Positions 1 to 64,000 of a stretch of 64,000 bases of DNA are shown here, piece by piece (position 1 is the first letter of the stretch; each line of letters begins with the position of its first letter). The translations under genes were made by a program, and so were the position numbers. The stretch is from assembly GCF_000143415.4 (NCBI RefSeq), contig NW_003314326.1, positions 620,001 to 684,000 of the forward strand, read 5' to 3'. The notes below the pieces were generated by a model. The model was not told the origin of the DNA. It was given only the letters and a program-made list of their open reading frames with translations, and did not search any database. The DNA comes from Selaginella moellendorffii. Its lineage: Eukaryota; Plantae; Lycopodiophyta.

Positions 1-272
1 TAGGGCTGACTCAAAACGGCACGCCCGTCTCAGCGCGCCACGTGTGAGACGGAATATGCCACGGCACATCCCGCTAGCTCTTTCTTTTTTTTCCCCAGGA
101 ATAAAATAGAGGAGCGCAGGACACCGCTCCCTTCCAATCGTGAGGAGAGATCCCACGCTCGATCGCTCAATTGATCGCGGGCGGCGCATGCAGCAGCGAT
201 CCGGGGCACGGATCGACGAATTCGACGCGGCTGTAGGTCAAATTTCGCGGCGACAGGGTTGAATCGGGCAGG

Positions 273-1500
273 ATGAGCTACCAGGACTTGGATTTGGAGC
301 GCGGCTACCCGGCCAGGAAGGGCGATGTGCTGAATGGGGGCCAGGATCCAAGCCAGGCGGTGGCGTCGGGGGTTTTCCAGATCAACACGGCCGTGATGAG
401 CTATACGAGGCTCATGAACCAGCTCGGCACTGCCAAGGACACGCCGGAGCTGCGAACAAAGATGTGAGTGGAATTCTGGAATTCTTCTTCCACGTACAAA
501 CCTTTTTTTTTTTTTTTTGTTCTTTCTTTCATCCATAGGCACAAGATGAGGCAACACATATCACATTTGATCAAGGAGACGGCCGCGAAGCTCAAGGCTG
601 TCAATGAGACCGATCGCACACAGCCAGTCAGTGTAAGTGGGATCTATCTCTTTGTTCTTCTTGTTCCTTCTCGGGTTTTTTCTTTCCATGGTGGAACTTA
701 AGAGATATGCGTTGTGGTGTTCTAGGCCTCGACGAAAATGAAGGATGCGAAGCTTGCCAAGGATTTCCAGAGGGTTTTGCAGACGTTTGAGCAGGCCCAA
801 AAGATTAGCAAGGAGCGGCAGACTGTGTATGCGCCATTGGTTCCTGAAGTGCTTGGAATGGAAGGGTATGTTTTTCCTCGTCTTTCTGCTTTCTCGAAAG
901 CTGGCTGATGGTGTTCTTGTTTTCTTCGTTCCAGCGCCAGTCCGGATGATGAACGTCGAATTCTACTCGCCGAGCAGAGACGGTGAGAAGATCCAAACTT
1001 GTTTCCAAGTACCTTGTACTGATCTTTCTTTTGAAAATACGCAGGCAGGAAGTGTTGCAACTAGACAACGAGGTTACTTTTAACGAGGCCGTGATTGAAG
1101 AGAGAGCGCAAGGCATCAGAGAAGTCCAGGAACAAATCGAGGAAGTGCACGAGATCTTCAAGGATCTTGCGGTAATGGTACATGAGCAGGGTGGAACAAT
1201 CGGTAAGCTTATCGTTTTTGTCTTCTCCCTTCCATAACATTTCTTTACGTCGTTGCTTCGCCAGAGGAGATTGATTCCCACGTAGAGAACAGTTACGCTG
1301 CTACAGCGCAAGCGAATAAGCAACTCTCAAAGGCTTCGAAGAGCCAAAAGTCCGGCAATACTTTGGTAAGAGAGAATCTCTCCATTCTCTCTTCTCATCT
1401 ACGTTCTTATGTTCCTCGTGCCTTTGTTTTGCAGAGCTGTTTGCTCATGGTTATTTTTGCGGTGGCTCTGGTGATTGTGATAATCGTGCTCGCGGCATGA
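273..1500 (+). CDS. Syntaxin, SYP2-type (SYP21/22-like) Qa-SNARE; multi-exon
   Basis: Exons joined at GT-AG introns give [11 protein letters not shown]...[12 protein letters not shown], then [12 protein letters not shown], the SNARE motif [43 protein letters not shown], and a C-terminal TM helix [20 protein letters not shown] ending at TGA 1498-1500. Confidence 0.9.
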
Positions 1501-1728
1501 GCAAGAGAAAAAGGATGAACATTCAAGCTCATCCCATCAAAAAATTCTTATAGGTATATAGAAAAGTATGATACTGATTTGCTTCTGTAGCGGGCCTTGT
1601 ACATGGGAGTTTCAAAGAGAACACCGAGAGCTAGTGTAATTACATTCATCTATTTATTCTTCTTACAAGCATTGATTGGGTGTGTTTTGATCGATCTATG
1701 GACGCTGGAAATAAAAAAAACTATGATC

Positions 1729-4453
1729 TCAAACTTGGAGAAGTTTGCGAGCTTCACTCTCGACGTTGTCTACCGTGAAGCCAAATTTCTTGAACACGTC
1801 CAGGTAAGCTCCACTCTTTCCAAACGAGTTCACCGCAAGAACCCGGCCATGGAATCCAACGTACTCTCTCCATCCAACCGGCGAGCCAGCCTCCACGCTC
1901 AATCTCTTCTTCACGCTCCTCGGAAGAATCTCGTCCTTGTACTCGACCGGCTGCTCGTCGAACAGCTCCCAGCTAACCAGCGACACCACTCGTACCTTAA
2001 ATCCATCGCTTCGCAGCTTCTCGGCCGCTCCCTCGCACAGGCATAGCTCGGAGCCTGTTCCGATGATAATGAGCTCGGGATCGCTGCCGCTGGAGGAATT
2101 GTCGCTGACGACGTAGCCTCCCTTCTCAACTTTGTCAGCCGAAGTTCCTGCTACGTGAGCCTGGACTTTCTGCCTGGAGAGTGCGATCACGGTCGGGCCT
2201 GAATCTCGTCTTCTCACTGCCACTTGGTATGCTCCGCTGGTTTCGTTGCCATCAGCCGGGCGTAGAACGACCAAGTTTGGGATCGCTCGAAGTCCCACGA
2301 GCTGTTCTACTGGCTGGTGCGTCGGACCATCTTCACCCAGGCCGATGGAGTCGTGCGTGCAAATGTAGATCACGCCGGCTCGGCTGAGAGCTGAGAGCCT
2401 CATGGCGTGTTTCATGTAGTCGCTGAAGGCTAGGAACGTTGCCGCGAACGGGATGAGACCGCTAGAGTGGAGAGACAGGCCGTTGGAGATCGCTGCCATT
2501 GCGTGCTCACGAATTCCATAGCGGACGTTTCTTCCCCACGGAGTCTTGTGTTGGAAATCATCGTAGTCTTTGAGATAGGCCTTGTTTGATGATGCTAAGT
2601 CTGCACTGCCGCCAATCAGTCCAGGAATCACAGTAGATAATGCGTTGAGACATTTCTCCGAGTAGCTTCGGGTGGCGTCCACAGGATCTGATTGAGACCA
2701 TGTCTATAAAACAAACAAAAACGTGAGACAAAAAATAAAACTACTAAGTGAAGAGAAACACAAAAAACTTACCGGTAAGACTTTTTCCCATCCCTCGGAA
2801 ATGATATTTCCAAGAAGCTGTTTGAACTCGTTGGCCTCGTTAGGAAATTCCTGCTCGTACTTGGCAAGCTCTATGTTCCACTCCTCTTCTATGCATTCTG
2901 CTTCCTTGGCCTTTTTCTTGAACTCCCTGGAACGAAGCTTAGTCAAGACGGAATGAAGATACTCGACTTACTCGTAAACCGTGGGTACGACATAGAAAGG
3001 CTCTCTTCCCTCCCAACTAAGAGCCGCTTTGATGCCTTTCACGTCTTCTTCGTCAAAAGTTCCGTGATGTGCTTTAGAAGTTCCTTGTTTCTTAGAAGGA
3101 AAACCGATTGAAGACTTTACCTGAACAAATGCGGCTTAGCAAACGAAAGCAATAAGCATTCTCACGATACTCTACCTGGATTAATGTTGGTTTCTCAGTT
3201 TCCGCGAAAGCTTCGTCTAGAGCTTTAACAAACTTTCCAGGATGCTCGTGGATATCTTCCACAAGAATCGTTTGCCATCCTAGAGCCCTGTATCTGCCAG
3301 CCACATCCTCCGAGAACGCAAGCTCTGTATCACCATCAATCGTATTATGATTGTCATCGTAAATGACTGTGAGCTTGTCGAGTTTCCAGTGCCCGGCTAA
3401 TGAAGCTGATTCGTTTGAAATGCCCTCCATAGCACATCCATCTCCCATAATGCAAAACCTGTAAAAATGATGTTTGTGATAAGATCCACGAGTTGTTGCC
3501 TTACGTTCTGTGGTTAACAATATCATGTCCCGGTTTATTGAATCGAGCTGCTAGATGACGTTCCGCTAACGCTAGTCCCACAGCATTTGCTACTCCTTGT
3601 CCAAGAGGACCTATAAACCAAAGAAGAAGAAGCAAGAAATCAATAGCATCAAACCAGACTGAAAAAAATCATACCAGTTGTTACTTCGATACCAGCAGTC
3701 TCAGAATTTTCTGGGTGGCCTGGAGTACGTGCTCCAAACTTACACAAGCGTTTCAAGTCCTCCATCTAAGAAGAAACAATCGCAGGCTAAGAACAAACAA
3801 GAAAGAAAGAAAGAAAAACCTCAAACCTGGACAGATTCAAAGCCTGCTAGATGAAGACATATGTACTGAAGAAGGCAGCCATGGCCAGCGCTAAGAACGA
3901 AGCGATCGCGATTAAACCATCCAGGATTTCCCGGATTGTATTTCATCACCTTCCTGTAGAGCGTGAATCCAACCTCGGCCATTCCCAGCGGCATTCCTGG
4001 ATGCCCAGCCTTGGCATTGTTGACGGCATCCACCACAAGCATGCGCATATTTTGGACGCATCGTCGATCGATCTGTTCCTGGAGCCATTCCTTGTCGCGA
4101 GCGCGTCCATTAGCCTTGTATTCATCCCACACCCTTGATCCAAGCATCATCCTCAGCTCATCCTCCCACACCTCCACAGACCCTAGCTCCGATTCTTCCC
4201 GGAATTCCTCCCTCGCTGTGTCCACGGATCTATCGTGCGTCTGCCCCGGCTCGAGATCGAGCGCCGTGGATTTCCGGATGGACTCCTTGACCTGATCCCT
4301 CTGCTGGGACGAGGCGCGAACCTGGAGATGGAGAAACCTGTGCCTGTGAGCTCCCGCCGGCGATCGAGCGAGAAGAAAGCGCCCGGCCCTGGCATTGTAA
4401 ATCGAGGACGAAATCGAGAGAGAGCCCGTCGATGATGCTGTGAGGGACGCCAT
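1729..4453 (-). CDS. Plastid transketolase; multi-exon
   Basis: Ser/Ala/Arg-rich transit-peptide-like start [11 protein letters not shown] at ATG 4453. Motifs [20 protein letters not shown], the ThDP motif GDGCAMEG...N, GIREHAM and [20 protein letters not shown]. Confidence 0.95.
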
Positions 4454-4689
4454 TGCTGCTCTCTCGAGCATGAAAGACCTTCCATTTGAAATATAGGGCT
4501 TTAACAACAAACGTGGCAAGAGCCAACAAGGCCAAGTGGCAGCCGCGCGTCCAAAGTACATATTCACTGGTTATGACTACCATAACTATGTTTACTTTAA
4601 ATATGTTTAAAAATATTTAAGTTGTTTAATTTTTAAAAAATAAAAATAAAAAATTTTAAATAATTCTTTGTTAATCCCAAAACTAATAA

Positions 4690-4765
4690 GTATTATGATT
4701 ATGATTATTAGTATTATTATTATTAAAAGTCCAGAAGAAAGAATCAGATAGTAAGCATATTATTA

Positions 4766-4802
<37 letters not shown>

Positions 4803-4810
4803 CATTATTA
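4690..4810. repeat. Imperfect (TAT)n microsatellite
   Basis: Runs of tattattat immediately downstream of BURP copy 1; a shorter version sits at about 9308-9322 in the duplicate. Confidence 0.8.
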
Positions 4811-4826
4811 GCTTTTTTAGATACAA

Positions 4827-6877
4827 TCAAGCATAGACAGTGGCAGTGGGAACGAACATAATGACCGTTTCCACAAACCAGTGACAAACATAAGTCTTAC
4901 CCATCTTGTGGCACAGAACGTTTGGAGTGAGCTCCATGCCACTGCTGGTCTTCACATTTACTTTGGAAGCGCTGGTGCTACTCACCTTGTGACAGAAGTA
5001 GACTTTGTATGGAAACATAGTTGTGTGGCAGACGACCATAAGGGTGTCGCCTTTCGTGATGGGCTTGACCTCGCCAAGCTTGATAGTTTTTCCAACCTCG
5101 GCCGCGAAAGCCTTGCTTCCTGTCACCATGGTAATCTCTACAGGGCCAAGGGTGGAGGTGACGAACTCGGCCATTTCTTCCATGGAAGCCACACACTTCA
5201 TCTTCCCCCCAGCATTGTCATTGCAGAGTTCCAGAGTGAAGGCCATCTTTCTTGCCAGTGGAGACTCCTTTGGGACGTTAAACTCTTTCAAGTAAGAGTC
5301 AAGGCTCCGCTTACCGAAGTTTGTGTGCTTAGCCATTGCGTTTGGCAGGAGTGCCCGTGGAGGATAAGTGTCACGGATGTTTGGGAGGACACTTTCAGTT
5401 CCTGTCAAGATTTTCCACAAGTACGAGTAAATAAGTTTGCAAAAGGAATGTTTGGACTTACCGTTTCTCTGTCGGAGTTCTTCCAGTGTGAAGAAGTGAT
5501 GGAGCATTCCAGGGGAGCATTTCGCTATTAAGGCTTTGATGGTTGGCCAGTCCATAGAGTGCAGTGACTTCCTTCCTCCATAACCCTCTTCCTCGTACTC
5601 AGTAAAAATCTGGATCAAATACAGCGGCATGTTCTTCTTGCAACTAGTGCTTGGTTTGACAGAAGCATCGCCAAAGTGAGCATTTCCTCCTAATCCGTGG
5701 TCACCAAAGTGAGCATTTCCACCTAGAGAAGCATCACCAAAGTGAGCATTTACGCCTAAACCATGGTCTTTGAAGTCCCCAAAGTGAGCATTGCCACCCA
5801 AACTTTGGTCTTTGAAGTCACCAAAGTGAGCATTACCACCCAAACCATGATCTTTGAAATCGCCGAAGTGCGCGTTGCCACCCAAACCATGGTCTTTGAA
5901 GTCCCCAAAATGAGCATTGCCACCCAAACTTTGGTCTTTGAAGTCACCAAAGTGAGCATTACCACCCAAACCATGATCTTTGAAGTCACCAAAGTGAGCA
6001 TTACCACCCAAACCATGATCTTTGAAATCGCCGAAGTGCGCGTTGCCACCCAAACCATGGTCTTTGAAGTCCCCAAAATGAGCATTGCCACCCAAACTTT
6101 GGTCTTTGAAGTCACCAAAGTGAGCATTACCACCCAAACCATGATCTTTGAAATCGCCGAAGTGCGCGTTGCCACCCAAACCATGGTCTTTGAAATCGCC
6201 AAAATGGGCGTTGCCACCCAATGACCCATGGTCTTTGAAATCGCCAAAGTGGGCATTGCCACCCAAGTCATGGTCTTTGAAGTCGCCGAAGTGTGCATCT
6301 CCACCCAATGATCCGTGGTCTTTGAAGTCACCAAAGTGCGTATTTCCACCCAATCCAGTGTCACCAAAGTGAGCATTTCCGCCAAGCCCGTGATCCTTAC
6401 GAAAGTCACCAAAGTGAGCGTTTCCACCCAGAGCTCCATGATCTTTGAAGTCACCAAAGTGTGCATTGCCGCCAAGATCTCTGGCTTCCAGCGAGCGTAC
6501 ACGGTCATGGAAGTCACCAAAGTGAGCATTCCCTCCGAGCTTGCTTGCTGCAAGGGCGGTCTTCTCTGCAGCATCGCCAAAGTGGGCATTGCCTCCATGC
6601 CTTCCGTAAGGATGACAAAAAAGTCCTGCACGGTGGCAAAGCTTTGCATCGGCCGTGAAAACGCCTCTTCTCATCTGCTCGCCGAAGCGAGCCGATTCGA
6701 ATGCCCCCAGAGGCGAGGCTTCATCGGCGAAACTCGTGGAGATTATGTCACTGCATTCGGAAAGCTGCCAAACAGGAATCCCCAGCTTTAATAACGATTG
6801 AACGATATAAGTTGGAAAGAACTACTTACAAGGAGAGACGAGAAGAGAAGAGATAGGCCGAGCGCAAGGCGATCCAT
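4827..6877 (-). CDS. Secreted BURP-domain protein with 22 (L)GGNAHFGD repeats, copy 1; PG1beta-like, candidate fused burpitide precursor/cyclase
   Basis: Exon 1 6877-6830 encodes MDRLALGLSLLFSSLL. A GTAAGT..AG intron (6829-6765) joins exon 2 at 6764 (LSECSD...), in frame with ORF 4827-6674. A 60-nt in-frame intron lies at 5461-5402. The BURP domain starts at FF (about 5495) and has CH-x10-CH-x25-CH-x7-CHW. Confidence 0.92.
5667..6596 (-). repeat. Coding tandem repeat, 22 units, mostly 42 bp (LGGNAHFGDFKDHG)
   Basis: 22 GGNAHFGD-type units counted in the translation (variants GGNTHFGD, GGDAHFGD, GVNAHFGD). Spacers are FKDHG, FKDQS, TG, AS or HG. Confidence 0.95.
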
Positions 6878-7124
6878 GGTCTTGCGATGGGGCTGGAAGC
6901 CAGAATTTATTGATCGTAGTCTCACTGTGCAAGTAAAGAGACAGATATCTTTCAAGCCTCCGTGGCTTTAACTCTTTTGTCCGGGAGCGTGAATTATAGA
7001 GGAAGAATTCAATTTAGAATTGCATGTTGAAACTTTTGCTAAAACTCTTTATAATTGCATTGATTAATTGATCGATTTTGGAGATAAGGACCCGCACCAA
7101 CTTTCGGGCCGGACGAATTCTCGC

Positions 7125-8240
7125 AGAATTTTCAAGATAATTATTTAATCTAATTAATTTGTATTAAGGTTGGGACTACTTCTTCTTCCGCAATTGATCC
7201 ATTACCAGCACTGGCTGATATTGCCAAGGTAAAAATACATTTTCTAGTTATTGAATGTTTTATTAATTTCCAAGAGACGGGAATGTGGGATGTGGTTCCA
7301 TGTTGATGCAGCTTATGCTGGTAATGCCTGCATTTGTCCAGAATTTCGACATTTTTTAAATGGTGTTGAAAATGCCCACTCTTTTAATCTAAGTGCAAAT
7401 AAGTGGCTTCTTACCAATATTGACTGTTCCATACTTTGGCTGAAGGTTTGATCTTTTACAAACGTTACAATCAATTTTTAATATACTCTTACAGGACTCT
7501 AAGCAGCTATCTTCGACACTTTCAACATTAACAAACATACAGGTATGAGTTCTTAAATCTACTCTTTTTCATAGTTCAATTCAGTCTCGGGTGGTAAATT
7601 TCAAAGATGGCAAGTTGCTCAAGGAAGACGATTTAGGTAAGTGCGAATAATTCTTTTTCCTTTGACATGGGATACTCTTTTCCAATCTTTAAAGCTGTGG
7701 TTTGTGATGCGCTTGTATGGAGCCTCGGGACTTCGTAGCCACATAAGAACTCACATAAACCATGCTAAGCATTTCGAGATCCTTGTGCCAGAGGACTCTC
7801 GCTTTGAGGTATAACTCGTGAGAGTTCTCTAAAATTGTGAGACCATGATCTACGTTTGTGAGTTGCCAGTCTTAGCACCATGTCGATTTGGTCTCGTTTG
7901 CTTCAGGCTCAAACCAAGTGTAAAACAGTAAGGGCCAACAGCGTCGAGCGCCGTCAGGTGGTCGAAGATTGGAATAGACACTCGGAGAGATCTCTGTGAA
8001 GATAACGGATGGAAACTGAACTGTTTGCTTCTGGAAACTGTTAACTCTGGGGGAAAGATTTTCATGACACACACTGTAAGAAGCTCTCAAGCTATAGTGA
8101 AATGGGACTATAACCGATTTATCCTCAGGTACTCTCGGGCGTGTATACATTGAATGTCAATTGGTGGCACGCAGACTAAACGTGAAAATGTTGATGGTGC
8201 GTGGAAGATAATCCGCACAAAACTTGTTAGATCAAGATTA
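7125..8240 (+). pseudogene. 5'-truncated duplicate of the AADC-like gene
   Basis: Near-identical to about 12585-13680 but lacks the 5' exons. Broken acceptors (gacgg for gacag; ttccaa for ttcag), a frameshift in KDWQ (aaagatgg), and a 69-bp insertion at 7928-7996. Confidence 0.9.
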
Positions 8241-8335
8241 ATAAGACCAGGTTATAATATCAAGATAATATCCTTGTGCATTTAAGAATAATAATTAACT
8301 AAGAAAACCTAGCTTTTAAAATGGTGAAAATCCAC

Positions 8336-9187
8336 GTGTGAGAAAGGGGCGAGTCTCGGAAGAGTTCTAGATGTGGTGACTAGGTATGTTTTTCTCTTTT
8401 CCTTTGTATCCGTTCCAGGTACTAGGGTCGCCAGGCAGCAGCATTGCCCGAGCAAGAGGGCTGTAGAAAGATCGGGGATCAAGCAGCCAAAGAAAAACTA
8501 TAACCAGGCTATATTTCTCAAGATTGTCTCCCAGGATCGCCAGGAGCTTTTCAGGAAGCAATGCGGAGAGCCCATCATCAAGAAATCCATTGAGAAGAGG
8601 GAATTTTTGCTAGGAAACCATTTGAACTGGAGAACACACATAACTGTGGTTTTTGCTGGCGCGGTTTTGCTTGCAACACCTGCGTTTGCGGCCGATGCTC
8701 TCAAGACATGTTCCTGTCTTCTCAAAGAATGCTGGTAATTTTATTCTTCTCTTTTGTCCTTCAAGAAAGATGAGTTTTTTTTTTCTTCCCTAGATTGGAG
8801 CCTGCTTGATGTATTGCAGATCCTTCGTGTGGTGCCAATGTTGCGTGCTTGCAAACTTGTAATGATTGACCTAACAAGACTGAGTGCCAAGTAAGTCTCT
8901 AGATTTTGTGTAAAACTTCTTTTGGATTGATCGACCATTGTGATTCACAAATACTTTCAGATAAAATGCAGAAACATTTTCGAAAACAAGGTGGTGGATA
9001 ATTGAGTGGTGAAAATGCAGAGACATTTTCAAGAACAAGGTGGTGGACGAATTCAACGATTGTGCAGTGAGCTGCAAGAGCTGCATCCCGCAGAAGAAAG
9101 ACGAGTGGCATTTCCGAGTCCCGCCACCCTCGGCACTTGTCCAGAGCTTCAACACCACGAAGTTTACTGGGAAATGGTTCATCTCCA
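8336..9187 (+). pseudogene. Truncated duplicate of violaxanthin de-epoxidase
   Basis: [14 protein letters not shown] and later exons resemble 13800-14647, with frameshifts and an internal duplication. Ends abruptly after GKWFIS at the duplication junction. Confidence 0.9.
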
Positions 9188-9326
9188 AATGTGTTTAAAA
9201 TAATGAAGTTGTTTAATATTTAAAATATTTATTTACAACTTATCAAGACGTTAAAAAAAAAGTAATATAATTTCAAATATTTTTTGTTGTTAACCCCAAA
9301 GCCAATAAGTATTATTATTATTACAA

Positions 9327-11379
9327 TCAAGCATAAACAGTGGCAATGGGAACGAACATAATGACCGTTTCCACAAACCAGTGACAAACATAAGTCTTGC
9401 CCATCTTGTGGCACAGCACATTTGGAGTGAGCTCCATCCCACTGCTGGTCTTCACATTTACTTTGGAAGCGCTGGTGCTACTCACCTTGTGACAGAAGTA
9501 GACTTTGTATGGAAACATAGTTGTGTGGCAGACGACCATAAGAGTGTCGCCTTTCGTGATGGGCTTGACCTCGCCAAGCTTGATAGTTTTTCCAACCTCG
9601 GCCGCGAAAGCCTTGCTTCCTGTCACCATGGTAATCTCTACAGGGCCAAGGGTGGAGGTGACGAACTCGGCCATTTCTTCCATGGAAGCCACACACTTCA
9701 TCTTCCCCCCAGCATTGTCATTGCAGAGTTCCAGAGTGAAAGCCATTTTTCTTGCCAGTGGAGACTCCTTTGGGACGTTAAACTCTTTCAAGTAAGAGTC
9801 AAGGCTCCGCTTACCGAAGTTTGTGTGCTTAGCCATTGCACTTGGCAGGAGTGCCCGTGGAGGATAAGTGTCACGGATGTTTGGGAGGACACTTTCAGTT
9901 CCTGTCAAGATTTTCCACAAGTACGAGTAAATAAGTTTGCAAAAGGAATGTTTGGACTTACCGTTTCTCTGTCGGAGTTCTTCCAGTGTGAAGAAGTGAT
10001 GGAGCATTCCAGGGGAGCATTTCGCTATTAAGGCTTTGATGGTTGGCCAGTCCATAGAGTGCAGTGACTTCCTTCCTCCATAACCCTCTTCCTCGTACTC
10101 AGTAAAAATCTGGATCAAATACAGCGGCATGTTCTTCTTGCAACTAGTGCTTGGTTTGACAGAAGCATCGCCAAAGTGAGCATTTCCACCTAGTGAAGCA
10201 TCACCAAAGTGAGTGTTTCCACCTAAACCATGGTCTTTGAAGTCCCCAAAGTGAGCATTGCCACCTAAACCTTTGAAGTCTCTGAAATGAGCATTGTCAT
10301 GGTCCTTAAAGTCGCCAAAGTGAGCATTGCCACCCAAACTTTTGTCTTTGAAGTCACCAAAGTGGGCGTTACCACCCAAGCCATGGTCTTTAAAGTCGCC
10401 AAAGTGTGCATTTCCACCCAAACTTTGGTCTTTGAAGTCACCAAAGTGAGCATTACCACCCAAACCATGATCTTTGAAGTCGCCAAAGTGGGTATTACCA
10501 CCTAATGATCCATGGTCTTTAAAGTCTCTGAAATGTGCATTACCGCCACCCAAACCGTGGTCTTTGAAGTCGCCAAAGTGGGCGTTACCACCCAAGCCAT
10601 GGTCTTTCAAGTCGCCAAAGTGTGCATTTCCTCCTAAACCATGATCTTTGAAGTCACCAAAGTGAGCATTACCACCCAAACCATGATCTTTGAAGTCGCC
10701 AAAGTGGGCATTACCACCCAATGATCCATGGTCTTTGAAATCACCAAAGTGGGCATTGCCACCCAATCCATGGTCTAATTTAAAGTCGCCAAAGTGTGCA
10801 TTTCCACCCAATGATCCGTGGTCTTTGAAGTCACCAAAGTGCGCATTTCCACCCAATCCAGTGTCACCAAAGTGAGCATTTCCGCCAAGCCCGTGATCCT
10901 TATGAAAGTCACCAAAGTGAGCGTTTCCACCCAGAGCTCCATGATCTTTGAAGTCACCAAATTGTGCATTGCCGCCAAGATCTCTGGCTTCCAGCGAGCG
11001 TACACGGTCTTGGAAGTCACCAAAGTGAGCATTCCCTCCGAGCTTGCTTGCTGCAAGGGCGGTCTTCTCTGCAGCATCGCCAAAGTGGGCATTGCCTCCA
11101 TGCCTTCCATAAGGATGACAAAAAAATCCTGCACGGTGGCAAAGCTTTGCATCGGCCGTGAAAACGCCTCTTCTCATCTGCTCGCCGAAGCGAGCCGATT
11201 CGAATGCCCCCAGAGGCGAGGCTTCATTAGCGAAACTCGTGGAGATTATGTCACTGCATTCGGAAAGCTGCCAAACAGGAATCCAAGTTTTAATAAGGTT
11301 TGAACGACAGAAGTTGGAAAGAACTACTTACAAGGAGAGACGAGAAGAGAAGAGATAGGCCGAGCGCAAGTCGATCCAT
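9327..11379 (-). CDS. Secreted BURP-domain protein with 22 (L)GGNAHFGD repeats, copy 2; PG1beta-like, candidate fused burpitide precursor/cyclase
   Basis: Exon 1 11379-11332 (signal peptide), intron 11331-11268, exon 2 from 11267, and a 60-nt intron at 9961-9902. The BURP domain is almost identical to copy 1, with all four CH motifs. Confidence 0.92.
10167..11099 (-). repeat. Coding tandem repeat, 22 units (LGGNAHFGD plus spacer)
   Basis: 22 units counted; variants NAQFGD, NTHFGD and NAHFRD. Confidence 0.95.
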
Positions 11380-11616
11380 GGTCTTGCGATGGGGCTGGAA
11401 GCTAGAATTTATTGATCGTAGCCTCACTGTGCAAGAAAAGAGACATAGATTTTTCAAGCCTCCGTGGGGACAATTGCTTTAATGCTCTTTTGTCCGGGAT
11501 CGTGAATTATTGATCTTGGCTTTGTACATTTCTCGATTTGCAGATAAGGACCCGGCACCGACTATCGTGCTGGACGATCTCAACTAATCATGTCAGAACC
11601 CTAAACACCGACGTTG

Positions 11617-13676
11617 ATGGATCCACAAGAGTTTCGAGCTCAAGCGCACAAGATGGTCGATTTCATCGCGGACTACTATCGGGATGTGGAGAGCCTTCCT
11701 GTGCGCAGCCAAGTTACAGTGAGTATATGATAAAGATCCATTGCCACATTCCAGGTTTGTTTCTTGTAGCCGGGATACTTGCGGAGTTCTCTTCCATCCA
11801 ATGCACCCGAGGAGCCTCAAAGCTTTGACACTGTTCTGGACGGTTTGCCTCGAGATTATCCATCCTATGATCCAAGAGTAGAAACAGCATTGTCGATTCG
11901 ATTGTTTGGCACACAGATGTGAAGTCAATGATAGTCCCTGGCGTCACGCATTGGCAGAATCCAAACTTTTTTGGTTTCTTCCCATCCAACAGTAGCACGG
12001 CGGGGATGCTGGGTGAGTTTCTCAGCGGCGGATTCAACGTAGATGGAAGCGAGTGGGCGACTTCTCCTGCGGCAACCGAGCTGGAAATGCTCGTCCTAAA
12101 CTGGCTGGGGAAGCTTCTTAATCTTCCAGACGAGTTTCTCTTCAATCGAAGCGGTAAACTCTTCATATTAATCAGCAGTAGATTAACTTGAAGTTTAAAT
12201 AGGCAATGGTGGTGGAGTGATCCATGCTAGTGCTAGTGAGGCTGTTCTAGTAGCCTTGCTAGCCGCTCGAGGTCGAGCTATTTCAGAGAACAAAGCCAAA
12301 GGTCTGGAAGAACAAGAAATTCTCTCCAAACTTTTGGTCTATACATCGGATCAAACACATCCTTGTCTACACAAGGCATGCGTGGTAGATAAACTATACA
12401 TATTTGAATAGTATAATTTCTTATGAAATTGTTATTGCAGATTGTTGGGCTCCCCAAAAGCAACCTTGTGATTCTGCCGACACTTGCGACAGATGATTGT
12501 GCTCTTTCACTTTCTATATTAAAATCAGCTGTTCAAGACAGTCTTGCGAAAGGCTTCATACCATTTTTCCTTGGAGCAACAGTGCGTAAGAATTTTCAAG
12601 ATAATTATTTAATCTAACTAATTTGTATTAAGGTTGGGACTACTTCTTCTTCCGCAATTGATCCATTACCAGCACTGGCTGATATTGCCAAGGTAAAAAT
12701 ATATTTTCTAGTTATTGAATGTCTTATTAATTTCCAAGAGACAGGAATATGGGATGTGGTTCCATGTTGATGCAGCTTATGCTGGTAATGCCTGCATTTG
12801 TCCAGAATTTCGACATTTTTTAAATGGTGTTGAAAATGCCCACTCTTTTAATTTAAGTGCAAATAAATGGCTTCTTACCAATATTGACTGTTCCATACTT
12901 TGGCTGAAGGTTTGATCTTTTACAAACGGTACGATCAATTTTTAATATACTCTTACAGGACTCGAAGCAGCTATCTTCAACACTTTCAACATTAACAAAC
13001 AAACAGGTATGAGTTTTTAAATCTACTCTTTTTCATTCATACAATTTCATTTCAGCTAAAAACTAGTTCAATTCAGTCTCGGGTGGTAAATTTCAAAGAT
13101 TGGCAAGTTGCTCAAGGAAGACGATTTAGGCAAGTGCGAATAATTCTTTTTCCTTTGACATGGGATACTCTTTTCAGATCTTTAAAGCTGTGGTTTGTGA
13201 TGCGCTTGTATGGAGCCTCGGGACTTCGTAGCCACATAAGAACTCACATAAACCATGCTAAGCATTTCGAGGTCCTTGTGCGAGAGGACTCTCGCTTTGA
13301 GGTATAACTCGTGAGAGTTCTCTAAAATTGTGAGACCATGATCTACGTTTGTGAGTTGCCAGATCTTAGCACCATGTCGATTTGGTCTCGTTTGCTTCAG
13401 GCTCAAACCAAGAGTAAAACATGAAGATAACGGATGGAAACTGAACTGTTTGCTTCTGGAAGCTGTTAACTCTGGGGGAAAGATTTTCATGACACACACT
13501 GTAAGAAGCTCTCAAGCTATAGTGAAATGGGACTATAACCGATTTATCCTCAGGTACTCTCGGGCGTGTATACATTGAGGATGTCAATTGGTGGCACGCA
13601 GACTAAACGTGAAAATGTTGATGGTGCGTGGAAGATAATCCAGGAGGAAGCACAAAACTTGTTAGATCAAGATTAA
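11617..13676 (+). CDS. PLP-dependent group II aromatic L-amino acid decarboxylase-like protein (TDC/TyDC/AAS family), divergent active site; multi-exon
   Basis: Motifs [57 protein letters not shown], the PLP-lysine motif SANKW and [16 protein letters not shown]; stop TAA at 13674-13676. The exons I traced join in frame; one uses a GC-AG intron (13130-13177). Confidence 0.88.
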
Positions 13677-13900
13677 TAAGACCAGGTTATAAAATATCAT
13701 TGTGCATTTAAGAATAATAATTAAATAAGAAAAACCCTAGCTTTTAAAACGGTGAAAATCCTGGCCGTTGGCCAGTGAAATAAGCGGCGGATCCATGGGC
13801 TACGTGGGAGAAAGGGGCGAGTTATCCATGGAGTTTCGGAAGAGTTCTAGATGTGGTGACCAGGTATCTTTCTCTCTTTGCCCTTTTATCCGTTTTGGCG

Positions 13901-15406
13901 ATGAACGCAAGGGCATTTTGCGCTCCTCCAGGTACTAGACTCGCCAGGCAGCAGCATTGCTCGAGCAAGAGGGCTGTAGAAAGATTGGGGATCAAGAAAA
14001 ACTATAACCAGGTTATACTTCTCAAGATCGTCTCCCAGGATCGCCAGGAGCTTTTCGGGAAGCAATGCGGAGAGCCCATCATCAAGAAATCCATCGAGAA
14101 GAGGGAATTTTTGCTAGGAAACCATTTGAACTGGAGAACACACATAGCTGTGGTTTTTGCTGGCGCGATTTTGCTCGCAACTCCCGCGTTTGCGGCCGAT
14201 GCTCTCAAGACGTGCTCCTGTCTTCTGAAAGAATGCCGGTAATTTTATTCTTCTCTTTTGTCCTTCTAGAAAGACGAGTTTTTTTTTTTTTTTTCCCCTA
14301 GATTGGAGCTCGCTCGATGCATTGCAGATCCTTCGTGCGCTGCCAACGTTGCATGCTTGCAAACTTGTAACGATCGACCTGACGAGACCGAGTGCCAGGT
14401 AAGTCTCTAGATTTTGTGTAAAACTTCTTTTGGATTGATCGATCGTTGCGATTCACGAATACTTTCAGATAAAATGCGGAGACGTCTTTGAGAACAAGGT
14501 GGTGGACGAATTCAACGATTGCGCGGTGAGCCGCAAGAGCTGCGTCCCGCAGAAGAAAGACGAGGGGCGTTTCCCAATCCCACCACCCTCGGCACTCGTC
14601 CAGAGCTTCGACACCACGAAGTTCACTGGGAAATGGTTCATCTCCAGCGGCCTCAACAGGTCCTTCGATACTTTCGATTGTCAGCTCCACGAATTCACCG
14701 CCGCTCCACAGAGATTGACAGGGAACTTGAGCTGGAGAGTGAACACTCCCGACGGGGGATTCATCACTCGAAAAGCAGTCCAGAGCTTCCAACAGGACGC
14801 CGAGAATCCAGGAGTTCTCTACAACCATGGCAACGAGTTTCTACACTACAGGGACGATTGGTAAGTCTCATTCAATCGATCAAAACTTAGTTTTTCTTTG
14901 GCGATCTCCATAGGTACATTCTTTCGTCCAAGCTGGAGAATCGAGGAGACGACTATGTTTTCGTGTACTACCGAGGATCAAACGATGCATGGGACGGATA
15001 TGGTGGCGCCGTCGTCTACACTCGCAGTAGAACACTGCCGCGCAGCATAGTGCCCGAGCTCCAGCGCGCGGCAGCCAAAGTGGGCCTGGATTTCGCAAAG
15101 TTCTCGAGCACGGACAATTCGTGCGGGCCGGAGCCGCCGCTGCTGGCGCGGATCGAGAAGAAAGTGGAGGAGGGCGAGAGCGTCCTGGCCGAGGAGGTGC
15201 GGGACATCGGCAGGGCCGAGAAATCGCTGCTGGACAAGATCGAGAGCGGGATCGAGAGCGGGATCAAGGAGCTGGAGAAGGACGAGGTGAGTTTCCTCAA
15301 GGGATTGAGCGAGGAGGAGAAGGCGCTGCTGGAAACGCTCAAGATGGAGGCCAAGGACGTGGAGAAGCTTTTCGGGGGCGCGGTCCCGGTGAGGAAACTC
15401 CGCTAG
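13901..15406 (+). CDS. VDE: Violaxanthin de-epoxidase (start codon uncertain)
   Basis: Cys-rich domain [15 protein letters not shown], lipocalin domain [19 protein letters not shown]...[42 protein letters not shown], and a Glu-rich tail ending PVRKLR. Confidence 0.93.
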
Positions 15407-16404
15407 CCAGGAGCCCTAAAACTTTAAAACACGCGAATATTCACAAGCATACTAGCTTAGGGCTGTCGTGTACAGCCACGTGTCGCTAGACTGACACGTC
15501 GGTAGCGGCATGGGCCCCAGCTGTCGGTTTCCGGCCGGCCACCAACCCGCGGCATGCGACTGAAATCCTTGTCGGACGCTCGCCGCGGCGCTTCCGGCAT
15601 GGTGAAAAACTGGCGGTGAAAAAACGAGCCGTGCATGCGGATGCGATAAAGTAAAAAACCGGGAGTCCTGCCACGTCGGCGTGGACGAAGCATATTCCAG
15701 GCTCTGTCACACAGGCTGGAAATGAGATGGCTCTCCTCGTCTATCCACTTGGTTTGAGCTGATTCGATCCACGATACGGGCTCTTTTATTCCAATCCTCG
15801 CGGCGATTTGGGGCTAATTGGGCCGCGAAATCGAGCAAAGATCTGGGCTTTGCGCTCTCGTGCTCGCCCAAATTCCCCAATTTCTCAAGCTAAAATGTGG
15901 GTTCTGGGTCTGGGCTCTAAAATTCTCTCTCTTTCTTTTCTTTCCATTTCTTTTCTCTCGCTTTGATCATTGACAGTTTGGTGTGTCTTGTTATGGAATG
16001 GTAGTAGCATCAGGTGGGATCTCTGGATCGAAAGCGCCATAGCCACCATCTTAAGCTAAGCTAAAGATCGAGGAGCTCTTTTGCTGGGAAGGCTCCAAGA
16101 GACAAAGCTTTTAAGTGTTTTTTCTCCTCTTTTTTGTTTTTGTGCTGCTATGGTGTTTGGAGAGGCACAAGAGATCAGGAGGGTAATAGCACAGCATAGC
16201 AGCAGACAAGCCTTTGATTCTTTTGTTCTGTCCCCAAAATATCCCATCCTCTCTCTCCAGCTGTGATCTTCCTCCCAAATTCCTCCAAGTTGAATTCTTC
16301 CCATTCTGATTCTCACTCCTCGCTAGTCGATCTCGGCGAGAATTCCCTTTGTTGGTCTGGATCAATCACACAGGGACAGTGAGATCTTTTCGCGAATGCA
16401 AGCA

Positions 16405-17929
16405 ATGCTGCCTTGTATTGCTTGCAAGCGGCATGCGATTGAGGACGATGACGAAGACGAGGACGAGGACGATTACACTGGAGGCCGAAACAACACAATT
16501 ACAAAGGCCGAGGTCAAGTCCTTGTCTTCACAGGTCAGTAGTTCTTAGCTCCTTCTTTTCTAGTCTCTCCATAGCTCTAGAGCTCTAGAACTTTCATTGT
16601 CTCTAGGAATCATGCTAGGAGATATAGTTGTAAGTACTTACAGTCTACAGACAGTGTGTGCTTCCTCTTTTTTTCTTTTTTTTTGTTCTAGCTGGAGAGT
16701 GCTTTGATTTGCTTTGCTTGCTTGTTTGTTTGTCCCTTGTAGCAGCAGCAACGCGTGTTATGAAATCAATGGCTGTTTTTATGACAAAGAGGTACCGACA
16801 GGATTCCATTGTTTGCGTTCCAGATCCAGCATAACTTCCAGCTTAAGCAGCTCTAATCATCTTTTTTTCTCTTTCTTTCTCGTGTTCTTGATGGTTTGTC
16901 TTTGATCGTTTGGCAGCTCAAAGACGTGGTTTTGAAGGTCTCGGCCGCTTACAGGCAATGCAGGCCATGCGCTGGATCAAAGGGGAAAACTTTCGAGCAC
17001 GAATTCGTGATTGGAAACTCGGATGCTTCGTCGTCCGAGGATCAGTGGATCCAAAAGTCTGGGATTCTCAAGAAGGAGAATTATCCCAGCAGTGCTGCGA
17101 GCTCCATCTCTGAGGGCGCAGTCTCGGTGAAACAGGACGATCAATCCAGTAGTAAAGTTTCACCGAGTAGTCAAGCGAGTAGCAACAGCAGCAGTGGATC
17201 CGCGGCGAAGAATTCTTCTTCCAAACAAGATCATCTTGACCAACATAACGAGAGGAACTGCGAGGAGACGAGCCAGGAATGGGTGGCACAAGTCGAGCCT
17301 GGCGTTCTTATAACTTTCATAGCAATGCCCAACGGAGAGAACGAGCTCAAGAGAATTCGATTCAGGTGAGCTTGGTTTTCTTCTAAGCTTTGCAATTCTT
17401 CCGCTTTATTTCTTTCTCAGTCGCGAGCTTTTTAACAAATGGCAAGCTGAAGCATGGTGGGCCGAGAACTGTGAGCGTGTTCACGAGCTCTACAACGTCT
17501 CTGGAAACGATCACTCGTTTCCAAACAGCCAGAAAGATCAAGTAACTTCAGAAGTTTCTTATTTCTCTGTTCTTGCTTGGATCCCTCTCTGGAAACAAAA
17601 CTTACTTTTCTTGTTGGATCACTCCAGGTGGAAGCACAAACGTCGCAGCAAAATCACGCGGAAGTGACTAAATCCAACACTACGAGTGACGAACTGACCG
17701 AATGGGTCGAAGAAGACGAGCCCGGGGTTTATATCACTGTGAAGCTCGGCCCAAATGGCAACCGAGAACTAAAGCGTGTAAGATTCAGGTACGAGATGAC
17801 AGAAAAGTTCCATTCTTTTCCTTCAATTTTCCTGTTTTTCTCGTTTCCAGTCGCGAGAAGTTTAGCGAGAGGCAAGCAAAGCTATGGTGGGAGAGGAATC
17901 GCTTTAGAATACACGACAATTATTTGTAA
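16405..17929 (+). CDS. BREVIS RADIX (BRX)-like protein; multi-exon
   Basis: N-terminus MLPCIACK, then QLKDVVLKVSAAYRQCRPC, and two BRX domains (EWVAQVEPGVLITF...NELKRIRFSRELFNKWQAEAWWAEN and EWVEEDEPGVYIT...RELKRVRFSREKFSERQAKLWWERN). Confidence 0.9.
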
Positions 17930-18003
17930 CTTCAATTGTTTGAGCTTTACATTGTTAGAGCTTCAATTATTTGTAACCTTTTAGGTCGTAGCTGTAGCAT
18001 AGA

Positions 18004-18729
18004 TTGATTTGGTTGTGGAGGGAATTCTGCTGTGACAGCGTGTGTAAGTTCGCTTGTGTGTGCAAGTACTGGAACAAGATCATCTCTTCAGACAGATTTC
18101 GCAGTTTTTACAACACGATCGCAAAAGTGGTTACAAGAGACGGCTCGCAGGACCTGTGCAACACAAGCGGCTGGCACCTGATTAGCTCTGTCAAATACAT
18201 GGTGCTCAAGCTTTCAATAACTAGGTGAGGAAATGGGAGGTTGGCGCTGGTTGATAGAGAGGATGGTGAGATGCTCGCACTGGTGTCTTGTCCGCGAGTG
18301 CTGGATTGCGATGGCATGGTTGGAATGTTTGTAACGGATGGAATGCTGCTGGTTGTCGGGGTTGACAAGCGGGAGAGGCGTCACGGTGGAATCCATGTTT
18401 GGAGGCTACGCAAATTGGATGTCTACTCAGATCCAGTGCCAGTGTTGGAATGGATTTGTAGTGCTATGGTACGATCCGCTGAGGATGAGGGATTGGAGCG
18501 AGGTTGTAGACAGCAGAGAATGGGAGCCAGGGATAGTAACAGATTGGTTGGTTGTTTCCAGCCCTGCCTCCTCTGCTTGCGCCACTGCTCCAACTGCGTC
18601 ACAGGAGGTAAGCACCAAAATTTCTGCTTGCGAGGGTATTTGGATGGACAGGAACTAGTTTGCAAGCTAAGAAAAACCTGTCTATGGTCTCAAGCAAACA
18701 TTGAGGCAATGGTATCGTTGCATCGATGA
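18004..18729 (+). pseudogene. Possible degraded F-box gene
   Basis: The stretch KFACVCKYWNKIISSDRF resembles the C-terminal half of plant F-box motifs. No clear start codon, and the frame is interrupted. Confidence 0.35.
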
Positions 18730-18865
18730 GTTCCTTTAAGGAGAAGGTTTCATCAGATTGAATTCTGATGGGAGTCTGCATCAAAAGGAAAAAGGTGGCC
18801 GCTTTTAGTGATTCTTCCTGAAATTTTGGCATACAATTAGAAGAAATCCTTTATCCGGGCTGTGA

Positions 18866-19068
18866 CGTCGCAGATATCACGATCTGGTCACCTCTCGCTG
18901 GTAATCTTAGAAGTTAAACTTTGAGGCATTTTCTTTTTCAATTTTGTTGCAGGTGGTATGGCTCGGTCGTCAGATAACGGACTAGATTCCAAGTACTCTG
19001 GTTGAAGTGAAGTCAGTAGAGCTCCAAAAGCCGATGTCCAGACGGTAGAAGGCTCGTTTGAGATATCA
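18866..19068 (+). pseudogene. Degraded fragment of the neighbouring GluRS gene
   Basis: gtcgcagatatcacgatctggtcacctctcgctggtaatcttagaag...ttttgttgcaggtgg...gaaggctcgtttgagatatc matches 23461-23815, including the intron, with deletions. Confidence 0.8.
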
Positions 19069-21798
19069 GAGCAAAAGCTTTGGAGGTGTACTCACCACCG
19101 CCATCAGATCTCAACACCTTGATAGTGCTTTTGTGCTGCCTCTCAACCTCAAGCCCACAGAAGACTTGAAGTACCTTTGTCACAGCTGCAAATCTAGTAG
19201 CATTGTCAAGAAACGATATAAAGTAACTCTTTTTCTGGCATGTGATCTAGACCTGAAATACCAGAGTGCACTAGCCCCAAAGGTTGAGAGCATGGGAGCT
19301 AGATCCAGCAGTGAAAGCGTGAGACTGTTGCTTCCTTATAAGACACGGCTCACAAAGGGGCATCTTTGAATATTTAATGTGCAAACCGTCCACCACTTGA
19401 GCTCATGCCATCTCTCCAATGGTTTGCTTATTCACATGGCCCCATCACCAGTGTTAAGTCAGGAGATCGGCAGCTCCCCCCGAACAGCTGCACAGACTAT
19501 CACCATCACCTGGTTCTGGATCTTTAACCAAGCAGTCCAATCTGAGGAGCCTCAACTTTCATCACCCAAGCCACTATACCATATTGTGGATGACTGATAT
19601 CCACTTCAGTGCTTGAGAAAAACAGCAAAAACACCTGTTCCACCATTTGACCGATGGAAAGGCATGTCTAGTTTGAGGAATGTACCACACAACACGTCCT
19701 TTGGAAATTTGTTGCCGCACAATCCAACCACAATGTGTATGGCATACTCTGGATGTCCAGTGTCATCCATGCCATCCCAGTGGCTCAATCAGAATCTTGA
19801 TTGTCATCCTGTTGAGGTCCCTTCTTATCAGCAGTCTCGATTTAGGCCCAGTTTGGTAGTATTGAAAGCCGACCACCAATCACCAGAAATGGGAGGCGGT
19901 GAAAGAGCTACCAATCTCTAACATAAATGCATTCCTTCTCTTTCTTAGCTTGCAAAGAATAAAAAAAGAAAGGGTGCTACCAAAGAAAGTAAAGTTGGTG
20001 CTACCAAGAAAGTAAGGGCTAAAGAAAATAATAAAGAGAAAGGAAGTAAAGAAAGATGACAAACATTAAATTTTATTCTATTTTCTTTCGATTGTAATAA
20101 AAAGAGGAGTTTCATTAAAATTCTCGAAATCCTACTTTTATAGCGAATCTGGAAACTAATTTAGTTTACCCCCAGCTAACCCAAAAATCTAATCCGGGTG
20201 TACATTTATGTCCATGTGTATAGTAAGTTTTGAATTTAAATCCTATGAATAGTTTTGTAAACTTCTGAAGTAAGATGTCAACCTTTAACAAAAGTTTCAA
20301 AACATATATGTTAGTAAAATTATAATTCAAATGTGATTTCATAATATTTATTTATGTTTCTATTTGAGAATGGTATATCCAGACTTCAAAAAGAATGCCA
20401 TTGCCTGCTGCAACAAATAGAAGGTAGATTTTACGAAGTATATGAAGATTAAAAAAAGCTATCAACAAGAGTCAACAAGTAGTACAAAAATATTAATAAG
20501 TTCATATTAACAATGGTTAATGTACATAGAGGTGTGAATAAGAAGGGTGTTGGTTTACCATATAAGTACGATGAAGATGTCAAGGAAATGAGATAACCAA
20601 GACAACTAAATAACTAAACAAACAAAAATAAATATTAGAATATGCTTGAATATAATACAATTAATAGTTGTTATTATTCATTTATAATTAATGATAACTG
20701 GATTAATAAATAATAGTAAAACTATTAAGTTATTATACTCAAGAGGAATGAAGTACTCTAAAAGATGTTTTAAATTTTGCTAATAAGATCTTTTAGAGTG
20801 GTTCTTTAGCCCCTAGTTCATCTTCAATAAGACTTCTTTTTTTAAAATTGAAAAAAAAAAAAGAAGATTTGATTGGCTTCTTCGTACTCTTTTTTGCCGT
20901 GTGCAACAAAGTTAAAGTCGTATTGTTCGTCAAGTTCAGCTTTTTCATCTTTGTCACATCAAAACACATGTAACCTGGCCATCACGACCAACTTGCAATT
21001 TCTAGCTAGACCAGCTCCCCATCAATTGTTGTTGAATGTGTGTGTCAAGAAGCTGCAAGTGAGAGCAGATTGCCATAGAAGACATGCCCTTGAACAAGAC
21101 TGCATTGAATTCTGGATCAGTAACTCCTGACTTAGAGTCAAGGAGGTGAATCTGCAGGGCTTTTGGGTGATAAACTTCTGAATGGGTTCTCCAAGATCTT
21201 GCATGAGGCTGTAAAATTCACTGTGCCGAATCATGATATCGACGTCCTATGTCGCATCCGCTCCCATAACCTGTTTCACATGACTGCGCCAGATTTCATG
21301 TTATCGTCTAGATCTAGCCAGGTAGTTTCCTTTGCCCAGAAACTATGGGCCACAATCCCCATCGCATCAATGAGCACGTTCTCTGAAATTGTCGCCTATC
21401 AAACACCTCCATCTCTCAAGACAAAGCGTTCTGAACACTACTCGTCCTCGGACTGAACCACAAGGACTATTAACCTAAATATAATACTGACGAGAATGAA
21501 GATCCTGTCTCCTCACCATGAAAAAAAAGGAAGAAGCACCAACCAGAGGACGTCCAAACTAGACACCAGTGCAAGGCCACGGCTAAACAATAAGGCTGTT
21601 TGAGTCGGCAGCTGTTGGTTTTCTTAGCTCTCATTCTCGCTCTCTGTGTCCCATCTTTCTCCAATAAGTACACTTTGTCCAGCAATCCTTCATGAAGCTG
21701 AACCTTTTGTTCTCCAGGTTTCGAAGTTTTCTTGTGTAAATTTGTGAAACAATTTCTCCCATTCAACGTCGGCTGATGTGGAGCCACCCAGCCACAGC

Positions 21799-22348
21799 AT
21801 GGAACACCAAGAATAGAAGGGCTCCTTCTGTGATCGGCTTGGGACTCAGCGATAAGTTCGTCCACCTTGCTGGACCTCTCCAAGAACGCTAATGAGAACT
21901 AGGAGTCCGTGGTCTAGGTGATTGCTGCAAAAGCAGCTAATGGCAAGATCGTCCTCATCCTTCTCTCAGAATGCAGCCAACAGACACTATGGCACTATGC
22001 CAAGGTATTCCTCCTCTACTCAGTTTCCTCTGAATTACAACTATCTTCCAGGCTCGTCTAGTTTTTCCTGGAACAAAGGAGAGCACCGAGGAAGATGGTT
22101 GTAGTTCAGGAGAAACTGAGTAGAGGAGGAACGCCTTGGCATAATGCCATCATGTTTGTTGGTTGCATCCCGAGAGAATGGAACTTTTGTGTAAGGATGA
22201 TCTTGCCATTGGCTGCTTTCGCAGCAAACACCTAGACCAGGGACTCCCAGTTCTCATCAGCATCCTTGGAGAGGTCCAGCAGGTGGATAAACTTCTTGTT
22301 GAGTCCCAAGCCGATCCAGAAAGAGCCCTTCTATTCTTGGTGTTCCAT
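21799..22348. repeat. Long inverted repeat / foldback, about 250-bp arms with a short loop
   Basis: atggaacaccaagaatagaagggctc at 21799 is the reverse complement of gagcccttctattcttggtgttccat ending at 22348. Pairing continues inward to gaattacaactatcttcc / ggaagatggttgtagttc. Confidence 0.9.
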
Positions 22349-22663
22349 AAATGAAGTAGCTACCAAGCCGTGTAAGATTTGACTACAACCATACTTCATT
22401 GCATTGGGTGGTTATACACATGACTCTTGACGGTTGGTGAGGATGGCTGATGTGGCAAGTGACGTGGACCTTGTGATGTGGCACATCGATCAATGCTTTT
22501 TAAAAATTTTTTTGCTCGTTTTTTTCTCTCTTCAAACAGTTTTCTATTTCTTTTTTCTGTGTTGTCTCCCTTGCCTTCTACGGGATCCAGAGTTCGACGG
22601 TGGTTTCATCGACTGCATTGGTTCTCGGATATGCTGATATCTTTCTCGTGTTCTTGATTGGTT

Positions 22664-22915
22664 TGTCTTTGATCGTCTGTCTTAGCTCAAAGATGTGGTT
22701 TTGAAGGTCTCGGCAGCTTACAGGCAATGCAGGCCATGCGCTGGATCACAGGGGAAATCTTTCGAGCGATTGGATGCCGGGGATGCTCGTGAAGGAGAAT
22801 TATCCGAGCAGTGCTGCGAGCTCGCAGGACGATCAATCCATCACCGAGTAGTCTAAGCTTCGCAATTCTTCGTGTCCCTCATGGTGGGCCGAAGAACTCA
22901 ATCCACCCGGAAAGA
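22664..22915 (+). pseudogene. Degraded fragment of the BRX-like gene
   Basis: tgtctttgatcg...ctcaaagatgtggttttgaaggtctcggcagcttacaggcaatgcaggccatgcgctggatc matches 16897-16980, followed by deleted remnants of later BRX sequence. Confidence 0.85.
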
Positions 22916-22996
22916 TCAAATTTTTTTTTCTCTCTCTTGGTGGATTCAATAATTCTCTAGGGTTTTAAGGATTAGGTCTAGGTAGAAAGCGAGCAA

Positions 22997-25474
22997 ATGG
23001 CGCTCGCGCTGTTCTTCGCCCCAGATCTTCCTCCTCTGGCAGCGATCGCAGCGGCGGCAGTGGGCGGCGTAACGATCGATCCGGTTTCTAGCCTCCCTGA
23101 GGGATCCAAGCCGCAGCTAGCGCTAGAATCCGGGTAAGGGTTTAAGAAAGATTGCGCGCCGATCGTTTTTGATAGATTTCTTCCAATGCAGTGACAGGCT
23201 ACTGGGATTGAACACGCTGGTGCGATATTTCGGGCGATTGAGCTCGCTACACGGATTCTATGGCGTCGATCCGGTCACTGCTTCTCAGGTAGCCACATTC
23301 TTTGGGTCACGGCTTTAGAACACTTTTGTTCTGATCCCAGGTAGACGAATGGCTGGACTATTCACCGAAGTTTAGCGCTGGTGCCGAGTTTGAGGAGTGT
23401 TGCCACTACGTCAATTCCTATCTAGCGATGCGTACCTTCCTGGTGGGATACACTACCACTGTCGCTGATATCACGATCTGGTCATCTCTCGCTGGTAATC
23501 TTAGAAGGAAAACTTTGAGGCACTGAGGAATTTTAATCTTCCATTTTGTTGCAGGTGGAGGCAAGAGGTGGGAGAGTATGAAGAAGTCTGCAAAGTTCCC
23601 ACATCTTTCACGCTGGTATGACGCCATTTCAGTCGATCGTCCGATACTCCAGGAACTAGCTTCCAAGTACGTTGGGAGAAGGGGACTGGGAAGGCCCGTC
23701 TCTGTTGAAGCGAAGCCAGTAGCAGCCGCAGTGGCTGGAGCTCCAAAGAAAGGGAAAGCCGACGTCCAGCAGACTGAGAAGGCCCAGAAGGTCGAAGGCT
23801 CGTTCGAGATATCTTTGCCGGGTGCCGAGATGGGAAAGGTGTGCACTCGTTTTCCACCGGAGCCTAGCGGCTTTCTCCACATCGGGCATGCGAAGGCTGC
23901 GTTTCTCAACGAGTATTTCGCGCGGAAGTATGGAGGGAAGCTGATTGTTCGGTTTGACGACACGAATCCGAGCAAGGAGAAAGACGAGTTCGTGACGAAT
24001 ATAATGCAGGACCTGGAGACTCTAGAGATCAAGCCAGACGAGGTCACGTACACGTCCGACTACTTTCCCGCTCTAATGGAAATGGCGGAGAAGCTGATCA
24101 AGGAAGGGAAAGCTTATGTCGACGACACTCCCAGGGAGGTGATGCAGAAGGAAAGGATGGACGGGATCGAGTCGAAGCGTAGGAATCAGAATGTGGAAGA
24201 GAACTTGGCGTTATGGAAGGAGATGGTGGCAGGGACGAAAAGGGGCCTGAGTTGCTGCTTGAGGGGAAAACTCGACATGCAAGCACTGAACAAGACGCTG
24301 AGAGACCCTGTGTACTACCGGTGCAACCCGGAGGAACACCACAGGGTGGGCTCGAAGTACAAGGTGTATCCAACGTATGACTTCGCATGCCCGTACGTGG
24401 ACAGCACCGAAGGAGTCACTCATGCGCTTCGATCCAGCGAATATCACGACAGGAACGAGCAGTATTACAGAATCCTCGCGGACATGGGTGTAAGACCGGT
24501 CCATACGTGGGACTTCAGCCGTCTCAACTTCGTCTATACACTTCTGAGCAAGCGGAAGCTGCAGTGGTTTGTGAGCCAGGGCCTCGTGGAAGGCTGGGAC
24601 GATCCGCGCTTTCCTACAGTGCAGGGTATGCGAAGGCGTGGCCTGACTGTTGAGGCACTGCGCCGCTTCATCCTTTCACAGGTATGAAAAAATCTCTGGG
24701 AACTATTGAGTTTCAAATGATCCTCGTGTTCCTTTTCTCCAGGGCGCGTCAAAGAATCTAAACCTGATGGAGTGGGACAAGCTATGGACGATCAACAAGC
24801 AGATTATCGACCCGGTTTGCCCGAGGCACACGGCGGTCTTGAAGGATGGAAAGGTTCCACTCACTTTGCGAGACGGACCAGAGACGCCATTCATCCGGAT
24901 CATACCTCGGCACAAGAAGTTCGCGGGAGCAGGCAAGAAGGCTACCGTTTTTGCCAACACCATCTTAATCGACAAAGCCGATGCGGAAGCAATTCACGAG
25001 GGGGAGGAGGTGACACTCATGGACTGGGGAAACACCATCATCGAGAAGATCGACAGGGAGGGGGACAAAGTCACTGGCTTGTCCGGGGTGCTGCATCTCG
25101 AGGGATCGGTGAAGACCACCAAGCTCAAGCTGACATGGCTCGCGGATCATCCGGAGCTCGTGGATCTCAACCTCGTTGAGCTTGACTACCTTATCAGAAA
25201 AGAGAAGGTAATTTTTTTCCCTTGGTTTTGGCTCTGGATGAATGTTGTTTTCTTTCAGATGGAGGAGGAGGACGAGCTGCTTAATGTGTTGAACCCAGTC
25301 ACTAAAATCGAAGTGGCAGCGGTGGGCGATTCCAACATGCGAAACCTCGCCAAGGGGGAGATTATTCAGCTGGAGAGGAAGGGGTACTTCATCTGTGACG
25401 CGCCGTACGTCCGACCGACGAGTCCGATTGTGCTCATCAGCATACCAGACGGGCGCCAGCGCCCTCGACAGTAG
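22997..25474 (+). CDS. Cytosolic glutamate--tRNA ligase with GST-like N-terminal domain; multi-exon
   Basis: TRFPPEPSGFLHIGHAKA (HIGH motif), RFDDTNP, YPTYDFACP, THALRSSEY, LLSKRKL, GWDDPRFPT and QLERKGYF. Confidence 0.96.
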
Positions 25475-25862
25475 TCCAAGCACACGTAACAAACGTCAGA
25501 GTATTGGTTTACAATTGCTCACATATGGAGAAGGGAGGCTATGTCGTCAGGCAGCGATCTTGTGGTGTTGCTGGGAGCTGTTCGACGAGTAAGAGGTTCT
25601 TCCCAGGAGCGAGTCTGGGTTGGAATAGTATTTCGCTTCACAGACTGGATACGTTTTTTTGTAGTTTTTTCTTCCTTTTTTGACCACACCAGTCAATGAA
25701 GTCAAAGAAAAGTCAATGCAATGTCAATAAAGTTTCTTCAAAGATTGTTGACCTTGATTGACTAGCATTGACTTTTGCTTTGTCACCATCACCCTCGAAG
25801 TGGAACGAAGGGAGACACTTGTTTGCGAAGAGCAAATAAGGATTTCACCCTCCTCAGGATTT

Positions 25863-26959
25863 TTAAGGTTTTAGATGTGGAGATGTTCTATTAATGTGTA
25901 ACTTCGAATACTTGTGTGGGAAGGGCGGCCAGAAGCGGCCAGCAGATCTTCCCATGATGTTCTTCAAAGGAAGAGGTCCCCTGCGTTGAGCAAAGCACAC
26001 GTAAAAAGAGAAAACACCAAAAGAATGGATTTGAGCTCTCACCAGACATGCGAGTCATTGCTGAGGTTGCGATTGTCACCCAAGACGAACACACACCCCT
26101 TGGGGACTTGCTGACAAAACAAAAGCCATTCATGAGCTTGGTGTATGATTTCTTCCTTCGACTTACCCTTCGCTTCATCTCGTACTTGTGTGGTTCCAGA
26201 ATGAAGGCTTCTTCTCTGCAAGCTCCATTCACTCGCAGTGAGCCATCAGAAACCTGCGAATCAAGAGACAAGTAAAAATCATTACTTTCCACTTTGGTTT
26301 GCTCATACCTCCACGAAATCTCCAGGCATTGCAACAATCCTCTTGACAAAAACTGCTCTGGAGCCAAAATCCTGCCAGCGAACTTTTCTTTTGTCGCCTG
26401 GAAAGAAAGAAGAAAAGATCATGTACCTCGATCAGCGCAGCAGGGCCTTTGAACAAAACAATTTCGTTCACCTCTGGTTTCCTAAAACGATAAGTTACCT
26501 GCGGTAAAAAAGAAACCATCCATGAACAAACGCAAGAACAGGTGAGAGAGAATAAACACAAGAACGAAAGAGAAAGACCATGGAAAGAAAAAAAAAATGA
26601 GAAGAGAGTACCTTGTCGACAAAAATGTGATCTCCAACGTCTAGGCTGGGGAACATGGACAGCGATTGGATTCGCCTTGGCTCCGCAACCAGGCGCCTCA
26701 CAGCGAATGCCAGCAGCAGCGCCACGAGGAAACACTTGGTCTCGTCAGTCCAAAATCTTTTCATCCAAACAAAGCGCTTGCCTGGCACGGAGAAATCTTT
26801 CGCTCCATCATTGTCGTCGTCGTCGAAATGTGCCCGATCCCTCGCTGCACGACAGCGGCAGCACATACGAATCCCTCGCGATCGTACATTCCTGTCGCTG
26901 CTGTGAAGCACGGAGAGCTGGAGCTGGAGCTGCCCGCCAACACGAAATATCATCGCCAT
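25863..26959 (-). CDS. Type I signal peptidase, thylakoidal processing peptidase-like (S26); multi-exon
   Basis: Transit-peptide-like N-terminus, TM segment, catalytic Ser box IQSLSMFPSLDVGD, Lys box FVKRIVA, and GDNRNLSNDSHVWGPLP. Confidence 0.88.
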
Positions 26960-27473
26960 CGCTGCCAAGAACCCTAAAAACACGAATCTAGGGTTTGTGA
27001 GCAAGGATGAATGCCGCGGCTGCGCTCCACAAGGCGGCGAATGCGATGGCGATCATCGTGCCAGCGGCGGCCATAGCAGCCTACATCAATCTCCCAGCTC
27101 CAGAGAAGAAGGTGCCATCATCATCCAAGAAGTAAGCTCACAAATGGGGAGAAAGAGGAATTTTAGAGAATCTTTTGTGGAATCTCTCTATCAATCAAAG
27201 AATCTCTAATCAATTGCATTTGTCTATAATCTAAACTTCCGTACCAAGTGGCCACAAACTGGGAAATGTGGCCACTGTTGAAAGATACATTCTGCAAATT
27301 TGTGGCTGTGGACGCCCCGGATCAAAGCCAGCCAATAGGCAGCGCGCTCCCCTATCCGGTCAGGATTCCATCCACCTAAACAAGCTTTTCACCACTCCAT
27401 ACTATCCTTCCTCCATAGCTTAGCTTGCAAAGTTCTTTGCGAAACATACACACACCGCAAATCCCACATTGCT

Positions 27474-28594
27474 ATGGCGACTGCGGTGTGTGCTTCCTCC
27501 ACCATCGCTGTAGCACCCTCTTCAAGGTAAGCAAGAGAGAAGAAGAGATCTAAGCTCTCGTTCGTTTGTAGCAAAACGTCTAGTAGATGTGCGTACCTCT
27601 TCCCTGGATGGTTTGAAACTTCCATTCTTTTTGTGACACCAGCGCTCAAAAGAAGCCGAACGAGATCGTCTCCGCAAAGACCACCTTCCTCGCCGGGCGA
27701 CCACTGAGGAACAAGGCTCACGTCGCAAAGGCAGCCAAAGCGGTCTTCTCTGTGACAGCCGCGGCAGCGACCGAGAGACCCCTGTGGTTCCCTGGAAGCA
27801 CTCCTCCGGCCTGGTTAGACGGAAGGTCAGTGACAACTTCGATTGATAAGTATGAGAGCAAGGAACTTACCGCTTTGCTGTCATCCCTGTGATGCAGCCT
27901 GCCAGCAGACTTTGGATTCGATCCTCTCGGCCTTGGTAAGATCTCTGGAAGTGGTGTTCTGACTTGATAAGCTTGGGAACTCCTTCTCGTCAGGCTCGGA
28001 ACCGGAACTTCTCAAGTGGTTTGTCCAGTCGGAGATTGTGCACTCGAGATGGGCCATGCTTGGCGCTGCTGGAATCTTCATCCCCGAAGCTCTCACCAAG
28101 CTCGGAATTCTCAACACTCCTTTCTGGTACACTGCTGGCGAGCAGGAATACTTCACTGACCAGACCACGCTCTTCATCGTGGAGATGATTCTTCTTGGCT
28201 GGGCCGAAGGCAGGAGATGGGCCGACATACTGAAACCAGGCTCCGTCAATACGGACCCCGTCTTCCCCAACAACAAGCTCACAGGAACAGACGTGGGATA
28301 CCCCGGTGGATTCTGGTTCGATCCATTCGGCTGGGGAACTGCTTCGCCTGAAAAGCTCAAGGAACTCAGGACCAAGGAGATCAAGAATGGAAGACTTGCA
28401 ATGCTTGCCGTCATGGGTGCCTGGTTCCAAGCTGTATACACTGGTGCACGTCCGATTGACAACCTGCTGGCTCATCTCGCCGATCCTGGACATGCAACGA
28501 TCTTCTCGGTAAGAAACAAGCCAAAAGAGAGGAGAGAAAACGAAAATGCTACTCACGTCAATGTTTTGTTCTGCAGGCATTCACGAGCCAGTAA
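27474..28594 (+). CDS. LHCA2: Photosystem I chlorophyll a/b-binding protein Lhca2
   Basis: [87 protein letters not shown] and [12 protein letters not shown]. Confidence 0.93.
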
Positions 28595-28747
28595 AAAGTC
28601 TCTCTTTTGCGCGTATAACTGTATGTGCATATAGACCCCCTTCGGTTTCAATGGTGATCAAATTGCCTTTAGTTCGAACGCCATTCTTGCAAAAATGTAC
28701 ACAGCTTGTATTAGACAATATATATCCAGAATAACGAGTTGTTTCTC

Positions 28748-29721
28748 TTAGATTGTGCCGTTCATGGCTTTCATGATGGTCGCTTCGAATGATTTTGTAT
28801 CCTGGCAGTGAAAAATTAAGAACCACAATAGTCGAGAAAATTGCTTACCATTGCTCCGGAGCACGAGAACTTTCCGTTGAAGAGAAATGACGGAACCGAA
28901 TGCAAGCCCATCTTTCCCTTTGCAAGCTTATCGTCTTCGAGAACTTCGCGTTTTCCTTCTCCAGATTCCTGTTGGATAACACACAAAGATTAGAAAACAC
29001 AAGGTTTAAAAAACAAATATAAGAACTACCAGATACTCGCGAACGTTTGGCAAGCCGAGCTTTTCTCCAGCCGATTTCAGGACCTCCAAATCCGATATAT
29101 TCTGGCCTTCTTCGTAAGTCAGCGTGAAAAGAAGCTGTTCTGCCTCGGCAGCTTTGCCTACAGTGTCCGCCAACCTCACAAGCCTGAATTCAAAGGTTAA
29201 AACTGCTAGAAGTTTCTTCCCTACTTGCCTGTGTCCATGCAAAGAATTCGGCCACCACTTCCAATTCTCAAATACAGCCCCATCCTTGGCACCTGACCTG
29301 AGGTAATTTTCTATGGATTGTCACGGGCTTCGCTATCTCTGTCCAAGAGAACTTACCTTCTCAAAGAAGTAGTCCAGGAATCCGAGCCCCATCTCCTTCG
29401 ATTATAAGCCAGATACTCCTCTCCAGAGGGATTGGTGCTGTGATCAATAATGTATGGATGCCTAGAAAGAAATTTCTTCCAGTGAGATAGAATCCACAAC
29501 AAAATGCGCATCGTGGCGTACCATTTCACCGACGCAATCTTTGCCCCTCCAGCAGCCGATTCAACATTCTTTATGGCACGATCCAAGCGAACCTATCGCG
29601 AAATCCCAAAGCTCATCGGTCGAAAATCCGCGCAAACGAGCTGGATTCTTCACAATACCTTGCCGACATAGCACCATGGGCACGAAATATCGCTCCAGAC
29701 ATCGATCTGGACGGCCGGCAT
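28748..29721 (-). CDS. DsbA/FrnE-like thioredoxin-fold protein; multi-exon
   Basis: Starts MPAVQIDVWSDISCPWCYVGK (CxxC), continues through YEEGQNISDLEVL and GLHSVPSFLFNGK..SGA, and stops at 28748. Confidence 0.85.
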
Positions 29722-29818
29722 CGGCGAAGAGCCATCGCGTGGCGCCCCGGGCAGAGCCATGGACTAAAAGAACTTGGGGATATTTTTATTACCTAGAGCA
29801 AGAACCCTAATTTCTGGG

Positions 29819-31435
29819 ATGGAGAACAGGGGCATGAGGCTGCGCGTTCGTGCCGCTGGCGGTGGCGCCACACATCGCATCCAGGTACCGGCACCAGCAA
29901 GAATCTACGATCTCCGCCACGCGCTCTCCCAGATTATTGGCGTGCCGGTGGATAGCATCCGGCTCTCGCTCAACAAGCGCGACGAGATCGAGGGCGACGC
30001 GTCGGCGCCGCTGGAAGCGTATGGAATTCGCCCCGGGGATCTCCTCTACTACTTCGATCGGGAGCTAGGGTTCTCGGATTCATGCACAGTTTCAAGGGAA
30101 GTGGAAAGAAGGGAATTGTGTGCCTCGGCGGCGGATAAGCGTGCTCGAGAGCAAAAGGCTGCTCTTGCGGAAGAATCCTCGGCGACAAGGAGTAGATTTG
30201 AGGCTGTGGATCGAAATGCCGGGCAGCCATCGCCGCCACATGTCGAAGAACAACGTCGATTGGAAGAGGAGGCTGTGAATCGAGGTGCCGAGCAAGAGCA
30301 AGGATCGATAGCGATGGAGGAACGATCCATGGAAGGAGAAGAGGAGGAAGAAGTCCAGGACTCCGGGAACAAGTACTGTCACCTCATCCCAAATCTCCTC
30401 TCGAGGCTTTTGTCCGTGGAAGGCAAGAATGTGGGGAATTCGCGAGACCTCTTGATCTTGGCGGTCCACGCAGTGATGCTCGAGACTGGATTCGTGATTC
30501 TGGGCTGCCCGACAATCGCTGGAGCTTCCTCGATCAAGTATACTCTTCCTGAGCTCGGCCAGCTCAAGAACGATGAGGCCAGAGTTCTTCTCCGGTGTCA
30601 AAGCGTTGGAGAATTCATGGTGGTCTACGGCAGCGTCCAGGGATCGTCTCAGATCTTCCGCCTTAGCCTCTCCATCTCCAAGTTTCTGGGAGAAGTTCTT
30701 TTGGAAGGAGAATCAAAAGGTGGTGGTGGTGGAAGCCAGGAGCAGCAGGACCAGGCTTCTTTCTCGCTCTACAAGGACGCGTTTGCTCTCTGGAAGGAGA
30801 TCAAGGACAACCTCACGCTGCGGTTGCTGATGCTGCTGTGCGAGATCGCGGGGCTGCCACTGCCGGCGTGCTTCCAGATCCTCCCCACCGAGCTCAAGAT
30901 GAAGATCCTCGAGTTTCTTCCAGCTTTAGACGTCGCCAGGATCTCGATGGTCTCATCGGAGCTGAGATTCCTCGCCGCCAACAACGATATCTGGCGAATG
31001 AAGTTCGCGGGTGAGAGTTTCAAGCTCAAGCAAGGGGAAGCTCCGCCGGCGAGCTGGAAGGTCGCGTTTGTTCGCGAGTGGTACGCGAGGAAACGGAGAG
31101 AGCGCATCCAGGTCCTATCGCGGAGAGACGTCATCGTTCCCAGGAGGAACTTGAGGCCACACCATCCCTGGGGGATCATCGGGGGCGACTACGATGCTTA
31201 CCCGGAGATCCCATTCCTTCCGGCGCGAGGAGGGATCAATCCATTCGGGGGGCCAAGGTTTCGGCGGCCTCTCAATCCTGGATGCATTGGCCCCGCGAGC
31301 AGTGGGATTGGATCGGGAGGAGGAGCACTGCCAGAGCTCTCCCGCCCAGGTGAAAATCCTCTTCCTCTTCCTTTCTTCATGGATCACGATCATAGTGGAA
31401 ATCCTCCTTTCTTCATGGATCACGATGAGACGTAG
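29819..31435 (+). CDS. F-box protein with Ubl and PI31-like domains (SKIP22/FBXO7-like)
   Basis: MRLRVR...LSLN...GIRPGDLLY (Ubl), LILAVHAVMLETGF (PI31/FP), LPTELKMKILEFL..LDVARISMVSSELR (F-box), and GIIGGDYD followed by a Pro-rich tail. Single ORF. Confidence 0.88.
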   Translation: MENRGMRLRVRAAGGGATHRIQVPAPARIYDLRHALSQIIGVPVDSIRLSLNKRDEIEGDASAPLEAYGIRPGDLLYYFDRELGFSDSCTVSREVERRELCASAADKRAREQKAALAEESSATRSRFEAVDRNAGQPSPPHVEEQRRLEEEAVNRGAEQEQGSIAMEERSMEGEEEEEVQDSGNKYCHLIPNLLSRLLSVEGKNVGNSRDLLILAVHAVMLETGFVILGCPTIAGASSIKYTLPELGQLKNDEARVLLRCQSVGEFMVVYGSVQGSSQIFRLSLSISKFLGEVLLEGESKGGGGGSQEQQDQASFSLYKDAFALWKEIKDNLTLRLLMLLCEIAGLPLPACFQILPTELKMKILEFLPALDVARISMVSSELRFLAANNDIWRMKFAGESFKLKQGEAPPASWKVAFVREWYARKRRERIQVLSRRDVIVPRRNLRPHHPWGIIGGDYDAYPEIPFLPARGGINPFGGPRFRRPLNPGCIGPASSGIGSGGGALPELSRPGENPLPLPFFMDHDHSGNPPFFMDHDET

Positions 31436-32320
31436 AGTAACATACTTATTAGCTAAATAATAATACTATATACTGATAGTAACTGAAAGTGTCTCCCAGT
31501 GTTCTTTGTTTTAGCTGTTTTGCATCAATGTAAGATAAACTTACCAGGAATCCTTATAAGCATACAAAAAGATCTACAAGGTTAGAGGCATGAGGCTTAG
31601 GAGATTTATAACATTAGTAGGCCTTTAGCATGTCAACATGTCAAGGCCTAGTATAAGTAAGAGGTTTTGGAAACAAACACAAAATTGCATTATCGTCGTG
31701 AATAGCTAATATTTTTGCTTTTGTAGTCTAGAAATTTTTTTTTCAAATTTTGAAAACTTTTCATGTTTCAATGTCATTTTTATTAAGAGATTTACAATTT
31801 TAAACAATGCAACCTCATACAAAGTTTAACAACAAAGATTAATCTACTATATATAGAAAAATATACAAATCTCTCATTTTCATTCTTCCTCTTTGATCTC
31901 TAAAAGGCACAAGAATTGCCTAAAACCAGTACACTAACTCATAGTTTCTTTTTTTTTCCCAACAAAACTTGGACACTAGAAGTACTTGTCCTCATTGTCC
32001 ACATTCTGGAAAATGCAATTTATTTCCTTGTCACTTTTTCGAATTTCCACCAAGCCTTCCCTAGCTAGAGTTTGCTCTTCCTCATTCACTCCCTTCTCCT
32101 CTTTTCAAGTACTGCCATGATATTGGCTATTTTGTTGTCATCAATTTCAAGATCTTCCAAGTCTTCCAGCCGGATCACCGCCACAACTTCATCACTTTGT
32201 TGACCACTCTGTTTTTGGTCAACAACCCTCCTTTGACTATTGTTAATTGTTAAACCCTTTATCTTGTCTTAAATTGGAGTGCATTTGAGTTTTTTGTTTT
32301 GATATGCTATGTCTACTTTC

Positions 32321-35300
32321 TATTAGGAATCCCCCAATTCTTGCCACATTCCTGACTCTCGCCGGATTCTTGACCCATAGACCACATTCCTGACTCTCGA
32401 GACACTTCCTTATTCTCTGATTTCCCATACGATTCCTGAGTCTCAAACCACATTCCTCATGATGATGTGGCGCCTCCTCGACCTCAGCTATATTTAGGCC
32501 GTCCTCGATCCAAGAGTGGTGAAGCTTCATCAACCTATAATATATATAGGTTAGCCTTGTTCCATTTCTCCACAATCTGAATCAACACCAGTCTAAGGCT
32601 TTTTCTTCGTTTCCACTAGTTTTTCTCTTTGTCTTTTGCATTTTCTAGTCCTGATCTTGTTGGGGGTCTTGACAGTTTGATTCAAATTGTGTTTTTTGCT
32701 TTTGCTTTAGCTCGTTTTGATTGTTTGACTGCCTTTGCTTTTTTCCCCCTTTTCTTTCTTCTTTGCCGATGGAGTCTCCAAGCCATCCTGATTTCTTTGC
32801 TGAAGTCCTTGCAAAAATCCAGTCTGAGAATGTCGTGAATGTGACTTTAGGTATCGAAAGTTACTTGTCAGCTAGTCCTTACGGACACTCTTTCCTTACT
32901 GCCATGACGGCAAGAGGTCGGTATTGCTGGACCCTTTATCAGCCCCTCTTGTGCTAGTGGAGTTAACTGGGCATTTCGAGTGTACTTAGACCGGACGAGC
33001 ATAAGGACAGAATTTCTACGTGTTATTAACTAAGCATACTTAGTTCGGTAAGGAGTTCCCGTCTCGTTTTGTCTTGCACTGGCTAGTGACAAGAACCCTT
33101 GCATATTGAGACTAGTCCCTCAATATCGCTGGATGATAGCTTACCGTGTCTGCCAAACACCCTCGCTATCATGCCCTTTGTGTTAGTCTCATTTCGGTCC
33201 CAAATGCTATTTATGGAAAGTGTCTAGATTTGCTCATTTGGCATATCTATGGAATGTAGAGATTGGCCTGAACACAATGGTGTTCATCCCGTGTCCAAAT
33301 TCACAATCTAGCGCCATTCCATATTTAGTAAGTTTCGAGCTTGTCCCAGAGACTAACTCTTGATACTAAGGGAGGCTTGGGGTGAAAGCCCAAAGCGTGT
33401 GTTCCTCAGGGGGGGGGGGGGGGGCTATGGGGGGTTCCAAATGTATAGTAGGGATAGTGGGTAGGTCGGGCATGGCCGACCAACCTGAGGCATAGTCTAG
33501 CTCCCGCTTGCGTGCCTGTCTTTGTTCTATGTCTGGCTTGGGTCTAAGCCCAAGCTCCACACCATGCTAGCTGGTGGAGTACCCATGTCCTTGCATTAGG
33601 CCACCGGTATGCCAAAATAACACTAGACTCTGTTTGGCTCCGTTTTGTGTGCTAGTCCTAGCATTGGGATGCTAGTTGCTCTAGGATTGTTCCAAGTCGC
33701 TTCGGGCTCTTGTCCCTTCGCTCCTTGGGCTATATGCTCGGGAGTTGCTCCGTGGTTCGGTTCTGTCACTCCTTAGCTCCATGCTTGGGAGTTTGGCACC
33801 GTTCCTTTGTTCAGTGGCCCAAGGCCCTGAACCTCGGGTTCCGCACCACTATCCTTTGGACATGTGGTATATGACACGTGGCATGTGTCATGTGACATAA
33901 AGAGGGTTTAGGTTCTGCTTCGTGGTGTTATCCTATGGTAAATCACCATAGGATAAAAGGTCAAAACCACATGTGCTACAGAGAATACCGAGCTGAAGGC
34001 GACCCTCTTCACATGTAATAGGAGCTTGCTTCACTTTCGGCTCAAGGATCAAGTAGAGTTCCTGAATAGAAGGTGAGTTTCTTGGCGAAGTTCTCAAGCA
34101 AGCATTCGAAGCTTCATGGATTCCTGAACCAGATGGAGTTGATCTTCGCACTTCAACATCGGCGGTACCCCACTCCCGAGTCTCAAATTGGCACGATTCG
34201 AACGTTGCTTGAAGGTGCAGCTTTGTCATGGTTTTCTCCTCTCCTGGAGAAGAGCATGAAAGGGGTCATGGTTCTGGAGTTGATGGATCTTTAGTTGTTG
34301 AAAGAGAAGCTTGAAGCATGTTTTGGCGAAACGGATTGGGTTCGGGCTACCACCACAAAGATGAGACATCTCTCTTAGGGGTCTTGTCCTACCTCGATCT
34401 ATGCTGTGGAGTTCTAACTCCTTGCCTTGGACACTCAGTAGGATGAGTGGGCCTTGATTGATCAATTTCATTTTGGCCTCAACAATGGTGTCAAGGATTT
34501 GTTACTCACCATGGAGGATCCCATGGATCTATCAGATGCCATCAACAAAACTGTTTGATGTGACAATTGCCTCTTTGAACGTTGTCAGGAAAGTCACCGT
34601 GCCGCCATTTTCCTGTCCCAGACTCAGGAATCCTAGCTTGAGTCTTCGGGGCATACTCTTGAACCTACTGCTCCGGTCCCGATAGGTATTTCTGGTACTC
34701 CCCGACTCATCAGAGGGAAGTTGAGTCCTGTTGAAAAGCAACATCGAGTATCTCATAATCTTTGCCTCTACTGTGCTGATCTTAATCACAAAGTAGTTGT
34801 GTGTCCCAAGAAGCCTCCCCAACTGCTTGAGTTCACTCTGCCTCAAGGTCCACCTCTGTTGCAGTTGGGAAACAACCCTATCTAAATAGAGTAGGAGCTG
34901 TTTGTTTGGACTCCTCAAATAAAAATCACTTTCCTTTTTTATCAAGCTTCTCACCACCTTTCATCAAAGCCACCACCAATTCCCGCAACCTCCGCATCCC
35001 ATGTCTCCTTTCTTTCATCGGACAATCAGGACTCAAGGCTCTGGTGCTACTAGACTTGGGTGCAACTTTCTGCTTCATGGACATAAACTTTGCTGCCTGA
35101 CATCACGTTCTTCTCTTTCCTACCATACAGGATCTGAGGGTTGAAGGCCTTAGATTTTGTGTTTCCATCTTCTGGACTTAGGGAAATGTTGCCCGTTCGA
35201 GTACACATCGGGTCCACCATCACCGATATCGCCTTCAACATCATCAATAACAAGTCCTCCTCTTTGGTGCTCAGCCTTCCTTGGTTCCAACTACACCAGC

Positions 35301-38300
35301 CTTAGATCTGTTGGAAGGAATTACAGCTCGTCTCTCCCACGTCACCATCTCCCACATCTTCCCCTACTGTTCATCGAGTCTGAATCAGGAAAAGTTCCCT
35401 AAACTCAAATTGGGTTCTGTTCCTGACTCTACGAAGTTTTCACCCTCTTCTTTTCCCTCTCTTCCATCTTACACTGGACAGTATCCTTGTCTCATCATTC
35501 CATTCAATTGTACACCTCCTCCTATCTCCACAATCACTATGAAATAACTCCTTCACGAAGAACTTGTTTTCCTTTTTGCTTTGCATGTTTTTCCTGTCAG
35601 TTTTTTTGAGAAGTATCATGATTTTGGGGATGTGTTTGACAAGAAAAAAGCTAGTGTACTGCCTGTTCATTGACCTTACAACTGTCCCATTGATTTACAG
35701 GAAGGAGCGTCACCTCTGTGGGGGTCTATCTATGGGTTATCCCCGTCCGAGCTTAAGGCCCTCAAAGAGTATGTGGACAAGAAACTTGCCTTGGGGTACA
35801 TTCAACATTCGCAGTCCCTAGTTAGAGCGCTTGTCTTCTTTGTCAAGAAGAAGGATGGGAGTTTGCAATTAGTCATCGACTATTGAGGTTTAAACAAGGT
35901 GACTGTTCGAAATCGTTATCTGCTACCCTTGATCTCGGACCTGTTGGAACACCTCGGCGGTGCCCGCTTCTTCACCAAGATCGACCTCCATGGAGCATAC
36001 ACCTTGATGACATCCTCATCTACTCAAAAACTCAGGAGGAGCACGACGAGCATGTGTGCAAGGTGCTGGCAAAGTTGCAAGAACACGGCTTATACGCGAA
36101 GTTTGAGAAATGTTTCTTCGATCAAGAGTCTGTGGAGTTCCTTGGGTACATTGTCACTCATGAGGGTATAACGATGGATCCTGCCAAAGTCAAGACTATT
36201 CTCGAATGGGAGCCTCCACAATCAATGTTGGACGTTTAGGTTTTCCTTGGCTTTGCCAACTTCTACCGCAAATTCATTGATCACTACTCCGACATTGTCC
36301 TTCCTCTCACGCATCTCGCTCACAAGAATGTTCCCTTCTCTTGGTTTGCTGCTGCCCAGTAGGCCTTTGACACACTCAAGTCGGCCTTCAATTTTGCTCC
36401 CGTCTTGATCCACGCTGATCCCTCACAACCTTTCTTCATCGAGGCGGATGCCTCTGACTTTGCTATCGGTGCTGTGCTGTCTCAACTCGGAGCAGATCAG
36501 GAATTTCATCTAGTTGCTTTCCATTCTCGGAAATTCCAGCCTGCGAAGATCAATTATGAAATCCACGACAAGGAGCTCCTTGCCATTGTGGATTCCTTTG
36601 GAGAGTGGTGTCGTTTCTTGGAGGGGGCGAGCTATCAAACAACGGTCTAGACGGATCACAAAAATTTCGAGTACTTTGCCACTTCCCGAGTTTTGAGCCG
36701 TCGTCAAGCAAGGTGGGCACAATTCTTGAGTTGGTTTGACTTTGTTATTAAGTACAAACTTGGAAAGCTTCAGGGCCTTCCTGATGCTCTTTCAAGGCGC
36801 TCCTATCTTAGTCTCAGGCCTGGTAATCCTGCCTTCGATCAACAGGATTAGGTTATCCTCGGTCTTGATCGGCTTCAAGTTATGGCAATTTCCCTGGCCC
36901 CTAGCCTGTGGCTTCAACAGCATTTTAGTCATGGTGGATCGCTTCACAAAGATGGTGCACTTCCTGCCGTGTACCAAAGAGTTTTCGGGCGAGGACATGG
37001 CAAAACTAGTATTTAGGGAAATTTTCTGACTTCATGGGATTCCTACAGATGTGGTTTTGGATCGGGGACCTCAGTTCATCTCTCATTTCTAGCAACAGTT
37101 TTTGCAGCTGCTTGGAGTGAAGGCCAACCTTTCTTCGGTGTATCATCCTCAAACTGATGGATAGTCCGAGCGAACGATTCAAACATTGGAACAATTCCTG
37201 AGGTGCTTCATCAACTATCATCAGGATGACTGGTTCGATATCCTTCCCCTTGCTGAGTTCTCCTATAACAACTCTGTTCACTCCTCCCTTCGAGTTTCCC
37301 CCTCCTTTGCAAACTCTAGCTGAAATCCTCGATTCAATATCTCACTTCCTTCTCCATCCAAATCCTCTTGTTCAAATCCCTGCTCTAAGGCATTTGTCTC
37401 CAACCTCTAGGAAATCCACATCTCCATCTCCTTCCACCTCCATCGTGCTTAAAAATCTCACAAAACATTTGCCAATGTCCATCATCAGGATTGTCCCCCT
37501 TACAATATCAGGGATAAAGTCTGGCTCCTCATGTGAAATATCTCCACCACTAGGCTATGTCCCAAATTTGATTTCAAATGCCTCGGTCCTTTCCCTATCA
37601 CTACCATCATTAATCCTGTCACTTATCACCTTGCACTTCCCTTCTCATATCAAATTCACCCCGGTTTTTCACTCCTCTCTCCTTGAGCCTTATATTCCTA
37701 GTCCTATTCCAAATCGGGTCATTCCTCCGCCTCCACCAGTGCAGCTTGAGGATGGGTCTGAGTACAAGGTTCAAGACATCCTTGATTCCAAGATCTCACG
37801 GTCTAAATTTTACTATCTGGTAGACTGGAAGGGTTACGGACCTGAGGAATGCACTTGGGAATCTGCAAACAACCTAATTCATTCTCCTGACCTTGTTCAG
37901 GACTTCCACTTTCGCTATCCTTCTCATTTTTCATTCTCCATCTCCCATCCCTCGCCGCCCATCTCATCCTCCTCTTCGTTCTTATTTACATCCTCATTCC
38001 ACTTGTTCTTGAGGAGGGGGTGTTGTCAGGAATCCCCCAATTCTTGCCACATTCCTAACTCTCACCAGATTCCTCACCCGCAGACCACATTTCTAACTCT
38101 CGAGACACTTCTCTATTCCTGACTCTTTGATTTCCTGTATAATTCCTAAGTCTCGAACCACATTCCTGATGATGACATGGTGCCTCCTCGACCTCAGCTA
38201 TATTTAGGCCGTCCTCGATCCAAAAGTGGTGGAGCTTCATCAACCTATAGTATATATAGGTTAGCCTTGTTCCATTTCTCTACAATCTGAATCAACGCCA

Positions 38301-38384
38301 GTCTAAGACTTCTTCTTCGTTTCCACTAATTTTTCTTTTTGTCTTCTACATTTTTTAGTCTTGATCTTGTTGGGGGTCTTGACA
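32321..38384 (+). mobile_element. Degenerate Ty3/gypsy chromovirus (Tcn1/Tf1-like)
   Basis: LTRs at 32321-32674 and 38024-38384, PPT gaggaggggg at 38011-38020, approximate TSD ctttc/cttcc. Remnants of RT (LDDILIYS), RNase H (DASDFAIGAVLSQ, EIHDKELLAIV), integrase (VDRFTKMVHF) and a chromodomain (EYKVQDILDS..YYLVDWKGYGPEECTWE). Many stop codons. Confidence 0.92.
32831..33980 (+). mobile_element. Solo LTR inserted in gag of the chromovirus; same family as the LTRs at 41568 and 47690, opposite orientation
   Basis: TG...CA ends, perfect 5-bp TSD GAGAA (32826-32830 and 33981-33985), and reverse-complement similarity to 41568-42715. Confidence 0.92.
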
Positions 38385-39079
38385 CTTCCTAAGTGTTGCT
38401 TGATCTTGGCCACTTCATATAGGTGGGCCTTGTTTTTCCACCTTAGGTGAATTTTTTCCTACACTATTTACAATAGTACCTTGGCTGGCTAATATTGTCA
38501 TTGTTGAAGTAGTCTAAGTTGCCACACTCATTGTGATTGCATTTTGTACAAGTCAAGTGCTACTATTTTAGATACATCTTTAACTCGTCCACACTTCTAA
38601 ATTGGAGGTCATTCTACTGGGAGGATAAGGACCCAAAGAGTGGGTAATTCTGGAGAAGATGGACCTTCTTGTATACTTTGTTGCTCTTTTTTGGCATGGG
38701 GAAATACTCACCACTCAAAGTGTGAAACACCCTTTGCAAGGCATGAACCACCCTTTGTGATACATGATCCATAAGTGTATGTACCTCTTCACATGAGAGA
38801 ATTTCCACTTAGTGGATATTTTCCATGTAAGCAAAATTATATAACTACTCAAGTAAAAGTCATGGCTCAATTTCTGCCCATATTTAGAATGCATATATCA
38901 CCTCGTAAGCTAATCAAACTTTTGCCAAACAAAGCAATTGATAATCTTCACACTATAAATGTGGAATATAGAGTTGTAAAGTTTGTTGCTAGGTATAAGC
39001 ATCAATATTGGAGACACTACTACCATCACTTTGATCTCTATTTAAAAAGGTAAAATAATCTTAGAACTAATGGTGCTAA

Positions 39080-39580
39080 ATTGTGAATTTAGACGCAGGA
39101 CAAACACCATTATGTTTAGGAAAATCTCTATATTCTATAAATATGCCAAATGAGCAAATCTAGACACTTTCTATAAATAACATTTATAACCGGAATGAGA
39201 CTAACACAAAGGATATGATAGTGAGGGTATTTGGCAGACATGGTAAGTTATCATCTAGCAAATATTGAGGGACCAAACTCAACACTAGCAAGTGCAAGTC
39301 AACATCATGAGTTTCTCGTCACCGTGTCAAGTATATTTAACTAAATGACAACTTAGGATTTCCTTCCTTATTGCCCTTCTAGCATAAATGCTCATATGAT
39401 GACTAGTTTCTCAACTAACTTAAGCAGAGATTAATAATAGGTCTAGCAATATTGACCTCTTACCGTCATGGTAGTAAGGAAAAAATATCCAAAAGGACTA
39501 GCCGACATATAACTTTCAATACCCGAAGTCACATTCACGACACTCTCCCCCTTAGAGAAGATTAACATCCCCGTTCATGC
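39080..39580 (-). mobile_element. Degraded LTR fragment plus PPT of the 41568-48824 family
   Basis: atatgccaaatgagcaaatc...cccgaagtcacattcacgacactctccccctt resembles 42300-42730. Smaller pieces also occur at about 52940-53180. Confidence 0.75.
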
Positions 39581-39908
39581 ATACTCGAGTGCAAGAGGTT
39601 TTAAAAGTATAATAGGGAGAGTGTGGGGGTTGGACCCTAATGGAGCCAGTTTGGGTAGGAAAGGCTAGTGTGACCTAGGAAGGCTATGCCCACGTGTTGG
39701 GTGATGATATATCCACTGAGGAGTCCAAAGCTAGAGTGAATATGGACTAACAAGTGGGGTAGCTTGGTGAAGTGTTCAAGAGCTAACTCTAGTTCCCTTG
39801 GGAGATCGAATGGTTGATGTTCCCAATCCAAGTGTGGGTGGCATTACCTATTTGGATACTTGGCATGGCTCAACGGAACCTCACTCTAGCCCCATGGCTA
39901 GAGCACTC

Positions 39909-40475
39909 TATAAGCAACTAAAGAGAATGACTTGAGATACAATCTATGGGGTTCAAATATAAAAGGAAAAGACCTATGAATAATAGTGCACCCCCTTTTT
40001 AAATTGGTTAAGGGTCTTGGGATATTTGGGGTTAAACATCCTTGGGTTTAAAGACTTCCCGAGAAGTCTAAATTCATGAGCTTATATTTGGTATTAGAGT
40101 GGTCTTAGGTCCAACTCTATTGGTTGGCTTAGGGGAATTGCACCATATGTTGATTGACATCTAGCAGATCTAACTTGCTTCGGCTGGGCTTAACGTGAAG
40201 GGTAGGTTGTCAAGAGAGTGGGGCTCTCGGGAGAGTTGCGGCTCTCAACTTTTGTTCATGAGAGCATGAACTTGCAAGGAAATATGGTGGATTGTAAATA
40301 ACCAAAGAAAACAACTTGAGAGATGATTTATAAGGTTCAAATATAAAGGGAAAGAGCCTATGAATAAAAGTGCAAAACCTTTTTCAATTGGTTAAGGGTC
40401 TTGGGATAGTGTTCTTAGGTTTAAATAGTACTGGGTTAGGTGACCTCTTAGGAAGTTTAAAATCATAAGCTTATA
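39909..40475 (+). mobile_element. TRIM with 5S-rRNA-like LTR segment (Cassandra-like), 567 bp
   Basis: Direct repeats at 39909-40086 and 40293-40475, PBS-like tggtattagag at 40089, and TSD cactc/caccc. It is absent from the homologous LTR at about 60490. 5S-like ggttaagggtcttggg...tagtactgggttaggtgacctcttaggaagt at 40390-40456. Confidence 0.7.
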
Positions 40476-41567
40476 CACCCAAAGGTAAAAGGTGGGAAGA
40501 GTACCCATAAGGCTTGCATAGGGCCATAAAATTTTGAAATGTTGTCCCAAAGCCTGGACTGTGGAAAGGAAGAGGAGCAGTCCTCTGGTGTAGTGACCAA
40601 GGATGCAGTCACATGGTGAAAAAGTTCCAAAGGATAGTGAGACTTAGTGGTCAGGCCTGTGGGCCTTGACCTAGTGGCAGTGTTGGCAGACACGACTATG
40701 GACAGAAAGGGATTTGGTGGGGACCAAAAAAGGGATATTGGGGAAGGTTATTCCCCATGTTTGTGGGCATCCTAAGGATGCTAAAGAGTGGATTTAGGAT
40801 GATCACTCATGGATGGATGGTCTAGTTTTGGAGAGACAGGATTATGATGTAGGTGGTGTTGGATTATCATATGACAAAAGTGAATAGGCATAGCTTTAGT
40901 GTAACGGGCTAATATGTTAGTAGTACCTTTGGGTATCAGTCATGGGATTAAACATGTGAAGCACTTGGACTAAGTGCAAAGGTTGAGTGGCATGGTTGCC
41001 ATTTTTGGGGCTAACAAGCCCTAAGTCTGGAATAGGATTTATGGAGGTTGTGAGTAAGTATAGTTAAGTGACTAAAGTAGAATAGAAAATTTAATCACTT
41101 ACAATTTGGTATTGGAATTTGTAGGCAATATGGTAAATAGAAAAGGGCCAATAAAAGAACAACTTTGGGATCTTAGAAATAGTATAAAGTTTTCTTTAAA
41201 GAGTTGAGGATGTGATCTAGATGAACATTTAACTTAGCAAATTGGCTAATGTAGTTGTGGTAAATAATTAAAGTTGGGATCACGAGAAAGATAGAGACTC
41301 CAAAACAATAAAGGAGTCATAAGATTATCCTTATATAATTGAGGCTAGTGTTCATGAATTTGAGACTAAAATTAATGACTATGGGAGGTCAAATATAGAT
41401 AAGGACACGAGTCCTTGAAATGGTAGCTGGGGCTACTTTTTATAAATGCTAGAATAACCCAAGGAGTTAGGGGTGTATTTAGAGGATGAGTTGGTATTCT
41501 CATTATATGAACAGATAGTCCTAAGGGGCAAAAATAACCCATAGGAAACGGAAAATAATCAAGTGTC

Positions 41568-44500
41568 TGTAGCGCACGTGGTTTTGACCCTTTATCCTAT
41601 GGTGATTTACCATAGGATAACACCACGAAGCGGAACCTAAACCCTCTTTGTGCCACGTGACAGATGCCACGTGTCACATGCCACGTGTCCATGCCACGTG
41701 TCCATAAGAACCCGAGGTTTAGGGCCTTGGGCCACTGAACAAAGGAACGGTGCCAAACTCCCAAACATGGAGCCAAGGAGTGACGGAACCGAACCACGGA
41801 GCAACTCCCGAGCATAAAGCCCAAGGAGCGAAGGGATAGGAGCCCGGAGCGACTTGGAACAGTCCTGGAGCAACCAGCATCCCAATGCCAGGACCAGCAC
41901 GCAAAACGGAGCCAAACGGGGTCTGGCGTTATTTCGGCATACCGGTGGCCTAACGTGAGGATATGGGTACTCCACCAACTAGCATGGAATGGAACTTGGG
42001 CTTAGACCCAAGCCGGACGCAAAACAAGCACAGGCACGCAAGCGGGAGCTAGACTATGCCTCAGGTTGGTCGGCCATGCCCGACCTACCCACTATCCCTA
42101 CTATACATTTGGAACCCCCCATAGCCCCCCCCCCCTTGAGGAACACACGCTTTGGGCTTTCACCCCAAGCCTCCCTTAGTATCAGGAGTTAGTCTCTGGG
42201 ACAAGCTCGAAACTTACTAAATATGGAATGTCCCTAGATTGCGAATTTGGACACGGGACGAACACCATTGTGTTCAGGACAATCTCTACATTCCGTAGAT
42301 ATGCCAAATGAGCAAATCTGGACACTTTCCACAAATAGCATTTGGGACCGAAATGAGACTAACACAAAAGGCATGATAGCGAGGGTGTTTGGCAGACACG
42401 GTAAGCTATCATGTAGCGATATTGAGGGACCAATCTCAATACGCGAGGGTTCTTGTCAAGCCAGTGCAAGACAGAGCAAAAGAGAACTAACAAGCCGGGC
42501 CAAGTATGCTCAGCTAAATAGACACTTAGGAATTCCTTCCTTATGCTCATCCGGCCAAGTACAGATGCAAAGTCCAGTTTACTAACACTTGAACAAGAGG
42601 GGCTAATAAAGGGAACCAGCAATACCGACCTCCTGCCATCGTGGCAGTAAGGTAAGAATGTCCATAAGGACTAGTCGACAGGTAACTTTCGATACCTGAA
42701 GTCACATGCGCGACACTCTCCCCCCCTTGGGAAGATCGACGTCCTCGTCGATGCATACTCGAGTCTAGAATACCGCCAAGGAAACAACTCCAGAAAAAGT
42801 TCACGGTACTCACACTATGTGAGAAATGCACCAACTTAAATGAGTTAGGGGGCAACCTCTTTGTCTAACGCGGATGCGCTACCAGCTCAGACACCTTCCG
42901 GCCGTCGCCGACAAGGAAATAACCAACGGAGTCAGCCACCCCTGCTGCTCTGGGAGTCACCCAGCTTACAAAAGTGTGATATGCCCTGCCCGCAGAGACA
43001 TAGAGAGAGAAGCTAGAGGCCCCAACCCTCCTGAGCAAAGAAACCAAACCCGTCGGTAAGGTTTAGATAGACTACTGTAAACAGGCAGTTAGAGTTGTTT
43101 ACACGGTCACGCCCTTTCAACGAAATAAGGAACATCGACAGAGAGGCGGGTTATGTGACCAGTCGACAGTAGCTACCCCATGACTAGAGATTTCAACATG
43201 CACACAAAGTGCCGAAGCCAGTCTACCTATACTGGCCCAAACTCAAAGATCAATAGATGGACAATATCAAAGTCATAAACAATGATATCTTAGAGTCTTA
43301 ATTATCAGTGAGTATATCTTATATTAGAACACAAAAGTATTCCAAGTAAGTTATCATCCGATAAACTAGTATTATAGTATAGGAACCACCAAGATCATCA
43401 TAATTGGGAAACATAGGAATCACCATCTAACAAAACTCAATAGCAAGCGCATCATTGAGAAAACTCAATGACAAAACTTAACTACTGAAGATGGCAGATA
43501 GTATGCTAAACAACTTACGAAAGATAACTCAAAGAACACAAAGTATCATTGACTAATAAGCAAAATGCTCGCAAATGTATTACCCAAAGGAAATAACATT
43601 CAAATCTATCAAAACTAACTCGAGCAACAATCAACAGAAGAGAATGAATGCGGTAAGACCAACAAACACTCATTCCTGCCAACTATCACAAAAGCCAATC
43701 TAAACAGATCCCAACCAACAATACCAAGGAACTCAAGTTGCCTAAGCAAGTGTTAGCAACATCCTATTGATGTCTCAAACCCAAGAGACCAATCCAGAGC
43801 AAATCACAAAGAACATGTGATATTGCAAAAAGCCACAAGCCATCAAAGAAAACAACTAACTATCACGAAAGATCATCAATCATCCCATCAATAAAGAGAT
43901 GCATAATCATTGTCTAAGAAAGAATCCACTATCTCAAAGAGCAGCGAATCATTTTATATCAACAACAACCAAGCAAAACCCTTGACAAGGATAATCAACT
44001 ATCTTAGATGATAATTAATCATCACCAATGATTGCCAGATGCAAATACTAACTTCATCGAAGCTAACAAGCCAAAATGCCCTCCCCAACAACTTCTAACA
44101 AATGGAACAACGAGCATAAAGCTCAAAGAACCAAAAGCTCGAAGAAGTCTATAGCTAAATCTTTCCTAACAATGATCACAAGTTTCGCATGAACTAACTT
44201 CAATGCTAAAGAAGAAATTATAGTTCAACCCACAATATCCTCCTCAACACATCCATAAGCTAAACTTCATAATGCCAAGCTAATGAAGAGCATGTCTGCA
44301 TCAATCCAAAAGCTAAGCATAACGAAGCTATGCTGGACAAGTGATCACCAAACGATCCTCCATGAATCCATCCATAGCAAGACGTAACTCACTTCATAAC
44401 AAGCACAAAAAGAATCATCAATGATCAATATATTTCAACTAAAATCCCATAAGGATTTAAATATTCCAATATCGATCACTAACTCTCCCATTTGTAGAGT

Positions 44501-47500
44501 TAGCATAGTCCATGACTAAATCACTTTTCAAGGAAAAGCCAAAGCTCAACCCCTACTAAATAACCTCGTCTAGAACACAACTAATTCAAACTTGCCATTC
44601 CGCTTGTTTGAACGTCAACACAGTTGCTAACTAGCAAATGCACGAATGCCAATAACACAAAGCCATAGCCAAATCATTAACACTATTTTCATCGAGACTA
44701 ATGAAACGCAATATCAATCCTAAGGATAGACATTTCATCTCACTTGAATCTCAACGTTAATAATATCAATGACAAGGCATCACCTCAATGCCATCAACAT
44801 CAGAACAAAGCTAAAAGAAAGCAAGAGTGAATCACCACTCAAAACTCTCTTGCAACCAAGCTAACCAAAGTCGAAGATACTTTAGTCAGTATCCGAGACT
44901 AGTTCTTCAACATTACTCAGGTACAGATAACACTTCCTCAAGGAGTGCATCACCACATCCAAGACTCAATGAAATCCAACACTATGAACTAAACGCAACC
45001 AAATAATACCAACAGAGGTAGAGTCGACATGCCAACATAGAAAACCCATGTAAGTCAAATGACACGATCCTCCGCAATACCATCCGGTAAAGTAAACCCA
45101 TCACTGCTAAATCTTCATCAAGCGAAGCAAGTGTCCAAAGCCCTTGACAAAGTCTACAAGCAATCACTAGTTGCAAAGCAACCAACAATCACTTGTCTTG
45201 CTTTTCACAAGACCCAAACACTAACTCATGCCATTGAGTTACACACTTGTCCAACATGAACGTAATACCCCAAATATAAGATAAAGGTTCATGGACAAGC
45301 ACAAACTAAATGACCACTCGAATCCAACTCAACCGCGATAAGCTCACCAATGCATTTAGCCACTAGCTCTGAGCATGCCTTGAAGAGGCTAGCTATGCAT
45401 GACCAACACTTAGCCGAAACTAAAGTGAAGACCATGAGATGGACTCATATTGGTACACAACCTCCTCATAGACAAAGCTACAGTATGGGTACCAACATCT
45501 CAAACTCAAACAACTAAGTTGAACATCACCATCCTCAGCCAAGGCACAGGGCCACCAAGACCAAGTCAAGATCAGTGAGAGTTCACTACTCTCATAGAGT
45601 CTAACAAAATGCAAAGTGCAACCTGCCACCAAGCATAACGCTACAAAAGAAAGGCACAAGGGTCACCTTTATAGAAAAGTGCAACAGCCACTTTTCTACA
45701 CTAACTCCAGACTCTATCCAACTCAATTGCCTTAGCCCCAAAAGTCAGCATCCCTTTCAGGCCGCATCATACAAACTACATACTAAGGTTTAAGCCAACC
45801 GAAGTCAACTCCAACCCCTTCACTAGTTTGTACTGGCTTACGAAAACGGAATGGTTTTCGGACAAAGTGATAACAGATCAGCTATTAGAAAAGTCTAAGA
45901 AAATTTGTGGAAAATTTCCATCCTAGAAAAAGAATGACTCTCAGTCCAGGAATACAAACTTTCAAGACTCAACCAACTTCCTCCTACTAACAACTTCACA
46001 TAGGTTCACCTCAACACAAATGCTCATGACCCATAGTATGCTTAAGCCTCGAACATCTTTTTGCCCATTCTTTCGACATCCAACACTGATATCCGTAAAA
46101 ATGCAAATGGAATATCCAAGGCTTGATCACGAAGACCACATCTTCGGATATCCACATTGCACTAACACTGTTCTTCAATCACTTTCAAGATCCAATGTGA
46201 AGCTAAAACACTAACAAGAAAAAATGACATGGAAAATCAAGCTCTAAGGAAAATTCCTCATTACTCGAAGTAACAATGCCACTTCCACTAACACAAGTGC
46301 TAGTGATGTCAATGCCCCAACTACACACCTTCTCCATCCAACAATCTACTCCAAGTGCTAACGGATCAACTAATGAGCTATAACAAATGCTACAACCCTT
46401 TCCAACACCACAATGGGCAAACTTAAGGAACTAAGGAACCAACTTAAGCTTAGCATAATGGACCACCATTAAGAATCTAGTCAAAGCTACTACAATGCTA
46501 CTTCGTGCAAGTAGACTTAGCTTCACCATCAACCACTTTGGGGTTGATCATCATTTAACCAAGCAACTTCGTAAACACATTGCTCATTATCACATGGATA
46601 TGATATAAATCACAATGACTTGATCATCAATCAAGCAACACTATGAGCAATGCCCATGTCAGTACTGCAAAGGTTTATGTGAATATCAAGTGTCAACTCA
46701 ATTCGATAAAATGCAACATAAATGCCACACCCCACCAATAGAGATTTATAACACTTAATACCACTAACTTTTGTTCACAACATGGACATACTCATGCCAC
46801 TCTCTATCCGACCAAACTCAACACTAATCCAACACCAAGCTACTCAAGGAGCAATAGCAAGGTTCCCCAGAAAAGAATTAAGCATTGTAACCCAAGTCTT
46901 CCAATAGTGAGCCTAGACACAATGGTTTAGCGTTTCACCACTATCTATCCCATAACTCACCACTTGTAAGACCATCATATTCATCATGCATCAAAATAGG
47001 GATTCTTGATTGCATAATGTGAATACGAGCAATGAGTTAACACCTCGTTGCAAATCATCTCTCCAAGAAGAAAAGATGATTTACGTGTTTGATCCTCCGT
47101 CCCTGACTACTCTCTTTTCGGTCTCATCTTTGACTAAACCTCAAGCTTGCTTTCGCACTACCTTCAGTCCAATCCGAGAAAAGTTTATGAGAGAGCACGG
47201 CAATGACTACCTGAACTAATAGACTAATCCCTACAGTCTTGATTAATCCACTTGTAATCATGCCTTGGAAGGATCCACTAGTGCCGTGCTAAACAGCTAC
47301 GGACCAGCCTATTTGCCACTCATAGCAAACTCAGGGAAAGTTTGCTTTCACCCACGGTACATGGAACAACTCATGGAACCACCGATAGGCTAACATTAAT
47401 CCTGCCAACTCAAAGCATATCCTCGAGTTGCTAATGCGCCTCACTCACGAGTCCAAGCGTAAACTCGTGCTAACGGAGCATCTCAAATCCATCCTATGAG

Positions 47501-48824
47501 CCCAAGAGCAAGCTCACATTATTAGGTACAAAAGGTAACCAAAACCATACCCAAGAACGAATGTGAACCCTTTGCACCAAACATGTACCCACTCGGATTA
47601 TCGTTTTCATCTCTGCGTATGCAACGAGACTAGTTGCCCAATCTCATTGAATAGTACTCACTGAGACTCAACCTGTCTCTGATACCAAATGTAGCGCACG
47701 TGGTTTTGACCCTTTATCCTATGGTGATTTACCATAGGATAACACCACGAAGCGGAACCTAAACCCTCTTTGTGCCACGTGACAGATGCCACATGTCACA
47801 TGCCACGTGTCCATAAGAACCCGAGGTTCAGGGCCTTGGGCCACTGAACAAAGGAACGGTGCCAAACTCCCAAACATGGAGCCAAGGAGTGACGGAACCG
47901 AACCACGGAGCAACTCCCGAGCATAAAGCCCAAGGAGCGAAGGGACAGGAGCCCGGAGCGACTTGGAACAGTCCTGGAGCAACCAGCATCCCAATGCCAG
48001 GACCAGCACGCAAAACGGAGCCAAACGGGGTCTGGTGTTATTTCGGCATACCGGTGGCCTAACGTGAGGATATGGGTACTCCACCAACTAGCATGGAATG
48101 GAACTTGGGCTTAGACCCAAGCCGGACGCAGAACAAGGACAGGCACGCAAGCGGGAGCTAGACTATGCCTTAGGTTGGTCGGCCATGCCCGACCTACCCA
48201 CTATCCCTACTATACATTTGGAACCCCCTATAGCCCCCCCCCCCTTGAGGAACACACGCTTTGGGCTTTCACCCCAAGCCTCCCTTAGTATCAGGAGTTA
48301 GTCTCTGGGACAAACTCGAAACTTACTAAATATGGAATGTCCCTAGATTGCGAATTTGGACACGGGACGAACACCATTGTGTTCAGGACAATCTCTACGT
48401 TCCGTAGATATGCCAAATGAGCAAATCTGGACACTTTCCACAAATAGCATTTGGGACCGAAATGAGACTAACACAAAAGGCATGATAGCGAGGGTGTTTG
48501 GCAGACACGGTAAGCTATCATGTAGCGATATTGAGGGACCAATCTCAATACGCGAGGGTTCTTGTCAAGCCAGTGCAAGACAGAGCAAAAGAGAACTAAC
48601 AAGCCGGGCCAAGTATGCTCAGCTAAATAGACACTTAGGAATTCCTTCCTTATGCTCATCCGGCCAAGTACAGATGCAAAGTCCAGTTTACTAACACTTG
48701 AACAAGAGGGGCTAATAAAGGGAACCAGCAATACCGACCTCCTGCCATCGTGGCAGTAAGGTAAGAATGTCCATAAGGACTAGTCGACAGGTAACTTTCG
48801 ATACCCGAAGTCACATGCGCGACA
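41568..48824 (-). mobile_element. Young non-autonomous (LARD-like) LTR retrotransposon
   Basis: Near-identical LTRs at 41568-42715 and 47690-48824, TSD GTGTC, tRNA-iMet PBS (TGGTATCAGAG, reverse complement at 47677-47687), and a PPT next to 42716. The roughly 5-kb interior has no gag/pol ORF. Confidence 0.92.
41652..41703. promoter_or_regulatory. Cluster of four G-box/ABRE motifs in the LTR
   Basis: gccacgtgacagatgccacgtgtcacatgccacgtgtccatgccacgtgtcc. The partner LTR (about 47773-47812) retains two intact CACGTG motifs. Function is untested. Confidence 0.5.

Positions 48825-64000: not shown

Follow-up and report, generated by a model that had tools for sequence, protein, structure and literature searches.

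Two neighbouring genes of Selaginella moellendorffii, both on the minus strand within positions 4827-11379 of a 64,000-nt stretch of DNA (the window), each encode a long tandem repeat array fused to a BURP domain, and they raise the question of what a BURP domain does in a chain whose repeats contain neither Tyr nor Trp. A first-pass annotation presented the pair as a candidate new plant RiPP (burpitide) system. To call the system new is too strong, since the 641-aa spliced product of gene A is identical to XP_024514723.1 (P0171) and the 642-aa product of gene B to XP_024514722.1 (P0002), both carry the RefSeq label "polygalacturonase non-catalytic subunit AroGP3(-like)", and gene A has been published as SmPG6 and placed among the PG1-beta-like proteins (PMC9121072). 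The explanation we favour, at a little under an even chance for the reading as a whole, is that the pair are odd relatives of PG1-beta that would give rise to a secreted, modified repeat polypeptide.

The gene models bear out the proposal of two intact genes, each with a signal peptide on a small upstream exon, in that they match the RefSeq proteins exactly (Table 1). Exon 1 encodes MDRLALGLSLLFSSLL (16 codons) and joins exon 2 in frame across a GT..AG intron of 65 nt in gene A and 64 nt in gene B. Neither gene shows a broken reading frame or splice site, both precursors run in the order signal peptide, conserved short segment, repeats and C-terminal BURP domain with its FF motif, and the same design is kept in five paralogues of S. 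moellendorffii. In the N-terminal segment S33, P34, L35, C59 and C66 are invariant (alignment A2), and among the 60 best-scoring HMMER hits tabulated, only this S. moellendorffii family carries a CH-X5-CH pair there. When the window was compared with itself by blastn, the decarboxylase gene adjoining copy A was seen to be missing its 5' third; because this copy is incomplete, a decarboxylase is not supported as a necessary cluster partner.

Table 1. Positions in the window of the two BURP genes, their parts and the duplication that holds them.
Feature	Position	Strand	Basis or remark
Gene A = SmPG6 / XP_024514723.1, 3 exons	4827..6877	-	spliced translation identity
Gene A exons (stop included)	6877-6830, 6764-5462, 5401-4827	-	spliced translation identity
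Gene A exon 1, signal-peptide exon, 16 codons, 48 nt	6830..6877	-	in-frame join to exon 2
Gene A intron 1, 65 nt, GT..AG	6765-6829	-	splice-site reading
Gene A N-terminal conserved BURP-family segment (ASPL ... C-x6-C)	6597..6764	-	alignment A2
Gene A CH-X5-CH pair within N-terminal segment	6612-6638	-	sequence
Gene A repeat array, 22 units, 310 aa, modal unit FKDHGLGGNAHFGD, no Tyr/Trp	5667..6596	-	
Gene A intron 2, 60 nt, in frame, GT..AG, within BURP region	5402..5461	-	twin in gene B skipped in RNA contigs
Gene A BURP domain, FF motif to C-terminus, split by intron 2	4830..5495	-	Pfam PF03181, CH spacing
Gene B = XP_024514722.1, exons 11379-11332, 11267-9962, 9901-9327	9327..11379	-	spliced translation identity
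Gene B introns, 64 nt (GT..AG) and 60 nt	11268-11331, 9902-9961	-	intron 2 skipped in RNA contigs
Gene B repeat array, 22 units, 311 aa	10167..11099	-	
Gene B BURP domain, split by intron 2	9330..9995	-	Pfam PF03181; AF2 model; 8SY2 match
Tandem duplication copy 1, holds gene A	4822..6997	.	blastn of window vs itself
Tandem duplication copy 2, holds gene B	9322-11510	.	92.6% identity to copy 1 over 2206 nt

The gene family is transcribed and spliced. In gene B the 60-nt in-frame intron 2 (9902-9961) is removed in RNA-derived contigs from four runs belonging to four studies, with zero depth inside the intron. The letters of the contigs are a mixture of gene B, gene A and neither, as expected for near-identical paralogues, and no contig is assignable to one copy. 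This intron and its twin in gene A (5402-5461), both within the BURP region, were absent from the first-pass annotation, and a straight ORF that reads through them gains 20 false residues.

Each array contains exactly 22 units (44 in total), as had been counted before, and none of them contains Tyr or Trp, again as described; Cys, Met, Pro and Ile are also missing from the 310- and 311-residue arrays, which consist of 12% His, 13.5% Asp and 25% Gly. The octapeptide GGNAHFGD is exact in 19/22 units of gene A and 17/22 of gene B, and nearly all units have Asn before and Asp at the end of AHFGD. The repeat peptide sequence is under strong purifying selection, because between-unit divergence of the core is pS 0.64-0.71 against pN 0.015-0.044, which upholds the earlier remark that the protein is almost invariant while its codons vary. 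The division of the unit into a core, LGGNAHFGD, and a spacer, FKDHG, is more doubtful. Spacer lengths do vary, as was noted, yet 14 residues is the commonest period (12 of 21 intervals in gene A, 8 of 21 in gene B; 42 nt at the DNA level), and FKDHGL is itself constrained between units (pN/pS about 0.16-0.22). The RTX-type GGxGxD calcium repeat and the pentapeptide repeat were dropped as descriptions, since the period is 14 rather than 9 or 5 and their consensus positions do not fit.

Structure prediction gave little shape to the arrays. Modelled alone, the array had a pLDDT of 40 and no usable fold, a search of the ESM Atlas for look-alikes of the repeat region returned no usable match, and the last repeats in an AF2 model of P0002:352-642 had pLDDT values of 31-45 and were not docked in the cleft. 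A complex prediction for the BURP domain (P0002:436-642) with three repeat units (286-330) scored 0.00, which speaks neither for nor against binding. The calculated net charge of the array changes sign, being about +13 at pH 5.5 and about -13 at pH 7.

Both proteins match the BURP domain model PF03181 by HMM (E 3e-29, 102 bits with the gathering cut-off at 27; the match is confined to profile positions 23-179 of 216), confirming the family assignment, and in the AF2 model pLDDT exceeds 90 across the domain. Foldseek placed this model with the crystal structure of the copper-dependent peanut cyclase AhyBURP (8SY2/8SY3; E 1.3e-9), and VIA-align superposed it on 8SY2 with Z 12.5 and rmsd 2.2 A over 141 residues (model residues 88-291, reaching the C-terminus); the next unrelated structural match had Z 3.5. 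The domain is thus predicted to fold like AhyBURP, to which it is weakly similar in sequence (E 0.005), and the model and sequence together indicate that the four His of the CH pairs are present for two predicted copper sites with Cys staples. The earlier claim of a BURP domain with all four Cys-His motifs stands as to the pairs but not as to their spacing, which is CH-X10-CH-X25-CH-X7-CH in all five paralogues, compared with the canonical CH-X10-CH-X25-27-CH-X25-26-CH (Hattori 1998, as quoted in PMC8672867 and PMC11253845). A gap of fewer than 20 residues between the third and fourth pairs was found in only two of the 60 best-scoring hits tabulated (10 and 15 residues), with four more at 21-24. 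The 18 conserved residues missing after the third pair include a Trp present in 80% of relatives and a His present in 77%, and without them activity may be changed or lost. Retained features are the FF motif, the extra Cys pair and S-x-E-x-M. In the AF2 model the third and fourth pairs occupy neighbouring strands of a tight hairpin, as do the first and second, and genes A and B differ little in this part (pN 0.003 versus pS 0.053).

The known proteins that most resemble the pair are the PG1-beta proteins (tomato PG1 beta subunit/AroGP1-3, AtPGL1-3 and OsBURP16), which have the same module order of signal peptide, ASPL ... C-x6-C segment, ~21-22 repeats and BURP domain. AtPGLs carry 21 FxxY repeats of 14 residues, and with 22 units the spikemoss arrays agree with the PG1-beta hallmark of about 20 tandem 14-residue repeats (PMC4460304, PMC5313189). 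The best sequence matches of the BURP domain are also of PG1-beta type: the top three HMMER hits beyond the family (P0003, P0004 and P0005) sit in the clade to which the FxxY-repeat proteins belong. In the tree, nine of the ten FxxY-repeat proteins share with the pair one half (SH-aLRT 98), but the pair is on a long branch (0.95) in a polytomy, which tells against a firm grouping with PG1-beta. Published classifications of lycophyte BURP proteins disagree; all of them have been assigned to a separate lower-plant subfamily (PMC6102523), and SmPG4/6 have been given PG-type repeat motif 2 and BURP motif 14 (PMC9121072).

FxxY, which begins the PG1-beta repeat, is absent from the arrays, which have no Tyr. 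A circular-register test against the profile F-x-x-Y-G-x-x-x-N nevertheless picked FKDHGLGGNAHFGD (z 2.3, p 0.022), with Phe at position 1, Gly at 5 and Asn at 9, and hhalign arrived independently at the same register (44 gap-free columns, P 0.0012, probability 19%). The second-ranked register, which MAFFT prefers at the first unit, puts FGDF where PG1-beta has FxxY. This modest register support suggests that the repeat is the counterpart of the PG1-beta 14-mer with FKDH standing in the place of FxxY, and that the Phe corresponding to the one converted to dehydro-Phe in angiosperm PG1-beta probably lies in the so-called spacer. Constraint does not peak at this FxxY counterpart, because the three to four units per protein that lack FKD keep GGNAHFGD. 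Other differences from PG1-beta are that this invariant block lies at positions that vary in PG1-beta, with units near-identical rather than loosely similar, that the N-terminal segment lacks PF..KA.L.R.W and has His after both Cys, and that the BURP domain is without the 18 residues described above.

These relationships bear on what the product might be. In PG1-beta the repeat domain itself is the mature wall protein, and all identified FxxY Phe in it are dehydro-Phe, formed by an enzyme that was not identified (Sergeant et al., 2017, PMC5313189); our literature search found no published link of the PG1-beta BURP domain to dehydro-Phe formation. A further mark of the PG1-beta-like subfamily is that this mature wall protein binds pectin / PG2. 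The precedent makes a secreted modified repeat polypeptide no less likely than small peptides cut out of the chain. Under the PG1-beta reading, the protein would enter the secretory pathway and its BURP domain would bind copper and act in cis on the repeats, taking a C-beta hydrogen from Phe. BURP enzymes use bis-His copper sites to remove hydrogen from unactivated carbons (PMC12164859). The likeliest outcome, because there is no Tyr or Trp to couple to, would be that Phe is desaturated to dehydro-Phe, a shift of -2.016 Da at each site, as in angiosperm FxxY, where Phe is likewise first in a 14-residue repeat of a BURP-precursor protein and the shift is the -2 Da that the first-pass annotation proposed seeking; a link to the neighbouring His would be a less likely alternative. 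The GGNAHFGD block would then be a new and even more conserved filling of variable PG1-beta positions, with Tyr replaced by His in FKDH, and the functional product would be a modified His/Asp/Phe-rich apoplastic polypeptide, whose charge reversal would suit pH-dependent binding of pectin or metal ions. Against modification, the altered Phe of PG1-beta are confined to the FxxY context (PMC5313189), so Tyr may be needed, and here position 4 is His.

Release of small peptides is the reading closest to the original proposal: (L)GGNAHFGD or AHFGD cores would be crosslinked, for instance from the His imidazole N to the Phe C-beta, and freed as small cyclic peptides by Asn/Asp proteases. The pair do resemble fused burpitide precursors (AhyBURP for lyciumin I and legumenin, SkrBURP of Selaginella kraussiana for selanines, and moroidin) in placing repeated short peptides N-terminal to a BURP domain in one apparently secreted polypeptide, with four Cys-His pairs that could form two disulfide-stapled bis-His copper sites. 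Units that hardly vary as protein while their synonymous divergence is saturated, as here, are what multi-core RiPP precursors usually show, the flanking Asn and Asp would fit such proteases, and His already serves as a BURP partner in moroidin, in a Trp-C2 to His-N1 link (PMC11253845). However, every described burpitide core uses Tyr or Trp, with its side chain crosslinked (PMC11253845, PMC12164859), and the spikemoss units, far more numerous and in a strict 14-residue rhythm, have neither. The architecture of a fused, self-modifying precursor therefore holds whereas membership among the burpitides does not, and any BURP chemistry on these repeats would indeed differ from that of every described burpitide. 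With period, unit number and register matching PG1-beta, whose repeat domain is kept as protein, the spacer too under selection, and no GGNAHFGD-type peptide or motif in any of the searchable papers, we consider excised cyclic peptides improbable.

A secreted wall protein that is never modified, acting as a Cu/Zn-binding or pH-switched pectin-binding polyampholyte with the BURP domain as pro-domain, targeting module or copper carrier, seems unlikely but somewhat less so. The His, Asp and Gly content, the change of charge sign and the lack of a stable predicted fold all suit it, and the BURP-domain deletion could mean that catalysis was lost. The prion octarepeat binds copper, and DHGLGG of the spikemoss units, in which His is followed by Gly-rich residues, recalls it, which is no more than a lead. 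A USP-type BURP protein raises Cd/Cu tolerance according to work cited in PMC9121072. Yet binding by composition would not need an invariant eight-residue sequence that includes Phe, and catalytic-type CH pairs, Cys staples and S-x-E-x-M have been kept under strong selection. That the genes are decaying or non-functional lineage-specific duplicates is very improbable: the restricted occurrence of the repeat, the deletion and the truncated decarboxylase gene beside copy A would fit, but the intact frames and splice sites, the spliced transcripts, pN/pS far below 1 in both repeats and BURP domain, and the five paralogues of one design contradict it.

No homologue with this repeat was found outside S. 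moellendorffii in 5.8 billion protein clusters, and searches with the motif and for close BURP relatives gave only S. moellendorffii proteins and one unrelated pentapeptide-repeat protein, all within the reach that length windows allow these searches. The family is likely absent from other spikemosses, and we tentatively regard it, with not quite even confidence, as a group of at least five PG1-beta-type BURP proteins restricted to this species, in which the pair was recently duplicated.

PG1-beta-like proteins are the BURP subfamily with the least understood biochemistry, and the spikemoss family offers a natural variant in which Tyr is gone, His and a second Phe are fixed, and the copper-site scaffold is retained in trimmed form. 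That its BURP domain carries out, 22 times over within its own chain, chemistry free of Tyr and Trp, either Phe desaturation or a new His-to-Phe crosslink, is in itself rather unlikely; if true, the BURP domain would be the long-sought dehydro-Phe enzyme of PG1-beta-type wall proteins or would define a new burpitide class. We therefore treat the family as a lead for new BURP chemistry and not as a demonstrated new peptide class. Modified repeats would show what a BURP domain can do without a phenolic or indole partner, and unmodified repeats would mean that Tyr is probably required for the PG1-beta modification. Any modification would be visible in one tryptic peptide of each unit (DHGLGGNAHFGDFK, 1470.664 Da), and the masses previously calculated for AHFGD (545.223) and LGGNAHFGD (886.393) were correct on recalculation.

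Each of the two minus-strand BURP genes of Selaginella moellendorffii, A and B, consists of one long reading frame in the ORF listing, preceded by a 48-nt exon that encodes MDRLALGLSLLFSSLL, a secretory signal, and that joins the ORF in frame through a GT..AG intron of 65 nt (gene A) or 64 nt (gene B). The second intron is in frame and stop-free in both genes, so that the ORF continues through it. The spliced products, of 641 aa for gene A and 642 aa for gene B, were identical at every residue to XP_024514723.1 and XP_024514722.1, respectively. RefSeq labels both proteins "polygalacturonase non-catalytic subunit AroGP3(-like)", and XP_024514723.1 has been named SmPG6 (PMC9121072); both genes are already known and named. 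With a pS of about 0.05 and two amino acid differences across the 258 C-terminal residues, they are young duplicates of each other. Three further paralogues lie on another scaffold, with 17-20 repeat units each; these (P0173, P0174 and P0175) have a few longer intervals between units (23-57 residues) with 1-2 Tyr, unlike genes A and B.

Positions of genes and other features in the window
Feature	Position	Strand	Remark
Gene A (XP_024514723.1, SmPG6)	4827-6877	minus	
Gene A, ORF	4827-6674	minus	615 codons
Gene A, intron 2	5402-5461	minus	60 nt, in BURP region
Gene A, CH-X5-CH pair	6612-6638	minus	CHRAGLFCH
Gene B (XP_024514722.1)	9327-11379	minus	
Gene B, ORF	9327-11177	minus	616 codons
Gene B, intron 2	9902-9961	minus	60 nt, in BURP region
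Gene B, CH-X5-CH pair	11115-11141	minus	CHRAGFFCH
Duplicated block, BURP side	4822-6997 vs 9322-11510		
Duplicated block, decarboxylase side	7125-9187 vs 12589-14646		in pieces
Decarboxylase beside gene A	7125-9187	plus	first Pfam piece at position 225/375
Decarboxylase beside gene B	11617-14646	plus	first Pfam piece at position 27/375
Segment without counterpart beside gene A	11510-12589		about 1.08 kb
Transketolase exon	3824-4567	minus	just downstream of gene A
(TAT)n microsatellite	4758-4810		about 18 copies, right after gene A stop codon
Site after gene B matching the microsatellite	9200-9320		copies diverge strongly
Region used for contig mapping	9200-10150		gene B 3' part
End of contig coverage	about 9296-9322		3/4 runs

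Expression was evaluated by mapping contigs of four public runs, from four separate studies, on the 3' part of gene B. The exact 60 nt of intron 2, bounded by CT..AC on the plus strand and hence GT..AG on the gene strand, were absent from all contigs, and depth within the intron was zero in the contigs of all four runs. The contigs are therefore of RNA origin, and the family is transcribed, with splicing that follows the annotation. Among the contig letters, some agreed with gene A, some with gene B and some with neither, which indicates that several near-identical copies or alleles are expressed and that individual copies are indistinguishable. Letters of the last kind were found in runs X1, X2, X3 and X7 (for example, 9501 G>A in all four; also 9522 and 9606), and point to further expressed paralogues or another haplotype. 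In three of the runs, contig coverage stops close to the end of gene B, pointing to a very short 3' UTR.

The tandem array in each ORF has a period of 42 nt; there are 22 units per protein with a modal spacing of 14 residues, and GGNAHFGD is exact in 19 of the 22 units in gene A and 17 of 22 in gene B. The arrays (310 residues in A, 311 in B) are built of Gly, Asp, Phe, His, Ala, Leu, Asn and Lys, with a few Ser, Arg, Thr, Gln, Glu and Val; over their whole length, neither contains Tyr, Trp, Cys, Met, Pro or Ile. Between units, pS was 0.64-0.71 and pN 0.015-0.044 for the GGNAHFGD core, and 0.29-0.56 and 0.065-0.090 for FKDHGL. High pS together with low pN identifies the units as long-established copies constrained to a single peptide sequence rather than recent duplicates. 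The first-pass annotation had described 22 near-invariant GGNAHFGD units with varying codons, and this pattern, far beyond chance, is confirmed. FKD is missing from three or four units per protein, all of which retain GGNAHFGD. The calculated charge of the array is about +13 at pH 5.5 and -13 at pH 7. Trypsin would cut once per unit, after Lys, yielding DHGLGGNAHFGDFK (1470.664 Da, [M+2H]2+ 736.339) and a second unit peptide, DQSLGGNAHFGDFK (1491.674 Da); the linear masses of AHFGD and LGGNAHFGD are 545.223 and 886.393 Da. The GGNAHFGD motif was absent from the searchable literature, and protein database searches returned no protein with this repeat outside Selaginella moellendorffii.

The central domain of the PG1-beta family (polygalacturonase isoenzyme 1 beta subunit) contains about 21 repeats of 14 residues, each starting with FxxY (PMC5313189; PMC4460304). 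The spikemoss arrays agree with it in repeat length and unit number, but the FxxY tetrapeptide itself is not present in their units. When the spikemoss unit was tried in all 14 circular registers against a 14-column profile built from 133 FxxY units of 14 proteins, the top register placed FKDHGLGGNAHFGD against F-x-x-Y-G-x-x-x-N-x-x-x-x-x (score 8.4), followed by FGDFKDHGLGGNAH (score 3.1); column permutation gave z 2.3 and p 0.022 for the best register. Profile-profile comparison of three-unit windows with hhalign found the identical register over 44 gap-free columns (P 0.0012, probability 19%). MAFFT, on the other hand, placed the first unit differently, with FGD(F/A) against FGSY, and this alternative, together with the units lacking FKD, leaves the support for the register moderate rather than decisive. 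FKDHG thus most likely holds the FxxY counterpart, with Tyr changed to His, the Asn of GGN would correspond to the Asn that PG1-beta units conserve, and AHFGD most likely fills its variable positions. The earlier division into LGGNAHFGD cores and FKDHG spacers is doubtful.

The N-terminal segment can be aligned to a segment conserved in the BURP family, with S-P-L and two Cys invariant, although the spikemoss version is shorter and has a His after both Cys. The resulting CH-X5-CH pair was confined to the spikemoss family in a table of the 60 best-scoring BURP relatives, and it is reminiscent of the BURP domain's stapled bis-His copper sites. SmPG4 and SmPG6 share a repeat-domain MEME motif (2) and a BURP motif (14) with Arabidopsis and rice PG1-beta-like proteins, have a motif of their own (19), and lack motif 3 (PMC9121072).

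Each ORF matches the Pfam BURP model with E 3e-29 (102 bits against a cut-off of 27) and retains all four CH pairs, so the BURP domain recognized at first pass is upheld. The FF motif, a further Cys pair and S-x-E-x-M are also retained, and the usual C-terminal Trp is Phe. The spacing is CH-X10-CH-X25-CH-X7-CH, whereas the last gap is 25-26 in relatives; in the alignment, 18 residues directly after the third CH are cleanly deleted, and with them a stretch that most relatives conserve (D-T-S ... W ... H. A F .. L). A moss protein and a clubmoss protein also have shortened CH3-CH4 gaps, of 15 and 21 residues. An AlphaFold2 model from 110 sequences, with pLDDT above 90 from about residue 80, matched only AhyBURP, the peanut copper-dependent cyclase (Foldseek E 1e-9; Z 12.5, rmsd 2.2 A over 141 residues to the C-terminus; next Z 3.5). 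AhyBURP has a disulfide-stapled bis-His geometry (PMC12164859). In the model, CH3 and CH4 lie on adjacent strands of a hairpin with a two-residue turn, in the same cross-strand layout as CH1 and CH2, and such a geometry could therefore survive the deletion, as judged from secondary structure rather than distances. Model score, fold and architecture fit the BURP family; the canonical CH spacing does not.

When the BURP domain was run with HMMER against all 1.84 billion representatives, no match fell between the spikemoss family and E 3e-19. The best matches outside the family (P0003, P0004 and P0005) are PG-type proteins or their sisters, and P0004, of 620 residues, carries a long array of 14-residue FxxY repeats with 16 in-register steps. 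Maximum-likelihood analysis put the pair in a polytomy, on a long branch, within the half of the tree (SH-aLRT 98) that holds 9 of 10 FxxY-repeat proteins and unlabelled short proteins, including one moss and one clubmoss protein, and outside the other half.

The secretory signal, PG1-beta-like modules, BURP fold with its copper-ligand set, transcription and strong selection on the repeats are established. Fused BURP domains are copper- and oxygen-dependent, abstract H from unactivated carbons in their own chain, and join the resulting radical to Tyr or Trp (PMC11253845, PMC12164859). In mature PG1-beta, every identified FxxY Phe is lighter by 2 Da, read as alpha,beta-dehydro-Phe, with the enzyme unidentified (PMC5313189); our literature search found no paper connecting BURP enzymology with this dehydro-Phe. 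By analogy, we tentatively favor a reading, plausible though short of probable, in which the spikemoss BURP domain would act in cis on Phe of its own repeats. Desaturation would be the likeliest outcome, because the repeats offer no phenol or indole partner, and a His-Phe link would be less likely. The product would be a modified repeat polypeptide in the wall, and might bind pectin or metal in a pH-dependent manner, in keeping with the charge flip.

That the array binds metal or pectin as an unmodified protein is somewhat improbable. The first-pass annotation had proposed that small cyclic peptides are excised from the repeats; this is rather unlikely, since the units lack Tyr and Trp and the proteins therefore fail as burpitide precursors. 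Its wording of a candidate new system goes too far, the genes being in RefSeq already; the family offers a good lead for experiments and does not demonstrate a new class of RiPP. Decay of the genes is highly improbable, being contradicted by intact gene models with exact protein matches, spliced transcription and strong selection between units.

The BURP gene has a pyridoxal-dependent decarboxylase gene as its head-to-head neighbor, and the duplication took in both. The decarboxylase beside gene A has no counterpart of about 1.08 kb present beside gene B and is missing its 5' end, and this copy probably represents a fragment of a pseudogene. An intact decarboxylase neighbor is therefore left to just one of the BURP genes, which weakens the idea of an obligate BURP-decarboxylase cluster. 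The (TAT)n microsatellite after gene A is absent at the matching site after gene B. In the product of the exon downstream of gene A, the beginning of a transketolase (Transketolase_N, E 1.6e-31) is preceded by an N-terminal extension, which may be a transit peptide.

Follow-up and report, generated by a model that had tools for sequence, protein, structure and literature searches.

Positions 11617 to 13676 on the forward strand of the window, the whole 64,000-nt stretch of Selaginella moellendorffii DNA that was analysed, hold a gene annotated as a tyrosine decarboxylase. The question raised by this locus is what its product may do when the catalytic large loop carries no aromatic residue and the substrate pocket is polar. 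In plant AAADs, one or two residues switch the substrate (Gly/Ser370) or the chemistry (Tyr-to-Phe, His-to-Asn). The gene was rebuilt as 12 exons encoding a 488-aa product, with introns of 48-74 nt that are GT-AG throughout except for intron 9 (GC-AG), and with a G+C content of 45% in the exons and 32% in the introns. The twelve exon translations and three split codons match RefSeq XP_024514724.1 exactly. This protein is named "tyrosine decarboxylase 1 isoform X1" in RefSeq, with the UniProt locus name TYDC3-1, and is encoded on a scaffold of 1,132,267 bp. In the older model, SELMODRAFT_121532 (P0163), exons 8-10 are mis-spliced. The parts of the gene (hereafter TYDC3) are as follows:

11617..11718, forward: exon 1, residues 1-34 from the ATG, identical to residues 1-34 of XP_024514724.1
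11770..11842, forward: exon 2, residues 35-58 plus one base
11843..11916, forward: intron 2 (74 nt) with the weak donor GTTTGC; if retained, an in-frame TGA follows at 11920-11922
11917..12153, forward: exon 3, residues 59-138, with W71, F79, F80, P81 and S82
12042-12056, forward: exon 3 pocket motif D101-G102-S103-E104-W105; VGFSW/VGFNW stand opposite DGSEW in PDB alignments
12203..12384, forward: exon 4, residues 138-198, reads [11 protein letters not shown]
12217-12240, forward: VIHASASE of exon 4 (Q145H, G146A, T147S)
12346-12360, forward: SDQTH of exon 4 with the stacking His190, present in 149 of 149 relatives
12441-12581, forward: exon 5; exons 5-6 encode residues 199-265, including T249 of GTTSS
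12633-12692, forward: exon 6; joints 12581/12633 and 12692/12745 occur in contigs
12745..12909, forward: exon 7, residues 266-320, also holding I312
12763-12780, forward: intact HVDAAY of exon 7, with Asp274
12856-12870, forward: S303-A304-N305-K306-W307 of exon 7; NAHKW stands opposite SANKW in PDB alignments
12959..13006, forward: exon 8, residues 321-336, carrying the N-terminal half of the catalytic large loop; reads [16 protein letters not shown]
13056..13129, forward: exon 9, residues 337-361, [24 protein letters not shown], second loop half followed by VVNFKDWQ; GC donor
13110-13118, forward: A355-Q356-G357 of exon 9, after the second loop half
13178-13301, forward: exon 10, C-terminal domain; joint 13301/13363 occurs in contigs
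13363-13500, forward: exon 11, C-terminal domain; joint 13500/13554 occurs in contigs
13554-13676, forward: exon 12 including the stop, C-terminal domain

Searches with the spliced model were run exon by exon, while XP_024514724.1 (P0273) was used for the full-length steps. Trimmed exon pieces were aligned on the Ginkgo protein P0001 to give a word-search query, with which the Selaginella entries were recovered. TYDC3 is a full-length member of the pyridoxal-dependent decarboxylase family (group II, fold type I), its match to PF00282 spanning all 375 profile positions and scoring 375.3 bits (cut-off 27, E 3.5e-112), and exons 3, 4, 7 and 10 each clear the Pfam cut-off singly. The best PDB matches of exons 3 and 7 are the solved plant AAADs, with Arabidopsis 6EEI first, and 6EEI, 6EEM and 6EEW are the top matches by both sequence and structure, placing the protein among the plant AAADs. 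The AlphaFold2 model (60 homologues) has a mean pLDDT of 92.4 and a pTM of 0.91, with lower confidence (58-68) solely at residues 331-350, the mobile loop. The closest known counterpart is the Arabidopsis phenylacetaldehyde synthase AtPAAS (6EEI), which is the best match by sequence (E 3.9e-173, ~55% identity) and, in a Foldseek search with the predicted TYDC3 structure, by fold (TM 0.93-0.97). The two proteins are alike in length, domain order and their PLP-Lys/Asp/His/Thr set. No papers naming the locus were found when locus tags, accessions and Selaginella AAAD work were searched.

The active-site roles considered here derive from a structural study of four plant AAADs, that is, from relatives of TYDC3. 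In CrTDC numbering, the conserved pocket consists of Trp92, Phe100, Phe101, Pro102, Val122, Phe124, His318 and Leu325, the variable sites are Ala103, Thr369 and Gly370, and the catalytic residues are Lys319, the large-loop Tyr348 and the small-loop His203 (bioRxiv 10.1101/404970). An alignment of 151 full-length plant homologues was made, with column counts taken over 149 relatives. TYDC3 departs at five of 12 preselected literature residues (V122D, F124S, H318N, L325I and the catalytic Tyr), compared to at most three departures at the same residues in each of the 149 other plant homologues. The first four of these changes affect half of the eight residues of the conserved hydrophobic AAAD pocket, which is therefore not present in its usual form. 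The Val122 site is occupied by Asp (V/I in 146 relatives and N in three), the Phe124 site by Ser (F in 146, L in three), the His318 site by Asn305 (H in 148 of 149) and the Leu325 site by Ile (F in 145, L in three). The pocket Trp, both Phe residues and the Pro are kept, as are the Lys, His203, Thr262 and the Asp of HVDAAY. Exon 3 accordingly reads NVDGSEW against GIVGFSW in AtPAAS and NVVGFNW in the tyrosine decarboxylases, and exon 7 reads LSANKW against MNAHKW or LNAHKW in the relatives. TYDC3 stands alone, or nearly so, at a series of further positions: Q145H (Gln in 149 of 149 relatives), G146A (Gly in 147), N303S (Asn in 148), Glu104 (Ser in 142), P355A (Pro in 146), L356Q at the Thr369 site (Leu in 148) and D348N (Asp in all 149). 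An earlier note, made by reading the DNA letters, had described a polar substrate pocket in which DGSEW, SANKW and VIHASASE replace the usual motifs and in which HVDAAY, SDQTH and the PLP Lys are intact. All of these motifs lie where they had been reported, and the polar pocket holds up against the 149 relatives. The changes L325I, Q356, P355A, D348N and N303S had escaped the earlier note.

The core of the cofactor site is retained. The Schiff-base Lys (K306), the Asp facing the pyridine N (D274), the stacking His (H190) and the Thr that contacts O3' (T249) are all present, each being found in 148-149 of the 149 homologues, and S149 is also kept. Two PLP-phosphate ligands (N303S, H305N) and the invariant Gln145 are changed, so that binding of the cofactor, as far as it can be predicted from these residues, is not guaranteed. 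At generally conserved columns TYDC3 shows no more departures (11 at the 98% level) than sequences of the TyDC clade, indicating that the oddity of this protein is concentrated in the active site, the residues of which appear in the alignment as a combination unique among the 151 plant homologues.

The catalytic loop is the second region of marked change. The 25 residues from LWLK to VVNFKDW include no Phe, Tyr or Trp, bearing out the earlier reading of a loop without an aromatic residue, and the splices in the contigs of four sequencing runs restore no Tyr or Phe. A mis-splice hiding a loop Tyr or Phe was considered and discarded, as the joints of the loop exons are found in all four runs and retention of intron 8 would lead to an immediate stop. 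The further proposal that NPEY had been deleted did not hold. The stretch from LW(L/V)K to VV(D/N)(Y/F)KDW comprises 25 residues in TYDC3 and its canonical relatives alike, and since the length is unchanged, the alignments indicate substitution of the motif, the HMMER alignment allowing no more than a compensated shift by one residue. In the latter, Gln336 lies opposite Phe338 of AtPAAS and Tyr350 of PsTyDC, while an ungapped MAFFT alignment instead places Lys335 at the catalytic Tyr site. The codon at 13004-13006 is CAG (Gln336) in the window and GAG (Glu) in the other haplotype, as it is in the contigs from each of the four runs; position 336 is thus polymorphic and not itself tightly constrained. 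Among the relatives the Tyr348 column (CrTDC numbering) holds Phe in 94 and Tyr in 50. TYDC3 carries the small-loop His190 and lacks the catalytic large-loop Tyr of an amine-forming decarboxylase. It also has neither the Tyr-to-Phe nor the His-to-Asn signature of an aromatic aldehyde synthase, its loop bearing Gln or Glu and its pocket being polar.

The Tyr-to-Phe change is necessary and sufficient for aldehyde-synthase chemistry, and a survey of NCBI and 1KP homologues revealed only the Tyr-to-Phe and His-to-Asn mechanistic classes (bioRxiv 10.1101/404970). Like the aldehyde synthases, TYDC3 is without the proton-donating Tyr hydroxyl. However, AtPAAS has a loop Phe and retains the rest of NPEFLKNK and the hydrophobic pocket (IVGFSW, NAHKW, PLGRRF), whereas TYDC3 combines a loop Gln or Glu and the absence of any loop aromatic with DGSEW, SANKW and AQGRRF. 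The acid system that protonates C-alpha is likewise disabled in the PsTyDC Y350F, DDC Y332F and HDC Y334F mutants and in the His-to-Asn aldehyde synthases EgPAAS and insect DHPAA synthase, and in these enzymes decarboxylation-dependent oxidative deamination results (bioRxiv 10.1101/404970). These mutants and His-to-Asn synthases differ from TYDC3 in that they involve single changes within a canonical aromatic pocket, while TYDC3 has kept the small-loop His, replaced the loop motif wholly and acquired a polar pocket. A non-aromatic loop site is shared with the conifer AAADs of Taxus chinensis (P0173) and Cephalotaxus hainanensis (P0177), which have Val where the loop Tyr/Phe would stand and Leu for Phe124. 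E-x-LRNK, NPHKW, VIQG and PLG are nevertheless intact in them, and their departures number two to three against five of 12 in TYDC3 (13 of 14 in a wider list).

In the maximum-likelihood tree, TYDC3 and two other S. moellendorffii AAADs form a Selaginella-only clade (SH-aLRT 97) within the land-plant basal AAADs. The closest non-allelic relative is the S. moellendorffii paralogue P0222 (RefSeq 'tyrosine decarboxylase 1 isoform X2', 542 aa, 64% identity), which, unlike TYDC3, has all of the canonical residues (IVGFSW, VIQGTASE, NAHKW, TTPEFLRNK, PLGRRFR). Its branch, at 0.24 substitutions per site, is about a third of the length of the TYDC3 stem (0.62). Its position in the tree marks TYDC3 as an offshoot of the basal plant AAAD clade that is confined to Selaginella and has evolved fast. 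As P0222 has a Phe in the loop, the ancestor may already have been of the aldehyde-synthase type and loss of the loop Tyr hydroxyl may predate TYDC3. A search of full-length proteins with XP_024514724.1 recovered none between 96% identity (the other haplotype) and 64% and no orthologue from another species. No protein with DGSEW was among the best 150 matches of exon 3 in a library of 1.84 billion representatives, and a word search with this exon returned merely five fragments, all canonical.

TYDC3 is transcribed, from both alleles. About 20 public runs from eight studies, guessed to be RNA, contain 28-52% of the words sampled from the stretch, as expected for a spliced message. The splicing evidence derives from assembled contigs, rather than reads, of four public runs, each from a different study, which the tool only guessed to be RNA. 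Introns 3-11 are removed exactly as modelled in these contigs. The exon 7/8, 8/9 and 9/10 joints match the model in all four runs, including the GC donor of intron 9, with the joint 13129/13178 being given as 13127/13176 due to two ambiguous bases. Intron 1 is spliced in the contigs of two runs (X2, X10) and retained in those of two others (X1, X7). In all four runs the contigs listed across 11843-11916 read through intron 2, resulting in a premature stop, and among the contigs of these runs none was listed with the exon 2/exon 3 joint (11842/11917). Assembled contigs favour the better-covered path, and retention of intron 2 is thus read as the majority form in the sampled runs, which leaves room for a spliced form. 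With the premature stop that this retention brings, much of the TYDC3 message may be unproductive and the productive mRNA a minor form.

A second set of contigs is ~90% identical to the window over exons 5, 10 and 11 and matches XP_024515921-3 (TYDC3-2). It was considered as a possible paralogue and rejected, as it represents the syntenic other haplotype of a heterozygous assembly. The corresponding locus (L001, GL377637.1) has the same neighbours (a transketolase, two BURP genes, VDE and BRX) and 95% identity to the window over 8 kb. A BURP gene lies head-to-head with TYDC3. Contigs with no differences to the window and other-haplotype contigs are both present, and all of the "variant" letters in the contigs are differences between the two haplotypes. 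The frames, of 488-490 codons, are intact in both. Across all exons, the window and L001 differ by 28 synonymous and 16 non-synonymous changes (dN/dS 0.16), while exons 1-4 and 6-9, which encode the pocket, PLP site and loop, differ by 13 synonymous changes and one non-synonymous change (dN/dS 0.02, Fisher p = 5e-8), values that are measured between two alleles and reflect constraint within the brief period after the two haplotypes diverged. The sole replacement in the core exons is Gln336 in the window for Glu336 in the other haplotype. With intron divergence as a yardstick the core is still short of non-synonymous change (p = 0.002). TYDC3 is thus under purifying selection, which is strong in the core, and is not undergoing neutral decay. 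The prospect raised in the earlier note of a gene both unexpressed and evolving neutrally is not borne out by the transcripts or by the two haplotypes.

Expression, purifying selection, a retained PLP core and an outlying pocket together fit a diverged but functional protein better than either decay or an ordinary TyDC/TDC. The reading we favour, at a probability of about 0.5, is that TYDC3 is a functional, retuned enzyme in which the fold and core PLP residues have been kept and the substrate pocket and catalytic large loop rebuilt. The neofunctionalised enzyme suggested by the earlier note is hence plausible, the same four lines of evidence speaking for it. Such an enzyme would still form the PLP-Lys306 aldimine and could decarboxylate an amino acid. 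Lacking the loop Tyr, it would not protonate the C-alpha carbanion through this residue. The carbanion would either be captured by O2, yielding an aldehyde, NH3 and H2O2 as in the Tyr-to-Phe aldehyde synthases, or be slowly protonated by another group or water. Since Val122, Phe124, His318 and the customary Leu369 have given way to Asp, Ser, Asn and Gln, an aromatic amino acid (Phe, Tyr or Trp) would be improbable as the preferred substrate and one with a polar or cationic side chain more likely, although this idea is drawn from residue identities and both substrate and product are guesses. His, named in the earlier note as a possible substrate, finds no specific support. A bolder form of this proposal, which we consider rather improbable, is that TYDC3 represents a third mechanistic and specificity class within the AAAD fold. 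A pocket of Asp101, Ser103, Glu104, Asn305 and Gln356 would then accept a basic or strongly polar amino acid (Lys, Orn, Arg, His or a diamino acid), from which an amino-aldehyde or cyclic imine would arise in a single step. Were this true, one enzyme would act as both decarboxylase and amine oxidase and feed a Selaginella-specific amine or alkaloid chemistry. TYDC3 is a naturally selected member of the AAAD family, its loop motif having been replaced in full and its conserved hydrophobic pocket by half. It provides a clonable test of how far the AAAD fold can leave aromatic substrates, and could uncover a new step of lycophyte metabolism in which an amine or aldehyde is formed.

Three rival explanations were weighed, the best placed being a catalytically dead pseudoenzyme, followed by early decay and then an ordinary enzyme. 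As a pseudoenzyme, TYDC3 would have a non-catalytic role, either as a heterodimer partner of canonical AAADs, the active sites of which are built from two chains, or as a ligand binder. Not only the loop Tyr/Phe but the whole PE(Y/F)L(K/R)NK motif is gone, the cofactor site is touched by N303S, H305N and Q145H, and alteration is greatest in the residues that come from the partner chain (the loop and the motif at position 101/103), while purifying selection would fit a non-catalytic role equally well. However, Lys306, Asp274, His190, Thr249 and the SAS phosphate loop have all been kept, the exchanges of polar for hydrophobic residues fall within one pocket rather than being scattered, which resembles retuning, and there is no sign of heterodimers. 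We regard a dead enzyme as unlikely.

Early pseudogenisation, in which constraint was relaxed after duplication and what is left of it is residual, would account for the retention of introns 1 and 2 with the premature stops that follow, for the dN/dS of 0.28 in exons 5 and 10-12 (exon 5 alone holding seven of the 16 residues at which the haplotypes differ) and for the Gln/Glu polymorphism in the loop. It would also agree with the state of a partial copy in the neighbourhood of the gene:

7125..8241, forward: tandem copy of the 3' half of the gene (intron 5 to stop), a pseudogene fragment with 94-96% blastn identity

This copy has already decayed. The intact frames of both haplotypes, the single non-synonymous change against 13 synonymous ones in the core exons, the correct splicing of introns 3-11 and the high-confidence predicted fold stand against such a history for TYDC3 itself, and render it a poor candidate. 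An aromatic amino-acid decarboxylase of the ordinary kind, in keeping with the automatic name 'tyrosine decarboxylase 1', or an ordinary aromatic aldehyde synthase would be consistent with the full-length family and fold membership, with the retained aromatic-pocket residues W71, F79, F80 and P81 and with the Phe typical of aldehyde synthases in the sister paralogue, but is very doubtful given that five functional residues are changed, among them the catalytic Tyr/Phe, Val122 (now Asp) and Phe124 (now Ser), a set unique among the 151 sequences, and that the RefSeq name was transferred automatically. For this locus, the label "tyrosine decarboxylase 1" in the database is not to be trusted.

The tandem copy at 7125..8241 has lost the exon-7 acceptor, 28 nt spanning the boundary between intron 8 and exon 9, and further stretches of 1, 2 and 8 nt, and carries a 69-nt insertion in exon 11. 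The same copy is present in the other haplotype.

The tandem segmental duplication that left a decayed copy of the 3' half of the decarboxylase gene TYDC3 (P0273 = XP_024514724.1) lies upstream of the intact reading frame, where the features follow one another in this order:

7125-8241, + strand: decayed decarboxylase copy (3' half only)
8414-9187: match to the VDE gene located downstream (5' part of that gene)
9327-11177, - strand: BURP-domain gene with many LGGNAHFGD repeats

The decayed decarboxylase copy, damaged by the loss of splice sites, by frameshifts and by a 69-nt insertion, is followed by the VDE 5'-like stretch, and both sit between two BURP genes, an arrangement which is identical on the other haplotype (L001). 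Codon 336, the catalytic-loop position opposite the family Tyr/Phe, is CAG (Gln) in both the gene (13004) and the decayed copy (7540) on the window haplotype, and GAG (Glu) in both the gene (11388) and the decayed copy (6040) on L001. Since gene and decayed copy are alike at this codon within each haplotype, gene conversion between the decarboxylase and its pseudogene copy is suggested. In the assembled contigs, a G at the codon 336 site adjoins window-type letters at 12964 and 12979.

Between the decarboxylase genes of the two haplotypes (window 11617-13676 and L001 10001-12067), dS is 0.089, approximately four times the intron divergence of 2.2%. Exon 5 and exon 11 are where the differences are concentrated (8-10%), and the haplotypes hardly differ in exons 1-2 and introns 1-2. 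This mosaic divergence might stem from conversion tracts, or from constraint acting on introns that are very short. The decarboxylase and the BURP-domain gene at 9327-11177 are arranged head to head, with their start codons 439 bp apart (window 11178-11616), and this pairing is present on both haplotypes.

Introns 3-11 are removed from the decarboxylase contigs, in contrast to intron 1 (window 11719-11769), which is kept in the assembled contigs of two of the four public runs, and intron 2 (window 11843-11916), which is kept in those of all four. The latter is the longest and most G+C-rich of the decarboxylase introns and has a weak donor, GTTTGC. Retention of introns 1 and 2 may reflect regulated or inefficient splicing. 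RefSeq isoform X3 of the other haplotype (P0275 = XP_024515923.1) uses an alternative acceptor within exon 9 (window 13056-13076), a choice which takes LKTSSIQ out of the catalytic loop. In isoform X2, a NAGNAG-type acceptor where exons 4 and 5 meet leaves the protein one Val shorter.

The AAAD paralogues of the conifers Taxus chinensis (P0173), Cephalotaxus hainanensis (P0177) and Cryptomeria japonica (P0156) are a further natural departure outside the two described aldehyde-synthase classes (Tyr-to-Phe and His-to-Asn). The substrate-pocket residue Phe124 (CrTDC numbering) is replaced by Leu in all three, the catalytic Tyr/Phe site is Val (DTEVLRNK) in P0173 and P0177, and the Cryptomeria isoform is without the part of the loop which holds this site. 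The top representative match to decarboxylase exon 3 is Ginkgo Gb_28002 (P0001), a 445-aa model in which the AAAD N-terminal half is present twice, probably as an assembly or annotation artefact.
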